Shown piece after piece: positions 1 through 64,000 of a stretch of 64,000 nucleotides of DNA. The stretch comes from Candidatus Collierbacteria bacterium (GTDB taxonomy: Bacteria > Patescibacteriota > Microgenomatia > UBA1400 > MFAQ01). Position numbers and translations under genes: made by a program. Numbering within the stretch: the first letter of the stretch is position 1; the number at the start of each line of letters is the position of its first letter. Location: assembly GCA_903886255.1 (NCBI GenBank), contig CAISLM010000072.1, positions 18,648-82,647 of the forward strand. Reading direction: 5' to 3'. The notes below the pieces were generated by a model. That model had not been told where the DNA came from. It did not search any database and saw only the letters and a list, made by a program, of their open reading frames with translations.

Positions 1-1776
1 ATTATTTATGATTTCTTTTCTTTAGAGGGAAATTTGGTGGGTAGGATACTGAATATCCCCTATTGGTGTTCTATTCCTGCAATGATCGGTCCTTTTTTGA
101 ATGCCGATTATCGGGATAAAAAATATGATGAAAAAGTAAATATGGAGGCTCTAGAGAATATCAAGAATAAATTCGGTATCAGAATCACGAGAGATGATGT
201 GGAAATGGTTTCTGATGGTTTCCATATTTCAGGACAAATTAATCTTATTTGGTCTTTTCCGGAAATAACTCCGATAAACTTTAAGGTTAACCGAAGTAGT
301 AATCCGTTTGTTTTTGTAGGTAATCCCCGCGGAGATAACTACGAAAAGACAAACTATAAAAACCCAAAACCATTGATATATTTTTCTTTTGGGACAGTGG
401 TTATGAATAATCTCTGGAATCAACAGAAGGATATAAGAGTTAAATTAAGTCAATTTTTAAATGTTTTGGCAAATTTATTGAAAGATAGAAATCTTCAGGT
501 TATTTTTGTTTCACAAGGGAAAAATGTCCTTGACATAATTCCTGATAATTGGTGGATTTATGACAACGTTGATCAAGTGGAGATTTTGTCGCGTGCCGAT
601 TTATTTATTACTCATGGCGGAAGCAATGGCTTTCACGAAGCAATTATGCAGAAAGTGCCAATGATAGTAGTGCCGTTCTTTGGCGACCAAATACTTGTAG
701 CTAACCGAGTCGAAGAGCTAGGCTTTGGAATAAAGGCAGGAGGAAGTGGAAGCATTGATACCCATGAATCAAAAGAATTCCTAAATGATAAATTAGCGAA
801 GGATATAGTTAAGGATATTGATTCAATACTATCATCTGATGACTATGCAAAAAGATATTTATTCCTTAATTTAAAGGCATATTCAATCAAGTCGTTAATA
901 CTTGGGGAAATTGATGCTAGAGATGGAGACTTAGTAGCCGGAAAGAAATATGAGATTGCTCGGCTACCGGCAGATCAGAACAAAAAAGTACAACAGAGTT
1001 TGGAAATATTTATTGGAGAAGAGTCGAGCAAAAAGAGAATTGAAGAAAAGAGAATTGACTTTTTTGCTGCTTTATTTAGAGTTCATGTTCTTCTTGAACA
1101 AGGAAAAAGATTACCAGCAGAGGTGGTTCACGTCTTGGATGATGATGAATATTTTAATGATGGAGTTCAGTTTTATCGCTCCATTCAAGACACATGGATC
1201 CCTGTAGATTTCGAAGAAGTTAGTAGGCAGTTTGGAATAAAAAAAATATCTCAGAAAAATATAGTTGTCGAGTTTGAAAAAGTGATTTTAGCTTCAGAAA
1301 GTCCAATTAAAATTGAGGCAGTAAAACAAGCATTGGGAAGGTCAACAATGATTGGAGTAAATCCGCAGGTAAGTCAAGATGAGCAGCTTGTAGGAATGGC
1401 AGAAATTGTATTTGCAACTACCGAGAGGTTAACAGCTATTCGTAATTCAAATAACGAGGCTTCGCTATATATTAGTATTGTCAGTGGGTTGATTGAAGGT
1501 TATCACCAATTTATTGATGTCGGAGTAGTACTAATGGCCGATAAATATGGTAAGACGGCACTGGCAAAATCGGCTGGGCTTGCTTTGCCGCTTTCGGCTA
1601 CTCAAAGGGCTATGATCCGCGGTTTGGGAAAGTTCACAGTAGGAAAAATATTGGGTGAGGATACCGGTAATCATAAATATGATACTGACCCGCATTCTTT
1701 AATTACACAAGGAAAATTAAATAGATCCGGTTTGCTTAAAATTGCGATCGAAAAAGCTTTAAGGCATCTTTCATAA
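1..1776 (+). CDS. 5'-partial fusion protein: GT1-family UDP-glycosyltransferase domain fused to a YjjX-like inosine/xanthosine triphosphatase (NTPase I-T / DUF84) domain
   Basis: The reading frame is open from base 1, so the gene begins upstream of the window. The N-terminal half carries the GT1/UGT signature region (HGGSNGFHEAIMQKVPMIVVPFFGDQ...ANRVEELGFG). The C-terminal ~190 aa align by eye to E. coli YjjX (KVILASESPIKIEAVKQAL...VNPQVSQDEQL...TERLTAIRN...GVVLMADKYGKTALAKSAGLALP...ITQGKLNRS). Confidence 0.6.
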   Translation: MIYDFFSLEGNLVGRILNIPYWCSIPAMIGPFLNADYRDKKYDEKVNMEALENIKNKFGIRITRDDVEMVSDGFHISGQINLIWSFPEITPINFKVNRSSNPFVFVGNPRGDNYEKTNYKNPKPLIYFSFGTVVMNNLWNQQKDIRVKLSQFLNVLANLLKDRNLQVIFVSQGKNVLDIIPDNWWIYDNVDQVEILSRADLFITHGGSNGFHEAIMQKVPMIVVPFFGDQILVANRVEELGFGIKAGGSGSIDTHESKEFLNDKLAKDIVKDIDSILSSDDYAKRYLFLNLKAYSIKSLILGEIDARDGDLVAGKKYEIARLPADQNKKVQQSLEIFIGEESSKKRIEEKRIDFFAALFRVHVLLEQGKRLPAEVVHVLDDDEYFNDGVQFYRSIQDTWIPVDFEEVSRQFGIKKISQKNIVVEFEKVILASESPIKIEAVKQALGRSTMIGVNPQVSQDEQLVGMAEIVFATTERLTAIRNSNNEASLYISIVSGLIEGYHQFIDVGVVLMADKYGKTALAKSAGLALPLSATQRAMIRGLGKFTVGKILGEDTGNHKYDTDPHSLITQGKLNRSGLLKIAIEKALRHLS

Positions 1777-1796
1777 GATACGCCGTATAAATAAAA

Positions 1797-1818
1797 AACG
1801 CCAGGGTTAGCTGGCGTT
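1797..1818. terminator. Bidirectional rho-independent terminator hairpin between convergent genes
   Basis: AACGCCAG-ggttag-CTGGCGTT is an 8-bp stem, with an A-run on the 5' side and a T-rich tract on the 3' side. Confidence 0.6.
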
Positions 1819-1824
1819 ATTTAA

Positions 1825-3561
1825 TTACTGTATCTGTAAGGAAACCATTTTGGCGTAGAGGCCATCTAATTTCATAAGATCATCGTGAGTTCCTTCCTCA
1901 ACCTTTTTTCCTTCGTCCATGACAACTATTTTATCGGCCAATCCCCAAATAGTGGAAAGACGATGGGCGATGATAATGGCTGTTTTCCCGGTTAGAATTG
2001 TTTTCATGTTGGTTTGAATTTCTTTTTCGGTGATAGCATCGACTGCGCTGGTAGCTTCGTCCAAAATAAGGATGGGACGATTAGCCAAGATAGCTCTAGC
2101 TAAAGCAATTCTTTGTTTTTGTCCGCCAGACAAACGAATACCCCTTTCGCCAACCTGGGTTTCGTAACCATCTTTGAGAGTTAAAACAAAATCATGAATA
2201 CCGGCAAGACGTGAAGCTTGGATTATTTCTTCATCCGTTGTGTCGGGACGAGGAAAGGAAATATTGTATTTGATAGTTTCATCAAAAATATAAACATCAT
2301 CGCCCTGAGGAACATAAGAAAACTGTTCCAGAAGCTGATATTTGTCCCAATCTTTTATATCAATTCCTCCAACTAAAATAGTTCCTTTTTGGCAGTTCAC
2401 TAAACGGGTGACTATTTTTCTGATGGTGGTTTTTCCGGCACCTGAAGGGCCAACCAGGGCAAGGATTTTCCCCGGCTCAACTTCTAAACTGAAATCATGG
2501 AGAGCACCATCTTCTTTGGTATATTCCCCGTCATAAGAGAAACAAACTTCTTTGATACTAATACCTAATGGTTGACTCGGAACTTCTTGAATTTTTCCAG
2601 TCTCAACCGGTTCGTTTTCACTTAAGAGATTGGCTAGTCTCTCTGCGCCCTCGCTATTTTCCGAGGCTCTATCGAGAAGACGGGCAAATCTCCAAAAGCT
2701 GGAGAATAACCTTTCGACCAGTACACTAACAAAAATTAAGCTGGCAATTGTGAGTGAACCATGCAAGAGCTGAAGAATCCAAATAACGAGGATGATTCTT
2801 CTTGCTATGGTCAATACTCTGATTCGCCAACGATTGTATTTAAAAATTCCGATTCGGTGCTCTTTTAGGGCCTCACCGACAATTCCATCGTGGATGTCGA
2901 TTTGGTCTTGCATCAATCGATCTTGCTGACCAAACATCAGATTTGTTTCCACAGACTGAACTGAAGCAATGGACTTGTTCCATTCTGCCTCGTAATAGTC
3001 CTGACGTTTTGACCTGAACGGCTTTTTCTCCTTGTTACCCTTGATAGTGAGTGCGGCGAATATTGCAAAGGTCACAATGGCGATCAAGCCAACCCAGGGG
3101 CTAATTATAAACAGCGGTATTAGGCTAATGACTGCTTGGATAGAAGTGGGCACAAACTCCCAACTCATGACATCGACAATTTCTAAAGTTTTCCAAACTC
3201 CATCACCTACTTTTCCCACTAAAGTTCCTGAATTATGTTTGTGATGCCAGGGAATATCCATCTTTAGGAACTTAGCAATTGCTTTAAGCTTTAGGTGCCG
3301 AAAAATAGGATGGCTTTGTTTGGCTGCAATGTGCCAATCGAAATAATTATCGACTCTCATATTGATCTCGTCGAAGGCGAGCAGTCCTATGATCAAATAG
3401 ATCCAAACGAGTGGTCCGACTGAAATTCCAAATAAAGTAACTACCAGACTTATCACATAGCTTCCGGCCAGCTGGATCGTTTCGTAGATAACAGCCAGAA
3501 GAATAAATAAATAAAATGTCTTATGGAATGGTGCCAAGATTGACCAAAGTTTTCGAAACAT
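1825..3561 (-). CDS. ABC transporter ATP-binding/permease fusion protein (MsbA-like exporter)
   Basis: Six-TM N-terminal domain followed by an NBD with Walker A GPSGAGKT, the signature LSGGQKQRIALARA and Walker B ILILDEAT. I place the start at the internal Met (MFRKLW, codon at 3561), which is preceded by a perfect SD (AAGGAGG, plus-strand cctcctt at 3565-3571). The ORF-track start at 3603 lies inside a terminator hairpin. Confidence 0.85.
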   Translation of the reverse strand: MFRKLWSILAPFHKTFYLFILLAVIYETIQLAGSYVISLVVTLFGISVGPLVWIYLIIGLLAFDEINMRVDNYFDWHIAAKQSHPIFRHLKLKAIAKFLKMDIPWHHKHNSGTLVGKVGDGVWKTLEIVDVMSWEFVPTSIQAVISLIPLFIISPWVGLIAIVTFAIFAALTIKGNKEKKPFRSKRQDYYEAEWNKSIASVQSVETNLMFGQQDRLMQDQIDIHDGIVGEALKEHRIGIFKYNRWRIRVLTIARRIILVIWILQLLHGSLTIASLIFVSVLVERLFSSFWRFARLLDRASENSEGAERLANLLSENEPVETGKIQEVPSQPLGISIKEVCFSYDGEYTKEDGALHDFSLEVEPGKILALVGPSGAGKTTIRKIVTRLVNCQKGTILVGGIDIKDWDKYQLLEQFSYVPQGDDVYIFDETIKYNISFPRPDTTDEEIIQASRLAGIHDFVLTLKDGYETQVGERGIRLSGGQKQRIALARAILANRPILILDEATSAVDAITEKEIQTNMKTILTGKTAIIIAHRLSTIWGLADKIVVMDEGKKVEEGTHDDLMKLDGLYAKMVSLQIQ

Positions 3562-3600
3562 ATTCCTCCTTAATGATTTAATGTGCTTGCTTTCGTGCAA

Positions 3601-3628
3601 CAAAAACGCCGCGTATGCCGCGGCGTTT
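3601..3628 (-). terminator. Rho-independent terminator (minus strand)
   Basis: AAACGCCGCG-tatgc-CGCGGCGTTT is a 10-bp GC-rich stem, followed on the minus strand by TTTTTG. It sits between the isochorismatase-like gene and the MsbA-like gene. Confidence 0.5.
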
Positions 3629-3844
3629 GAATAGGATCAAAATATATTTATTTTATGTTTTGATATATGCAAAAACCGAGGCACAATTAAGGCCTTTGTT
3701 TATTTCCGAATCGATAAAATTCGAAATAGTTATGATTTGTATTTTGTTTTTCATAAAGCTAATATGTTTAGCAGGTAGTACTATATCATATTACTATGGG
3801 CTCTGTCAACTACATCTTTTGTGCGTAATTCACTTGAATTTTAT

Positions 3845-4456
3845 TTACAAAGACTTGAGAAAGTCTATCGACGTGACTGTTTTCCCGTACATCACCGGGA
3901 AAGTAAAGTCGATCATTAATTTTTGAAGCTGTTGACGTTCTTTGGAGTCAGTAGTTTCTACCAAATCCTTTAAAATTGTGAAGCTAAATCCTTTTGAAAA
4001 TCCACTTACTATCGAGGCTAAAACACAACCATCGGTGAAGATGCCGGTAACGACAATATGTTTAATTTTTCTTTTTTTAAGTTCTTGACAAAAGCTTTTA
4101 TTTGAAAAAGCATCGTAGGTGTTTTTGATGAAAACCAGATCGTTTGGTGTCGGCTCGACAGTATGAAATTTTTCTTCGAATCCTGTTTTATCATCTGAGT
4201 AATAGTAAGCACGAGGATCTTTGTAAAGTTCAATCAAATTATCCGGAAGGTTTTCTTTTGTCCATGAAGCAACCGTGAAAAAGACGACAGAATTCCCTGT
4301 CTTTTCTTTATATGTTTTTATAAAATTTGCCAATCGTGGCAACATCGATCTGATTTTGGAATAATGGATATTCCATGAGGATTTTTCGCATTTTTCATGA
4401 GCGAACGAATTGACAGGATCGATAACCAGCAATATGGAGTTTTGAGAAGATTTCAT
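3845..4456 (-). CDS. Isochorismatase-family cysteine hydrolase (nicotinamidase/PncA-like)
   Basis: The motif IKHIVVTGIFTDGCVLASIV (catalytic Cys in a GxxTDxCV context) is typical of the isochorismatase family. Confidence 0.6.
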   Translation of the reverse strand: MKSSQNSILLVIDPVNSFAHEKCEKSSWNIHYSKIRSMLPRLANFIKTYKEKTGNSVVFFTVASWTKENLPDNLIELYKDPRAYYYSDDKTGFEEKFHTVEPTPNDLVFIKNTYDAFSNKSFCQELKKRKIKHIVVTGIFTDGCVLASIVSGFSKGFSFTILKDLVETTDSKERQQLQKLMIDFTFPVMYGKTVTSIDFLKSL

Positions 4457-4475
4457 ATTGGATATTATATCTTTC

Positions 4476-6236
4476 TCAAGAGGTACGCTTTGATTGTTTT
4501 ATCATTTCAAGCGATTTTTCATAAGATTGCGCCGAAATAACCTGACCATTATTTACGAAATAGATCTCGTCGGCATTTTTAATGGTATTAAATCTATGGG
4601 CAATGATGACTCTAGTTGTTTCTTTGGGAAGCTTGTCGATAATTTCCTGAAGAAGTTGTTCCGTAATAGTATCGATGTTTGCCGTAGCTTCATCCATGAT
4701 GAGAAGTTCGGGCTTTCTTATAATGGCTCGAAGAAATGAAATTAGCTGTTTTTGACCAAGACTAATTAACTCTGTTGATGGTGTGACCTCTGCATCTAAA
4801 CCGCCTTCAAATTTTTTTATTAATTCAGAAAGGTTAAGATCTTTTAACTCTGCTTCAAGTTTATCTTTTGAATACACTAAATGATCGGGATTACCATAGG
4901 CGATGTTTTCTCCGACTGTGCCGGTGAAAAGATATTGATCCTGAAGAATAAAACCAATCTTTTGGGATAATTCTTCCGGTTTAAATGTTTTTATATCTCT
5001 TCCTTCAAATAGAACCTCACCCTCTTGGGGATCATATAGTCTGGACATAAGGGAAGCGGTCGTACTTTTTCCACCGCCGGTTGGGCCAACGATCGCATAA
5101 GTTTTACCTTTATCAAAGGTGAAGTTTACATCATGCAATATTTTCTTTTGGGTATAACCGAAACTTACGTGACGGAACTGCATGATATGTCTCGTTGGTT
5201 CTGTCTTTTCATGGGATACGACAACAAGGTCTGATTCAAGATTCAAAATTTCCAAAATACGATTCCAGGCAGCTAGAGATAATTGGGCGTTTGACCAAAT
5301 AGCTGCCATCTGACGTAGTGGAGAGTAGAACTTATCTGTGTAACTCAAAAACGAAACAAGAATACCGATCGTTAAATGCCCTTGTAGAATCAGAGAGATA
5401 CCGAAGGCTAGAACCAACAACGTGGCAATATTCCCGGATAGATCATAAAGAGGAGAGGTTATATTGTTTGCGACACCGGCTTTTACAGATGCAATATAAT
5501 TTTCTTCATTAACTTTTTCAAAGTTGTTTCTAAAATAATCTCGCCTATCAAAAGAGACGATAACTTTGAAATTGTTTAAGCTTTCCTGGATCTCTGCAGA
5601 GAGATTTCCTAGCGCTTGAAGACTAATTCTGTTTTTCTTATGAATCCATGGAGAAATAAAGGAAGTAACAACAACTAGAAACACCGCCGAAATAATAGTA
5701 ATTAGGGCAAGCTCCGGATTAATAAAGAAGATAAATATTCCTATGCCAAAGATAATAAATATATTACCAACAAACTGGTTAAGTGATTGAGTAAAAAATT
5801 GATTCAGTTTATCTGTATCATTATTTATTCTTGAGATCAAATCACCGAGTTTGTTTTGATTAAAAAACGCAAGGGGTAAAGATTGAATTTTATCGAAGAC
5901 ACTATTCCTAAGTTTAAAAAGAACATTCTGACCAACTGTACCCATATTCTTTGTTTGGAGATAGCCGGTAATGGCGATGACGATATATAAAACAGCTAGA
6001 ATTAATGAATATTGGGAAATGCTGGCAAAATTTCTATGTGTGACAAAGTTATCGATTGCATATCCAAGAACCAAAGGCGTAGCAACGTTGGCGGCAGAAT
6101 TAATTACGATACTGATAATCGTTAAGACAAGGCGAAAGTATTCACCGGAAAGAAAGCCCGAAAAACGTTTGATTGGTTCGAGCGAATTTTGCTTTTTATT
6201 TTCTTTTATGTCGAAACTTTTTAGTGCGTAGTTCAT
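4476..6236 (-). CDS. ABC transporter ATP-binding/permease subunit (heterodimeric exporter, subunit 2)
   Basis: TM domain plus NBD with Walker A GPTGGGKST, signature LSLGQKQLISFLRA and Walker B LLIMDEATANID. The start codon overlaps the upstream subunit's stop by 4 bp. Confidence 0.85.
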   Translation of the reverse strand: MNYALKSFDIKENKKQNSLEPIKRFSGFLSGEYFRLVLTIISIVINSAANVATPLVLGYAIDNFVTHRNFASISQYSLILAVLYIVIAITGYLQTKNMGTVGQNVLFKLRNSVFDKIQSLPLAFFNQNKLGDLISRINNDTDKLNQFFTQSLNQFVGNIFIIFGIGIFIFFINPELALITIISAVFLVVVTSFISPWIHKKNRISLQALGNLSAEIQESLNNFKVIVSFDRRDYFRNNFEKVNEENYIASVKAGVANNITSPLYDLSGNIATLLVLAFGISLILQGHLTIGILVSFLSYTDKFYSPLRQMAAIWSNAQLSLAAWNRILEILNLESDLVVVSHEKTEPTRHIMQFRHVSFGYTQKKILHDVNFTFDKGKTYAIVGPTGGGKSTTASLMSRLYDPQEGEVLFEGRDIKTFKPEELSQKIGFILQDQYLFTGTVGENIAYGNPDHLVYSKDKLEAELKDLNLSELIKKFEGGLDAEVTPSTELISLGQKQLISFLRAIIRKPELLIMDEATANIDTITEQLLQEIIDKLPKETTRVIIAHRFNTIKNADEIYFVNNGQVISAQSYEKSLEMIKQSKRTS

Positions 6237-7954
6237 TGAATTGATTTTTGTGAATTGAAGATTTGTTGATATTCCGGAGATTTTTTTAGCAGCTCCTTAT
6301 GAGTACCTATGGCTAAGAGTTCCCCTTCCATGACAAGAATTATTTGATCGAAATCTTCGACTGAAGAAATTTGCTGGGTAATAAGGATCTGAGTGATTCC
6401 ACTATAATTTTTCTTTAAATTAGCAAAGATCTTTTTTTCTGTTTCACGATCTACCCTAGCAGTAAAATCATCCAGTAATAAAATTTTTGGATTTACAACC
6501 AATGCGCGAGCGAGAGTGATTCTTTGCTTTTGACCACCTGACAAACTGGCTCCACGTTCGGCAATTTTTGTATCCAAACCATCGGGAAGGCTAGCGATAA
6601 AGTCATCAAGCTCGGCCGTGTGAATAGCTTTTTGGAAACTTTCCTCATTGTCAATATTTTTAAAATTTATATTTTCTCTAATGGAAGTATTGAAGATGGA
6701 GCTGTCTTGGAAAACAAGGCCGATTTGATCAGCGAGTGACTTAGCAGAATATTTTGATTGAGGTATATCATCTATGAGAATTTTCCCTGAACTATTTTTC
6801 AAAAGACCGGAAAGTAAGTAGAAAATCTGTGTTTTTCCTGCAGCCGTTGGTCCAAGAATCGCAGTACGAGATCCTGCCGGAATTTCAAATGATATTTTTT
6901 TGAGAATTTGCTTGTTACCATAATTCAGAGATACATTTTTGAAAGATACTTTACCCTGAATTTCTTTTTCCAGCTTACCCTTACGTCGAATATGTGGAGC
7001 ATAGAGAACGGCTGAAATTCTTTCGAAAGAAGCGACTGCCCTAGCCAGAACGTTACTTATGAAACCGAGGATGACAATGGGAAAAATTAACATGGAAATG
7101 TAACTCAGAAAGGCGGTTAAACCACCAATTGTGAAAGATCCGGAAATAATTGATCGACCACCAATAAGAAGGACGGCTACTAAACTGGCATTGGCAATTG
7201 CTCCAATAAGAGGAATTAGACTCGCAAATAGCTGGAGAATGGACATGCCGATTTCCCTTGATTGGGTACTCAGTTCTAAAAATTTTTGAGATTCCAGATA
7301 TTGAGAATTCAAAATGCGAATAAGAGATGAGGCGACAATACTTTCGTTGATAGTTTTGTTTAACTTATCTATGATCGCCTGAGCTCTCTTAAAGAAGTGC
7401 CGAATTTTACTAAAAATGAAAATAAAGATAATAACAATAAGGGGAATAATGGTGAGAACGATCAAGGCAAGATTGCGGTTAACAGAAATTAATAAAGCTC
7501 CTGCACCGAAAATAAGGATAATCGAAGAAAATACTTGGACTAACCCGAGAGCAATAACCTGTTTGAGATTATCAATATCTCCGGTGAGGTTAGTGAGCAA
7601 TTTTTCAGGAGTAATCTGATTGATGAAAGAAAATGGTTGGGTGGATATTTTTTGGATTAGGCGATTGCGAAGATCACGGCCGATTTTTTCCGACAGATAA
7701 GTCTGGAGAAAACTTTGAGCCATTGAAAAAATAAAGATAAATAAGGTAATGATGGAGAGGATTGTTAGAGATGCACTTAAATTAAAATTTTCTTTTCTAA
7801 AAGTATCGATTGTCGATGCCATTATTTTGGGAACCGCAAGGCTAAGGCCGTTGGTGGCAAGACTAATAAAAAAGACCAAGATAATAAAACCAATATATGG
7901 CTTGGCAAGAGAAATTATTTTTAAGGCGCTTCCGGAGCGTAATTTTTTGTTCAT
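6233..7954 (-). CDS. ABC transporter ATP-binding/permease subunit (heterodimeric exporter, subunit 1)
   Basis: Walker A GPTAAGKT, signature LSGGQKQRITLARA and Walker B LLLDDFTARVD. The ORF track extends to 8119, but that extension runs through a terminator hairpin (8036-8063). The internal Met MNKKLRSG...LAKPYIG at 7954 gives a typical exporter N-terminus. Confidence 0.8.
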   Translation of the reverse strand: MNKKLRSGSALKIISLAKPYIGFIILVFFISLATNGLSLAVPKIMASTIDTFRKENFNLSASLTILSIITLFIFIFSMAQSFLQTYLSEKIGRDLRNRLIQKISTQPFSFINQITPEKLLTNLTGDIDNLKQVIALGLVQVFSSIILIFGAGALLISVNRNLALIVLTIIPLIVIIFIFIFSKIRHFFKRAQAIIDKLNKTINESIVASSLIRILNSQYLESQKFLELSTQSREIGMSILQLFASLIPLIGAIANASLVAVLLIGGRSIISGSFTIGGLTAFLSYISMLIFPIVILGFISNVLARAVASFERISAVLYAPHIRRKGKLEKEIQGKVSFKNVSLNYGNKQILKKISFEIPAGSRTAILGPTAAGKTQIFYLLSGLLKNSSGKILIDDIPQSKYSAKSLADQIGLVFQDSSIFNTSIRENINFKNIDNEESFQKAIHTAELDDFIASLPDGLDTKIAERGASLSGGQKQRITLARALVVNPKILLLDDFTARVDRETEKKIFANLKKNYSGITQILITQQISSVEDFDQIILVMEGELLAIGTHKELLKKSPEYQQIFNSQKSIQ

Positions 7955-8035
7955 AAGGTTAACAGGACAATCAATTATATCCTTACTCTTCTCTCGTAAT
8001 GAGACGTGCATACCCCTCTTCGGTTTTTCAACGAT

Positions 8036-8063
8036 AAAAAACCCGCTATCTAGCGGGTTTTTG
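8036..8063. terminator. Bidirectional rho-independent terminator
   Basis: AAAAACCCGC-tatcta-GCGGGTTTTT, immediately 3' of the LysM/LDT gene on the minus strand. Confidence 0.6.
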
Positions 8064-8067
8064 AATT

Positions 8068-8793
8068 TCAAGGATATATTTCGACTTTTGTGCCGAGAGG
8101 AGCCCAGTGATATAGCCAATCAGCATCCGGTGTGTACATATTCACGCAACCATGACTCATAGGATGACCGAAATTATGATGCCAATAGGTTCCATGGAAG
8201 CTATAGCCTTGGTAGAAATACATTGTCCAAGGAACATTTGGCAAATCGTAACCCTCACCAGTCATACGTGTTGATTCAAGCTTTATATAGATGTAATAAG
8301 TGCCCAGGACAGTTGGATGATTCTGAACCCCGGTAGAGACCAGGAATTCTCTTATTAATTTATCCCCTTCGTAGGCATAAGTTTTCTGTTGGGAAAGAAT
8401 AACGACAATTCGTTTATTCGTTTCAGGTATCACTGTACTTACTTCCGAAGGGTTGGGGATGATGATAACTTGACCAGGATATATTTGGTCATAGTTCCAA
8501 ATACTATTGGCAATGGCGATCCGATCTACCGGTACACCAAAACGTTGAGAAATTCCCCAGAGGGTGTCGGCTTCCTGTACTATGTATGTAATTGAGGGGG
8601 TCTTTGAAGGTTGTGGAGTGTTTGTCTGGGTTGATGTTGAGGTCGGGGTAGGTGTTTGGACAAGAGTTGCTGTAGAGACAGATTTGGGTGTGGAGGTAGG
8701 TGTAGGCGTGAGCCTAACATGGGTTGAGCTTGCACAAGCAGTGATTCCAATAAGAATTAACGAGCACAAAATAAGGAGCTTTTTTGAGACCAT
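8068..8793 (-). CDS. Lipoprotein with a LysM domain and an L,D-transpeptidase (YkuD) catalytic domain
   Basis: Lipobox-like signal (LIGITAC), a Thr/Pro/Ser linker, a LysM motif (YIVQEADTLWGISQRFGVPVDRIAIANSI) and the LDT active-site region HGTYWHHNFGHPMSHGCVNM. Confidence 0.8.
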   Translation of the reverse strand: MVSKKLLILCSLILIGITACASSTHVRLTPTPTSTPKSVSTATLVQTPTPTSTSTQTNTPQPSKTPSITYIVQEADTLWGISQRFGVPVDRIAIANSIWNYDQIYPGQVIIIPNPSEVSTVIPETNKRIVVILSQQKTYAYEGDKLIREFLVSTGVQNHPTVLGTYYIYIKLESTRMTGEGYDLPNVPWTMYFYQGYSFHGTYWHHNFGHPMSHGCVNMYTPDADWLYHWAPLGTKVEIYP

Positions 8794-8893
8794 TTGCCAT
8801 CCTTTTAAAGAGCAAGGTTTGTTCTTGTGTATTATATAGCATTTTTATATAGGAAAATAGGTTAGCAGCTCCCTTTTAGGATAAAATATAGGT

Positions 8894-9640
8894 ATGAAGA
8901 AACAGCTTAACTTTATTACCCTAGAAGGCAGAAATATGGTTCACGATGCCTTAACTTCCCAACAAAAAATCGTTTCGGTAATTTTGGGAGTTTCAACTTT
9001 GAGCGATCCCAGGATAAGAGAGATCGAAAATCTGGCCAGAAAAAATGGTGTGCAGATTCAAAAAGTGAGTACTGAAGAACTTGAAAAAATGAGCGACAGC
9101 CGAAACCCTCAAGGTGTAGTCGCCTTAATGAGCGTTCCGGAAACATTATCTTTGGAACAAATATTAAAAGAGAAAAGGGATGTTTTCTTATTGCTACTTA
9201 ATCATATTGATTATGAACAAAACTTGGGGGCTATTCTTCGTACAGCTTGGGCGGCAGGAGTCGATGCTGTGATCGCCTCACCAAATGGTGTCCACGAAGT
9301 GACGCCGGTCGTTGCTAAAGTATCAATGGGGGGTGCGGCCTATGTCCCTCTGCTGGGAATGAGTATGTTTCAAGCGATTAAATTACTTCATGAATATGCT
9401 GTTCCGGTAGTTGGAGTTGAAGTAGGTATGGGCGAATCATATACAGAAACAAATTTGAGGGGACCTGTCGCCTTCGTAATGGGTGGCGAAGCCGTGGGAC
9501 TTTCCGAGCCTTTGCAAAAAGAATGTGACTTGTTTGTGAATATCCCAATGGATAAAGCAGTTGCTTCTTTGAATGTAAGTGTAGCCACGGCGTTGATTTT
9601 GTTTGAAAAGTTGAGACAAGAACAGAAAACAAAATTGTAA
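8894..9640 (+). CDS. TrmH/SpoU-family RNA 2'-O-methyltransferase (RlmB-like)
   Basis: SpoU methylase motifs: LLLNHIDYEQNLGAILRTAWAAGVDAVI, FVMGGEAVGLS and NVSVATALILFE. Confidence 0.75.
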   Translation: MKKQLNFITLEGRNMVHDALTSQQKIVSVILGVSTLSDPRIREIENLARKNGVQIQKVSTEELEKMSDSRNPQGVVALMSVPETLSLEQILKEKRDVFLLLLNHIDYEQNLGAILRTAWAAGVDAVIASPNGVHEVTPVVAKVSMGGAAYVPLLGMSMFQAIKLLHEYAVPVVGVEVGMGESYTETNLRGPVAFVMGGEAVGLSEPLQKECDLFVNIPMDKAVASLNVSVATALILFEKLRQEQKTKL

Positions 9641-9662
9641 TATTTCGTGCTAGTATTTACTT

Positions 9663-9974
9663 ATGGAAGTAGTATACAAACAAGCAATCAGCAATGAAGA
9701 GATTAAAACCTGGGTTGAAAGTCGAGGGGGAAAACCGGCAATAATCGATGACCCAGAAATTACCGAGGATAAAATCGGGTTGAGAATAGACTGGAAAGGG
9801 AAAAAGGACGAGGCTATGCTTAGTGAGGGTAGAGTAACAACAAGAGATATCCCCTGGGAAGAATTCTTTAGAATTATGGAGGACCAACAGCTGATATTTA
9901 TGTATTCCGATTCAAAAGATATAAATCCGACATGGGAATATAAATTCGTAGATAAATATCCGGTAGACGAATAG
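9663..9974 (+). CDS. Hypothetical protein
   Basis: Long ORF in an otherwise empty intergenic slot. I see no recognisable motifs. Confidence 0.4.
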   Translation: MEVVYKQAISNEEIKTWVESRGGKPAIIDDPEITEDKIGLRIDWKGKKDEAMLSEGRVTTRDIPWEEFFRIMEDQQLIFMYSDSKDINPTWEYKFVDKYPVDE

Positions 9975-10020
9975 AAAATTCAGTTTCGTGTCGATGTAAA
10001 AGTGTAATACAATATTTTTT

Positions 10021-10317
10021 ATGGCGGCAAAATATATAGAGATTTTTAATGAAATGGTGGAAAAATATGAAAAGGAGTTTGACTCTTTTCAGGAAATCCA
10101 CGACAAGTACGAAGAGAACCCAATTAAATGGCAAGCCGAATTTAACGATGAAGGTAAAAAAATATTAGAGATTGTCAGGACTTATGAGAATCGACTTTGC
10201 GGGCACATGGAAAATACGCAAAATGCGACTTATTCGGCAAACCTGGCAGAGAAATTTAGAAATGAAATAAAAAGATATTTGCCAAAATTGGACATGATAG
10301 GGGTAACTTTGGGATGA
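10021..10317 (+). CDS. Hypothetical protein
   Basis: ORF only; acidic/basic helical composition. Confidence 0.4.
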   Translation: MAAKYIEIFNEMVEKYEKEFDSFQEIHDKYEENPIKWQAEFNDEGKKILEIVRTYENRLCGHMENTQNATYSANLAEKFRNEIKRYLPKLDMIGVTLG

Positions 10318-10334
10318 TCAATTAAACCCGGAAT

Positions 10335-10706
10335 TTACTTGACGCCACAGTCAGCTTTTATTTTTTCGAGGAGAATAGAGCAGAATTGATCTGCAGCGGA
10401 TTTCTTGATCTGATTTATTTGGTCATTAGCTAAATTTGCAGCCTGCTTCGAAACATCGTCACTTATTTGTTTCAGAGGAGAATCAGAGGCATAATCGGTG
10501 GAAACTCCCATGATTTGAGGAATAGGTATTTTTATTTTGTCGGGGAGTACGTTGTTTGCTGCTACGATTACCGGCTTAACAACTGAGTTTTGAAAGGAGG
10601 GATTTTTAATATAGTAATCTATTGGTTTGGAAATCTGAGGAAACATTTTATACAATCCAAACAAAGCAAGTACAACAAGAACAATTCGAACAAATATATT
10701 ATTCAT
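10335..10706 (-). CDS. Hypothetical membrane-anchored protein
   Basis: N-terminal hydrophobic helix (IFVRIVLVVLALFGLY); overlaps the downstream gene by 8 bp. Confidence 0.4.
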   Translation of the reverse strand: MNNIFVRIVLVVLALFGLYKMFPQISKPIDYYIKNPSFQNSVVKPVIVAANNVLPDKIKIPIPQIMGVSTDYASDSPLKQISDDVSKQAANLANDQINQIKKSAADQFCSILLEKIKADCGVK

Positions 10707-11550
10707 TATCTTTGCATATTCTATTTATACTATTAAGTATCGTGGATTTTTCTTCTTTTCCGATAATGTCATTTACTTGATCGTTGAGAAGTGCACTTTT
10801 TAACCTGGCACAAGTAACTATTCCCCTATCGAGTAAAACTTTTATATCATTTTTGGGAATTTGGTAAAGCAGTGTAACCGGATGCAAGCCAGATTTTATA
10901 ATCATATCTTGTAAGCCTTGATCTTTTGGATGCGTCCAAGTTGTAACCCGAAGACCGACACAACTACAATAATCGAACACTTCAGAAGTAACCTTTGTAT
11001 TTGTTATTAGCCACGAGAAACAATTTTCGGAAGGATTGTTTTTTGTTTGGACATCACTAATATCTAAGAATCTTGCGTAGGTATAAAGAGCAACCTGTAT
11101 GTCGGTTTTATATCCCGGCGTATTGTGGTACTTACACTCAACAAAATATTTCTCGTTTTCCTTTTCGGCAATCACATCAACTTCATGGGTAACACATTTT
11201 CCTTGGGTAACAACTCCAACTTCTGTTTTGAATTTTTCGAGCCTTAAGATATCCGACACTAATATTTCAAATGCAAATCCTGATGGTCCCAAATCCATAA
11301 CGGCTCTTTTAAGGCCATAGTTGAAATAATTTTCAACAGGAGCATTTTTTTGTAGATATGAAGAAACATGACCATAAATTGCACCAGTAGTCATGTCTTC
11401 TTTTAGATGACTCTTTAAGTAACTTACGGCTTGGGAAGCGGTGTCTACAGAAAGTCCTGATTTTGCGAGAGATCTAACCACCTTTTCCTCATTAAATGGT
11501 TCTTTAATCCCCGAAGCCTTGGTTATTGTTATGGGGTTTAGATTTTGCAT
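10699..11550 (-). CDS. ATP-cone domain protein fused to a restriction-endonuclease-like (Mrr/PD-(D/E)xK-like) domain
   Basis: The N-terminus resembles an ATP-cone (ITKASGIKEPFNEEKVVRSL). The central region carries a PD-(D/E)xK-like signature (FAFEILVSDIL...HEVDVIAEKENEKYFVECKYH). Confidence 0.5.
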   Translation of the reverse strand: MQNLNPITITKASGIKEPFNEEKVVRSLAKSGLSVDTASQAVSYLKSHLKEDMTTGAIYGHVSSYLQKNAPVENYFNYGLKRAVMDLGPSGFAFEILVSDILRLEKFKTEVGVVTQGKCVTHEVDVIAEKENEKYFVECKYHNTPGYKTDIQVALYTYARFLDISDVQTKNNPSENCFSWLITNTKVTSEVFDYCSCVGLRVTTWTHPKDQGLQDMIIKSGLHPVTLLYQIPKNDIKVLLDRGIVTCARLKSALLNDQVNDIIGKEEKSTILNSINRICKDNE

Positions 11551-11603
11551 CTATCTTAATATTAGCATTAGCCTTAATAGTTAGTATGGGTTAAAATTGA
11601 TAT

Positions 11604-12842
11604 ATGAAAATGAGTAAAATGGGCATTCACCCAGAAAAAAGTGCTCCAAAGGACGCCGATACAATAAATCATCGATTGTTGGTCCAGGCAGGGTTTGTTA
11701 GACAATTGATGGCAGGAGTTTATACATATTTACCTTTTGGTTTAATCGTTCTAAGGAAGATTGAGGCGATAATCCGAGAAGAAATGGATGCAATCGGAGG
11801 TGAAGAAATATTGATGCCAATGCTTCAGCCGGCGGAAATTTGGAAAACGTCCGGAGGCTGGGACCATATTGATGTGCTATTTAAGATAAAAAGCCGAACC
11901 GAAAAAGATTATGCATTAGGCCAAAGCCAAGAAGAAGTCGTAACTACTGTAATGAAAGAATTTATTCGATCATACCGCGACCTCCCAAGAGCAATTTACC
12001 ACATTCAGTGGAAATTTAGAGATGAACTTAGGGCAAAGTCCGGAATATTAAGAGGAAGAGAATTTCTAATGAAGGATATGTATTCATTCCATGAAAATCA
12101 AGAAGACTTTGAAAAATATTATGAAGTGGCCAAAAAGGCATATTTGAGATTATTTTCGCGACTTGGGCTGACAAGTAAGGTCACGGAGGCTTCCGGTGGT
12201 GGCTTTAGCGAAAAAATATCTTATGAATTTGAAGTTTTGACTGACGCAGGTGAAGCCAATATTTTGTATTGTGATTCATGTGAATTCTGCGTAAATGTAG
12301 ATGATATCTCAAAGTATAAGGTGGGTGATCGCTGTCCAAAATGCGATAAAGACGATTTAAAATCGGCGACAGCTTCCGAGGTAGGTAACGTCTTTGATTT
12401 AGGGAGAAAATACACCGAGGCTTTTGACCTTTCATATACTGATCAGAATGGGGAAAAGAAATACCCTATCATGGGGTGTTACGGAATCGGCGTCACCAGA
12501 ACAATGGGTGTAATTGTCGAAAAGTTCCATGATGATAAGGGAATTGTTTGGCCAAAAAACATTGCGCCATTTTTAGTTCACCTCGTGGATATTCAACAAC
12601 AAGAAGAGGCAGAGAAAATTTATAACAGCTTAAAACAAGATGGTATCGATGTTCTCTGGGACGACAGAGAACTAAGCGCCGGAGCGAAGTTTGCCGATTC
12701 GGACTTAATAGGATGTCCAATAAGGGTGGTTGTGTCGGCGAGAAGCATTAGCGCCGGAGGGGTTGAAGTAAAAATGCGCAACGAAACGGAAAGTAAAATT
12801 ATTCCTATAGATAAGCTTTCCAGTTTCGTGAAAAATGTTTGA
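11604..12842 (+). CDS. proS: Proline--tRNA ligase (short bacterial type lacking the editing insertion)
   Basis: Class II aaRS motif 2 (FRDELRAKSGILRGREFLMKDMYSF) and motif 3 (GCYGIGVTRTMGVIVE), plus a C-terminal anticodon-binding domain. Confidence 0.85.
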   Translation: MKMSKMGIHPEKSAPKDADTINHRLLVQAGFVRQLMAGVYTYLPFGLIVLRKIEAIIREEMDAIGGEEILMPMLQPAEIWKTSGGWDHIDVLFKIKSRTEKDYALGQSQEEVVTTVMKEFIRSYRDLPRAIYHIQWKFRDELRAKSGILRGREFLMKDMYSFHENQEDFEKYYEVAKKAYLRLFSRLGLTSKVTEASGGGFSEKISYEFEVLTDAGEANILYCDSCEFCVNVDDISKYKVGDRCPKCDKDDLKSATASEVGNVFDLGRKYTEAFDLSYTDQNGEKKYPIMGCYGIGVTRTMGVIVEKFHDDKGIVWPKNIAPFLVHLVDIQQQEEAEKIYNSLKQDGIDVLWDDRELSAGAKFADSDLIGCPIRVVVSARSISAGGVEVKMRNETESKIIPIDKLSSFVKNV

Positions 12843-13509
12843 GATATTCGGGATAACATTCCATTGGTATGGTCTGCTAATTGGCCTGGGAGTATGGATA
12901 TCAATTGAAATTGCTTTAAGTCATCGAGGCAAAATCGATAAAGATCAGTTGGAAAAAGCGATTTTCTGGGTGATAATCGCCGGAGTAATTGGAGCCAGAC
13001 TTTATCATGTGATTGACTATTGGAACCGATATTATTCCAGTAATTTAATAAAAGTTATTTATGTTTGGGAGGGAGGCTTGGGAATATGGGGAGCAATCGG
13101 TGGTGGAATTTTGGCTTTAATCATTTATTGTTTTGTAAAAAAGATAAGGTTTCTTAAATACTTAGATGCCTTGGTGGTGGGAGTTCCTTTAGCACAAGCG
13201 ATTGGAAGAGTGGGAAATTACATTAACGGTGAACTCTATGGAAAAAACGGGGAGCCTTTGTTTGCATACGAAGGAATATTAAACATTATTTTGTTTGCTA
13301 TTCTGTGGAAGATTTCCGGAAAGCACAAAAAAATCGGTGTCATTTCCGGTGTTTATTTAATTGGCTATGGATTAATCCGAGGCATTTTAGAAAATCTTAG
13401 ACCAGAAGAGATTGTATGGAAACTTTATGGCGTTCCAGCAGCTATTGTTTTTAGCTGCCTAGCAATAATCTCAGGAATTTATCTTATTTTCCGGAGAAAA
13501 CAATCCTGA
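12835..13509 (+). CDS. lgt: Prolipoprotein diacylglyceryl transferase
   Basis: The Lgt signature GRVGNYINGELYG and multi-TM profile. The start overlaps the proS stop (ATGTTTGA). Confidence 0.85.
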   Translation: MFEIFGITFHWYGLLIGLGVWISIEIALSHRGKIDKDQLEKAIFWVIIAGVIGARLYHVIDYWNRYYSSNLIKVIYVWEGGLGIWGAIGGGILALIIYCFVKKIRFLKYLDALVVGVPLAQAIGRVGNYINGELYGKNGEPLFAYEGILNIILFAILWKISGKHKKIGVISGVYLIGYGLIRGILENLRPEEIVWKLYGVPAAIVFSCLAIISGIYLIFRRKQS

Positions 13510-15826
13510 CGACATCATCCATACTCTTTACAAAATGAAATTTTAAATCAGTTCTCACTTTTTCAGGAAGATCGGCAAGATTTTTTTCATTGTCCTTGGG
13601 TAGAATTATTTGTTTGATTCCGGCCCGATGGGCTGCAATAACTTTTTCACGGACTCCGCCTATTTCCAGTGCACGTCCACGTAAGGTTACTTCCCCTGTC
13701 ATGGCCAAGTCTTTGGGAACTGCTTTTCCGGAAAGGGCAGAAATAATTGCTGTGGTTATCGCCAGACCGGCGCTGGGGCCATCTTTCGGGACTGCTCCTT
13801 CCGGAACATGGATGTGAATATCGGATCTGGCAATTTTGCTATCATTTATACCTAACAATTTACTGTGTGAGCGAACATATGAATACGCTGCTTTGGCGGA
13901 TTCTTTCATGACATCGCCAAGCTGACCGGTAAGAGTAATTTTTCCTTGTCCCGGCATTACGGCGACTTCAATAAAGAGAATATCTCCTCCGACTTTGGTG
14001 TATGCCAAGCCAGTTACCAAACCAACCTGGTCGATATCTTCCGCAAGAGTGTGGTTATAAATAACAGGACCGAGATATTTGTTAATTTTTTCTTTGGTAA
14101 TGACAATTGGCAATTCTTTTCCCGAAGCTTTGGCTTTGGCAACTTTACGCATAAGAGAGGCTATCTGTCTTTCAAGATTTCTGACGCCAGCTTCCCTGGT
14201 ATAGTGACGCACCAAAAACTTAAGCATAGCCGAAGATAGTTCAAAATCTTTTTGATCAATAGCGTTAGCTTCCGATTGTTTCTTGATGAGATACTTTTTT
14301 CCAATGAAATATTTTTCTTCTTCGGTGTATCCGGAAAACTCAATTACTTCAAGACGATCTCTTAGGGCTGCGGGAATAGTGTCTAAGACGTTGGCTGTCG
14401 TTATAAATAAAACTTGGGAAAGATCGAAGGGGATATCAAGATAGTGGTCTTGAAAGGCAAAGTTTTGCTCCGGATCAAGTGCTTCAAGAAGGGCTGAGCT
14501 GGGATCGCCACGGAAATCGGCACCAATTTTATCGATTTCATCAAGCATAAAAACAGGATTGCTAACTCCGCTATCTTTAATTGATTGGATAATTCTTCCC
14601 GGCATGGCACCAACATAAGTTCGTCTGTGACCACGAATTTCAGCTTCATCTTTTAAACCTCCAAGTGACATCTTGACGAATTTTCGTCCAATGGCTTTGG
14701 CGATTGATCTACCGACAGAGGTTTTACCGACACCTGGAGGTCCAACGAAACAAAGTATAGTGGGCGGGTTAACGGCATGAGCTTTGGTTTTTTTGACCTG
14801 ATCACTTTTGAGTTTTAGAACGGCGATATATTCAAGAATTCTTTCTTTCACTTTTTCCAGACCATAGTGATCTTGATCAAGAATTTTTTCTGCTTTGGGT
14901 AGAGAATAGCTGCTTTTGGTGTATTCACCCCAGGGTAACTCAAGGACAGTTTCAATCCAGGTTCTAAGATAGGATGTTTCAGGATTGTGGATAGATAATT
15001 TTTTTAAACGATCCAGCTCCTTGGCGACTTTTGCGTGGATATCTTTGGGAAGGTTAGCCTTTTTTAATTTGACTTTTAACTCGGTAATTTCTTCCTCTTC
15101 CCCACCCTCTCCAAGTTCCTTTTGGATGGCTCGCATTCTTTCTCGAAGGACAGCTTCTTTCATGCTGTCGTCAAATCGTTTTTGGGTTTTGTTTTCGATC
15201 TTTTTTTCCAATTCAAGAATCTTTATTTCTTCATTGAGGTGGTCGGTTATGAAAGTAAGTCTTTTTTCCAAGGAATTGTTTTCAAGAAGTTTTTGTTTCT
15301 CTTCATTTTTAACATCGAGGATGGATGATATTTGGAAGGAAATGAGTAGTGGATCCGAACTGTTGATGATTTTGGCTAGGACGCCTGGCTCAACGTTGGC
15401 TTTCCCCAGCTCCGATGCTCGTTTTATGAGAGCGACAGCGCGATTAGAAAGGGCGGAAATTTCTGTGGTTATGGTGTTGTCTTCGGGGTATTCAGAAACA
15501 AGGGCCCAAATTAGGCCATCTTTTTCTTCTATTTTCTCTATCTTGACCCTGAATAGACCTTTTACAATGGCGTGGAGCTCTTCGTTTACAGGAAGCGTCT
15601 TAACTATTTTACAGACCGAACCGACGAGATAATAATCGTCAAGTCCAATGGCCGTAGCTTTTGCGTCTTTTTGTGAAACAAAGCAAACCTCTTGGTTATT
15701 GGTAAAAGCACTATTAATACCGGTAATAGAAGCCGGTTTACCGAATGTCAGAACCGCTTCTGTTTCCGGAAAAATAACACCCTCTTTGAGGCCGATAAAT
15801 GGTACTAATGTTTGGTGAATAGGCAT
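13484..15826 (-). CDS. lon: ATP-dependent Lon protease
   Basis: Lon N-domain, AAA+ Walker A GPPGVGKTS, and a C-terminal protease domain with the catalytic Ser motif PKDGPSAGLAITTAI. Confidence 0.9.
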   Translation of the reverse strand: MPIHQTLVPFIGLKEGVIFPETEAVLTFGKPASITGINSAFTNNQEVCFVSQKDAKATAIGLDDYYLVGSVCKIVKTLPVNEELHAIVKGLFRVKIEKIEEKDGLIWALVSEYPEDNTITTEISALSNRAVALIKRASELGKANVEPGVLAKIINSSDPLLISFQISSILDVKNEEKQKLLENNSLEKRLTFITDHLNEEIKILELEKKIENKTQKRFDDSMKEAVLRERMRAIQKELGEGGEEEEITELKVKLKKANLPKDIHAKVAKELDRLKKLSIHNPETSYLRTWIETVLELPWGEYTKSSYSLPKAEKILDQDHYGLEKVKERILEYIAVLKLKSDQVKKTKAHAVNPPTILCFVGPPGVGKTSVGRSIAKAIGRKFVKMSLGGLKDEAEIRGHRRTYVGAMPGRIIQSIKDSGVSNPVFMLDEIDKIGADFRGDPSSALLEALDPEQNFAFQDHYLDIPFDLSQVLFITTANVLDTIPAALRDRLEVIEFSGYTEEEKYFIGKKYLIKKQSEANAIDQKDFELSSAMLKFLVRHYTREAGVRNLERQIASLMRKVAKAKASGKELPIVITKEKINKYLGPVIYNHTLAEDIDQVGLVTGLAYTKVGGDILFIEVAVMPGQGKITLTGQLGDVMKESAKAAYSYVRSHSKLLGINDSKIARSDIHIHVPEGAVPKDGPSAGLAITTAIISALSGKAVPKDLAMTGEVTLRGRALEIGGVREKVIAAHRAGIKQIILPKDNEKNLADLPEKVRTDLKFHFVKSMDDVVRIVFSGK

Positions 15827-15959
15827 AGTTTTCAGATTTTAGCAGGAAACACCGGAAATTGCTAATTATTAATGGTTATAGATTCTCAAACCGATAAGAA
15901 TGGTTGCCAAAACAGCCATAAAGGTTATCAGAATAAACAATGAAAATGAAAACTGTCTG

Positions 15960-16436
15960 TTATTGGATGACATTTTTTGTGTTTGCAACGACTTCTAAAG
16001 TTTTTTCGTCGGACCAAAGATTATTGTCCCCGACCTTCGCATAGGCCCGAAAGTAAACTTTGCCGATTTTATTAAATTTTATGGACAAATTAAAATTATC
16101 AGGTAGCTTAAAAATGCCTTTGAAATAGTCCTCGAGATGATACGAATAGCCAACAGCTTCCGGAGTATCTTCCCTAGTTAGAGCACTGGGGCTTGAGTTG
16201 TAATCCCAGTAAATTGTTGTTTTGGAAGTCGCGAGATCAGATGAACTATTAACATCCCAAACGAAAGTCCCATTTTGACCTGCTACGACACTTTCAGGAT
16301 AAGATTCAAAAGTAATTCCCAGAGGTGATGGTTTGGTTTCAGAAATACTTTTTTGGGCGGAAATATAGTTATAGATAACTAAACTAATAAAAATAACAGA
16401 TATCAATAAAATATAAAGGATAGTTTTTCGGTTCAT
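15960..16436 (-). CDS. Hypothetical exported protein
   Basis: N-terminal signal/anchor helix; no recognisable motifs. Confidence 0.4.
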   Translation of the reverse strand: MNRKTILYILLISVIFISLVIYNYISAQKSISETKPSPLGITFESYPESVVAGQNGTFVWDVNSSSDLATSKTTIYWDYNSSPSALTREDTPEAVGYSYHLEDYFKGIFKLPDNFNLSIKFNKIGKVYFRAYAKVGDNNLWSDEKTLEVVANTKNVIQ

Positions 16437-16894
16437 ATTTTGTCTGATTCCATAATGATTGTGACTGGACCATTTAGGTTTGAATCTATTTTCATATGCT
16501 CTCCAAAATAACCTGTTTTAACGGGCAGTCCAGCTTCTGTAAGTTTAACAGTAAATAGATCATAAAGTTTTACGGCAAGTTCTTTGTCTGCAGCAGCAAA
16601 AAAATCAGGCCGGTTACATTTTTTAACATTTCCGAAAAGAGTAAATTGAGATATTAGCAGAACTTCACCACCAATAGTTTTTACATCAAGATTCATTTTC
16701 TTATTATCGTCCGGGAAAACTCTGAGTTTAATTATTTTCTTAATTAATTTGTTGACATCCACTTCTGAATCGAGTCGGGAAACTCCCAAAAATACCACCA
16801 AACCTTTGTCAATTTTTCTCTCGGTTTCTTTGAGCTTGCCAAAAATGGATACACTGGCTTGGTCAACTACTTGAATGACAACAATCATATGCAA
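16433..16894 (-). CDS. dtd: D-aminoacyl-tRNA deacylase
   Basis: Dtd family pattern (MIVVIQVVDQASV...LLISQFTLFGNVKKCNRPDF...NGPVT). Confidence 0.8.
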   Translation of the reverse strand: MHMIVVIQVVDQASVSIFGKLKETERKIDKGLVVFLGVSRLDSEVDVNKLIKKIIKLRVFPDDNKKMNLDVKTIGGEVLLISQFTLFGNVKKCNRPDFFAAADKELAVKLYDLFTVKLTEAGLPVKTGYFGEHMKIDSNLNGPVTIIMESDKI

Positions 16895-16903
16895 TGATTA
16901 TAA

Positions 16904-17791
16904 TTGCTTGTGAGAATAAAACGTAATATTTCCATATTTATATTGGCTGCAGGACTAATTTTCCTGGCGATTTTTATATTCGAAAAAGACAATACGGCAA
17001 AAGAATCAAATTTTGCGGCAAAAAAACAGGGGGTGCTTGTCACTCCCGCCGTAACGCCGATTGCTTCACCATCGGCAACACCAACACCAAAACCCTTAAC
17101 GTTTGCCGAAATGAATCAGTTGTATGGCCCTTGTGTATCTTTGCCGGTATTGATGTTCCATCATGTTGAGGATTTAACAGCGGCAAAAACGGAAGGACAT
17201 TTGTCACTAACTGTGGGAATTGATTACTTTAAAAAAGACTTGGAGTATCTCACCAGTAAAGGCTACAACACTATTTCTCCGGAACAACTGATAAGTTTTT
17301 TTGACAATGGGGTTGCTCTACCGGCAAAACCTGTGATGTTAACTTTCGATGACGGATATGCGGACAATGGAACGGACATGTATCAAGCAATACTAGCTGC
17401 TAAAGTTAAGGGGACAATTTTTACACCAACAGGACTATTAAATAATCCAGGGTATTTAAATTGGGAAAAGATTAGAGAAATGGCCGGGTCAGGATTAATT
17501 AGCTTTGGTAACCACACATGGTCCCACAGAAATGTTGGCGGATCAGCTAGTGTAATTCAATACGAAATTACTACTGCGGACACACAACTTTCCGAACAAG
17601 GACTAAATAATCCAAAAATATTTGCTTATCCATATGGATTGGAAAGCAGCCAGGCGATAAAAGATTTGAAGACTTTGGGCTATAAACTGGCATTTACTAC
17701 AGTTAACGGACGAATACTTTGCGAAAAGAAAAGATTTGATTTGCCCAGGATAAGAATAGGGAACTCTTCATTGTCGAGTTACGGACTCTAA
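16904..17791 (+). CDS. Polysaccharide deacetylase (NodB homology domain) with an N-terminal membrane anchor
   Basis: NodB motifs (LTFDDGYADN and the HTWSH region). Confidence 0.75.
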   Translation: MLVRIKRNISIFILAAGLIFLAIFIFEKDNTAKESNFAAKKQGVLVTPAVTPIASPSATPTPKPLTFAEMNQLYGPCVSLPVLMFHHVEDLTAAKTEGHLSLTVGIDYFKKDLEYLTSKGYNTISPEQLISFFDNGVALPAKPVMLTFDDGYADNGTDMYQAILAAKVKGTIFTPTGLLNNPGYLNWEKIREMAGSGLISFGNHTWSHRNVGGSASVIQYEITTADTQLSEQGLNNPKIFAYPYGLESSQAIKDLKTLGYKLAFTTVNGRILCEKKRFDLPRIRIGNSSLSSYGL

Positions 17792-18385
17792 TTACTTTAT
17801 AGTCGATTCGAATTCTATTCCGAGCGATTGTTCCGGTCCAACATTGCCGTTTTTTAGATCCACCAAAACCCAACCGCCATCTTCTTTTTTGGTAATTTTC
17901 GCACCGATAAATTCATTGAATAAACAACTGAGAAAGTTTCCATGAGTAACAACAATACAGCTCTCGATACCTTTTATCTCAAGAAGAGAAAGGCATTTTC
18001 GAACTCGTCCGGTTAAATCTTCATATCTTTCACTTCCATCAACGTATTCCCCTTTGTCGAGCAATAATACTTGATCGGGATATTTCATATTGGCTTCAGA
18101 TTTTTCGAGCCCAGTAAGAACCCCGTATTTGTTTTGTTCTTTGGCATATTCGAAAACTTCTAGCGGTAGATTTAGTGAATCAGAAATTATTTTGGCGGTT
18201 GACCTTGCTCTCAATAATGGTGAGGTGAAGACTTTCTCAAATGAAATATTGAGATTTTTTATTGAGGTGATCCTGTCTTTTATTTCTTCCGCCCCCTTGG
18301 CGGTAAGTGGAAAATCTCCCCAGCCACCATATCGATTTTCGATGTCATCTTGAGCCTCGCCATGTCGCAAAAATAATATTTTCAT
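17792..18385 (-). CDS. Histidine phosphatase family protein (phosphoglycerate mutase-like)
   Basis: N-terminal RHG motif (MKILFLRHGEAQ) and a downstream His region (VVTHGNF). Confidence 0.7.
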   Translation of the reverse strand: MKILFLRHGEAQDDIENRYGGWGDFPLTAKGAEEIKDRITSIKNLNISFEKVFTSPLLRARSTAKIISDSLNLPLEVFEYAKEQNKYGVLTGLEKSEANMKYPDQVLLLDKGEYVDGSERYEDLTGRVRKCLSLLEIKGIESCIVVTHGNFLSCLFNEFIGAKITKKEDGGWVLVDLKNGNVGPEQSLGIEFESTIK

Positions 18386-18415
18386 ATTTCATCTTAATCT
18401 ATTCGTTGACGAAAA

Positions 18416-19564
18416 TTAATGAAAGTATTTTTTACCTTTTAGTTGGTCAGGTAATAAATCTTCGATGGTGTATGCTTCGTAGCCTTTTCCATAACCCAGT
18501 TGTTTCATTAATTTGGTAGGAGCATTTCTGAGGTTGAGGGGTATGGGAAGATTACCGAATTTTTGAACATCTTCCAGTGCTCTGAGATAACTTTCATAAG
18601 CCGAGCGATTTTTTTTGGCTTGAGCCAGGTAAACTGCACCAGCTGCGAGATTTTCCCGACATTCGGGATAGCCGATTTGCTGACAGGCCTGGAAAACGGC
18701 GTTGGCAACGACTAAGGCTGTGGGTGAAGCGACGTCTTCAGAAGCAAAGACAACCATTCTCCGGGCAATAAAAATGGGGTCTTCACCGGAATCAACCAAT
18801 CGGGCAAGATAGTAGAGGGCGGCATCGGGATTGCTGGCGCGCATGGACTTGATGAAAGCGGAAATTGTGTTGTAGTGTTCTTCGCCTTGTTTGTCGAAGC
18901 GAAGAAAGCGGGATTGAAGAGCAGTTTTGAAGTTACCAATCGTTAATGTTCCATATAGGGAAGCGGTGGACTCAATAAGTCCAATTGCTTGACGGGCATC
19001 TCCATTGGCAAAATTGGCAAGCCAATCTTTACTTTCACTGTCGAGTTTTAGTTTGAGCACTTTCGTTGCCCGAACAATTATTTTTTCTATTTCTTCCGGA
19101 GAAAGTTCCTTCAGGACAAAAACGCGACAACGGGAAAGAAGGGGTGGAATGATTTCAAAACTAGGATTCTCAGTGGTGGCACCGATAAGAGTAAGCTTGC
19201 CCCTTTCTACGAATGGTAGAAGGTAATCCTGCTGGGCTTTGTTGAAACGATGAATTTCGTCTAGGAATAAAACGACTGGCTTGGTAGTATTCTCGGTATT
19301 TTTAATTATGGTACGAATATCATCTTTACCTGCAGATACGGCGGAAAGTTCATAAAAGTCAGCATCAATGGCGTCTGAATAAATACGAGCAATCGTGGTT
19401 TTCCCGGTACCCGGAGGGCCCCAAAGAATAAAGGAAAAAATATGTTTCGTTTTTATTGCCTGGCTTAGGGGCTTTCCTTCTCCAACCAGGTGATCTTGAC
19501 CAATATATTCTTTGAGATTTTTGGGGCGAATTTTTGAGGCAAGAGGTTCAATTAAGTTAGACAT
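18416..19564 (-). CDS. rarA: Replication-associated recombination protein A (AAA+ ATPase)
   Basis: Walker [10 protein letters not shown], Walker [11 protein letters not shown], and MgsA C-terminal conserved regions. Confidence 0.85.
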
Positions 19565-19573
19565 ATTCGGTGT

Positions 19574-21499
19574 TTGTTTGGGTTAATTTTAGCACGTATA
19601 ATAGAAGACATGAAGACTCAAGTAAAATTTGCCGTTGCACAAGTTGAAGTTGTTGCAGGAAGGCCAGACTTAAATGTTAAAAAAATAATCAACGAAATTA
19701 AAAAGGCAAAACAACGCGGTATTGACGTTATTTTGTTTTCGGAGATGGTAGTGCCGGGATATCTTTTGGGTGACGAATGGGAGAACGATAGTTTTATAAA
19801 AGATCTACTGCAATACAATGAAGATATTTTGAAAGAGAGTGAAGGAATTACAGTAATCTGGGGAAATGTTTTTGCGGAATTGGATAAAAAAGGCGAAGAT
19901 GGTCGGTTGAGAAAATATAACGCGGTACATATTGCGCAAAATGGTAAATGGATAAACAATGGTGTTTTTGAAGGGCATACCTACAAAACACTGATGCCAA
20001 AATATCGGGAGTTTGATGACGAGAGACATTTTTATTCAACTTTGAAACTTGCAAATGAGCAGAAAAAAAGTTTAACAGAACTTCTCAAACCATTTCCGAT
20101 AAAGATAAAGGGTGAGGATGTTTTGATTGGTGTAATACTTTGTGAAGATATGTGGTGCGATGATTATGCGGACAATCCGACCAAAATATTGGTTGACAAC
20201 GGAGCCGAAATTATAGTCAACCTTTCGTGTTCCCCTTGGACCTGGAGGAAAAATGATAAACGGCATCGTGTAGTGAAATCACTCCTTGAGAAAAGTCCAG
20301 TTCCCTTTTTGTATTGCAATAACGTGGGGACTCAAAATAATGGAAAAAATATATTTTTGTTTGATGGAAATTCAACAATTTATAATAGCGACGGAACTTT
20401 AATGGCGACAACCAAAGATTACGCCGAGGAGACAATCGATGTTGTAATCGATGGAAGTAAACACGAATCACACGTTTCCCCCGAGAGTCCGGAAAGAGAC
20501 ACACAAGAACTTTATGATGGTTTGATTTATGGAATAAAACATTTCATGGGATCGCTTGGAAAAAAAGATGTCATTATTGGTCTGAGTGGCGGAGTGGACT
20601 CGGCCGTGTCGGCGGCTTTGATGGCGGCATCGGTTGGACCGGAACATGTATTTGCCGTAAATATGCCTTCAATTTTCAACTCCTCACTAACTAAAAATGC
20701 CGCATTAGAATTGGCGGAAAAAATGGGAATTAATTATGCGATTATTCCAATCCAAGAAGCAGTCGATCTAACAACAAACCAGTTGAAAAATGTTAAGTTC
20801 GTTAGGCAAGATGGTTCACAAACAGAAACAAAAGTGGCAGTGGATGATATGGTACTCCAAAATATTCAGGCTAGAGACAGAGGCAGCAGAGTTCTAGCCG
20901 CCGTAGCCGCAGGTATGGGAGCTGTATTTACAAATAACGGAAACAAAACAGAGACAACAATCGGTTACGCAACTTTATATGGCGACGTAGATGGTGCGAT
21001 TGCCCCGATTGCAGATTTATACAAAGCGGAGGTGTATCAACTGGCCAACTATATAAACAAGTTGGCAGGAAAAGAAATCATTCCGGCTGTCGTAATTAAT
21101 GTAGTACCTTCTGCAGAGCTCAGTAGTTCACAGGATGTCACCAAGGGGCTAGGAGATCCAATTAAATATCCATATCACGATATGCTATTTAAGGCATTCG
21201 TGGAGTTTCGGAGAGATCCGGAATATATCCTTGATTTATATATTCAAGGAAAGTTGGAAAATGAACTCCGAATAAAGTCCGGACTAATTAACCAGTACTT
21301 CCCTACTCCGGTAGAATTTGTTGCCGATTTGGAAAATAAATGGAGACTTTACAAAATAAATTTTTTCAAGAGAATTCAATGTCCCCCAATTATCGCCGTT
21401 AGTCGACGGGCGTTTGGATTTGATCTTCGTGAGGCACAAAACTCGGCATATTTTACGAGGGGATACTACAAACTCAAACAAGATTTGTTGGAAAAATAA
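19574..21499 (+). CDS. nadE: Glutamine-dependent NAD+ synthetase (N-terminal CN-hydrolase domain plus C-terminal NAD synthetase domain)
   Basis: PP-loop motif GLSGGVDSAVSAAL and a nitrilase-like N-terminal domain. An alternative start lies at the Met at 19610. Confidence 0.85.
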   Translation: MFGLILARIIEDMKTQVKFAVAQVEVVAGRPDLNVKKIINEIKKAKQRGIDVILFSEMVVPGYLLGDEWENDSFIKDLLQYNEDILKESEGITVIWGNVFAELDKKGEDGRLRKYNAVHIAQNGKWINNGVFEGHTYKTLMPKYREFDDERHFYSTLKLANEQKKSLTELLKPFPIKIKGEDVLIGVILCEDMWCDDYADNPTKILVDNGAEIIVNLSCSPWTWRKNDKRHRVVKSLLEKSPVPFLYCNNVGTQNNGKNIFLFDGNSTIYNSDGTLMATTKDYAEETIDVVIDGSKHESHVSPESPERDTQELYDGLIYGIKHFMGSLGKKDVIIGLSGGVDSAVSAALMAASVGPEHVFAVNMPSIFNSSLTKNAALELAEKMGINYAIIPIQEAVDLTTNQLKNVKFVRQDGSQTETKVAVDDMVLQNIQARDRGSRVLAAVAAGMGAVFTNNGNKTETTIGYATLYGDVDGAIAPIADLYKAEVYQLANYINKLAGKEIIPAVVINVVPSAELSSSQDVTKGLGDPIKYPYHDMLFKAFVEFRRDPEYILDLYIQGKLENELRIKSGLINQYFPTPVEFVADLENKWRLYKINFFKRIQCPPIIAVSRRAFGFDLREAQNSAYFTRGYYKLKQDLLEK

Positions 21500-21520
21500 A
21501 ACCAGCCCGGGTGGGCTGGT
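21492..21520. terminator. Terminator hairpin between convergent genes
   Basis: ACCAGCCC-gggt-GGGCTGGT, with a T-rich tract on the minus strand. Confidence 0.5.
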
Positions 21521-21527
21521 GTGATAC

Positions 21528-22058
21528 TTAAATGTCCGTGAAAAAGGAGTAACGAAGAGCTTCAATACGAGACAGTTCAGATTTTAGTTTTTTAACAACT
21601 CCGGCGAGATAATCCATGTACTGGAAAATGAATTCTTCCGTGGTAAGAATGGGAAGTTTTTCAATTACATATTCGCTTGCATATGAACTGACTTTTATCG
21701 CTCCTTCTTGAAGACCGTGCTGGACAATGACCCAAGGCCGCTCCAGGTCACACCATATTGGCACATCCCAACCGGCCAGGCCAAGTGACTGGGCGTCGGC
21801 CTCTTGAAGAAGGGTTCGGGCTTTGAATTCCGGGTCGTTCTCAAGGGCGCCAATAGCAAGCCAAATTTGAACGGGTTGGTCTGGTTTTGCAGGAACAACT
21901 GTGGAAAAGGGCTTATCTAGCTTAAGTTGGGCAAGAATTTGCTTAAGATCGTACTTGATTTCCATAACCTTTAGCCTCCGTTTGCGGTAAATGTGCTTTA
22001 CAAAATCTGGGATTTTGATTGATTCCGGTATTATAGGATTGTCATTCAAAATAGTCAA
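21528..22058 (-). CDS. Hypothetical protein
   Basis: ORF with no motif I can name. The true start may be the internal Met (MEIKYDL). Confidence 0.35.
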   Translation of the reverse strand: MTILNDNPIIPESIKIPDFVKHIYRKRRLKVMEIKYDLKQILAQLKLDKPFSTVVPAKPDQPVQIWLAIGALENDPEFKARTLLQEADAQSLGLAGWDVPIWCDLERPWVIVQHGLQEGAIKVSSYASEYVIEKLPILTTEEFIFQYMDYLAGVVKKLKSELSRIEALRYSFFTDI

Positions 22059-22080
22059 TAATCTGTGCGAAAATAGAGAT

Positions 22081-22833
22081 ATGGAAAAAAGAGAAACATC
22101 ATGGGGTAGCGTATCTAAATGGTACGGGGGAATTGTGGGAGAAAAAGGACATTTCTTTCACCAGACCCTCGTTATCCCAGGGGCACTTCGACTTCTGGAT
22201 ATAAAAAATGGAGATCGAATACTAGATGTGGCGTGTGGACAAGGAGTATTGGCCAGAAGGTTACCGGGCGAAGTTTCTTATACCGGAGTAGATATGGCAC
22301 GGGGGTTGATAGATGAAGCAAAACGAATGGACAAAAACAAGAAACACAAATACATAGTCGCTGATGTAACAAAAAGTATTCCCGCCGAAGAAAAATATAA
22401 TAAGGCGGCAATATTATTGGCTCTTCAAAATATAAAAGAGCCGGATAAAACCATAAAACTTGTGTCTGAGAAGTTAGATAAGAGTGGAAAAATGCTGATT
22501 GTATTGAACCATCCCTGTTTTAGAATTCCCCGACAGAGTAGTTGGGAAAATGATCCCAAAAATAAACTGCAATATCGCAGAATAAACAGATATATGTCTC
22601 CTCTGGAAATCCCGATCAATATGCACCCCGGAGACAGAAATTCCCCTGTGACTTGGTCATTTCATCTGCCCATTGAAGAATATTCGAAAATGCTTTTTGA
22701 TAACGGATTTCTAATTGAGAAAATCGAAGAATGGACTTCAGATAAAGAAAGTGTCGGTAAAATGGCAAAGTCTGAAAATAGAGCCAGAGACGAATTCCCG
22801 ATGTTTATGGCGATCCTGGCAATTAAGAAATGA
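22081..22833 (+). CDS. Class I SAM-dependent methyltransferase
   Basis: SAM-binding motif I (ILDVACGQGVLARRL). The start is moved to the Met at 22081 to avoid the ORF-track overlap with the upstream gene. Confidence 0.65.
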   Translation: MEKRETSWGSVSKWYGGIVGEKGHFFHQTLVIPGALRLLDIKNGDRILDVACGQGVLARRLPGEVSYTGVDMARGLIDEAKRMDKNKKHKYIVADVTKSIPAEEKYNKAAILLALQNIKEPDKTIKLVSEKLDKSGKMLIVLNHPCFRIPRQSSWENDPKNKLQYRRINRYMSPLEIPINMHPGDRNSPVTWSFHLPIEEYSKMLFDNGFLIEKIEEWTSDKESVGKMAKSENRARDEFPMFMAILAIKK

Positions 22834-22863
22834 AAGTATTTAATTATTAATTTTAATAAACAA

Positions 22864-23061
22864 ATGAAAGACGAACATTGTAGTGGTCACTGCCATCATG
22901 TCGGTGGTTCTGATGGAATTTATGGTGTCGGAGTTATCGGAGCGTTAGTATATTTTTTACATGGTGTGGTAGGATTTGTACCGGTGATAGTTGGTATCGT
23001 TAAAGCATTTTTCTGGCCGGCATTTATCGTGTTTAAAGTTTTGACGCTTCTCAATATATAG
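22864..23061 (+). CDS. Small His/Cys-rich membrane peptide (65 aa)
   Basis: MKDEHCSGHCHHVGG followed by a Gly-rich hydrophobic helix pair; it sits between two methyltransferase genes. Confidence 0.35.
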   Translation: MKDEHCSGHCHHVGGSDGIYGVGVIGALVYFLHGVVGFVPVIVGIVKAFFWPAFIVFKVLTLLNI

Positions 23062-23069
23062 GCATAATC

Positions 23070-23891
23070 TTGTATAGTAGTGATATGGATGAAATCGTAA
23101 ACCCCAATCGTTATCTGGAAAGAATGAGCAAACCGCTACAGGAAAAACTGAAAGTGGCTAAGTTTATTCCCGAAGGAACAAAAACAGTACTGGATGTTGG
23201 CTGTGCCGACGGCACAGTTACATTGGCTTTGGCAGAAATGTATCCGGAAATTAAATTCGTAGGGATTGATTTGAATAAAGAATTCATTGAGGACGCCAAG
23301 ATAAAGGCGGCCGGAAAAACAAATGTTAGTTTTGAGAATGTCTATCTTAGGGAACGATTATCAAACCCAGAAAGGTTTGACGTGGTTTTGTTTTGTTCGG
23401 TATTACATGAGTTTTATTCCTATGGAGAAGGGATTTCAACAGTAGTAAAGGCCTTGGCCGATGCTCACGAAATATTGAAAAAGAACGGAAGATTAATTAT
23501 CCGTGACATGATTCTTTATGACTACGCGGGAAAATCGCAGTTATGGGTAAAAGAAATGAAAGAAAAAGTAACAGTAAAAGGAGAAATTGCCCATCTATTG
23601 GCTGATTTTGAGACAATTTTCGGAGAAACTGTAAGTGTAAAGCAGTTGAATCATTTCCTTTTGAAATATATGTACGGAGATAACTGGGAAAGAGAAGGAA
23701 GGGAAAACTATGTTCCGGTAAGCTTCGAAGAATATGATCAGATTTTTAAACTCCTGGGAATGATGGTGCTGTTTCAGCGGTCTTCAACCATCCCCTATCT
23801 GAAGGAAAAGTGGCGGACCGATTTTGGCTTCGCAGATAGTGAACTGGAAAGCTTCCGATCGACAGGGATAATTGCCGCCAAAAAATTGTAA
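23070..23891 (+). CDS. Class I SAM-dependent methyltransferase
   Basis: Motif I VLDVGCADGTVTLALAE; motif II region (VVLFCSVLHEF). Confidence 0.65.
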   Translation: MYSSDMDEIVNPNRYLERMSKPLQEKLKVAKFIPEGTKTVLDVGCADGTVTLALAEMYPEIKFVGIDLNKEFIEDAKIKAAGKTNVSFENVYLRERLSNPERFDVVLFCSVLHEFYSYGEGISTVVKALADAHEILKKNGRLIIRDMILYDYAGKSQLWVKEMKEKVTVKGEIAHLLADFETIFGETVSVKQLNHFLLKYMYGDNWEREGRENYVPVSFEEYDQIFKLLGMMVLFQRSSTIPYLKEKWRTDFGFADSELESFRSTGIIAAKKL

Positions 23892-23935
23892 TAAGTTATA
23901 ATACCCGCATACTTTGACAAATAGGAGGTTTTTCA

Positions 23936-24379
23936 GTGAACAAAACTGTGTTTATTGCTGCTGATAAGTTTTTCTCAAGAATTTCCTCGAACAAAAGTAA
24001 TTCAACCGTATTGCAGGATATATTGGAAATCGAGAAATTGGGCGAATTGGTAATCTCCCGCCTGGAAGTATTGGAGAAAGATGACGAAATACTTTGGTGG
24101 GAAGATAAAGAATTAATTAGAACCTTTGATAAACTTTTTCAGGCTGGGATCGTTTTGCTCCCAAATGATCCCGTGGATCGATACCGATGGATCGCATTGG
24201 TGTGTATCTCCTTCAGCGAAAAGGGAGGTTTTTCATACGGGAATCTTCTTTTCTCGGTAGATTATCTGCCTGACGAGATGCTGCCCGAAAGGGAAGAAAG
24301 GTTTGGTGTGGGGATTATCGAGGAAGAACAACAATTTCGTAAAAAATTGGCGAATGAAGGCTGGAAAAGCTTACTTTGA
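23936..24379 (+). CDS. Hypothetical protein
   Basis: ORF followed by a strong terminator. Confidence 0.4.
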   Translation: MNKTVFIAADKFFSRISSNKSNSTVLQDILEIEKLGELVISRLEVLEKDDEILWWEDKELIRTFDKLFQAGIVLLPNDPVDRYRWIALVCISFSEKGGFSYGNLLFSVDYLPDEMLPEREERFGVGIIEEEQQFRKKLANEGWKSLL

Positions 24380-24389
24380 GTTAATTTAT

Positions 24390-24413
24390 GGCCGGATCGT
24401 ATCCGGCCTTTTT
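24390..24413 (+). terminator. Rho-independent terminator
   Basis: GGCCGGAT-cgt-ATCCGGCC followed by TTTTT. Confidence 0.7.
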
Positions 24414-24443
24414 GTGCCCATGAATGGTAAAATATGGATATAT

Positions 24444-24515
24444 TGCCGGATCGTCTAATGGTTGGACGCCACCCTCTGGAGGTGGATATTCTAGGTTCGA
24501 GTCCTAGTCCGGCAA
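24444..24515 (+). tRNA. tRNA-Gln (anticodon CUG)
   Basis: Hand-folded cloverleaf:
- Acceptor stem TGCCGGA/TCCGGCA (U1:A72).
- D-arm GTCT-AATGGTT-GGAC.
- Anticodon stem CCACC/GGTGG with loop CTCTGGA (U33, anticodon CTG).
- T-arm CTAGG-TTCGAGT-CCTAG.
- Discriminator A; no encoded CCA. Confidence 0.8.
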
Positions 24516-24813
24516 CACTTCGGGACAAATCGGTAGGAACGGGGTCAGTCGCCCGCGCGCCCACCCACGCGCGGAGCGATGCGAAGGGCTTTTCCCATTC
24601 CACAATAATCTGTTTATCTTTCAAAAAGAAGTTCGAACCGATGTTTTGGACGAAGATCCGCAGATCTGAGTCCACGGAACCCTTGCGCGCGAATATCTAG
24701 TGAGGATGAAACACTTCAGGAGCTAAATCTATTTTCTCCAGAATATAAAGTTTTTAAGAACATAAAATTCGAAGGATCGTATAACCTTTTTGGTCAGCGA
24801 TTTCTCTACGAGT

Positions 24814-27795
24814 TTATAAACCAAAGTATTTTATGATTTTCTGCCAGAATGACTGTTGGGAGGCGATGGTAGTTTGATTTGGGGATGGATTGAGATTGAC
24901 TGCTGGTGTGATTTGATCAACCGGTGCAACTAGTTCAGAAGATTTAACAGGTTCAACTAATTTGGGATAAGTGGGTTGAACTCGGATAGACGTTGAAGTT
25001 TTTTTAGTGACCGGTATGGCCAGTTTGCTTTTGAAATAATTTTGGCTATTAGTATTAATTTTCAAAATATTACTCCAGTCTCCCGGCATACAGCCATTTT
25101 GTTCACGAACTTTGAAATAATAAGTTGTATGTGGTTTCAACGCGTTGACAGTGAAACTTTGAACACCTTGTTTGGAAAGATTGATTATACCAGTGCCGTG
25201 TTTTTCCGCGTTTGGCGAGGTCGAGAAACTAATGTAGTAACTTTCGGTGTCTGCCGAGGGCGAAAAATACAATTTAGCAAGTGTTAATCCAGTGTTGATC
25301 TGAAAGAGATTTGGCGCAGACCGAGGTTTCTTGTCTCCGCAGACAAAGACAGTACCGGAATTTCCATTTGAACCAGTTGTAGGCGTCGAATTTGAATCAC
25401 TATTTGATGACGAAATAAGACTGTCGACAACAGTAAACGTAGTAAAGTGTGCGACGGAAAAAGTAAGTATGTGAATGATATGATCGTAATTCACATTAGA
25501 AATAACATTTCCAATATCAGACTCACCATTGACTAAAATCTTCGGATTATCGAAATCCAGATTGTAAATCGTTATCTCTGCCTCCGTGGGCAAAATCCCG
25601 TTTACAGCCTCGGTGTCAAGTCTGACAAAATTAGAGGCTAGACCTAAATATGTTGAAAGATTTTTTATCCAGTTAATAACATCAGGGTCTGTCAAGTCTG
25701 CACTTAACGGAAGTACGATCTTGGCAATTCCGGGTTTTTCGAAATAGATATTACTGGCGTGAGACAGATCGTTATAAGAGTCTAAATTAGTTAAAATACC
25801 TTGGGCTGCAAGTGTCTCCGTAATCGTTACAAAAGGATTTTCAACAGTACCGACATACAAGAAGCCACCTTCTGAACTTGCAACCGAAACAACTGACCCA
25901 TCACTCGACACGGAAGAGCATTGCCACTTCCCGGCTTTAACCAGATCAGTTTCTTTATGCCAGGTCGTACCACTATCAATCGAAGTATATACATCACTAT
26001 CACCAGATATCACAATTGTTGTACCGCCTGATGACATTGACGCAGAATTCCACCATTGGGATTCCAAACCAGTTACTTGTTGCCACGATGTGCCGGAGTT
26101 TAGTGAAAGATATACTAAATTTCTTGGCCCAACAACGAGGATGACACTTCCATCAAAAGACATCGCTATGTCAGAGAACCAGGAATTTTCTGGTAATCCC
26201 ACAAGACTTCCCCATGTGGACCCGAAGTCGTTTGAGATATATGTTTGGTTATTGTTACTACCCTGAGCAATTATTTTGTTGCCATCTCCTGAAATCACAA
26301 CCTTAGACCATGGAATGGTACCTGCAGACAAATGTTTTGTCCAATGGCTACCATAATCTGAGGAAGTAAAAATGTTTCCACTTGGATCACAATCCGGATC
26401 ACAACCATACCCAGCATTCGCTGCCACTTGCTTATCACCATCAGAAGAAGCGGAAATTGATTGCCAGAAAGCTCTTCCACCATCAACCGATTCAGCCCAA
26501 TTTTTCCCGGCGTTACTTGATGTGTAGATGCCGCCGACAATTCTTTGGGCATCATTAGTGTCAGAATATGTTACGGCCGATATGTGATTTCCATCGCTCG
26601 ACAAAGTAGACTGCCTCCACACACCTCCGGGTAGATTTGTCTGTCTCTCCCAGCTCTCACCTGCATTTCGTGATATTGACAGAAACGATGAATTGCTAGA
26701 GCCCGATGAGGCAATTATGGTATGACTGTCCTTTAGTCCGGAAATGTTTGACCAGAGACCCCCAGCGCCACCGTCATGTCTCGTCCAAGTGTCACCATAA
26801 TTTGCTGAGAAAAAGATACCTGAGTTGCTAGTAATAATGAGGTGGCTAGCATCTGCCTGCATCGTTAAGGCCTGAGGGACGTCACCGCCATCAAAGACAG
26901 AAGCGATATTATGAGTACTCCAGGTTATGCCAGAGTCAACTGAGATAAAGAGATTAGTACCAGACAATAACGCAATAGATTGACCATTTGGAGAAAAAGA
27001 GATTTTGGGGCTGTACATATCATCATGATTATCAAATGGTTCCGGTTGAGACCATGAAATATTTGAGGTCGATGAAAAATATTCTCTATATATGTCTTCA
27101 TCATCGTCAGCGTTGACAATTATTTTTAAGCCATCAGGTGAGATCGAAATATCACCAATATAAGGGACATAGGAGTCTGGAGCAGAATGTGTCGACCAAC
27201 TCGTCCCATAATCGGTTGAAAGGTAAAGTATGTCTCTCACCACACTTACAACAGCCAAAACTTGACCATTACTTGACGAGGCAACTGTGAAACCATTAAC
27301 TTTTCCTCCAGGTTGTTCACTCCAGTTTTGTCCGGAATTAGTGGAAATGTATATGACACCATCTTGAGTGGAAATAATTAATTTGGTTCCGTCTGAGGAA
27401 GAGGCCGCGGTTGCCCAACCAGTATAGTTGTCACCTAGGGAAGTAACTTCCGACCAAGTGAGTCCGAAATTTGATGATATTTTTGGGTGGCCTTGGTTTG
27501 GTAGGGCAATTATTTTATTGCCATCTGCTGAGGCAGAAACAAGACGCCAGTTATTATATCCAGCGTTGATTCTGGGAATCCAACTCTCACCAGAGTTTTG
27601 GGAGACGTTGATGTAACCAGGAAAGGTCGTATAGATTAATCTGTGGCCATCAGCTGTTGAAATAATACTGGGTTTATAAACATCGCTGTTGGCAGAAGTT
27701 CGTATCCATGTAAAAGCTAAAGATTTAGTCGGTAAGAAGAGGCTAACTAAACAAAAAAGCGTGGAGATTAAGACTATTGCAGGGATAGTTTTCAT
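24814..27795 (-). CDS. Large secreted BNR/Asp-box repeat protein (beta-propeller, sortilin/sialidase-like) with a C-terminal fibronectin-III-like domain
   Basis: Signal peptide, then at least 12 S-x-D-x-G-x-T/S-W Asp-box motifs (SNFGLTWSE, TNSGQNWSE, SVDSGITWST, SANYGDTWTR, SSDYGSHWTK and others). An FN3-like C-terminal region follows (TYYFKVREQNGCMPGDWS). Confidence 0.75.
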   Translation of the reverse strand: MKTIPAIVLISTLFCLVSLFLPTKSLAFTWIRTSANSDVYKPSIISTADGHRLIYTTFPGYINVSQNSGESWIPRINAGYNNWRLVSASADGNKIIALPNQGHPKISSNFGLTWSEVTSLGDNYTGWATAASSSDGTKLIISTQDGVIYISTNSGQNWSEQPGGKVNGFTVASSSNGQVLAVVSVVRDILYLSTDYGTSWSTHSAPDSYVPYIGDISISPDGLKIIVNADDDEDIYREYFSSTSNISWSQPEPFDNHDDMYSPKISFSPNGQSIALLSGTNLFISVDSGITWSTHNIASVFDGGDVPQALTMQADASHLIITSNSGIFFSANYGDTWTRHDGGAGGLWSNISGLKDSHTIIASSGSSNSSFLSISRNAGESWERQTNLPGGVWRQSTLSSDGNHISAVTYSDTNDAQRIVGGIYTSSNAGKNWAESVDGGRAFWQSISASSDGDKQVAANAGYGCDPDCDPSGNIFTSSDYGSHWTKHLSAGTIPWSKVVISGDGNKIIAQGSNNNQTYISNDFGSTWGSLVGLPENSWFSDIAMSFDGSVILVVGPRNLVYLSLNSGTSWQQVTGLESQWWNSASMSSGGTTIVISGDSDVYTSIDSGTTWHKETDLVKAGKWQCSSVSSDGSVVSVASSEGGFLYVGTVENPFVTITETLAAQGILTNLDSYNDLSHASNIYFEKPGIAKIVLPLSADLTDPDVINWIKNLSTYLGLASNFVRLDTEAVNGILPTEAEITIYNLDFDNPKILVNGESDIGNVISNVNYDHIIHILTFSVAHFTTFTVVDSLISSSNSDSNSTPTTGSNGNSGTVFVCGDKKPRSAPNLFQINTGLTLAKLYFSPSADTESYYISFSTSPNAEKHGTGIINLSKQGVQSFTVNALKPHTTYYFKVREQNGCMPGDWSNILKINTNSQNYFKSKLAIPVTKKTSTSIRVQPTYPKLVEPVKSSELVAPVDQITPAVNLNPSPNQTTIASQQSFWQKIIKYFGL

Positions 27796-28047
27796 GTATA
27801 GTTAAGAATATCATAACGAAGAATCGGTCAATCGCCCATACCCGTCTTTGAATTGTTCGTCATTTTACCGCTTTGCTACTTTCAAAAAGGTTTTGAGCGA
27901 GAGAAAATTGCTTGGAACAAATAAGATACTATCTATTGCTAGGGTCCTAAATATATCATCACGTCTGAGCTTTTTTTCTTTTTATAATGAGGCAACCATT
28001 ATAGTGATGGTAATGTCCGTGATCGCACGGCTCAACTGAAAGCCTAA

Positions 28048-28665
28048 CTATGAAGGAAATAGCGTATTAGAGTCCGATTTCAGTGCTCCAATAACATACC
28101 TTTCTGCCATTATTTTTCCGTCATCATTAATACCGTCTATTATTTTAGGCTCGATCATAATTATTTCTTCCTGATCAGAACCAGGAAGCTTGCCTAACAT
28201 TAAATTATGAAGAAGAAGAGTGTCTAGCTCAATAAAGATTCCCTGACTCGTGAGGGAAACTATTGCATCTTTGAAGCGATTCCATTGTTCCTTTGATGGT
28301 CGTTGAATAATTTCCCCATTTCTATTTGAGATTATCGATCCTTGAACCTCCTCGACTAAAATACCATCGTTGTTAGCTGATTGGTATTTTCCAAGATATC
28401 CAGGAACATGATTCGGAATTAAAAGTTTTAACTTCCAAAGATCTTGCGCTTCAACGTTTGTTTGCATTTTTTCAACTTCAGTCAAACGGACATTTGAATC
28501 TTTCCTGAAAATTCTTGCCAATTTCAACATTGCTCTTCTATTTTCATTTCCATCATCAATTTCAACCCTAAATACTCTTTTAAACTTTCCACCCTCACTT
28601 TTTGAATCAACGATTCGGATATTGTCTTTTGAGTAAATAGATTCTCCTGTTGGGTTTGCTTCCAT
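28048..28665 (-). CDS. Hypothetical protein
   Basis: ORF only. Confidence 0.4.
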   Translation of the reverse strand: MEANPTGESIYSKDNIRIVDSKSEGGKFKRVFRVEIDDGNENRRAMLKLARIFRKDSNVRLTEVEKMQTNVEAQDLWKLKLLIPNHVPGYLGKYQSANNDGILVEEVQGSIISNRNGEIIQRPSKEQWNRFKDAIVSLTSQGIFIELDTLLLHNLMLGKLPGSDQEEIIMIEPKIIDGINDDGKIMAERYVIGALKSDSNTLFPS

Positions 28666-28879
28666 TGAGTTGATTGTATCAATAAGAATAAGACAAATGA
28701 ATTTTCAATAAATTTAAATCAAGGGGTAGCTCGATCCTTCGGTTCCTGAAAATGTCAACTAGGGGCAACCAAGTTGGACTCTATCAGATTGTGATGCCTA
28801 AAATCGGTTGACGTGTCCCAGAAAAGCTCATTTGTAATTGGAAGTCTCGGACCATACGCTCGTCCTCCAGTAATTTCCT

Positions 28880-29845
28880 CTACAAAACAGCGTTAAATAG
28901 ATAGCCGATAAAGATAATTCCCAATGTCAGAATAGCGATATAAATTGCCAATAGCTTTGGCTTTAAAACTTTCCGCAGGATAATCATTTCCGGAAAAGAA
29001 AGAGCAGTAACAGACATCATAAAAGCTAATGCAGTGCCAATTGGAAGTCCCTTGTCGATGAGAGACTTAACAATAGGGATCGTTCCGGCAGCGTTTGAAT
29101 ACAAAGGAACACCAATAAGGACTGCTATGGGAACCGCAAACGGATTTCCTTTCCCGGCAACTTTGGCTAAAAGGTTTTCCGGGGCATAGCCATGAACCAA
29201 TGCGCCTGCTGCCACTCCCACCAAAACGTATGGAAATACTTTTTTAATCAGGTCGATAGTATATCGATAAGCCTCTTCTACTCGATCTCTCGTGGTTTTT
29301 TTAATTGAGATTGCTTCTGTATTAATTTTTATTTTCCAGACGTAATCTTCTACTAAACGCTCCATTTTCATTTTTCCTAAGATAAAACCAACGACAACCG
29401 CGATGATTACACCAGAAGATATATATAGAAGTGCCACTCCTGGTCCAAATAAGCCTAAAAGCATTATTGCAGCCACTTCATTTACCATGGGGGCGGAAAT
29501 CAAATATGAAAATGTTACTCCCAAAGGAACTCCTGACTCGACCAAACCGATGAAAAGAGGCACTGCCGAACAAGAACAAAATGGGGTGACAATTCCGATT
29601 AAGGCGGCAAAAATATTACCAACTATCTCGAAACGATTTGATAACCATTTTTTGGTCTTTTCGGGTGGAAGGTATGAACGAATTATGGATACAACAAAAA
29701 TAATGACTGAAAGTAAAAGAAATATTTTGATACTGTCAAAGATGAAAAAGTTAATTGCGCCAGCCAAAACACTTCCCTTCGCTAGAGTTAAAACTGTGTA
29801 CGTTAACCAGTCAGCAAATAGTTGCACCGGAAAGAAGATATCCAT
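28880..29845 (-). CDS. ArsP-like permease (DUF318 family)
   Basis: Multi-TM protein carrying the conserved TPFCSCS motif (VTPFCSCSAVPLF) characteristic of organoarsenical efflux permease ArsP. It is the last gene of an arsR/thioredoxin-like/permease operon. Confidence 0.65.
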   Translation of the reverse strand: MDIFFPVQLFADWLTYTVLTLAKGSVLAGAINFFIFDSIKIFLLLSVIIFVVSIIRSYLPPEKTKKWLSNRFEIVGNIFAALIGIVTPFCSCSAVPLFIGLVESGVPLGVTFSYLISAPMVNEVAAIMLLGLFGPGVALLYISSGVIIAVVVGFILGKMKMERLVEDYVWKIKINTEAISIKKTTRDRVEEAYRYTIDLIKKVFPYVLVGVAAGALVHGYAPENLLAKVAGKGNPFAVPIAVLIGVPLYSNAAGTIPIVKSLIDKGLPIGTALAFMMSVTALSFPEMIILRKVLKPKLLAIYIAILTLGIIFIGYLFNAVL

Positions 29846-29848
29846 TGA

Positions 29849-30136
29849 TTAGCAGTTGCCTCCGCAGCTACACTTTGGTTTTTCGTCAACAAAATCAGCT
29901 TTTGCGCCAGAGAGAAGACTTTTTATTTTGTCGGTGTTTCCAGGTGCACCTACCATGACAGGTTTGCCGTCTACTACTAAAACCGGACTGGACATGATCC
30001 CTAGCTCGATGATCTTAGAGACGTCGGTGGAATATTCCACTTCGGCTTTTAGCTTTAACTGCGCAACTGCCTCTTTTGTTTGTTCAAATAATTTTTTGCA
30101 GGTTGGACAACCTGAACCAAGAACTTGGATTTTCAT
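29849..30136 (-). CDS. Thioredoxin-fold redox-active disulfide protein
   Basis: MKIQVLGSGCPTCKKL has a CPxC redox motif near the N-terminus, and the C-terminus is Cys-rich (CSCGGNC). Confidence 0.7.
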   Translation of the reverse strand: MKIQVLGSGCPTCKKLFEQTKEAVAQLKLKAEVEYSTDVSKIIELGIMSSPVLVVDGKPVMVGAPGNTDKIKSLLSGAKADFVDEKPKCSCGGNC

Positions 30137-30441
30137 ATTTTGAATAATTGGTTAGTAATATGCTGACCTTTTTCAGTGAGAGAATAGTAGACTCGAAGTC
30201 CTTTCTTGTTATTGGTAACGATGCCAGCGTCCTTGAGGTCCTTGAGATGATGGGAAATAAGGCTTTGTGAGAGATCATTGTGGTTCATTAGTTCACAAAC
30301 ACAGTGTTCTCCCTTCATAAGGATACATAATAGTTTGAGTCTGCTTTCTTCCGAAACAATTTTAAGTAGGGTGGATAAAGATTCCACTTGTTTTGACTCT
30401 TTACTCGGAGATGAGCAACAACTATATGAACTCATATTCAT
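30133..30441 (-). CDS. ArsR/SmtB-family metalloregulatory transcriptional repressor
   Basis: HTH with a metal-binding CVC (LLCILMKGEHCVCELMNHNDLSQSLISHHLKDLKDAGIV). Confidence 0.75.
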   Translation of the reverse strand: MNMSSYSCCSSPSKESKQVESLSTLLKIVSEESRLKLLCILMKGEHCVCELMNHNDLSQSLISHHLKDLKDAGIVTNNKKGLRVYYSLTEKGQHITNQLFKI

Positions 30442-30609
30442 ATACTACACCAAATCCAGACAAACAGCAAGATCGGAGTTGCAAAATGTTTGGAGGTTGA
30501 GGCTCCTGTGAGAACCTGTGCTCTGCAACGCTCTGAGGATGCCCGCCATTTCCGGGAGATCGCCCGTGCGGATTAACGATAAAATTGCTCCAGACTGTAA
30601 CCTATATGT

Positions 30610-30645
30610 TTGACTATTTTGACTTATCGGGCTATAATATCGTGA
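30610..30645 (+). promoter_or_regulatory. Consensus sigma70-type promoter
   Basis: TTGACT, then 17 bp (attttgacttatcgggc), then TATAAT. It is followed about 50 nt downstream by an AAGGAG SD and a TTG start. Confidence 0.45.
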
Positions 30646-30694
30646 AATTGAGCCTTGGAAACTCAAAAACGACTCACTCATAAGGAGAATCACA

Positions 30695-31078
30695 TTGAAA
30701 ACTAAATTTTATATCTTGCTAGCATTTGTCGCGATTGCTATCATCCTTGTTCTGATAATAGCTTGGCCTTTAAACTTTAAGGTTGTTAGCAAGCCACTGG
30801 ACTTCTGTGCGGCTCCTTATAATTGGGCCGCATGCGACGATTGGACTTTCACAGGACTTCGCCTGACTTGGGGCGCAGAAAAAGATGATAAATTTATCGA
30901 CGTTCTGAATAACGAAGACTGGAACATGATTTGGAACGGCTCAACATATGACCGCCATATTAGAAAAACCTATATGATTCAGAGTTCGCTTTTGGGTGAT
31001 ATTAACTATGGTGATTGCGGTGGCTGGAGGGGAATTTGCTACAAATACTCCGACCACAACGACATTTTTAAACCATGA
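30695..31078 (+). CDS. Small membrane-anchored Cys-rich protein (127 aa), hypothetical
   Basis: TTG start 7 nt after AAGGAG. One N-terminal TM helix, then a soluble domain with 6 Cys (DFCAAPYNWAACDDW...YGDCGGWRGICYKY). Confidence 0.5.
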   Translation: MKTKFYILLAFVAIAIILVLIIAWPLNFKVVSKPLDFCAAPYNWAACDDWTFTGLRLTWGAEKDDKFIDVLNNEDWNMIWNGSTYDRHIRKTYMIQSSLLGDINYGDCGGWRGICYKYSDHNDIFKP

Positions 31079-31178
31079 TTTTCCGGGTGGAATAGCCTTA
31101 TAACCGCTCCACTGGGGCGGTTTTTAATGGCATTAATATACCAGTACGCTAAATTGACCCAAATTTCAGGAGGAATTT

Positions 31179-31685
31179 ATGACAATTACGGCAGTTACTT
31201 TTGCTTTTCAAGGCTATGCAGAGTTATGGAAGGTAGCTTGTGAGCTTGAGAAAATTGAGGCTCTCAACTTCGGCAGCTCAGGGTTCAGATCCGATTTTAT
31301 AGCCGACGAGCTTACCAGGCGGAGTGGCGTAGCAGTTCTTCTGCTAGACGACGGGAAAGTGGTCGGCTATACGGCGGCGATGAGTGCAAAGGAAGCTTAC
31401 ACCCTGGATCCTCACTATTACGGAAGGGATTTTGACCAGGCTGCCTACATCAGCAATTCGTCAATTCACCCAGACTACCAACACAAAAGGTATATCTGGC
31501 TGATGATGGATATGCTTGAAGAAGGATTGCGCCAAAAAGGATATTTATTCCTTGACCGGGATACCAAATCGGATTTGGGATATGCCGATAAAGTTATCTC
31601 CCATTATGGAAAGCGCGTTGTATTTGCCAATCAACCCGAACTAACGATGTGGGGCTTTCAGCGATATATTCGTATCAGTCTCTAA
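31179..31685 (+). CDS. GNAT-like acetyltransferase-fold protein (putative)
   Basis: AGGAGG SD 6 nt upstream of the ATG. The core resembles a GNAT fold (VVGYTAA...YISNSSIHPDYQHKRYIWLMMDMLEEGLRQKGY), but the canonical Q/RxxGxG/A motif is not obvious. Confidence 0.4.
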   Translation: MTITAVTFAFQGYAELWKVACELEKIEALNFGSSGFRSDFIADELTRRSGVAVLLLDDGKVVGYTAAMSAKEAYTLDPHYYGRDFDQAAYISNSSIHPDYQHKRYIWLMMDMLEEGLRQKGYLFLDRDTKSDLGYADKVISHYGKRVVFANQPELTMWGFQRYIRISL

Positions 31686-31686
31686 C

Positions 31687-31715
31687 TAACCTCGGTTTTA
31701 AACCGAGGTTTTTTT
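31687..31715 (+). terminator. Rho-independent terminator
   Basis: CCTCGG-ttttaaa-CCGAGG followed by TTTTTTT. Confidence 0.65.
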
Positions 31716-31788
31716 GACTGTATGAAAGAAAAATTTCTTGGTGAAACTGCTACTTGTTTTATCTCTATATAAGAAATACTATTTCTTC

Positions 31789-32412
31789 ATGGTTGAAAAG
31801 GATTTGGGTAAAGAAAAAATTGAAATTGGAAAAAGAATAATATCGTTTATTGGACCCGAAGGGTCAGGTAAAACTACAATGGCGAAACTCCTGACTATTG
31901 ATTCCGGCAAACCATATTTGACAACCGGAGACACTCTGCGTGAATATGCTGCAAACGATCCGGGCCGGCTCGGTGAAGCGTGTCGAAAAATGTTTGCGGA
32001 ACATATTTATCTTGCGGGAGATTTACTTCTGGAAATTATGAGTTTGCGATTTTGTCGAGACGATACAGAATCCGGTTTCATATTAGATGGTGGTTTCCGC
32101 ACAGTGGAAGAAACGCAAAACTTCCCAATGACTTTAGAATGTTCCGGAAGAAGTTTGCCTGTGGTTGTAATTTATTTAAATATTCCTACTGAAGAATGTT
32201 TTAGAAGATTGATCACGGGGGAAAATGCCAGGAGGAGAATCGATGATACCCAAGAAGCTTTAAGCCATCGATTAGATGAATTCAACTTTCGGCTTAACGA
32301 TAGATTAGAAATCATCAAAAACAATCCTAATTGGAATATTGTTGAAGTTGATGCGACAGGTCCGATCGAAGTTGTGTATAGACGAGTTTGTGATCTGATT
32401 ACAAAATCCTAG
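31789..32412 (+). CDS. Adenylate kinase-like nucleoside monophosphate kinase
   Basis: P-loop GPEGSGKTT, TTGDTLRE, an NMP-binding ILDGGFRT motif (cf. Adk ILDGFPRT), and a LID-like RRRIDDTQEAL. The start is set at the Met at 31789 (MVEKDL). Confidence 0.6.
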   Translation: MVEKDLGKEKIEIGKRIISFIGPEGSGKTTMAKLLTIDSGKPYLTTGDTLREYAANDPGRLGEACRKMFAEHIYLAGDLLLEIMSLRFCRDDTESGFILDGGFRTVEETQNFPMTLECSGRSLPVVVIYLNIPTEECFRRLITGENARRRIDDTQEALSHRLDEFNFRLNDRLEIIKNNPNWNIVEVDATGPIEVVYRRVCDLITKS

Positions 32413-32422
32413 ATTGATTTTG

Positions 32423-32986
32423 TTACCTTACCAAACCTATTGGCTGATACCAAGTAAAGGCTTTTTTGCAAACAGGACAGGTGGTGGGTGGAGTTTTACC
32501 CACATGAATATAACCACAGTTAACACATTTCCACTCCAGTTCGGCGTCTCGGTTATACAAAGTGTTGGCGTCTATTTGTTTGGCAATAATAATGTATCTC
32601 TCTTCGTGTTTTTCTTCTACTTTTTTTACTTCTCTAAACAACCTTTCTGCTTCTTTGTCCCCATCAATTTTTGCCTGATCTTCGAAAGACGGATACATTT
32701 CCGTCCATTCGTAATGTTCACCCTTGGCTGCCATTTTTAAGTTCTCGACTGTTTTTTTACTGTATGGGCCAATAGATAAATTACTGTTTATCAAAACTTC
32801 ATCTTTTATCAATTCAAATTCTTCCTCGGCATGGGCTCTTTCCTGATCCGCAGTTTCTTCGAAGACCCTGGCGATCCATTCTAAATTTTCTTTTCTTGCC
32901 ATTTTGGCAAACATATTATATTTATTCCTGGCTTGACTTTCGCCAGTGAAAGCCTTCAAAAGATTTTCTTGAGTTTTACTTACCAT
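32423..32986 (-). CDS. Rubrerythrin (diiron ferritin-like domain plus C-terminal rubredoxin-like domain)
   Basis: Two E-x-x-H diiron motifs (ADQERAHAEEE; AKIDGDKEAERLF...EEKHEERY) and a C-terminal CxxC...CxxC (CVNCGY...CPVCK). Confidence 0.85.
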   Translation of the reverse strand: MVSKTQENLLKAFTGESQARNKYNMFAKMARKENLEWIARVFEETADQERAHAEEEFELIKDEVLINSNLSIGPYSKKTVENLKMAAKGEHYEWTEMYPSFEDQAKIDGDKEAERLFREVKKVEEKHEERYIIIAKQIDANTLYNRDAELEWKCVNCGYIHVGKTPPTTCPVCKKAFTWYQPIGLVR

Positions 32987-33031
32987 ATTTTCTTACTATA
33001 ACATTTTTAATTAATTATTGATTTACTCAAA

Positions 33032-33508
33032 TTAGTGTTTATTTAATATGTGTTTGACGATTTTGTCTCTAGTTAAATACAGAATGATAACTATGTTTAG
33101 CGAAACGAACAATATTCTGGTTATTGAAGGATGGTGAAGCAACCCAACAATATCCAGAGGAAGAAATACCAGCAAAAGTCCGACAAGTAAGTAATCTGCC
33201 CAACGTTTACGTTGTGACAATCCAATTCCGCAAATAATTTTTGTTAATCCAACTAGGAATAAGTAGATTCCAATAAATAAATAGTGGGCGGAAAGAAAAG
33301 GAGCGTATTTTTGGACGGAAGTAATTATCAAGCCATGGGGACTATCAAGAATACCAGTGTTTCTAAAATTAAAATACAGTTCCTGGAGTTCTTCTCCAAA
33401 AATAATCAGACCTAACCCAATTGTGGTTTCGATACTACCGACTACGAGTTCGTATAAAACGACAATATCAAATGTTAGTGGTAATTTTGTTTTTATATTG
33501 TTACTCAC
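33032..33508 (-). CDS. Hypothetical integral membrane protein
   Basis: Four to five hydrophobic helices. Confidence 0.4.
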   Translation of the reverse strand: MSNNIKTKLPLTFDIVVLYELVVGSIETTIGLGLIIFGEELQELYFNFRNTGILDSPHGLIITSVQKYAPFLSAHYLFIGIYLFLVGLTKIICGIGLSQRKRWADYLLVGLLLVFLPLDIVGLLHHPSITRILFVSLNIVIILYLTRDKIVKHILNKH

Positions 33509-33564
33509 TAATTCATTTTACATGTATTAGATTGGTGGAAATACAATTATTGTTATACTTAGAC

Positions 33565-34443
33565 ATGCTTAAGTGGTTTGCTCTCGTTGTTATTTTGGTT
33601 ATCTGTGCTTTTGGACTAAATATTTTTATCACAAATACAAAAGCGTCAAGTGATGAGATTACCATATTGTTAACGGGGGATATTATGCTTGGACGAAGTG
33701 TAGCCGGGGTGAGTTTGAAAAAAAATGATCTCAACTATCCTTTTGAGAAAGTGGCAAATATCACCAATAGTCCAGACGTGACGATTGGTAATCTTGAAAA
33801 CCCATTCGTGGCAGATTGTCCACCATCAAGCGATGGACTCAAATTTTGTGCTGACCCGAAAATGATTAGTGGGTTGAACTATGCGGGATTTGATATTGTT
33901 AATCTAGCCAATAACCATATGGCAAACTATGGAATAGATGGTACAACGCAAACTGAGAATTATTTGAAAAATGCCGGAATTGATTATGTGGGAATTGGAA
34001 ATATTGTAATTAAGAATATTAAGGGAATAAAATTCGGATTTATTGGATTTGATTTCGTTGATAAAAAACCCTCAGATACCGACTACAAGTTAGTAAAAAA
34101 TTCTAAAAATGAGGTTGATATTCTGGTTGTAATGGTTCATTGGGGCATCGAGTACACTTCTCAGCCGACAAATACTCAAATAACGATTGGTAGAAAGTTG
34201 ATTTCATCCGGAGCAGATGTGGTGGCAGGAAGCCACCCTCACTGGGTGCAAACTACAGAATATTTAACCGGAAAACCTATTTTTTATTCTCTTGGCAATT
34301 TTGTCTTTGATCAGCCTTGGAGCGAAGAAACAAAAAAAGGCTTAGCTGTCAAACTTACTTATCATAGCAATAAACTATCTAATGTCGTGAGTATGCCAAT
34401 TTATATGAATAACTTCGCTCAGCCGGAATGGATAAATAAGTAG
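33565..34443 (+). CDS. CapA/PgsA-family metallophosphatase-fold protein (poly-gamma-glutamate capsule synthesis-like)
   Basis: N-terminal anchor, then CapA motifs (LTGDIMLGRSVA, DIVNLANNHMANYG, GSHPHWVQ). The start is set at the Met at 33565. Confidence 0.7.
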   Translation: MLKWFALVVILVICAFGLNIFITNTKASSDEITILLTGDIMLGRSVAGVSLKKNDLNYPFEKVANITNSPDVTIGNLENPFVADCPPSSDGLKFCADPKMISGLNYAGFDIVNLANNHMANYGIDGTTQTENYLKNAGIDYVGIGNIVIKNIKGIKFGFIGFDFVDKKPSDTDYKLVKNSKNEVDILVVMVHWGIEYTSQPTNTQITIGRKLISSGADVVAGSHPHWVQTTEYLTGKPIFYSLGNFVFDQPWSEETKKGLAVKLTYHSNKLSNVVSMPIYMNNFAQPEWINK

Positions 34444-34446
34444 GAG

Positions 34447-35346
34447 TTATTCCGGAGTGTAATATATTCCGACGTAACTTGTTACACCATCCGGATTTAC
34501 CCCCGATATATCGAATGAGTTTTTATTAAATAAAAGCGTAAATTTTGTATTGATATTTTTCAGATAACCGAATAGGAAAGCGGTACATTGTTTGCAATCA
34601 TTTGTTATTGAATTAATATCTCTTAAATTTATGTTTGGAAGCAGGCTTATACTCTTTTGATCGTTTTGTATGGCAGTTTTAATGGTAGAGTCGTGAGAAA
34701 AATCACTACTGATTACCAGGAGAGTAGAGTTGACGTCAACAGTTTTTGAAATTTGCTCACCCAAATTTGAGAAATATTGAAAATCATTAATTTGTTTTAG
34801 AACCAAAGGTACGAGTTTTGCGTCCGGAAACACTTTCTTGATGAATGGTACCAATACATAAATAGAATGTTCAATCCTAAATAGATTGATGTCGGAATTT
34901 ATTTCTTTGTTTGGAGAAAGTGAATCCAATATTTGTTTATCCGCAATCATATTTCCGAATGGAGTCCGCCACTGCACATCCGTTGTTTGGGCCATATATT
35001 TCAGATCAGAAATTTGATTATAATGGTCCGGTCCAACAATTATGACCGTTTTTACTCCCTTTGGATCTATCCCGGAAAAAGTTTGCGCGATTAGATCTTT
35101 TGCCAAAAAATGGTGACTAGTAGTCGTAGCAAATACTTTAGCTTTAGGAAGGTTGGAATACTTAGAAAACGACTCTTCGTATTCACTAACATTATTAAAA
35201 TAACTCTCAAGAAAATCTTGTTTTTGTGTTGGAATTAATTGAACTTTTGACGATATATTTTTTTCTTTTAAAGAAAATATCAGTATGAAAAGCACTAGCA
35301 ACACAAACGCAACAAAGATAATGTTTTTCGTTTTTGAAGAAATCAC
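34447..35346 (-). CDS. MEMO1/AmmeMemoRadiSam-protein-B-like (LigB-superfamily) protein, membrane-anchored
   Basis: LVISSDFSHD and IIVGPDHYN regions resemble Memo-family motifs. This is a tentative call. Confidence 0.4.
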   Translation of the reverse strand: MISSKTKNIIFVAFVLLVLFILIFSLKEKNISSKVQLIPTQKQDFLESYFNNVSEYEESFSKYSNLPKAKVFATTTSHHFLAKDLIAQTFSGIDPKGVKTVIIVGPDHYNQISDLKYMAQTTDVQWRTPFGNMIADKQILDSLSPNKEINSDINLFRIEHSIYVLVPFIKKVFPDAKLVPLVLKQINDFQYFSNLGEQISKTVDVNSTLLVISSDFSHDSTIKTAIQNDQKSISLLPNINLRDINSITNDCKQCTAFLFGYLKNINTKFTLLFNKNSFDISGVNPDGVTSYVGIYYTPE

Positions 35347-37772
35347 TTGATCAAAGATTCACTCCAACCGGGTGGAGAAGGTAATTTTGATTTATCTTGT
35401 GTGTAGTTCATTGTCCACCAACCTTGATCGGTAAGTCTTTGACCTATCGGTGCATTAAATTCGTAATAATTAAACACCAATCCTTTGGTTAATCTTGTTC
35501 CGTTAGTGTCTTTGACAGCGACATAGATGTAGTTTGGTATTCCATCGCCTTCATAAAGAATTTGACCTTTTACGGCATCGGTCTGGACATCAGCAATCAA
35601 AGCTGACCTCACGTCACTTTCCGATAATACTTCTCCAGGAAGCGCGTCCAGTATTGTACTAAGCGATACCGAAGAAGTCCTCAATGTTTCGAAGTCATCG
35701 TCTGAAATAACTTCATTTTGTAACTCTTTAACGGCAATGCCTCTGAATAAATTTAAACTCTTGATAAAACTTTCATTTCTGCTTGTAAACTCCTGATTAA
35801 TTAAATTCCTACTTTTTAGACCATCATCCGTCATGGCAACTAGGGCAATCAACCTATCGAGGAATGGAATATTTGGCTCGACATAACCCTTGGGAACCGG
35901 AGGAGGAGTTTCATCACCACCGCCACCTCCCCTTTCAGCATACGATTGTTTGGCATATAAAAGTGTGTCGTGTTTTAATTCTGTCCATGATCCGAGTGAG
36001 GCTAACAAATTTTTCTTGTTCCAGTCTTCACCTTTCATAAACATGGGGTAGCCGGTTTTGTCTATATCACCGGTATAGAGAGATTTGATTGTAAATAGCC
36101 ATCCCCAATATATGTTTTGAGTCCAAACATCATCAGTAATATTCGAAAATTGGCTTTTAAGATTATTCAAATTATTATTTAATACTTTGTCTGAGCTTGG
36201 AGCATTTGTACCAATCCAATTTTTTACAAGAGGATCGGCGGTCTTGTTTCCCAGAATAGACATTACCATTAGGGCAGTGGTTGAACTGGGAAGGCTTTGG
36301 CCGGAAACCGGGTCAGGCTTTTCATTACCCTGAGTTAACGAGGTAAAAATAAATGCATCGGGAGTGAATCTTTGACCCATGAATCTAAACCCTTTTGTTT
36401 GCTGGAGAAGTTCGCTTTTGGTTGTATCTGTTACTCCATTTCCAAAAAGTACCGACGATTGAATTTCAGGACCTTGATAATTTTTCATGTCAGCCTGAAC
36501 CTTACTAATGGTTGTGGCATTTACTGAAGATACATCTACATTTCCCAAAGCCGACATATATTCGTACAAACCAAGATCATCAGACTTTCCGACAAAAAAT
36601 GCAGTGGGAATATAGATATCTTGCCATTTATTTAATTCTCCGGTAGTGTTCATCAGGAGACTAATATTAATAGCATCTCTAGTTAATTCCGGACTAGAAA
36701 GAGCGAAGTTATTTCTTCCGTACCACATCATCGCTCTAAAATAAGACCTGAGAACAGAATTTTTTGCGTAGTGGCTTCTCGGAGTAAATTGGGTATAGTC
36801 TTGGAGGTTTTGAATTCCGACACTAGATAAATAATCGCCAAAGAGTGGCGACGCCACTATTGATTTTTGGTCCAATATTAAGGCTAGCTCTGCTTTGGCT
36901 TTTTGATATGAAAAATCCGGTATCGTTGATTTTAAATTCTCAAGATTGTTTAAGATATTTTCGTTTGTATCAAGTTTTTGATCTGCTGTACTATCTGCGG
37001 AAAGCTCAGGGTAGGCCGAGTCCAATATCACTTTGGGCACAGTAAAGAAGGCAATCAATCTTTCGAAACTGGCTTTGTTGCCTGCATCAGTCTGCTTTGA
37101 ATAATCAAGAATTGACTGGGCCAGCATCTTGTCGGTTATTTCTTTTAGATCAGGGAAAAGACTTTTGTTTTCAATGTTTTGAAATTCCTTTTCAAGTAGT
37201 TTGTGATAGATATGGAGTAGGTAGTCAGAGCTGATGAAAACCGAGTTTTCAGGTGCACGATAGTAGATAGAACCGCCCTCGATTGTTAAGTAGAGTTTTG
37301 TCCAGTCATCCGACCGATTTGCCGAATCATCCATGTTGTCACTATAAAATTTGTCGGTATTTGAGGCAATGAAAAAATTCGAGCCAGTGAGGGCAGTTTT
37401 TTGGATGCCGGAAAAGGGTATCTTTTGCACTTGCTCGAAGTTGTTTAAATTTTTAATATCAGATAAGGCGACAACGTAGACCGGAAGTGATGGTTTTACC
37501 GGCGTCTTTACGAGATTGTATTTGGCAAAATCGAAATTAATTTTAAAAGGTTTGCCGGTTTCGCTAATTTTATTCTGACTAAAGAGTCCACTGTTTCGGA
37601 TCGAATTTAGGTTATAGAGATTTTTGATAACCAGATAAATAGATGAAAAAACGAGAATGACTGCAAAAATTCCCATGATAAGAGTGAAATTATTTCGCGG
37701 TTTTTTGGGGGATAAAGGAATCGGCTGAATGGAGGTAGTATCAAGGTTAGGAGTTGTGGGGGTATTTTCCAT
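35343..37772 (-). CDS. Large (809 aa) N-terminally anchored extracytoplasmic protein, hypothetical
   Basis: Pro-rich N-terminus, a single TM (FTLIMGIFAVILVFSSIYLVI) and a long exported domain. It is the last gene of the HerA-like operon and overlaps the downstream gene by 4 bp. Confidence 0.45.
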   Translation of the reverse strand: MENTPTTPNLDTTSIQPIPLSPKKPRNNFTLIMGIFAVILVFSSIYLVIKNLYNLNSIRNSGLFSQNKISETGKPFKINFDFAKYNLVKTPVKPSLPVYVVALSDIKNLNNFEQVQKIPFSGIQKTALTGSNFFIASNTDKFYSDNMDDSANRSDDWTKLYLTIEGGSIYYRAPENSVFISSDYLLHIYHKLLEKEFQNIENKSLFPDLKEITDKMLAQSILDYSKQTDAGNKASFERLIAFFTVPKVILDSAYPELSADSTADQKLDTNENILNNLENLKSTIPDFSYQKAKAELALILDQKSIVASPLFGDYLSSVGIQNLQDYTQFTPRSHYAKNSVLRSYFRAMMWYGRNNFALSSPELTRDAINISLLMNTTGELNKWQDIYIPTAFFVGKSDDLGLYEYMSALGNVDVSSVNATTISKVQADMKNYQGPEIQSSVLFGNGVTDTTKSELLQQTKGFRFMGQRFTPDAFIFTSLTQGNEKPDPVSGQSLPSSTTALMVMSILGNKTADPLVKNWIGTNAPSSDKVLNNNLNNLKSQFSNITDDVWTQNIYWGWLFTIKSLYTGDIDKTGYPMFMKGEDWNKKNLLASLGSWTELKHDTLLYAKQSYAERGGGGGDETPPPVPKGYVEPNIPFLDRLIALVAMTDDGLKSRNLINQEFTSRNESFIKSLNLFRGIAVKELQNEVISDDDFETLRTSSVSLSTILDALPGEVLSESDVRSALIADVQTDAVKGQILYEGDGIPNYIYVAVKDTNGTRLTKGLVFNYYEFNAPIGQRLTDQGWWTMNYTQDKSKLPSPPGWSESLIK

Positions 37773-37799
37773 CGAATTTATATTTTACTTTTTATAATT

Positions 37800-38543
37800 T
37801 TATTGTCCTATATCCGACAGTGTTTTGAAGCCACCAGGTAGTCCAAGCTGACTAAAGTATTCTGTTAACAAGTTTTGTTTTAAAGTTTTGTACTCAGCCT
37901 CTTCGAGCTGGATATTGGCGATACAGTATTGCTTTGAGTTAATGTCGAAGCAAAACATGCAATCTCGAAGATCGAAGCAGTTGTGGCAAAAGAAACTGTT
38001 TGAACATTTGGCGGCAAAACTTACTTCAAACGAAGAACTGACGCTATCGCAGTCCAAAACGCGAATACCAAAACTACAATTCTTGCTGTTTTTTGACGCT
38101 AACATATATTCATTTGGTCCCATATCGCGACAGAACATTAGCTTTGTCGATCCGTGGATAAAAGCCGAGTTGTAAATATAACTTGAAGAATAGATATTGT
38201 CTGAGGCTTCGATAACTTCCGAGTTTAATGATTTACTGCCGCGAAAATAAGCCACATCTCGAACTGCTGCTAAAACATCATAAAGTTTGTCTAAAGGTCT
38301 TTTGGGTTGCAATCCATTACCTTCGTTCATTCTCTTAGTTCTTTCTGTATCGCCGATGAAACGCTTGTAGTTGTATTCCGGAAGGCCGTAAACATCTTCC
38401 CCATTAATTGAGCATTGATATTTTGCGGGCAATAAAAGGTCTTTTGTGAATAATTCCCTAAATTTTTCAATATCCAATACTTCTATCTCCGGAAGTACGT
38501 TTTTCCAAATAACATTATAGAGATCGTTAAATACTTGGTTCAT
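37800..38543 (-). CDS. Hypothetical protein with a C-terminal Cys cluster
   Basis: CSFGIRVLDCDSV...AAKCSNSFFCHNCFDLRDCMFCFDINSKQYC. No family recognised. Starts 4 bp after the HerA-like gene ends. Confidence 0.45.
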   Translation of the reverse strand: MNQVFNDLYNVIWKNVLPEIEVLDIEKFRELFTKDLLLPAKYQCSINGEDVYGLPEYNYKRFIGDTERTKRMNEGNGLQPKRPLDKLYDVLAAVRDVAYFRGSKSLNSEVIEASDNIYSSSYIYNSAFIHGSTKLMFCRDMGPNEYMLASKNSKNCSFGIRVLDCDSVSSSFEVSFAAKCSNSFFCHNCFDLRDCMFCFDINSKQYCIANIQLEEAEYKTLKQNLLTEYFSQLGLPGGFKTLSDIGQ

Positions 38544-38547
38544 CTTT

Positions 38548-40260
38548 TCATTTAATTATATTATTAATTTGAATTGGTACTGTTTTAGCCTTAAAAGGAC
38601 TGAAATATTTTTCTCCAGACATAATTCTGGCAATTACCTCTCTTGGATTTAAATCTGTGAGTAGTTTGACCGCGAGTTCTTGCATTTCTTTCGGATCATT
38701 TTTATTTTTGAGGAAGTATTGATCTATTTCACAATTAAGATTACGAGCGACTGTTTCGGCATCGTCACGGGCTAACTTAAAGCAAAAATAATTAACCATA
38801 TTGGCGAAAATACTCATGAGGATTTCGCCTGAAACTTGCATGAGATATTGTTGGGCTAAAACAACAGTTAATCCAAATTTTCTGGCTTCGGACAATATTT
38901 GAATTAATGAAGGAGTTTGGACCACGGAAACTTCGTCTATTACAAGTATTACTTTTTTGTTGGTTAGTTTGGCCTGCATAATCGTAAAGACTTGGGCAAT
39001 AATGGCGCCTCCGATTATTTTGGTTATGTTGGTTCCAAGCTCTGTTTGTTTTATTGAAAGAGAAACCAAAAAGTTTTCATTTATTTCTTTTACCAGTCCT
39101 GTGGTTTGGGGAATATTGGAGATGAAATCCATTTCAGTGATCATATTCAGAATCGGTAAAATTGCATCGGCATAATGAGCGGTATTGATACTTTGGAATT
39201 CTGTTTCAAAGAATTTGAGGATATTACTATCAGTAACTTGTTTGAGTATTTCTTTTCGGCTCAAGGTATCTGTTAACAATACTTTTAGGTTTTTTAGAGT
39301 CATTTTATTTACGCCAAAAAGTAAGTTTAGGGAATATTTGAGAACTCTCTCAAGGGTTTGATTTCCCCTAATATCAAGAACAGTTGAGAATAGATCCATT
39401 GTCAGCTCAGTGGAAAGAGTTGCTTGTCCAACATTTACAAACAGGTTGGTCGCAATATTTTTGAAGTCAATTACTTTTCTGTTTCCGGTAATTGAAAGAT
39501 TTGAATCGATGCTCGCATGGGGGTCAATCAAAACAACACAATATTCTTGGCCAAATTTTTTGCATAAGTCTTCTATTAATAGTTTTATCAATACACTTTT
39601 TCCGCTTCCACTCTGCCCTATTATCAAAGAGTGACGCCAAAAATCGTAAGACCTGGTGGAAAATTTTTTATCTCCGGAAAGGCCTTTAACATCTAACATC
39701 CCATCGTCATCTAAAGAAAAATTTAAATTACTGGACGCCAGTACCGGTTTTACTTTGGAAATTTCTGAATTAATTGAACTAGTTAGATTAAAAGCTAAAA
39801 ATCCATAAATATGATTTGATGGCCAGATATTCGATTGTTTTTTTACGCCATTTTGTGTATAGGAAATCTTCATCACGGGAATATCTTTTAGAAGATTCCA
39901 TTTAGAAAGTTTGAAATCAACTCTAGTTATATCTTTTCCATCAAGACCTTTTTTTTCGAAGAGCTTAAGAAGATCGTCTCCGACCGGGAAAGAGATTAAG
40001 GATAACCCACCTGAAGGTTCATTTAACAGTGTTTTGTCTTTTTCTTGAATATCGCCGGAAAGATAAAACGGATATAACTTGCTATTAAGTAGATCTAGAT
40101 GTTTATCCGATTTTAAGTAAAAGTCAATTTTAGTACCATTTCTGACAACAACGCATCGGATGTGTCTTGTAGCTGTGAATATAGTATCGAATAAGCCTTT
40201 CCATTCTGAGGGGAGAATTTCCAATTTGAAAAAAGTCATCTCATACCACATAGATACCAT
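38548..40260 (-). CDS. HerA/FtsK-superfamily ATPase (DUF87-type, HerA-like)
   Basis: Walker A LIIGQSGSGKSV, Walker B VILVIDEVSVV, and the EARKFGLTVVLAQQ motif typical of the HerA/VirB4 clade. It has a ~230-aa N-terminal domain and no TM segments. Confidence 0.7.
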   Translation of the reverse strand: MVSMWYEMTFFKLEILPSEWKGLFDTIFTATRHIRCVVVRNGTKIDFYLKSDKHLDLLNSKLYPFYLSGDIQEKDKTLLNEPSGGLSLISFPVGDDLLKLFEKKGLDGKDITRVDFKLSKWNLLKDIPVMKISYTQNGVKKQSNIWPSNHIYGFLAFNLTSSINSEISKVKPVLASSNLNFSLDDDGMLDVKGLSGDKKFSTRSYDFWRHSLIIGQSGSGKSVLIKLLIEDLCKKFGQEYCVVLIDPHASIDSNLSITGNRKVIDFKNIATNLFVNVGQATLSTELTMDLFSTVLDIRGNQTLERVLKYSLNLLFGVNKMTLKNLKVLLTDTLSRKEILKQVTDSNILKFFETEFQSINTAHYADAILPILNMITEMDFISNIPQTTGLVKEINENFLVSLSIKQTELGTNITKIIGGAIIAQVFTIMQAKLTNKKVILVIDEVSVVQTPSLIQILSEARKFGLTVVLAQQYLMQVSGEILMSIFANMVNYFCFKLARDDAETVARNLNCEIDQYFLKNKNDPKEMQELAVKLLTDLNPREVIARIMSGEKYFSPFKAKTVPIQINNIIK

Positions 40261-40367
40261 CTTACCTGAGAATGATACAGTTTATCTAGTTAGTTTCTTC
40301 GGTTGTGACATGCCCACTGAACTGGCCAGAACCAAAATTTTAATTTTCGAGATATATAATAACTAAG

Positions 40368-41030
40368 ATGAAGTTTTTTATCTCATTGTTTATTATTGCT
40401 ACTGTAGGATTCTTTATATATCGTTTATCCTCCAAAAATTCCAATAAACAAAATAATAAGACGAGAAATAATCAAAAAGCAGTTTGGTTGACGATTGGAG
40501 TGGTTGTTTTCCTTTTTGGCTGCCTCATTTTTGTGATGTATAGATCGGCCACCGCTCCGGATACTCAATGTACAATTTCTCATAATACGTCCTCAATTCC
40601 ACCGACAGGTTTGAATACTGCTACCGATTACTTTAATCAAGGAAACTATGACTACGATATAGGAAATTGCGTTAAGGCTATTAGCGATTATTCGATATCA
40701 ATAATGCTTAATCCAACTATTGCGCAGGTTTACAATAACCGCGCATATACATTTATGCGGATGCAAGATTATAAGGATGCGTTGCCGGACTTGAATAAAG
40801 CACTAGCGCTAAATTCTAATTATGTTCAGGCTTTAATGAATAGAGGAGATATCCATAATTATTATTTTGAGATTGATAGAAAAAGTGCAATTGATGATTA
40901 CAAAAAGGTAATTAGTCTCGGAGGAATTCAGGGAACTAGTGTGTGCGGCCATTTATTTATGGCTGAACATAATGGTTGGAACTTAATGACAGTTTTGGAC
41001 TTTCCATTCCTGATGAACGAATGTAAGTAA
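40368..41030 (+). CDS. TPR-repeat protein with an N-terminal TM anchor
   Basis: TPR-like repeats (AISDYSISIMLNPTIAQVYNNRAYTFMRMQDYKDALPDLNKALALNSNYVQALMNRG). Confidence 0.6.
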   Translation: MKFFISLFIIATVGFFIYRLSSKNSNKQNNKTRNNQKAVWLTIGVVVFLFGCLIFVMYRSATAPDTQCTISHNTSSIPPTGLNTATDYFNQGNYDYDIGNCVKAISDYSISIMLNPTIAQVYNNRAYTFMRMQDYKDALPDLNKALALNSNYVQALMNRGDIHNYYFEIDRKSAIDDYKKVISLGGIQGTSVCGHLFMAEHNGWNLMTVLDFPFLMNECK

Positions 41031-41064
41031 TTCTGATTGATAACTACAAGGATATAATGAGGGG

Positions 41065-41742
41065 ATGAAGGATCTGAATAAAAAGTCTTTTGGTGGTTTG
41101 TTTTTTCTAGCAGTGGTAATGTTTTTATTTTTATTTGTGCCAGCTGGAACTATTAATTATTGGCAAGCTTGGGATTTTCTTGGTGTATTTTTTGGATCTT
41201 CTCTATGGATTACTCTTTATCTGATGAAAAATGACCCAGCTCTATTGGAAAAACGAGTTGATGCCGGACCGGGAGCAGAAAAAGAAAAGGTACAAAAGAT
41301 TATTCAGAGTATAGCTTCGTTAGGATTTATTTCAATGTTAGTTGTTCCCGGGCTTGATCATAGGTTTCATTGGTCAAATATTCCTATTCCCCTAGAGATA
41401 ATAGGGAGTTTCTTGGTGGCACTTGGGTTTTTAATAATATTTTTCGTTTTCAAACAAAATTCTTACGCTTCGGCAACGATTGAGACCGATTCAAAACAAA
41501 AAGTTGTATCCACAGGGCTATATGCGATAGTTCGCCACCCCATGTATATGGGGGCACTTTCTTTGTTTATAGGTATGTCACTTTCTCTCGGCTCGTGGTG
41601 GGATTTTTTTGTATACCTTCTGATAATGCCGGCGCTAATTTGGAGATTACTAGATGAAGAAAAATTTCTGGAAAGGAAATTGCTTGGATATAAGGAATAT
41701 AAAAATAAAGTAAGGTTTCATTTGATTCCGTTCGTTTGGTAG
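41065..41742 (+). CDS. Isoprenylcysteine carboxyl methyltransferase (ICMT)/phospholipid methyltransferase family membrane protein
   Basis: ICMT-family motif LYAIVRHPMYMGAL, and a C-terminal EE region. Confidence 0.7.
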   Translation: MKDLNKKSFGGLFFLAVVMFLFLFVPAGTINYWQAWDFLGVFFGSSLWITLYLMKNDPALLEKRVDAGPGAEKEKVQKIIQSIASLGFISMLVVPGLDHRFHWSNIPIPLEIIGSFLVALGFLIIFFVFKQNSYASATIETDSKQKVVSTGLYAIVRHPMYMGALSLFIGMSLSLGSWWDFFVYLLIMPALIWRLLDEEKFLERKLLGYKEYKNKVRFHLIPFVW

Positions 41743-41771
41743 TGGACAGGTAATATTTGGTAACATATATT

Positions 41772-41909
41772 ATGATCGTGAAGAAGAAAGAGGGATATTT
41801 CGTCCTTTCCGAGAAGACAAGACGGAATTTAGGCGGGCCGTATAAGAAGCGTGAGGAAGCAGTTAAGCGCTTGAGACAAGTAGAGTTTTTCAAACATCGG
41901 AAAAAATAG
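41772..41909 (+). CDS. Possible small basic protein (45 aa)
   Basis: An ATG...TAG ORF (MIVKKKEGYFVLSEKTRRNLGGPYKKREEAVKRLRQVEFFKHRKK) in an otherwise empty 180-bp gap. It is below the ORF-track cutoff and has a weak RBS. Confidence 0.25.
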   Translation: MIVKKKEGYFVLSEKTRRNLGGPYKKREEAVKRLRQVEFFKHRKK

Positions 41910-41925
41910 ATTTTCTTTCGGGAAA

Positions 41926-42264
41926 CTACTTAAGTGTCGCAATCATATCTTCTACTTCTTTTTTACCCTTCTCATATAATTCGTACTCTTTGGGATCCAG
42001 TTGTTTAAGTAATCTTAAAAATTCACCTGCATGGACCCGTTCTTCATTGGCGATGTCTACGAGTACTTTAATAGCCAATTCGTTGTCAGTAGATTCTGCC
42101 AGCTGGGTATAGACCTGAGTGGCTTCATATTCGGCTGCTATTGAAAACCTGATAGCTCTTATTAACTCGCTCGTGGATAATTTTCTGTCGTTTTTTAAAC
42201 CTGCGAAAGGTGTACCAAAGTTTGCCATATGTGTAATTATATATACAATTTTGTTTATTGACAA
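41926..42264 (-). CDS. Ferritin-like diiron-carboxylate family small protein (rubrerythrin/EncFtn-like)
   Basis: E-x-x-Y/H helix motifs (SIAAEYEATQVYTQLAE and ANEERVHAGEFLRLL). Confidence 0.5.
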   Translation of the reverse strand: MSINKIVYIITHMANFGTPFAGLKNDRKLSTSELIRAIRFSIAAEYEATQVYTQLAESTDNELAIKVLVDIANEERVHAGEFLRLLKQLDPKEYELYEKGKKEVEDMIATLK

Positions 42265-42296
42265 ACAACGAGTTAATCCGATGCTAGAATGATTAG

Positions 42297-42641
42297 GTGG
42301 AACCTCAAGAAACTATATCCGTTTGTAAATATTGTAAACAGCCGATATCCGCTGATGATATTTATTGTCCTCATTGCGGAAAAAAACTTAAAAATAAACC
42401 GGTGACAATGGGTTTCTGGCCATTAGTGTGGTTATTTATTTTGAGTATTTTTCTTCCACCACTCGGACTTGGCCTTACCATTAGATATATTAAGTCCCCC
42501 GAAAAGAACGCCCGTATTGTAGGTTGGATATCTTTAGTCGTCACAATACTGGCATCAATAGAGGCTGTAATTTTGTCAATTTCTGTTTTACAGACGATAA
42601 ATTCACAGGTAAATTCGCAACTTCAAAATTATCAGTTTTAG
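42297..42641 (+). CDS. Zinc-ribbon plus two-TM small membrane protein
   Basis: CKYCKQPISADDIYCPHCGKKL followed by two hydrophobic helices. Confidence 0.5.
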   Translation: MEPQETISVCKYCKQPISADDIYCPHCGKKLKNKPVTMGFWPLVWLFILSIFLPPLGLGLTIRYIKSPEKNARIVGWISLVVTILASIEAVILSISVLQTINSQVNSQLQNYQF

Positions 42642-42675
42642 TTACTTTTTTCCAAAGATATTTTTCCGGTATTTT

Positions 42676-43236
42676 TTAGCTTTCTAATTCTTGCCTATAT
42701 TCATCTTTGATATCTTTACTGTATCGCTCCAGAAGATGGTGAATTTTTGGGTCAATCGTGAACATACAATATGGTTGATTTTTATTCTTTTCGTAGTAAT
42801 TCTTATGATAATCTTCGGCAACGTAAAAATTTGTAAAGGGAATAATTTCGGTGACGATTGGGTCTTTGTAAACTTGTTCTTTGGAGAACTCCAGCTTTGA
42901 CCTTTCGGCAATTTCTTTTTGTTTTTCGTCGTGATAGAAAATAACAGATCTGTATTGATTGCCGAAATCATTGCCCTGTTGATTTATGGTCGTGGGGTTA
43001 TGAGTGTGCCAGAAAATATCCAAAATTTTTGAGAAAGAAATTTGATCAGGATCAAACTCAATTTGTATTGATTCTGCATGTCCTGTATTTCCATCACAGA
43101 CTTCCTCATAGGATGGATTTTGAGTGGTTCCACCGGCGTAACCAGGCATGACAGAAATAACTCCTTTTAATCTGGTAAATATTGCTTCGGTACACCAAAA
43201 GCAACCTCCCGCGAGTGTAGCAACTTCTTTAGTCAT
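42676..43236 (-). CDS. msrA: Peptide methionine sulfoxide reductase A
   Basis: GCFWC active site (MTKEVATLAGGCFWCTEAIF). The start is set at the Met at 43236; the ORF-track start at 43341 would overlap msrB. Confidence 0.85.
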   Translation of the reverse strand: MTKEVATLAGGCFWCTEAIFTRLKGVISVMPGYAGGTTQNPSYEEVCDGNTGHAESIQIEFDPDQISFSKILDIFWHTHNPTTINQQGNDFGNQYRSVIFYHDEKQKEIAERSKLEFSKEQVYKDPIVTEIIPFTNFYVAEDYHKNYYEKNKNQPYCMFTIDPKIHHLLERYSKDIKDEYRQELES

Positions 43237-43618
43237 GGATTGTATTAGGTAATTTTTGATCTTTGGCAACAAAACGAATAGAAAGAGAATTAACACAATG
43301 ACGTGTGTTTTTTTCTGTAAAGTTTTCCCCCTCGAAAACATGCCCTAAATGTGCCCCACAATTAGCACATTCTATCTCTGTTCGCATACCATCGGGATCT
43401 GATATTCGTTTTACGGCATTGGGAAAGTTTTCATCGAATGCAGGCCAACCACATTGTGCATCAAACTTGCTTTTGGAAGAAAAAAGAGGCGCGTTACATC
43501 TGCGACAAATGAACGTGCCCTCTTTGAAGAAGTTATCGTATTCTCCCGTAAATGGGGCTTCTGTTCCTTTATCCTCAATTACCTCTTTCTCTTCCGGTGA
43601 TAGATCGTAGTATTTCAT
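43229..43618 (-). CDS. msrB: Peptide methionine sulfoxide reductase B
   Basis: SelR motifs: CxxC...CxxC zinc site (RCNAPLF...CANCGAHLGHVF) and the RHCVNS catalytic region. Confidence 0.85.
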   Translation of the reverse strand: MKYYDLSPEEKEVIEDKGTEAPFTGEYDNFFKEGTFICRRCNAPLFSSKSKFDAQCGWPAFDENFPNAVKRISDPDGMRTEIECANCGAHLGHVFEGENFTEKNTRHCVNSLSIRFVAKDQKLPNTIHD

Positions 43619-43654
43619 AATTATATTTTTATTATAGTCATAAATTAGTATAAA

Positions 43655-44878
43655 ATGTTACATATGAATAGAATAGGATATATTCTGGCCGGAGTTGGAC
43701 TATTAGCTTTGGCAGGAATTGTTTATAGCCAAAAAAATCCTAATTACCAACAATCGTTGTATGTAAAAACAGTTTTAAAAAGTGACTCACCAAATATTGG
43801 AACAAATGGACCAATAACGAAAATATCTGTCGGGAAAATTCCCATATTTCCTCTTAATCTACCAACAGGTTTTGTGATTCATATCTTCGCTGTGGGGTTG
43901 GGAACGGCAAGAGATTTGCAATTCAGTCCGGGTGGAACACTTTTGGTCTCTAATCCTGACGCAGGAAACGTTTACGCACTTCCGGATAAAAATAACGATG
44001 GAGTAGCAGATAGTGTAAGGACTGTTATAAGTGGAGAGAATCGTCCTCATGGTTTGGCATTTTACCAGGGGAAATTATTTATAGCAGAAGTTGACAAAGT
44101 CGTTAGATATAGCTGGAACGAAACGACACTAACCGCTACAAAAGAAAAGGTGTTATTTTCGCTGCCGGAAAATTTAGATCACAATAATAGAACGATTGTC
44201 TTTGACAGTACAGGAAGATTGTTTGTGTCAGTTGGATCGACATGCAATGTGTGTAATGAATCTTCAATATTTTCGGGAACAATTGTTGTTTCCGATTCAA
44301 ATGGAAATAACCCGACAGTTTTTGCGAAGGGACAGCGCAATGCTCCTTTTATGCAAATTAATCCAACTAGCGGAGAACCATGGGCGACGGGGATGGGAAG
44401 AGATTACTTAGGGGACAATCTACCGCCGGATGAAATCAATATCGTTAAGCAGGGCGGCGATTACGGATGGCCAAATTGCTATGGAAACAAGGTTCCCGAT
44501 TATACATTTAACCCGGGAGCGAACTGCAGCAATACGATTTCGCCCATATATGAAATACCGGCTCACAATGCTCCGCTTGGTTTGGTATTTATTAACTCGG
44601 TTCAGTTCCCGAAAGATTGGCAGGGTGACTTACTGGTGGCTTATCATGGTTCTTGGAATAGTTCAGCGCCCGTAGGTTATAAAGTGGTTCATTTGAAAGT
44701 TAGCGGCAATACCATTACAAACTCGGATGATTTCATTACCGGTTTCATACCCGCAGGTGCACTCACAGGTGCAAACTCTTTTGGGAGACCTGTGGACCTG
44801 ACATTTGATTCAAAGGGTAACTTGTATCTTTCCGATGACAAGACGGGGAATATATATATTGTACAGAAAAGTATTTAA
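43655..44878 (+). CDS. PQQ-dependent soluble sugar (aldose/sorbosone) dehydrogenase-like beta-propeller protein
   Basis: Signal peptide, and YliI/SGDH-like motifs (GQRNAPFMQINPTSGEPWATGMGRDYLGDNLPPDEINIVKQGGDYGWPNCYG). Confidence 0.6.
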   Translation: MLHMNRIGYILAGVGLLALAGIVYSQKNPNYQQSLYVKTVLKSDSPNIGTNGPITKISVGKIPIFPLNLPTGFVIHIFAVGLGTARDLQFSPGGTLLVSNPDAGNVYALPDKNNDGVADSVRTVISGENRPHGLAFYQGKLFIAEVDKVVRYSWNETTLTATKEKVLFSLPENLDHNNRTIVFDSTGRLFVSVGSTCNVCNESSIFSGTIVVSDSNGNNPTVFAKGQRNAPFMQINPTSGEPWATGMGRDYLGDNLPPDEINIVKQGGDYGWPNCYGNKVPDYTFNPGANCSNTISPIYEIPAHNAPLGLVFINSVQFPKDWQGDLLVAYHGSWNSSAPVGYKVVHLKVSGNTITNSDDFITGFIPAGALTGANSFGRPVDLTFDSKGNLYLSDDKTGNIYIVQKSI

Positions 44879-44906
44879 AAATAATTAAGCTGATAAACTT
44901 AACTTT

Positions 44907-45209
44907 ATGATTTTTAGGGACAAAGTCTATCAAATCACAAAAGCGATTCCCAAGGGAAAGGTGGCAACGTATGGTCAAATAGCAAAATTGGCCGGAAAAG
45001 CTAAAGGTAGTCGGGCTGTGGGAACTTATATGAAAACAAATCCATTTGCACCAATTGTTCCCTGCCACAGAGTGGTTGGTTTTGATGGAAAGTTGACCGG
45101 GTATTCCGGTAATGGCGGACTGGCGACTAAAAGAAAAATGCTAATAGATGAAGGTGTAAAATTTTTGGGAAATAAAGTAGACATGCAAAATTCTTGGTGG
45201 AAAAAATGA
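44907..45209 (+). CDS. Methylated-DNA-[protein]-cysteine S-methyltransferase DNA-binding-domain protein (Ogt C-terminal domain)
   Basis: The active-site PCHRVV motif and HTH (ATYGQIAKLAGKAKGSRAVG). Confidence 0.7.
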   Translation: MIFRDKVYQITKAIPKGKVATYGQIAKLAGKAKGSRAVGTYMKTNPFAPIVPCHRVVGFDGKLTGYSGNGGLATKRKMLIDEGVKFLGNKVDMQNSWWKK

Positions 45210-45231
45210 ATCTCTCGTATATGATAGTGAT

Positions 45232-45855
45232 ATGGAGAAATTTAAAATTGGAATTGGCGGTTCAGCAGCCAATCCGCCACATTTGGGACACAAGCAATTA
45301 GTTCAGGGTTTGTTAGAAAGTGGACGATTTGATCAAATTTTCTGGATTCCTTCAGGGGTGCGACCGGATAAGGATGGTTTCGTGTCTCCCGATCATAGAG
45401 TAGCTATGACACTACTGACCTTCCCCACCGAATGGCTGTGGAAAGGAAAGACAAATTTTGTAATTAAATTCGATGACGTATACAAAGGAAATACCCCGAC
45501 GATCGAGGTGTTGGAACAATATAGAAAAATGTTTCCAACCGCTGAGATTTCTTGGTTTACAGGTGTAGACTCGGTAGAACCTCAAGATAGGTTTGAAGGC
45601 AAAAGTGAAATTCAAGCAGTCTGGGATAGGGGTGAAGAGCTATTTCATAATTATAATTTTTTTGTTCTAGCAAGACCAGGGTTTACAGACCCTAAAAGTT
45701 TCTCTTTACCAAAAAATTTTGAATTATCCAATATCCCGCAGCTAGATATTTCCAGTACGGATATCCGTAAGAAAATTCAAAACAGTGAATCTATTGAGGG
45801 TTTGGTGACAAAAGAAGTAGAGGAATATATAAAAAGAAATAATTTGTATAGATAA
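45232..45855 (+). CDS. nadD: Nicotinate/nicotinamide-nucleotide adenylyltransferase-like cytidylyltransferase
   Basis: HxGH nucleotidyltransferase motif (GGSAANPPHLGHKQL) and ISSTDIR (the NadD ISST/R motif). Confidence 0.6.
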   Translation: MEKFKIGIGGSAANPPHLGHKQLVQGLLESGRFDQIFWIPSGVRPDKDGFVSPDHRVAMTLLTFPTEWLWKGKTNFVIKFDDVYKGNTPTIEVLEQYRKMFPTAEISWFTGVDSVEPQDRFEGKSEIQAVWDRGEELFHNYNFFVLARPGFTDPKSFSLPKNFELSNIPQLDISSTDIRKKIQNSESIEGLVTKEVEEYIKRNNLYR

Positions 45856-45895
45856 GGTAGAATATCGGTATCTTAGTTCACTAAAAAGGAGAAGA

Positions 45896-46297
45896 ATGAA
45901 GGCACCTCTGCAGGCAATTGAAATTGCGCCCGATCCTCAGATCCGTTTAGATATTATTTTGGGAAAGAAAAAAATCACTATCCGCGAAGGCCACCGGGAT
46001 TACCGCGAAGGCCCGGTAATGCTTTGTACCCACATCTTTCCTTGGGCAGTAAAAACTACCATTACAAGCGTAAGGCATACGACTGTGGCCGAGGTAACAG
46101 AGGATGAATTTTGGGCCGATGGTTACGGAACCCGCATGGAAATGTTGAAGGACTTGAAGAAATTTTATCCAAGTCTTTCTATGAAATCTGCCGTTACCGT
46201 TATTTGCTGGGGAGATATACAGGAAGGATTCTATACCGACATAGATAACATTTATGCCTTTGCAAAGGAAAATAATCTGGATACTTCATATATTTAA
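45896..46297 (+). CDS. ASCH-domain-like protein
   Basis: ILGKKKITIREGHRDYREG resembles the ASCH core (LxGxKTxTxR). Confidence 0.4.
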   Translation: MKAPLQAIEIAPDPQIRLDIILGKKKITIREGHRDYREGPVMLCTHIFPWAVKTTITSVRHTTVAEVTEDEFWADGYGTRMEMLKDLKKFYPSLSMKSAVTVICWGDIQEGFYTDIDNIYAFAKENNLDTSYI

Positions 46298-46303
46298 GGA
46301 TAT

Positions 46304-46331
46304 AGCCAACGAGGAATCGTTGGCTTTTTTT
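46304..46331 (+). terminator. Rho-independent terminator
   Basis: AGCCAACGA-ggaa-TCGTTGGCT (9-bp stem, GGAA loop) followed by TTTTTTT. Confidence 0.75.
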
Positions 46332-46379
46332 CTGGATTGCCACGGCACTTTGTGCCTCGCAATGACGGATTGAGGAATT
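46331..46379 (+). repeat. Structured short repeat, family A, copy 1
   Basis: TCTGGATTGCCACGGCACTTTGTGCCTCGCAATGACGGATTGAGGAATT. About 86% identical to the copy at 55061-55109. It forms a nested hairpin (ATTGC...GCAAT outer, GGCAC/GTGCC inner). Confidence 0.6.
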
Positions 46380-46945
46380 TAAAAAATGTCTTCAGGAGGA
46401 AGAAATTCTTCGCCATTAGCAACCTGGGGTTTATATTCTGTTTTTAACCATTGGACGTAGTCGCAGCCAGTAGCCTGTTTCGCTTCCCTATCCCAACCTG
46501 AGGTGGAACATTTTTTCATCTTTTTACCGGCAGCTGTTGTATATAAAACTAGAGGCTCGCCGCATTTGGGACATTTTTCGTCCAGCTTTTCGGTGGTACC
46601 ATTGATCCATTCAACATAATCACAACCAGTGGCCTTTTTTGCTTCTTTATCCCAGCCGCCGGCACTGCATTTTTTCATTTTTTTACCAAAACGGGTGACT
46701 TGAAGAACTAGTGGTGAGCCGCATTTGGGACATTTTTCGTCAAGGGTTTGGGGTTCAACTTCGAGCCATTTAACGTAATCGCAGCCGTCGGTTTTGTGAG
46801 TTTCTGTATTCCAGACACCTTTTGAACAACGTCTGAGCCTTCTACCTGTTGGGGTTTCTGTAACTTCAGCGAGTGGTGAGCCGCATTTGGGACATTTTTC
46901 TTCTTCCATGGTTATTAGATTAACACATTTGATGCAAGAAACCAA
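46379..46945 (-). CDS. Protein of three tandem topoisomerase-type C4 zinc-ribbon repeats
   Basis: Three repeats of (E)KCPKCGxPL...(K)C...GW...TGCDYVxW, resembling zf-C4_Topoisom. It is the last gene of the gltX-containing minus-strand operon. Confidence 0.55.
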   Translation of the reverse strand: MVSCIKCVNLITMEEEKCPKCGSPLAEVTETPTGRRLRRCSKGVWNTETHKTDGCDYVKWLEVEPQTLDEKCPKCGSPLVLQVTRFGKKMKKCSAGGWDKEAKKATGCDYVEWINGTTEKLDEKCPKCGEPLVLYTTAAGKKMKKCSTSGWDREAKQATGCDYVQWLKTEYKPQVANGEEFLPPEDIF

Positions 46946-46948
46946 TCG

Positions 46949-47266
46949 TCAGCTCAGATCTTTGAGGATTTGCTTAACCATTTTGTTGGCAGCCAAACGT
47001 AAATCTTCTTCGATATCCGGTCCAATGTGTTCCTTGAGATAAGAAATTAATTCTGGGTCGTACGGACGTTCATGTACTTGAGTCAGAAAAGTTTCGTGAT
47101 GCTTAGTATCAAGTTTTTCCAGAATATGATCGATGATTCCTTGATAGATGATGTCATCAATAAGCTGTAGAGCCTTACCTTTTTGGTTTTCCGGTTCCGG
47201 TTTTTGGTTTATTAACTCAATTATTTCTGTCTTAATAACCAAGTGGTCAAAAAATAGTGGTGCCAT
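46949..47266 (-). CDS. Hypothetical protein
   Basis: ORF, 3 bp from the downstream gene. Confidence 0.4.
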   Translation of the reverse strand: MAPLFFDHLVIKTEIIELINQKPEPENQKGKALQLIDDIIYQGIIDHILEKLDTKHHETFLTQVHERPYDPELISYLKEHIGPDIEEDLRLAANKMVKQILKDLS

Positions 47267-47273
47267 AATTTTT

Positions 47274-48143
47274 TTAATAATTAACCGGCCCTAGAGGAAT
47301 TTTATTCTCCGGGTCGTCGACAAATAACATAAGAATGAGGCCTTTTTTGGGTCCCTTATTAAGATCTAAGGCTTGCATGGTTTCCGGTGATCCACCAAAC
47401 TGTTTTCCGGTCCATTCTGCTGGACCTGCATCACCCACATCACAAACGACTGCCTGACCATTGACAGGATTTATGACGAGCATTTTCCTAAAAGCATACC
47501 AATCTTTGAGCTGACGATAATCTTTGTTCCAATTTTCTAAATATAATGTCTGGACAACACAATAGTATTTTTCTTTTAAATAGGTGCTCGTAGAAAAGTC
47601 TTGTTGATCCTTTGCAAAATATCCAAAAGCGCCTATGCCGGGCGCCATTCCAGCTTCTTGCAATTCGTCATGTCCGCTAAGACTATCTCCAGGGAAACGT
47701 TGTAAGTGTTGTTCGAAACCGATGTAACCAACAGTATGATTAAGTGAGTTACCATCCAGGACTGCTTTTACGGGAATATTTGTATTTTCAGAAATAAGAC
47801 TTTCTATTTTCGACGCTTGATCGTCTGAAAGTTTGGCGGGTTGATGAGGAATCAACTCTTGAAGGTTCCCAAGTATTTTTTGTCGACTGGAAAGAACTGA
47901 TTGTGCAGGCTGAGAGACTTCGGTCGGTACTGAAGCAATCTGAGTCATGGGCATAACTAAGAGACTCCCGATTAATCCAGCGCCGGCAAGCAAACGGCCC
48001 GATTTCTGACGAAGGTCATATGCCAGTAAAGTAGTTTTTTTGAAAAACTGTTTAGCTGCGGGGTATCTGCGAATTTTTTTACGCAGTGAGTTTGATCTTC
48101 TTTCCAGTTTTGCGATTGAATTCTGAAGATTGTTTTCCGGCAT
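47274..48143 (-). CDS. RlpA-like double-psi beta-barrel (DPBB) domain protein, exported
   Basis: The C-terminal KMLVINPVNGQAVVCDVGDAGPAEWTGKQFGGSPETMQAL resembles the RlpA DPBB core (V.N..NG.SVvVRVNDRGP...R.iDLS..A). N-terminal TM anchor. Confidence 0.45.
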   Translation of the reverse strand: MPENNLQNSIAKLERRSNSLRKKIRRYPAAKQFFKKTTLLAYDLRQKSGRLLAGAGLIGSLLVMPMTQIASVPTEVSQPAQSVLSSRQKILGNLQELIPHQPAKLSDDQASKIESLISENTNIPVKAVLDGNSLNHTVGYIGFEQHLQRFPGDSLSGHDELQEAGMAPGIGAFGYFAKDQQDFSTSTYLKEKYYCVVQTLYLENWNKDYRQLKDWYAFRKMLVINPVNGQAVVCDVGDAGPAEWTGKQFGGSPETMQALDLNKGPKKGLILMLFVDDPENKIPLGPVNY

Positions 48144-48146
48144 AGT

Positions 48147-49574
48147 TTAGTCAAAAACAGAACTTATTCGTTTTAGGGTTTCCTCTTTCCCTAAAATTAC
48201 AAAGCAGTCGAATAAGGGCGGGGTGACCGGACGACCAGATATGGCAACGCGTAGAGACATAAAAGCTTCTTTTGGAGAAAACCCAGAATCTTTTTGGGTG
48301 GCAGCGAATTCTTCGTGAAGTTTTTCAGCCGTGTATTCATGGGAATTATTGATAACAGAAATAGCCGAATCAAACCATTTTTTTGTTTCTTCTTCAGTGT
48401 GGGCAGATTGTTCAAGAACCATTTGTTTTTCAATATTAGGTGTTGAGAAAAAGTATTCGGCAGCGGGGGAAAAATCTTTGAGAGTAAACATTCTCTCTTT
48501 GACTATGTTGATGATAGACAAAAGTTTGTCTTTTTCCAGCAGCCAGTTTTCCGGAATAAATCTCTTTAATCTATTAAAGAGATCTTCAGAGTCTAGTTTT
48601 TTAATCCACTGGGAATTCAAATAATTTAATTTTTGAATATCAAAAATTGCATTTTGTCTTTGAATTTTTTTCTCGTCAAATACTTGGATCATTTCATCAA
48701 GAGTAAGAAGATCGGAGTTGTCTTTGTATGAAAAGCCTAAATAAAAGAGAAAATTATCTATTGCTTCCGGTAAGTATCCATCATCAGCATATTCAAGGAC
48801 TGATTTAGCACCATGGCGTTTTGAAAGCTTGCTTTTATCGGGCCCGAGTAACAATGGAACGTGGGCCAGTATTGGTGGCTCCCACCCTAAGGATTCATAT
48901 AGAAACAAATGAATTGGAGTAGACATCATCCACTCAACGCCACGCAGGACGTGGCTTATTTTCATTAGGTGGTCATCAACAACAACGGCGAGGTGATAGG
49001 TGGGAATTCCATTGGTTTTCATCAGCACCTTATCATCACATTCTGCATTGGGTAGGCTAAGCTTCCCCTGGACAAGATCGTGCCAGGTTGTAAAACCTGT
49101 TTCAGGGAGTTTGGCGCGAATAACAAATGGCGCACCGGAATCCATATTTTGTCTTATTTCTTCGGTGGAAAGGTGGCGACAATGACGATCGTATTTGGCA
49201 TATTGATCTTTTTCGTGAAGTTGTTTTAATCTTTCTTCAGAACAGAAACAGTAATAGGCAGCCCCTATATTAACCAGCTCCTCCGCATATTCTTTATATA
49301 GATTAAGCCGTTCCGTTTGAACGTATGGCCCAAAAGGGCCTCCGACGATGGGATCCTCGTCAGGTTTCATCATCAAGAATTCCTGAATCCGATAAATTTT
49401 TTCGACGGCTTCAGGGACTAACCGGTCTTGATCTGTATCTTCGATGCGTAAAATAAACTCGCCTTGGTATTTTTTGGCAAGTAAATAATCATAGAGGGCC
49501 GTTCTAGTATTTCCAATATGAGGAACTCCAGTGGGTGATGGGGCAATTCTGGTTCTCACGTGCGTATCGGACAT
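48147..49574 (-). CDS. gltX: Glutamate--tRNA ligase
   Basis: HIGH motif (PSPTGVPHIGNTRTA), KMSKS motif (KLSKRHG), and a class I GluRS catalytic core. Confidence 0.9.
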   Translation of the reverse strand: MSDTHVRTRIAPSPTGVPHIGNTRTALYDYLLAKKYQGEFILRIEDTDQDRLVPEAVEKIYRIQEFLMMKPDEDPIVGGPFGPYVQTERLNLYKEYAEELVNIGAAYYCFCSEERLKQLHEKDQYAKYDRHCRHLSTEEIRQNMDSGAPFVIRAKLPETGFTTWHDLVQGKLSLPNAECDDKVLMKTNGIPTYHLAVVVDDHLMKISHVLRGVEWMMSTPIHLFLYESLGWEPPILAHVPLLLGPDKSKLSKRHGAKSVLEYADDGYLPEAIDNFLFYLGFSYKDNSDLLTLDEMIQVFDEKKIQRQNAIFDIQKLNYLNSQWIKKLDSEDLFNRLKRFIPENWLLEKDKLLSIINIVKERMFTLKDFSPAAEYFFSTPNIEKQMVLEQSAHTEEETKKWFDSAISVINNSHEYTAEKLHEEFAATQKDSGFSPKEAFMSLRVAISGRPVTPPLFDCFVILGKEETLKRISSVFD

Positions 49575-49599
49575 AGTGATAGTATACTTTATTTAGCTT

Positions 49600-50682
49600 A
49601 TGGCGACATTAACGGAGGCATCGGTTACAGCACGAAAAGTAATCAAGTTTGGTTTAATTGGTTTTGTAGGAATCACTATCCTTTGGTATTTAGGATCAGC
49701 TGCTATCAAATTGTATATATCGCTCAATCCCCCTCCGCTCCCGGCACCAACAATGGATTTTGGTTTACTGCCTAAAATTACTTTTCCGGAAAGCACAAAT
49801 AGACCACAATTGAGTCTAGAGCTGCCAACCGGAAATATTCCTACGTTTGTGGATAGAATGAGGATTTATTCACAGCCGATTAAAAAAAGTTCATTTACCG
49901 ATTCGGCAAATGCAATCGAAATAGCAGCGGCACTAGGATTTCTTTTTAAGCCTGATCAAAAAACAGATGCAAATTATGTTTGGACGAATCAGGATCAATT
50001 GAATTCTAAGCTGGATATGAACATTGTGAATACCCACTTCACTTTAACAAGACAGTGGCAAAATAATCCTGCCCTTGCGGCCATGGCAGCATTTTCATCC
50101 GACAAAGCGGTAATTTTGGATACGGAAAATTATTTGTCTAAGGTAGGGCTATTGAATCCGGACGTGGTTGGCGTGGAAAAGATTTCTTATTTAAAAGATG
50201 ATGCGGGTAAACTCACTAACGCTTTGTCTTTATCAGACGCCGACTTTGTTCAGCTAGACCTATTTAGAAAAAATATTGACGAGATTGATCCAAACAGTAA
50301 GACTAAAGAAGTGTTGGCCAGTTATCCATTTTATAGAAGTAACCCAAATATGGGTCTAATTCGAGTGGTTGTCTCCGGATCAGAAAGTTTGAGTGATAAG
50401 GTTATTCAATTAAACTATGGATATAACAATATCGACTACACAAAAAGCGGAATATATCCAATTAAGACAGGCGCTGATGCTTGGAGTGAGCTAGAAAAAG
50501 GTGGGGGTTATGTATTTCCCGGAGATTCAACTACTACACAAGTAAAAATAAGAAGAATATTTTTGGGTTACTATGATGCTGACATTAGCACCGGATATGC
50601 AATGCCAATTTATATTTTCCTGGGAGACCAAGGATTTACAGCTTACGTTTCTGCGGTTGTAAACCAAGATATTGCAAAATAA
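49600..50682 (+). CDS. Hypothetical membrane-anchored protein
   Basis: N-terminal TM (VIKFGLIGFVGITILWYLGSAAI) and a large exported domain. Confidence 0.45.
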   Translation: MATLTEASVTARKVIKFGLIGFVGITILWYLGSAAIKLYISLNPPPLPAPTMDFGLLPKITFPESTNRPQLSLELPTGNIPTFVDRMRIYSQPIKKSSFTDSANAIEIAAALGFLFKPDQKTDANYVWTNQDQLNSKLDMNIVNTHFTLTRQWQNNPALAAMAAFSSDKAVILDTENYLSKVGLLNPDVVGVEKISYLKDDAGKLTNALSLSDADFVQLDLFRKNIDEIDPNSKTKEVLASYPFYRSNPNMGLIRVVVSGSESLSDKVIQLNYGYNNIDYTKSGIYPIKTGADAWSELEKGGGYVFPGDSTTTQVKIRRIFLGYYDADISTGYAMPIYIFLGDQGFTAYVSAVVNQDIAK

Positions 50683-50691
50683 AACTTAGGT

Positions 50692-51606
50692 TTATTCCCA
50701 AGAAAAGTTAGCAAAAATCCAATTGATTAAGGACTGGCCTTCGCCAAAACGATCCTTGCTGTTTAATAGGCTTATCAATACGGAATGTTTGTCTTTTTCA
50801 ACCAAGATAACTAAACACTCTCCGGCTTCCGGGGTCCAGCCCGTTTTGACTCCAAACACGCCAGGTTCGCCTAGGAGAATATTGGTTGATTCAAGAGGAT
50901 ACTCATTTCCTTTCAGACTTTTTAGGGTTATTTTTTGAGTAGATACAATCGAAGCGAATTCTGGACGATTGAGGGCGGCTTTTGCCAACATGGCGATATC
51001 ATAAGCGCTAGTGTAATGGTCCGGGCTTTCTACACCGGATACGTTTACAAAATGAGTATTTTGAAGACCCATTTCTACAGCCTTTGCGTTCATTTTGGCA
51101 ACAAATGCCTGGTATCCACCGGGGTAATTTTCTGCAAGGGTTACGGCCGCATCATTTCCTGAAGGAACAAGAAGGCCATACAACACGTCGTTTGCTATCA
51201 GTTGATCACCCTTTTTAAGATTAATCGAGCTTCCTTCGGCGTTTTGTCCGTTTATCACGGACAATACGGAATCTTGGTCGAAGTAGTCCATGGCAACAAG
51301 AGCAGTGGCGATTTTGGTTAGGGATGCCGGTTTTAATCTAGTGTTGGCGTTTTTTTCGTAGAGAACAATTCCCGTATCAAGATCGGTTATAAAAATTCCT
51401 GTTGCGGTTAGGTCAGGAACAGAAATATTTTTGGAAACAGGCATAGCCGGCTCGCTGACAAAGGCTGCTTTAACGGCTGGTTTTTTTAGCGATGAAGGTG
51501 TTTCAATGACAGGGAAAAAAATGAAAAATAAAGATAAGCAAAATAATGATGCTATTTCAATAGGCAAACGAAAATTGTATTTTTTTGATTTATTTGACTT
51601 TTTCAT
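50692..51606 (-). CDS. D-alanyl-D-alanine carboxypeptidase (serine peptidase S11, PBP5/6-like)
   Basis: SxxK (ASLTKIATAL), SGND (VPSGNDAAV) and KTG (VKTGWT). The ORF track extends to 51741, but that would overlap the relA/spoT-type gene. The Met at 51606 (MKKSNKSKK + TM) gives a signal-anchor N-terminus. Confidence 0.75.
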   Translation of the reverse strand: MKKSNKSKKYNFRLPIEIASLFCLSLFFIFFPVIETPSSLKKPAVKAAFVSEPAMPVSKNISVPDLTATGIFITDLDTGIVLYEKNANTRLKPASLTKIATALVAMDYFDQDSVLSVINGQNAEGSSINLKKGDQLIANDVLYGLLVPSGNDAAVTLAENYPGGYQAFVAKMNAKAVEMGLQNTHFVNVSGVESPDHYTSAYDIAMLAKAALNRPEFASIVSTQKITLKSLKGNEYPLESTNILLGEPGVFGVKTGWTPEAGECLVILVEKDKHSVLISLLNSKDRFGEGQSLINWIFANFSWE

Positions 51607-51625
51607 CGAACTCATCCATTTTATA

Positions 51626-53116
51626 CTAGACTTGATCAGAGATGACTTTTCGAATTTTTCCCTTTGCAACTTGAGTTTTAACAAAGCGAAGCCAATTTTT
51701 GTTTGGTTTCTTAATAGTTTTTGACTTTTGAACCTCAACAATATCTCCGCTTTTTAACTCGTGGTCTAGAGGGGCGATACGGCCATTAACTTTTACCGTC
51801 TGAATATAATAACCTAAATCGGAATGAACTCTAAAGGCATAATCTACCGGGGTGGAGTTTTCCGGAAGATCATAAACATCTCCATTGGGAGAGAATACAT
51901 AGATGTGTTTCGATAGAGCGTCAAGCTTGTAGTCTTCGATATCATCACTGGCCGTGCTTACTTGATTTTGCCATCCGGCCAATTGTTTTACCCAGGACAT
52001 TTTATCGGTAATTTTGAAAGCCGTGCCCTCCTGTAATTTTTTGTCAGAGGCCCCATGACTTTTGGCGTCGGCATAGGCAAAGTGGGCGGCCGCACCAAAT
52101 TCTGCATTTAGATGCATTTCCTCAGAACGAATTTGAATTTCAACTATATTCCCCATGTTGTCAAAAATCTTGGTATGAATTGATTGATATCCATTAGGTT
52201 TCGGCTGGGCGATAAAGTCCGAAATACCAATGTTAGGAACCGGCTTCCAATATTGATGCACAACTCCAAGAGCAGAATAACAGCTCGAGGTGTCTTCCGT
52301 GATAACTCTGACGGCCATCAAATCATAAATTTTGGTAATGTCGCGATTGTTCTCAGGGCGAAGTAACTTTTTGTATAAACTATATTTTCGTTTTGGTCGG
52401 CCTTCTACTTTTGCATTTACACCATGCTTGACTAATTGCTGACGGAGCTTATTCATAATTCCGGAAACATTTTTTTCGGAATATTTAAAATGCGGTTTGG
52501 CAATCTCTTGAAGCCATGTATATTCTTCCGGATAAATATAGGGAAAGGAAAGATCCTCTAACTCACCCTTTAGCCGGCCCATTCCCAAGCGTTCTGCAAG
52601 GGGAGCATAAACCTCAAGAGTTTCGATGGCAATCCGTTTTTGCTTGGCAATTGGTACGGCATCGAGTGTAGAAATATTATGTAATCTATCAGCAAGGCGA
52701 ATCAGAACAACTCTAATGTCTTGGGCCATAGCTACAAACATTTTTCTTAGATTTTCCAGGAATTCGACGTCTTGGCTACCTCTTAATTTGACCTTTCCAA
52801 CACGATTAACCCCTTCAACGAGGCCAGAGACTTCTTCACCAAAAGTTGACGAAATTTCCTCAATCGGAACATTTGCCATCTCCGGCAAGTCATGGAGGAG
52901 AGCTGCTTCAAGACTGGGCTGGTCGAGACCCCAGCCAGCGAGGATTGAAGCGACTGATAAAGGGTGGCAAATATAGTTTTCTCCGGTTTGACGAACCTGG
53001 CCGTTGTGTTTTTTCTTCGCAAAAAGATAGACCTTTTTCAATCTGTTTTCGTCAAGCCCGGGTCTTTTAGCTTTAGCTTGCGCCAGAAAATCCTGGTAGC
53101 TTATTTCCATAGGCAT
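51626..53116 (-). CDS. Bifunctional (p)ppGpp synthetase/hydrolase, RelA/SpoT homologue (HD, synthetase and TGS domains; short form)
   Basis: HD domain (HPLSVASILA...LLHDLPE), synthetase motifs (DLMAVRVI, GRPKRKYSLYKK, YQSIHT) and a TGS region (VFSPNGDVYDLPENSTPVDYAF). Confidence 0.85.
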   Translation of the reverse strand: MPMEISYQDFLAQAKAKRPGLDENRLKKVYLFAKKKHNGQVRQTGENYICHPLSVASILAGWGLDQPSLEAALLHDLPEMANVPIEEISSTFGEEVSGLVEGVNRVGKVKLRGSQDVEFLENLRKMFVAMAQDIRVVLIRLADRLHNISTLDAVPIAKQKRIAIETLEVYAPLAERLGMGRLKGELEDLSFPYIYPEEYTWLQEIAKPHFKYSEKNVSGIMNKLRQQLVKHGVNAKVEGRPKRKYSLYKKLLRPENNRDITKIYDLMAVRVITEDTSSCYSALGVVHQYWKPVPNIGISDFIAQPKPNGYQSIHTKIFDNMGNIVEIQIRSEEMHLNAEFGAAAHFAYADAKSHGASDKKLQEGTAFKITDKMSWVKQLAGWQNQVSTASDDIEDYKLDALSKHIYVFSPNGDVYDLPENSTPVDYAFRVHSDLGYYIQTVKVNGRIAPLDHELKSGDIVEVQKSKTIKKPNKNWLRFVKTQVAKGKIRKVISDQV

Positions 53117-53149
53117 ATTTTACATTGTTCACCATGATAAGATTGGTCG

Positions 53150-54622
53150 GTGTATAGACGTTTTTTATTACCGGATGAAATTTCACTAATCCCCGGGGAA
53201 CTAAAACAAGTAATAAGTGATTATAACGCTAGTGGTTTTGAGATCTACCTAGTGGGTGGAGGGGTTAGAAATATCCTGATGGATAAAATCCCGGAAAATT
53301 GTGATTTGACCACAAATGCGACGCCTGAACAAAGTTTGAAAGTTTTAGAAAAATATGATCCGTTTTACAATAATGATTTTGGGACTGTATCTTACGAAGT
53401 AGAAGTCGGTGGAAAAAAAGAGCTGTACGAGATCACAACTTACAGGTCTGAGAAAGAATATTCCGATTATAGGCGACCTGACAATGTAAGCTGGGGTAAA
53501 ACTCTTGAGGAGGACGTAACAAGACGAGATTTCACAGTAAACGCCATGGTGATTGGGCAGACAGACGATAAATTTGAACTTATTGACTTGGTGGGAGGAT
53601 TAGAAGATTTTGAGAAGGGATTGATTAAGGCCGTAGGAGACCCGGAGAGACGTTTTGGAGAGGACGCGTTGAGAATGATGAGAGCAATCAGATTTGCATC
53701 AAGACTGGGGTTTGCTATAGAAAAAGATACTTTGACCGCAATTACAGAAAAGGCTCCCCTACTTAGCAAAATTAGTAAAGAAAGAGTCCGCGATGAGCTA
53801 TTAAAGATAATCGGCTCGAATTATCCGACAGATGGAGTTCAACTTTTAATTTCCACCGGGTTAATGGAGCAAATAATGCCCGAGGTGTTGGAAGCTCGCG
53901 GAGTAATGCAGGGAGGCCACCATACACTAACTGTCTTAGATCATATGATTGAGGCACTTCGAAATTGTTCGTCTCCTGACCCAATCGTACGTTTTGCAAC
54001 ATTCATTCACGATATCGGAAAACCAAGGAGTCAGCGATATAAATGCAGGAAATGCGGAAGAATGTTTAGAGATTTGGATGAAGATGTGACGACTTGTGCC
54101 AATTGCGGTTTTCAACAACCGACAAGAGGAATGATTACTTTTTATGGTCATGAAGTGATTGGTGCCAGAATGGCAAAAGAGATTTGTGAGAGATTAAGAT
54201 TTACCAATAAGCAAACTGAAAAAGTCGTAACTTTGGTGAGGATGCACATGTTTGCCTATCAGCCGGAAATGACTGATGCCGCTATACGGAGAATCATAAG
54301 AAAAGTGGGGAAAGAAAATATTGCCGATATGGTACTGCTTAGAATTGCGGACCGAAAAGGAAGTGGCAGCAAAACTACCAGCTGGAGATTTATGGAACTA
54401 CAGAAAAGGATTGGCGAGCAGTTATTTGAACCAATGGAAATAAATGATATGGTAATAGACGGCCGTGATGTTATGGAAGTATTGAAAGTGTCGCCAGGAC
54501 CAATCATCGGTAAGGTGTTGAAAGAATTATTTGATGAAGTATTGGAAGATACCAGTAAAAATAACCGAGAATATCTACTTTCACGAATTAAAGAACTGGC
54601 AGAAAAAAGCCCTGTTAATTAA
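53150..54622 (+). CDS. cca: CCA-adding tRNA nucleotidyltransferase (class II, PolyA_pol head plus HD domain) with an inserted zinc ribbon
   Basis: Head-domain motif IYLVGGGVRNILM; HD domain (FIHDIGKP...HEVIGARMA). A CxxC...CxxC insertion (YKCRKCGRMF...CANCGF) lies inside the HD region. Confidence 0.8.
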   Translation: MYRRFLLPDEISLIPGELKQVISDYNASGFEIYLVGGGVRNILMDKIPENCDLTTNATPEQSLKVLEKYDPFYNNDFGTVSYEVEVGGKKELYEITTYRSEKEYSDYRRPDNVSWGKTLEEDVTRRDFTVNAMVIGQTDDKFELIDLVGGLEDFEKGLIKAVGDPERRFGEDALRMMRAIRFASRLGFAIEKDTLTAITEKAPLLSKISKERVRDELLKIIGSNYPTDGVQLLISTGLMEQIMPEVLEARGVMQGGHHTLTVLDHMIEALRNCSSPDPIVRFATFIHDIGKPRSQRYKCRKCGRMFRDLDEDVTTCANCGFQQPTRGMITFYGHEVIGARMAKEICERLRFTNKQTEKVVTLVRMHMFAYQPEMTDAAIRRIIRKVGKENIADMVLLRIADRKGSGSKTTSWRFMELQKRIGEQLFEPMEINDMVIDGRDVMEVLKVSPGPIIGKVLKELFDEVLEDTSKNNREYLLSRIKELAEKSPVN

Positions 54623-54629
54623 CAGGGCT
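54601..54629. terminator. Terminator hairpin between convergent genes
   Basis: AGCCCTGTTAA/TTAACAGGGCT is a perfect palindromic stem overlapping the cca stop. It is flanked by GAAAAAA on the plus side, which gives TTTTTT on the minus strand after the zinc-ribbon gene. Confidence 0.6.
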
Positions 54630-54636
54630 GGGTATT

Positions 54637-54990
54637 TCAAAAGTCTGATCCGCCAAAGGATGGGGTAATATATGTGCCGACGAGTTTGATACCACAATGG
54701 GGGCAGCGATCAGGATGTCCCTGCAGAATTCCAACACAATTTCCACAGCTATTGAAACCAAAATCACCTCCGTCTGTGACAGTAATATCAACTGTCGCAG
54801 TTTTTTCCGTTTCTGAGCTAATTGTTCCTTCGAGTTTGACGCCACAAAAGGGACAGATTTTATCAAGAATTGTTATTTCCGCCAAACAATTTTCACAGGT
54901 TTCATATGCAAAACCATTTTTCCAAGGGTGAATTACAATGCGTGCGGTTTTGTTCGGATCTTTCGGTGCCGTTGTGAGATCATCAGACAT
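54637..54990 (-). CDS. Double zinc-ribbon protein
   Basis: Two CxxC...CxxC units (CENCL...CPFCGVKL and CGNCVG...CPHCGIKL). Confidence 0.5.
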   Translation of the reverse strand: MSDDLTTAPKDPNKTARIVIHPWKNGFAYETCENCLAEITILDKICPFCGVKLEGTISSETEKTATVDITVTDGGDFGFNSCGNCVGILQGHPDRCPHCGIKLVGTYITPSFGGSDF

Positions 54991-55060
54991 TAAGTATCTC
55001 CTTCGAAATGAAATGTGCCAACTTGTTTTTGAATTGTAGCAGAAATATTATCTGGATTGC

Positions 55061-55109
55061 CACAGCACTTCGTGCTTCGCAATGACGAATGTGGAATTAT
55101 TGTAATTCC
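55061..55109 (+). repeat. Structured short repeat, family A, copy 2
   Basis: TCTGGATTGCCACAGCACTTCGTGCTTCGCAATGACGAATGTGGAATTA. The inner stem changes from GGCAC/GTGCC to AGCAC/GTGCT, which is a compensatory pair of changes relative to copy 1. Confidence 0.6.
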
Positions 55110-55178
55110 AAGTCAAGCCCGGAATGAGATAAATGAGGATGCTTTGATTCGAGTAAGAATCTCAAGATAACGGAATAC

Positions 55179-56036
55179 TTATTTTTTCTTGCCTATGTAT
55201 TTGTTCCAGAGAACCAAAAGAGGTGTAGCTGTAAAAGTGGATGAATATGTTCCTGTGATTGTACCAATGAGAAGAGCAAGAGCAAAATATTTGGTGGTTT
55301 CTCCGCCCATGAGGAACATGGCCAAAAGCATGAATATAACGGCCAAGGAGTTGTTTAGGGATCTAGCCATGGTTTCCGTAACAGCGCGATTGGCGAGTGA
55401 TTCAAAATCTATATTTTTAGTTTTATGCGAAAGTTCACGAATTCTATCAAAGACGACGATTGTATCGTGGACAGAATAAGAAAGCATTGTCAAGACTGCA
55501 GTAACAAATAACAGATCAACTTCTACTCCTGCAAAATGCCCCAAAAGAGAAAATGAGCCAAGGACTACAAGGGTATCATGAAGAGCGGCAACCACGGCGC
55601 AGACTCCGAACTTTAACTGCTTAAAGGCGTAACTAATGTATAGGATTAAGGCAGCACTAACTAACATAAGAGCATTGAGTGTTTTTCTAATAGTTTCGGC
55701 ACCAAGTGCTGGCCCAATTGTCTCGAAATCAGTTGTAGTTATTTTTGGATTAGCTTTTTTTAAGTCTCCAATGATCTTGGTAACTTCTTCTTGGGTGATC
55801 GCCTTCATTTTTAAAGTAAGAGTGTCTTTACTACTGTCGGAAATAATGGGTGAGTAATCTCTGAACGATCCGGCGATCGATTTTGGATCCTGGGTTAATT
55901 GGGTAACTGTGAGCTGTGAACCGCCAGTAAATTCAATAGATAAACGCAAACCCCATCTAACTAGAGAAAAAATTCCCGGAACAATAACCAAGGCCGAAAG
56001 TAAAAAGTAGAGAGACATGTGCTTCATCCAGTTCAT
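55179..56036 (-). CDS. secF: Protein translocase subunit SecF
   Basis: SecF topology and conserved region (LHDTLVVLGSFSLLG...EVDLLFVTAVLTMLSYSVHDTIVVFDRIRE). Overlaps secD by 4 bp. Confidence 0.85.
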   Translation of the reverse strand: MNWMKHMSLYFLLSALVIVPGIFSLVRWGLRLSIEFTGGSQLTVTQLTQDPKSIAGSFRDYSPIISDSSKDTLTLKMKAITQEEVTKIIGDLKKANPKITTTDFETIGPALGAETIRKTLNALMLVSAALILYISYAFKQLKFGVCAVVAALHDTLVVLGSFSLLGHFAGVEVDLLFVTAVLTMLSYSVHDTIVVFDRIRELSHKTKNIDFESLANRAVTETMARSLNNSLAVIFMLLAMFLMGGETTKYFALALLIGTITGTYSSTFTATPLLVLWNKYIGKKK

Positions 56037-57385
56037 AATTTTTTGTTTTCGTCGTTAGTTTTTGATTTTTCTTTGTAGAACATGCGGAGGAAATTTCTGG
56101 TTACAACCAAACCAGTAAAGAGAGAAATTAGAATTCCGAGGACAAGAGTAAAAGCAAAACCGCGTACCGATCCAGAAGTGTTCAAGAAACTCCAATCAAG
56201 AGGGTTGAAAAGAATTAACCCGGTGAGAATCGTGGCGGCGTTCGCGTCTTTGATGCTATTCCAGGCTCTACCGAAGGCGAGTTCGAGGGCGACTTTCCAG
56301 GCTCTACCGCCTCTAATTTCTTCTTTGTAACGCTCAAAAATGAGGATGTTGCTATCGACTGCCATACCAACAGAGAGAATGAAACCGGCGATGCCGGGAA
56401 GGCTAAGAACGACAGGAATTAATTTATAAAGGGCAAGAGTAATAATTCCATAGATGAATAAGCCAATTGAAGCGATAAGCCCAAGACGACCATAATAGGC
56501 AATCATGAAGAAAATAACCATTGAGAGGCCAATGGCACCTGCAGTAACGCTCTTTTTTATTGAGTCGGCACCTAGAGTAGCAGGAATATTTTTTTGGCTA
56601 AGAACCGAAACGGGAACAGGGAGAGCGCCGGCGTTTAACTGGACAGCAAGAGCTTTGGCTTCTTCGGTAGTAAATTTCCCGGTGATCTGAGCGTTGCCAT
56701 CGGTAATTGCGACTTGGACAGTGGGCATAGTGATGGGATAACCATCGAGAAGAATGGCGATTGGTTTGCCAAGATTATCTTTGGTCAGTTTGGCAAATTT
56801 TGTTTTTCCCGAATCTTTAAAAGAGATTGAAACGCCCGGCTGGCGGTCTTGAGTTTCGAAAGTAACCGCCGCTTTGGCCAAATCAGCTCCAGTTAAGTCT
56901 GTTGGGGTGAATCCTGTGAGTGTTGATGATTCTGTGGCAGTTTTTCCGGGAGTAAAGATGGGAAGTGCGAATTGCATTTTGGCAGTTTGACCAATAAGGT
57001 CAAGCGCCTGCTGTGAATCGGTGACACCGGGTAATTCGAGAATAAGCCGATAATCATTTCCCGATACTGCAGTTTTAATTCCTGATTCTGAGACTCCAAA
57101 AAGGTCAATGCGACGACTGATGACTGTTTTAACCGACTCTAAAGCGGTGGCACGATCTCCTTGGGCAATATCTTTCATATCTGCCGAAAGAGTAACTTGC
57201 AGACCACCTTTAATATCTAGACCTTCCTTCAGGTCAATTGGTTTTGATAGATCTAAGCTGCCAATCTGAAAATTTATTCTGGGAACTTGGAAATTAAATA
57301 TCTTTGCCGGCAAAACAACGTACAAAGACATTAAAGTTATTATGCAGATAAAAATAAAAACCTTTTGTGGTTTCTGAAGAGTCAT
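56033..57385 (-). CDS. secD: Protein translocase subunit SecD
   Basis: SecD periplasmic domain and the C-terminal 6-TM region (LGLIASIGLFIYGIITLALYKLIPVVLSLPGIAGFILSVGMAVDSNILIFERYKEE). Confidence 0.85.
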   Translation of the reverse strand: MTLQKPQKVFIFICIITLMSLYVVLPAKIFNFQVPRINFQIGSLDLSKPIDLKEGLDIKGGLQVTLSADMKDIAQGDRATALESVKTVISRRIDLFGVSESGIKTAVSGNDYRLILELPGVTDSQQALDLIGQTAKMQFALPIFTPGKTATESSTLTGFTPTDLTGADLAKAAVTFETQDRQPGVSISFKDSGKTKFAKLTKDNLGKPIAILLDGYPITMPTVQVAITDGNAQITGKFTTEEAKALAVQLNAGALPVPVSVLSQKNIPATLGADSIKKSVTAGAIGLSMVIFFMIAYYGRLGLIASIGLFIYGIITLALYKLIPVVLSLPGIAGFILSVGMAVDSNILIFERYKEEIRGGRAWKVALELAFGRAWNSIKDANAATILTGLILFNPLDWSFLNTSGSVRGFAFTLVLGILISLFTGLVVTRNFLRMFYKEKSKTNDENKKL

Positions 57386-57394
57386 CGATATGAA

Positions 57395-57598
57395 TTATAT
57401 ATGTTTATTATGTCTATTTTTAGGGGAAAGTCCGAGACTTAGCTGATGACTATCAATGAAATTCACGATAAGAGAATTATTTAATTCTCTTTCTACTTCT
57501 ACTTGATCACCAGGTTTTAGTGATAGATCTTTTACAAGATTTGATGGCAAGGTAATACCAAGTGAGTTGCCGACTTTGAGAATTTTTTGAGTGGCCAT
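57395..57598 (-). CDS. AbrB/MazE/SpoVT-family small DNA-binding protein
   Basis: Looped-hinge-helix signature (KILKVGNSLGITLPSNLVKDLSLKPGDQVEVE). It lies 10 nt upstream of secD and overlaps the upstream gene by 1 nt. Confidence 0.55.
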   Translation of the reverse strand: MATQKILKVGNSLGITLPSNLVKDLSLKPGDQVEVERELNNSLIVNFIDSHQLSLGLSPKNRHNKHI

Positions 57599-58179
57599 CA
57601 GCTCAATAATTGAATTTCATCTCCTATTAGAGTGATACGGGGTTGGAGAAGAACCTTAATAATGAAAGGGTCCTGGTGATTTTTACGATAATTGAATTCA
57701 TCTTCAGTCATACATGAATAATTAATCTCTGTGTTAAGAAGTTTTTCGGCAGATTTTACAAGAATGGCGACTTGGGGCATGATAATTTTTCCAATCAACA
57801 TTAAATCGACTTCTTCCGGGTCGCGCTTTAAGCCGCGAGCAAGTTTTTGGGAAATAAAAGCAAATTTTACAAATCCAAGTTTACTTCGATTTTTGAGCAC
57901 CAATCTTCCAAGACCTGACGACTTTGAGATAAGGTTTGACAGCTCGGGGTAAATAGAGAATGAAGTTTTAACTGAGTAGTAAAGCCGGTTTCCACGCTTT
58001 TCACTTTTTAGCAATCCGGCTTTTTGTAAGTGTTCCAGCTCTCGTCTAACAGCATTTATTTCTTCTTTAGTGGCTCTTGTAAGTTCACGGACATAGAACA
58101 TGTTTTTGGAGTCCGAAAGAAATATCTTTAGAAGCTTGACTCTAACTTTAGAAATGATTAAGTCTGATAGTTTGGCCAT
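57598..58179 (-). CDS. Winged-HTH regulator fused to a minimal nucleotidyltransferase-like C-terminal domain
   Basis: N-terminal wHTH (FYVRELTRATKEEINAVRRELEHLQKAGLLKSEKRGNRLYYSV). The C-terminal segment (FVKFAFISQKLARGLKRDPEEVDLMLIGK) resembles an MNT-type NTase but lacks a clean GS...DxD motif. Confidence 0.45.
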   Translation of the reverse strand: MAKLSDLIISKVRVKLLKIFLSDSKNMFYVRELTRATKEEINAVRRELEHLQKAGLLKSEKRGNRLYYSVKTSFSIYPELSNLISKSSGLGRLVLKNRSKLGFVKFAFISQKLARGLKRDPEEVDLMLIGKIIMPQVAILVKSAEKLLNTEINYSCMTEDEFNYRKNHQDPFIIKVLLQPRITLIGDEIQLLS

Positions 58180-58199
58180 ATATTGGGCAGGCCCGTAGA

Positions 58200-59426
58200 C
58201 TAATTGTACTCGACTTTATCGCCCGTGGGTAATATTTCTACCCAGATGACTCCAGGGGTGAATGTGATTTCCTTACCCGATTGATCATAATAGATAGTTC
58301 TATCCAGCTCTTTGAGCTTTTTCCAAGTTACCTGCTCCGCCACGCCATTTCTGAAGACAATTCCGGTTCCGCTACCGATAACTCCATAGAAAAGATGCAG
58401 GTGAACATCAAGATCGTCGATTTCTTTGGCGAATTCGATGACGATATTTGAGGTACTTAGTTGTTTTTTTGTTTCCAAGTCTATGGCTGCTGTGCCACCC
58501 TGGCTTCTAAGGTAAGTTTTTGTGGCAGCATCATATTTCCATTCGGTGTCAAAGTCGGTGTAGCCTTTCCAAAATTCGAATTTTATATCGGTTGCAGGGG
58601 TTGTGCCGGCAACTGGTTCTGCTTCGTCTAACTTCCAAGGCCTAAACCCACTTAACCAAGTGGTTCCCTTGGGCATGGCAGAAGTATAGCCACGTTTCTG
58701 AGCCTCGTTCCAGGCTGCGGGAAGATAGCCGACCATGGTGTGTTCTGTGGCTAAAACCTTATCTGCACCAAGACGATTGTAATCACGGCCTAGGACAGGC
58801 ATTCCAATGTCTCCAGTGCTGTCAAAATCATTGCCGCCCGGTTTTCTCCAGCCGAGCCTGGCTAGCTCTTCGATGGCCATGGCTCTTGGGTCGGAAGTGC
58901 ATTGACCTGAGGCCTGGTCACGACTACAGTTTCCACCACCGACATGGAGATAAATGGGGGTGTTGTACTCAGTGGCCAAATCAACAAAATACATACGAGC
59001 AGATCTAACTGGGGCAACTTTGGCATTATCTGCCTGGGCACCGCAGTAGAAAACTCCCATAAAGCGGGTGATTCCTCCTTCAGCGACGGCCTCATAGACA
59101 ACATCTGCGGAAGAAAGGCCTGACTGTGGACGTGCATCAACATGGTTTTCAATCATGGCGAGTATCGGGCGGCGTGTTTGCCATAGAGCTTCTTCCGATT
59201 TGCTGTAAAGCTTTCCATTGATTGGACATGGTTGTGTTTGAGGTTCGTTGGCAAATTGACCGAAACCTGCGGATTTGACCGGGGTCTCTGAAGGAGCAGC
59301 AATCCTTGGTGAAATTAAAGCTCCACCGGAAGCGGGGACGACTGCGTAAGCGACACCACCGGAAATTAAAAAGGTGGCGACTAAACCAACGACAGTTTTG
59401 ATTGAAAAAAGTTTAACTGAAGACAT
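58200..59426 (-). CDS. DUF3048-like (YerB-like) exported protein
   Basis: Signal/anchor N-terminus. The conserved-looking ENHVDARPQSGLSSADVVYEAVAEGGITRFMGVFY region matches my recollection of the DUF3048 core. This is a tentative call. Confidence 0.45.
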   Translation of the reverse strand: MSSVKLFSIKTVVGLVATFLISGGVAYAVVPASGGALISPRIAAPSETPVKSAGFGQFANEPQTQPCPINGKLYSKSEEALWQTRRPILAMIENHVDARPQSGLSSADVVYEAVAEGGITRFMGVFYCGAQADNAKVAPVRSARMYFVDLATEYNTPIYLHVGGGNCSRDQASGQCTSDPRAMAIEELARLGWRKPGGNDFDSTGDIGMPVLGRDYNRLGADKVLATEHTMVGYLPAAWNEAQKRGYTSAMPKGTTWLSGFRPWKLDEAEPVAGTTPATDIKFEFWKGYTDFDTEWKYDAATKTYLRSQGGTAAIDLETKKQLSTSNIVIEFAKEIDDLDVHLHLFYGVIGSGTGIVFRNGVAEQVTWKKLKELDRTIYYDQSGKEITFTPGVIWVEILPTGDKVEYN

Positions 59427-59429
59427 GAA

Positions 59430-59933
59430 TTATTTTAATGCTTGTTTGATAACTTCTTGTTCTTCGCTACTAAGAGTCTGGGCGTTTACTTTTCCGCCGG
59501 CAACTTTTTTGGCATAAAGCCTAGTATTTTCGCGACTATGTAATGAGCTTATCATAATCCCGTCTCCTAAGTCATCTAAAAAGGCTGCAGTAAAGCTTTG
59601 ATCTCCACCAGTATCTGTGAATGGATTATATCTTTTGAAGCCGAGCCTTTGGAGATGTTTTTTGTTATCTTCGATATCTTTATTCAGTTTGTTGTTTAAC
59701 ATTTCGATATCTTTGGTATTTCTTTCTGAATTTGAGATCAGTTGATTTAGAGAGGATATTAGATCTTTTTTGGAGACATCTGATGTGAGACGTCGATAGT
59801 GAAGAAGCATTCTAACAAGAAGGATTGTGACCACGATGAGCCACAAAGCAAGAAAGCCAAATAGATAAATTGTTGGTATCATAGACGTATTAAGTTTATT
59901 ATACTTGAACCATGAACCGAAATCGAAAAACAA
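59430..59933 (-). CDS. Hypothetical membrane-anchored protein
   Basis: N-terminal TM (IYLFGFLALWLIVVTILLV) and a coiled-coil middle. Confidence 0.4.
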   Translation of the reverse strand: MFFDFGSWFKYNKLNTSMIPTIYLFGFLALWLIVVTILLVRMLLHYRRLTSDVSKKDLISSLNQLISNSERNTKDIEMLNNKLNKDIEDNKKHLQRLGFKRYNPFTDTGGDQSFTAAFLDDLGDGIMISSLHSRENTRLYAKKVAGGKVNAQTLSSEEQEVIKQALK

Positions 59934-60181
59934 GAAAAGAAAAAATTAGGAGCGAGAATAGGCGTAAAGATAGTCAGACATTTCAAGTTAAAGAGGAGTG
60001 GCTTAAAACAGGCACAAATAAAGAAAAAATGGTAGTTCTTTCGGATGAGCCTGAAAATAAATATTTGAGATTGGACTTGACAAAGACTTTTCTTCTATCT
60101 ATGCTTGTCCTAGCCTTGGAGTTAGCTTTCTGGCAGTATTTATCAAGGCACTAACATAAAGAAAGGGGGTGAACCAAGAAA

Positions 60182-60322
60182 ATGCAGATCTATTGTGTAA
60201 AATGTAGAGCCAAAAAAGAAGTGGCTGAATTCGAAAGAGTAACTATGAAAAATGGTAAACCAGCCGTTAAAGCTGTTTGCCCAACCTGTGGAACAAAGAT
60301 GTTCAAAATCGGCGCTAAATAA
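60182..60322 (+). CDS. Small zinc-ribbon protein (46 aa)
   Basis: ATG preceded by an AAAGGGGGTGA SD, encoding MQIYCVKCRAKKEVAEFERVTMKNGKPAVKAVCPTCGTKMFKIGAK. It is below the ORF-track cutoff and is followed by a terminator. Confidence 0.5.
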   Translation: MQIYCVKCRAKKEVAEFERVTMKNGKPAVKAVCPTCGTKMFKIGAK

Positions 60323-60336
60323 AAGCCCGTCAAAAG

Positions 60337-60369
60337 ACCCAAAGGAGAGCAATCAATTTTGGGTTTTTT
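60337..60369. terminator. Rho-independent terminator
   Basis: ACCCAAA...TTTGGGT stem followed by TTTTTT. Confidence 0.55.
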
Positions 60370-60384
60370 GTTGGAAAAAAAGTT

Positions 60385-61077
60385 TTACTTCTTCTTGATA
60401 TTTTTGTACCAACCTTCGAGAAGAGATTTAACTAAATCTTTTGATCCAAGCCCCAAGCTAATGCCAATGGCTAAAGCCAGTGCGGCGATAAAACCGGTGA
60501 AGGTTGTTTCAATAAATGTTCGGGCAATGCCGAGCTGGGAAATGGCAGCAAGAATAAACATCGTCATTGTGGCGTAGCTAACGACTTTTCCAATAAGACG
60601 AGAGAAAGCAGGATCTTGTGAACCAAGAGATCCCTTGACCATCTTTTCTAAAAATCCGGAAACTACAACTCCGACGACAAGAATGATTATGGCTGCAATT
60701 AATGTTGGGATGCCAAGAATAATACTGCTTAAAAACTCACTGACTGAAGTTAGGCCGAGAACATTTATGCTGGCAACAAAAAATAAGGCGATTGTAATCC
60801 AACGAATGATTTCACCGATGATAACCTCGATCTTTCCGGTCATTTGGGCATTTTTCAAAAACTCTTTGATGGCGGCGTTTTTGATGGCTCCGTCAAGCTT
60901 GGCCAGATTAAGCAGTTTGACTGTAAGCGATTTTAACCAACCGGCAAGGATAAGACCGAGCAAGAACAACACAATTGCCCCTAATAGGCTGGGTATGAAG
61001 CTGACTATGCCTACAAGAACCTGGTTAAAGGCTAAAGAGAGAGAGTTTTCGAAAGAAAAAACAAAGTTTGATTGCAT
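60385..61077 (-). CDS. Membrane protein with repeated conserved-TM-helix motifs (MscS N-terminal-like TM_helix repeats)
   Basis: Several hydrophobic helices each followed by basic/Gly-rich loops (IPSLLGAIVLFLLGLILAGWL..., ITIALFFVASINVLGL..., TMFILAAISQLGIA...). Confidence 0.45.
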   Translation of the reverse strand: MQSNFVFSFENSLSLAFNQVLVGIVSFIPSLLGAIVLFLLGLILAGWLKSLTVKLLNLAKLDGAIKNAAIKEFLKNAQMTGKIEVIIGEIIRWITIALFFVASINVLGLTSVSEFLSSIILGIPTLIAAIIILVVGVVVSGFLEKMVKGSLGSQDPAFSRLIGKVVSYATMTMFILAAISQLGIARTFIETTFTGFIAALALAIGISLGLGSKDLVKSLLEGWYKNIKKK

Positions 61078-61112
61078 GGCTATATCTTATAGAGAATTAG
61101 TGATTTAGTCAA

Positions 61113-61136
61113 CAAAAAGTCCCGCCGGAGCGGGAC
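61113..61136 (-). terminator. Rho-independent terminator (minus strand)
   Basis: GTCCCGC-cgga-GCGGGAC, followed on the minus strand by TTTTTG. Confidence 0.55.
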
Positions 61137-61152
61137 TGACAAATGATTTAGG

Positions 61153-61455
61153 TTATCTAAATTCAATCTTTGTACTAGGTTTCACCTCAAAGACACAGGC
61201 AATGTTAATAACTACAATGTCTTTTCGGTCTCTTTTTTCATCGTACAGCTTGATTAGTTTAGCTTCGAGGTCTGCTTGGTCTTCAAAAACATAAGTTTCC
61301 GTCGTATTGATGATGTCGTCGTGTGCGGGATAGCCATGTCCGGGATTGGTTCTGGATCTTTCATCCCCTTCAACATGATGAGTTTCGGTTTTGAAAATGA
61401 GCAAAAGAAAATGGTGTTTTTGGGTGATATCTTGGGGAGAACTAACCTTGACCAT
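61153..61455 (-). CDS. Hypothetical protein
   Basis: ORF followed by a terminator; His-rich N-terminal half. Confidence 0.4.
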   Translation of the reverse strand: MVKVSSPQDITQKHHFLLLIFKTETHHVEGDERSRTNPGHGYPAHDDIINTTETYVFEDQADLEAKLIKLYDEKRDRKDIVVINIACVFEVKPSTKIEFR

Positions 61456-61560
61456 TCTTGCCTCCGTTTTGGACTGATTTAAGGTTCTTGTGCGTAATTA
61501 TAGCAAAACTGGCGAAAAATGCAACATTATAGGAGATTGCGACCACATTGACTGCGGTGT

Positions 61561-61662
61561 TTGATATAAGAGCTTGCTCTTATGTGGTTGGTATAAGAGC
61601 TTACTCCGCCTCCTTTCAATAACAGCTGTTATTGAAATGTCGTTGTGCGTTTCCTCTTATAT
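61561..61662 (+). repeat. Structured short repeat, family B, copy 1 (1.5 units)
   Basis: It starts with a mini-hairpin TATAAGAGCTTGCTCTTAT. A full unit follows: TATAAGAGCTTACTC + internal palindrome CAATAACAGCTGTTATTG + TTTCCTCTTATA. The outer arms TATAAGAG/CTCTTATA pair. Confidence 0.55.
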
Positions 61663-61699
61663 CTACGCCGATAACTATATTATCGTCTTGATATAATAT

Positions 61700-62025
61700 A
61701 CGTACTCCCGGGTGCTGGTGAGGAACGCCCCGCCTATGGCGGGGAGGAAAGTCCGGACAGCAAAAAGGAAGGGTGACCAAGGAAACTTGGTTCCATTTAG
61801 GGCGACCTAAGTGGCGCGATAGGGCCACAGAGACGAATAAAGGTGAAACGCTCTTGGATACAAGAGATTCCATAAGAGTAATTTTATGGAAGTGGTAACC
61901 CGCCCCGCTGCAATCGACGAATTGGGATTAAGGTGCCTTTTCCGTCCCAGAAGTCTCGAGCATTAGATAGATGTTCCTCCTAGACAAAATCCGGCTTACT
62001 ATGGCCCGGGGGTCCCGAAAGGGTC
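61700..62025 (+). ncRNA. rnpB: RNase P RNA (bacterial type A); boundaries approximate
   Basis: P3 hairpin CGCCCCGCC-tatg-GCGGGG, then the universally conserved P4 strand AGGAAAGTCCGGAC. Further 3': AAAGGTGAAACGC, GGTAACCCGCCCCGCTGCAA and ACAAAATCCGGCTTA (cf. ACAGAAyCCGGCUUA). A TATAAT lies about 10 nt upstream. Confidence 0.8.
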
Positions 62026-62044
62026 TGCCTCAATGGCAGATAAA

Positions 62045-63040
62045 TTATTGAAGTTCGGGAACGTTCGTCGTTTTATTAAATCTGACGTGGGTAAGAAGTA
62101 CTTTGATCGAAAGTACTAATGGAATGGCGAGAACTGACATGAGCGGCCCACCAATTTTTAGACCCATCATGACGGCCAAGATAGTAATGATAGGATTTAA
62201 ACCTGCGGCATGCTTCATGACTGTTGGGGTAATCAAATTGTTTTCTAGTTGGTGAATTAATATCGAGACAACGAGAGCACCCAAACCCAAAGCTGGAGAG
62301 ATTGAAAAACCGACTATGGCAGCAGGAATGGCTGCAACAACGGGTCCAATGCTAGGAATAATTTCCAACAAACCCGCTATCAGTGTTAATGGAAGAACAT
62401 ATGGAATGCCGATAATCGAAAAACCAATGAAGGCCAAGATGCCGATAATCAGCATCAAGATTAATTCTCCCCTGAACCAGTTTCCAATTTGGACTTCCAA
62501 CTCGTTAACTACTTTGTAATAGGCTTCCCCTTTTTGGCCAAACCAAACCTTTAGGTCTGTTTCAATTTTTGATCTCTCTTGAAGCAGATAAAAACTCATA
62601 ACTATTACGGCTAAAACCGATATTGCACCGGTTAGGGTATCGATGGCAAAATTGAAAAATTTGCCAGGCACACTACCGATTTGTGAAGAAAAATCATTAA
62701 AATCTAGCTGATAAGGTAGTACTTTATTTGTGAGGTCAGGGAGTCTTTGAAATAATTGTTGCGTTTGAGTAATTATTGGGGAGATAACTGTGGAGATGGC
62801 AAAAACAAAAATAGAAAAGACTGTTATCAAAATCAAAATTGAAGAGACACCGCGATGGATTTTTTTATTTTCCAATTTTTGAACGAGTGGACTGATTGAG
62901 AATGAAATAATCAGTGAGGCAAACAACAAGATTAATATGTTATACGTACTGGCAAAGAAAAAGATTGCAGCAACTATTACTAATATTCGAAAAATCGAGG
63001 ATAGGGAGATATCAATAACCACATGGCGTTTTTTAAGCAT
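62045..63040 (-). CDS. AI-2E family transporter (UPF0118/PerM-like)
   Basis: Eight-TM protein with the family-typical LIAGLLEIIPSIGPVVAAIPAAIVGF segment. Confidence 0.75.
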   Translation of the reverse strand: MLKKRHVVIDISLSSIFRILVIVAAIFFFASTYNILILLFASLIISFSISPLVQKLENKKIHRGVSSILILITVFSIFVFAISTVISPIITQTQQLFQRLPDLTNKVLPYQLDFNDFSSQIGSVPGKFFNFAIDTLTGAISVLAVIVMSFYLLQERSKIETDLKVWFGQKGEAYYKVVNELEVQIGNWFRGELILMLIIGILAFIGFSIIGIPYVLPLTLIAGLLEIIPSIGPVVAAIPAAIVGFSISPALGLGALVVSILIHQLENNLITPTVMKHAAGLNPIITILAVMMGLKIGGPLMSVLAIPLVLSIKVLLTHVRFNKTTNVPELQ

Positions 63041-64000
63041 TTTGGAAATATTTTTTCAATTCTTTTATCAGCAAGTTTCTATCTATGTCTTTATCATACC
63101 AAACAATGTCATTTTGTTTTTTGAACCAGACAATTTGTCTTCTGGCATAGTCGGCTTCGGCATTTGTCCACTGTTCCACTAACTGATTTTTGGTTATATT
63201 TCCGCTTAAAAAGTTAATTATTTGAGATACACCAAGACCGGTATAGATAGGAAGAGTATGGTCCGGATAATTTTTGATTAATCTATTTACTTCATCGATA
63301 GCCCCTTCATCAATTCTTTTAATTACCCTATTTTTAATATTTGTTTTGAGTGTATTTTTGTCGGGCATTAAACCGATCCAACGAAAATTAACTTCAGAAA
63401 ATGGTGTTACTTGTATAAGAGCTTGCTCGTGTTTTGTCGATAACTGCGTTATCTTTACTAAACACTTGTGCTTCCTCTTATATTCGCTTGTAACTTCGTT
63501 ACAATGCTTGAATATGGATTCCGGGTCAAGCCCGGAATGACTTTCCGAAATTTCGATTTGCCTAATTAAACGACGGGGGTTCATTATGTCAGAATGGTTT
63601 AACGATGAGAATTTTTCAGGATTTTCTTTTTGCAATAGGCCTTGAAGTTCAGATAGAGATAATTTTTCCAATTTCTGACGTAATTTTTGATTGGGAGGAA
63701 TTAAGATATTGGAAAGATTTTGCGTAATGGCTTTAAGATAGAGCCCCGTACCGCCGACAATTACGAGAGGGGTATTTGTATCCTTAGAATTCTGAATTAT
63801 TTTTTGAGAGTATCGGACAAAATCAGCGAGATTCGCAGTTTCATCCGGTTCAAACAAATCGTGTCCGAAAATATTTATTCCTTTGGGTAAACTGTCCGGA
63901 ATATCCTTACCGGAGATTATGTCCAAACTTTTGTAAACTTGTCTGGAATCAACGGAAAGAATGTTAACTTTGGGAAGAGCTTTAGCTAATTGAAGTGCCA
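63033..64000 (-). CDS. miaA: tRNA dimethylallyltransferase, N-terminally truncated by the window edge
   Basis: The frame is open to base 64000 (…ALQLAKALPKVNILSVDSRQVYKSLDIISGKD = MiaA ADSMQVYKGMDIGTAK region). Downstream MiaA core motifs follow (LVIVGGTGLY, NPRRLIRQIEI). The ORF-track TTG start at 63926 is internal. Confidence 0.8.
   Translation of the reverse strand, partial: ALQLAKALPKVNILSVDSRQVYKSLDIISGKDIPDSLPKGINIFGHDLFEPDETANLADFVRYSQKIIQNSKDTNTPLVIVGGTGLYLKAITQNLSNILIPPNQKLRQKLEKLSLSELQGLLQKENPEKFSSLNHSDIMNPRRLIRQIEISESHSGLDPESIFKHCNEVTSEYKRKHKCLVKITQLSTKHEQALIQVTPFSEVNFRWIGLMPDKNTLKTNIKNRVIKRIDEGAIDEVNRLIKNYPDHTLPIYTGLGVSQIINFLSGNITKNQLVEQWTNAEADYARRQIVWFKKQNDIVWYDKDIDRNLLIKELKKYFQNA
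63411..63542 (+). repeat. Structured short repeat, family B copy 2 plus module C, lying inside the miaA coding frame
   Basis: TATAAGAGCTTGCTC + palindrome GATAACTGCGTTATC + TTCCTCTTATA, then hairpin TTGTAAC-ttcg-TTACAA, then ATTCCGGGTCAAGCCCGGAATGA. The last module occurs again at 55114-55137. Confidence 0.55.

Follow-up and report, generated by a model that had tools for sequence, protein, structure and literature searches.

Intragenic copies of small palindromic repeats have been documented for the CGTC and GTAG REPs and for the Rickettsia palindromic elements, or RPEs (PMC3733652; PMC10969869). The CGTC-tagged REPs of Di Nocera et al. 2013 include the Rickettsia elements RPE-4 and RPE-6, and in-frame insertions of REPs have been documented in several phyla (PMC3733652). 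The locus described here lies in the genome of an uncultured Microgenomates bacterium of the Candidate Phyla Radiation (CPR), within a stretch of 64,000 nucleotides that was analysed at its full length (the window). It carries two non-coding palindromic repeats, termed B and C, which have very probably become coding sequence of the miaA gene through a tolerated insertion at a permissive loop. The original prediction had described the case as RPE-like and rare; the likeness stands, but with in-frame REPs known from several phyla (PMC3733652) it is not as exceptional a phenomenon as was implied.

The miaA gene (tRNA dimethylallyltransferase) occupies positions 63033-64000 on the minus strand, with its stop codon at 63033-63035 and its 5' end beyond the window. 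Its open minus-strand frame (63036-63998) gives a Pfam IPPT match (E 1.5e-44), and the PDB matches of the product are the solved MiaA proteins of Bacillus halodurans, Staphylococcus epidermidis, E. coli and Pseudomonas. The full gene, taken from public contigs with an identical neighbouring transporter gene, codes for a protein of 342 aa (P0001; L001 8980-10008). Between the blocks RRLIRQIEIS and FRWIGL this MiaA holds SHSGLDPESIFKHCNEVTSEYKRKHKCLVKITQLSTKHEQALIQ, and the claim that a repeat sits in frame inside miaA is thereby borne out, with the frame open and the quoted peptide present at that place. Tryptic peptides predicted from the frame include ITQLSTK and HEQALIQVTPFSEVNFR. From the intact frame we infer that the protein contains the translated insert, ~37-43 additional aa, and that these are harmless.

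The insert had been taken for one unit of 132 nt (44 codons). It does consist of repeat DNA, but not of a single unit: it contains two unrelated elements, B of 102 nt and C of 26 nt. Element B extends from 63414 to 63515, which is exactly 34 codons (IFKH...QALI). Its core, at 63414-63482 on the plus strand, comprises a closing stem (TATAAGAG...CTCTTATA), a second stem and an inner hairpin GATAACtgcGTTATC, and scores 61.2 bits (E 6.7e-13) with CM R1, a model built from 51 B-family members. In family orientation the core is antisense to the gene, and it codes for residues ~194-216 (YKRKHKCLVKITQLSTKHEQALI). The core is followed at 63483-63515, on the same plus strand, by a second hairpin TTGTAACttcGTTACAA and a 3' tail GCTTGAATAT, which code for IFKHCNEVTSE on the miaA strand; this hairpin and tail module comes after the core in nearly all members of the family, and its stems covary. 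Element C, at 63516-63541 on the minus strand, is a 26-nt REP-like palindrome of the form GTCATTCC..GGAATCC that reads GTCATTCCGGGCTTGACCCGGAATCC on the miaA strand and codes for (S)HSGLDPES. B and C together measure 128 nt, a length that three does not divide, and two or more events, or additional indels, must therefore be assumed.

Examination of the whole 64-kb window with CM R1 shows exactly two full copies of B and one collapsed remnant. The second full copy is intergenic, at 61592-61697 on the plus strand, with the core at 61592-61661 (80.3 bits) and the hairpin and tail reaching to ~61697. The nucleotide similarity that had been proposed between the insert and the region 61561-61662 is thus real, the two cores scoring 80 bits at 61592-61661 and 61 bits at 63414-63482. 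Alignment of these two cores shows that both ends are alike (TATAAGAGCTTrCTC and TTCCTCTTATA), as is the inner hairpin, and each core is followed on its 3' side by a second hairpin and then an A/T-rich tail. The 16-mer TATAAGAGCTTGCTC(G) and TTCCTCTTATA are common to the miaA copy and the locus upstream of the RNase P RNA. The remnant, TATAAGAGCTTGCTCTTATG at 61565-61584 on the plus strand (repeat family D7), retains the closing stem alone, its interior being deleted, and scores 19.7 bits (E 0.029). A window-wide repeat search places GTATAAGAGCTTGCTC at 61565, 61592 and 63414. Rfam matches at gathering score in the window are confined to the RNase P RNA and one tRNA, and scans of Rfam 15 at both gathering and permissive thresholds gave nothing over either B copy at E values up to 10.

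The distribution of B was assessed in genomes and metagenomes. A scan of one genome per species with the pattern TATAAGAGCTT-N(35-65)-TCCTCTTATA returned 56 loci, of which ~48 are 68-75 nt long and belong without exception to Collierbacteria, Woesebacteria or Patescibacteria MAGs, several of them mislabelled. Approximately eight matches in unrelated taxa are of 66, 79 or 82 nt and without a common interior, and a Rickettsia match of 82 nt (L028) is due to chance, the B signature being absent. The metagenome scan added at least 62 further distinct copies. The search for additional copies has therefore yielded ~110 of them beside the one in miaA, all non-coding, distributed among Collierbacteria, Woesebacteria and other Microgenomates. 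In eleven contigs (L080, L086, L088, L101, L103, L111, L114, L125, L127, L152 and L162) the pattern was matched by an identical 76-nt sequence unrelated to B; four of these are labelled human-gut metagenome in the scan output. A search of viral contigs gave a chance match only, and no autonomous element bounded by B ends was found in ~1.1 Mb of loci examined. Neither a conserved flank nor an obvious duplication was seen at the B copies, and RNA genes downstream of B tails showed no systematic association. Head-to-tail arrays of B occur at L041 4174-4341, L067 1270-1533 and L161 1-340, the tail of one unit overlapping the head of the next, and L067 additionally contains truncated units of 58 nt. 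In L161 (100-150 and 380-432), GTAGGTCCCGCGTTCGAGTCGCGGCTGGGTCA follows each of two B tails and resembles the 3' half of a tRNA; a full tRNA was not called at these positions.

The core of B measures ~70 nt and the whole element ~102-115 nt, with no coding capacity. Its three helices, as represented in alignment A5, have 92.7% of cells paired, compared to 37-49% in slid controls, and compensatory (two-sided) changes are found in 14 of the 25 core pairs. One G:C pair, for example, is replaced by A:U in three copies, including the intergenic copy of the window, and by U:A in two. The termini, TATAAGAG and CTCTTATA, are invariant inverted repeats that are lengthened by a covarying G:C pair. Both strands fold well, the reverse strand being the more stable by a mean of 2 kcal/mol (41 of 51 copies, p 3e-6), and so small a difference does not decide between RNA and DNA. 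Taken as a family, B is new, MITE-like and strongly structured; it is Microgenomates-wide and not in Rfam, we found no earlier description of it or of insertions of this kind in the lineage, and the literature on CPR palindromic or MITE insertions and on typical REP peptides yielded nothing specific.

None of the ~110 other copies of B is truly intragenic. Five candidates (L033, L057, L091, L096 and L141) proved spurious, lying at an ORF edge, upstream of the likely start codon or in a short unsupported ORF. The antisense frame that contains the YKRK motif (..EYKRK..), which is the one used in miaA, is free of stop codons in 30 of 107 copies (28%) and is the commonest open frame of the family. 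Since an intragenic copy has to be in the right orientation and frame, have a length divisible by three and fall in a tolerant loop, the rarity of such copies is explained without recourse to function, and the miaA copy is a rare survivor.

The settings of the intergenic copies point to a possible role in transcription. Among 70 fully flanked cases, 43 lie between tandem genes, 22 between divergent and 5 between convergent ones, the last setting being avoided, and there is no orientation bias. At loci L004-L163 (e.g., L012, L032, L035, L047, L053 and L058), the flanking start codons concentrate at two distances, 8-14 nt from the TATAAGAG end and 6-12 nt beyond the tail, and the intervening sequence has no Shine-Dalgarno motif; the tails resemble extended -10 boxes (e.g., TTGTTATAAT and TTGATATAAT). 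The intergenic copy of the window has a tail that reads cTTGATATAAT (61686-61707 region), and its TATAAT, at 61691-61696, stops 10 nt short of the RNase P RNA 5' end; the Rfam match to that RNA covers 61707-62014. A sigma-70 scan upstream of rnpB, which requires a -35 box, found no promoter. Judged by these sequence features, the intergenic B of the window may supply the promoter of rnpB, and the ends of B in general may bear promoters; the start-codon distances suggest that the resulting mRNAs would be leaderless. If the termini truly promote leaderless genes, they would offer a handle on transcription signals in organisms that are unculturable.

A more far-reaching interpretation would make B a functional, structure-dependent regulatory module in Microgenomates, that is, a mobile promoter or operator with leaderless transcription from both TATA ends; the miaA copy, together with the turnover of REPs in the MiaA loop, would then indicate that CPR bacteria routinely use such modules to build new protein segments and perhaps promoters as well, internal or antisense. 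We regard this as unlikely. Under the preferred reading, that of a tolerated insertion, intergenic copies adjoin gene starts, with TATA-ended termini that resemble -10 boxes 6-12 nt before start codons, and may carry promoters, like the Correia elements; any such role would be irrelevant or incidental within miaA.

The evidence that the segment was acquired comes from the orthologues. In a protein database of 5.8 billion sequences, the closest MiaA orthologues are 62-73% identical to the protein of the window, measure 303-312 aa as opposed to 342 aa, and do not contain B; no relatives between 73% and 100% identity were present. CM R1 likewise detects no B signal at the orthologous loci L060-L063. 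Because the closest orthologues are without the segment, it is an indel, and the alignment check that had been proposed favours the insertion. The corresponding empty-site allele, CCCGGAATCC..CAAGTAACACCATT, gave no matches in the metagenome scan, and we therefore infer the insertion event itself, where exactly it begins and ends, and any target-site duplication. In 59 of the 119 orthologues the linker from IEIS to FxWIGL has 15-17 aa; in the protein of the window it has 53. It had been claimed that the surplus matches the length of the repeat; extra residues are indeed present, but 44 aa is too high a figure, the excess over close orthologues being ~36-38 aa. Reading the segment as part of a loop also holds, the same loop ranging from 15 to 60 aa among the orthologues.

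Other palindromes occupy this loop in related proteins. By eye, REP-like peptides are present there in about one quarter of the 119 Microgenomates orthologues (alignment A6), for example VIPAKAGIH, SLRGAKRRGNL, RHCEERSDVAIS and HSRESGNLY, and the REP origin of such segments was checked on the DNA of three orthologues (L060, L061 and L062). P0005 (L061) contains a C-type element at the same codon position as in the window, followed by an element of a second, D type; two stem pairs of its C-type element are changed on both sides (TTCCGGG/CCCGGAA vs TTCCCGA/TCGGGAA). The loop of P0002 (L060) has a D-type element alone, and that of P0057 (L062) has both C and D further along. The MiaA loop is thus clearly tolerant and constitutes a permissive site for REP-derived segments, up to 60 aa. 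On this pattern, C may predate B in the loop, with independent insertion at one site as the alternative, and the simplest reading would be that B landed beside a REP that the loop already contained. Inserts of this REP-derived kind are also found at a second MiaA site, located after the P-loop helix, in P0064 and P0077, and as an N-terminal extension in P0023.

The short palindromes C (26 nt) and D (33 nt) occur in the window, upstream of miaA and in other genomes. A similarity of the C module had been reported near 55114-55137. Its 16-nt core is confirmed, but the left arm of that copy (55104-55128) has decayed and the core is all that is in common; a better copy, matching at 28 of 29 positions, lies just outside the window, ~15 nt upstream of the miaA start codon (L001 8937-8965), where it adjoins a related palindrome of the D type, GTCATTGC..GCAATCC. 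The decayed copy forms part of an intergenic pair at 55054-55128 on the minus strand (repeat family D8; ORF list), its partner being a CGTC-tagged D-type palindrome, GTCATTGC..GCAATCC, at 55054-55086. Another CGTC-tagged D-type palindrome, GTCATTGCGAGGCACAAAGTGCCGTGGCAATCC, is intergenic at 46334-46366, also on the minus strand (repeat family D8; ORF list). The CGTC tag is found in all D copies examined and in the C copy of L060; the miaA copy of C begins with AGTC and the upstream copy with TGTC. As judged from their sequences, C and D resemble the CGTC-tagged REP class, the miaA copy having AGTC in place of the tag. Close to the last of these palindromes, at 46443-46903, are repeats with a period of ~159 nt (repeat families D1-D3) inside a minus-strand ORF, 46379-46945 (188 aa); their core GCCGCATTTGGGACATTTTTC would give a CPKCG-like motif, and the product is probably a tandem zinc-ribbon-type repeat protein.

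Identical copies of C are found upstream of miaA in the syntenic locus L060 and, in L023, immediately behind a B tail. In the latter (~6990-7046, minus strand), the arrangement is like that of the window at 63483-63541, namely a B tail and then an identical C in a second genome. Because this order recurs, the adjacency of B and C is non-random, and it suggests either that REP ends are targeted or that the two elements move as a composite. The miaB-miaA spacer (L001 8888-8965, compared with L060 2943-3000) contains a C-type palindrome in both genomes and an extra D-type palindrome only in the genome of the window, which amounts to a presence/absence difference between relatives.

The consequences for the protein were assessed with an AF2 model of MiaA based on 119 sequences (mean pLDDT 89.8, pTM 0.83). 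The pLDDT drops to 44-57 only at residues ~181-220, where a helix (180-193) is weakly supported; mapped onto the structure, the segment is the sole low-confidence stretch of an otherwise confident MiaA fold. The best Foldseek matches of the model are the MiaA structures 3EXA, 2ZM5 and 3FOZ (target-normalised TM 0.69-0.76), the latter two being complexes of E. coli MiaA with tRNA. The insert site comes after the last helix of the insertion domain and before the next beta-strand of the core, which is the point at which alignments to solved MiaA proteins break. The insert is rich in Lys, His and Glu. According to the model, the extra segment is probably a loosely ordered excursion of a length-variable loop that leaves the fold intact.

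This location raises the prospect of exaptation, whereby a Lys/His-rich segment next to the tRNA-clamping insertion domain would give MiaA additional contact with tRNA, the ability to bind a partner or some other new function, and be kept by selection. The basic character of the segment (KRKHK, K and H) and its position at the hinge of insertion domain and core are in keeping with such a role, as is the identity of the allele in three independently assembled contigs. The miaA copy also has the lowest CM R1 score of all full-length B copies (61 bits vs 62-95), which would fit divergence under new constraints but is explained equally well by age or subfamily. Moreover, the segment is present in one lineage only, the insert-bearing miaA being known from a single genome, the AF2 confidence of the insert is low, and the loop is hypervariable in both length and content among orthologues. 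We therefore consider selection for a new function improbable.

A gene recently inactivated, in which the open frame across the insert would be a matter of luck and the protein non-functional or not made, is a very improbable explanation. CPR genomes lose tRNA-modification genes, and the insert would form three strong hairpins in the mRNA strand (-40.5 kcal/mol, z -6.3; the opposite strand gives -42.1 kcal/mol, z -5.5). However, the 342-aa frame is intact, every family-invariant MiaA residue is kept in P0001, and the three independently assembled contigs, whose miaA sequences are identical, are free of frameshifts; the protein is on record for 21 contigs. The start codon and the 8-nt overlap of the 3' end with the downstream AI-2E transporter gene are likewise kept, as is the upstream neighbour, a MiaB-like radical-SAM gene, and the gene looks functional. 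What seemed to be a split miaA in L002 proved to be a run of Ns in the scaffold, and a frameshift allele was ruled out there.

The strong, conserved structure would also be expected of an intervening sequence removed after transcription to give a protein without the segment, and CPR rRNA genes do carry insertions that are missing from the mature rRNA. This we hold to be highly improbable: intron and ribozyme families of Rfam have no match here, B is antisense in this gene and all its other copies are intergenic, and an exact 34 codons in an open frame is what is predicted for a translated survivor. The notion that the segment is ancestral to MiaA and that the intergenic look-alikes are dispersed miaA fragments has nothing more in its favour than the shared sequence and is scarcely credible, given ~110 intergenic copies in many genera whose own MiaA is without the segment, conservation of stems with compensatory changes rather than of codons, and a peptide frame that varies between copies. 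Repeats being a classic cause of misassembly, an assembler might have misjoined one into miaA, but this is practically discounted by junctions that are identical between the scaffolds of two BUCK21 samples and a k141 contig, which differ in sample and assembler, and by exact preservation of the frame.

The reading that remains, namely a tolerated insertion at a permissive loop, can be outlined as follows. C, a REP-like hairpin of 26 nt, sits at the start of the variable linker, and B, a structured repeat found throughout the Microgenomates, adjoins it in antisense orientation. Contributing 34 codons in the most often stop-free frame of its family, B leaves the gene open. The insertion would be a tolerated, probably near-neutral one, and the inserted DNA selfish or recombinogenic. 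Other REP-type palindromes are present in the same loop of many orthologues, and one palindrome already in place may draw in another. The Candidate Phyla Radiation would join Rickettsia and the few further phyla in which selfish DNA is known within protein genes, and one loop of a universal tRNA-modification enzyme takes up palindromic repeats repeatedly. Such insertions lengthen CPR proteins and yield spurious peptides, low-complexity or hypothetical, that need to be recognised in annotation and in structure prediction.

Like the RPEs (Ogata et al. 2000), the elements in miaA are small palindromic repeats with stable predicted hairpins, inserted in frame into a conserved housekeeping gene of a reduced-genome bacterium, and in both cases the extra surface segment, a predicted one in this MiaA, is compatible with the fold (RPEs as summarised in PMC10969869 and PMC3733652). 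B is set apart from the RPEs by lineage, Rickettsia as opposed to CPR/Microgenomates, and by intragenic frequency: about half of the RPE-1 copies are intragenic, compared to ~1 in 110 for B, which is almost never found inside genes and in this respect is unlike RPE-1. The CGTC-tagged REPs are comparable to C and D in being imperfect palindromes of 26-33 nt in multiple copies, single or as adjacent pairs, mostly intergenic and sometimes in genes, where each insert encodes 9-30 aa (PMC3733652). The D copies and some C copies share the CGTC start, whereas the miaA copy of C starts with AGTC; CPR genomes were outside the survey of Di Nocera et al. (PMC3733652). The class has no known dedicated transposase. 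Intragenic ERIC, BOX and other MITEs are similar in being non-autonomous repeats with occasional in-frame fusions to host ORFs (PMC10969869), but they have other hosts and other sequences, and for B neither an autonomous partner IS nor a target-site duplication was found. In common with MITEs in general, B is small and non-coding and has terminal inverted repeats. The Correia repeat-enclosed elements of Neisseria, of ~100-150 nt, begin and end with TATA, and their ends can, together with adjoining bases, form -10-like boxes beside gene starts. B is similar to them in size, in its TATA-ended termini and in the -10-like ends at gene starts, its promoter activity being putative; the sequences of the two are unrelated, and B possesses in addition a covarying second hairpin outside the inverted repeats.
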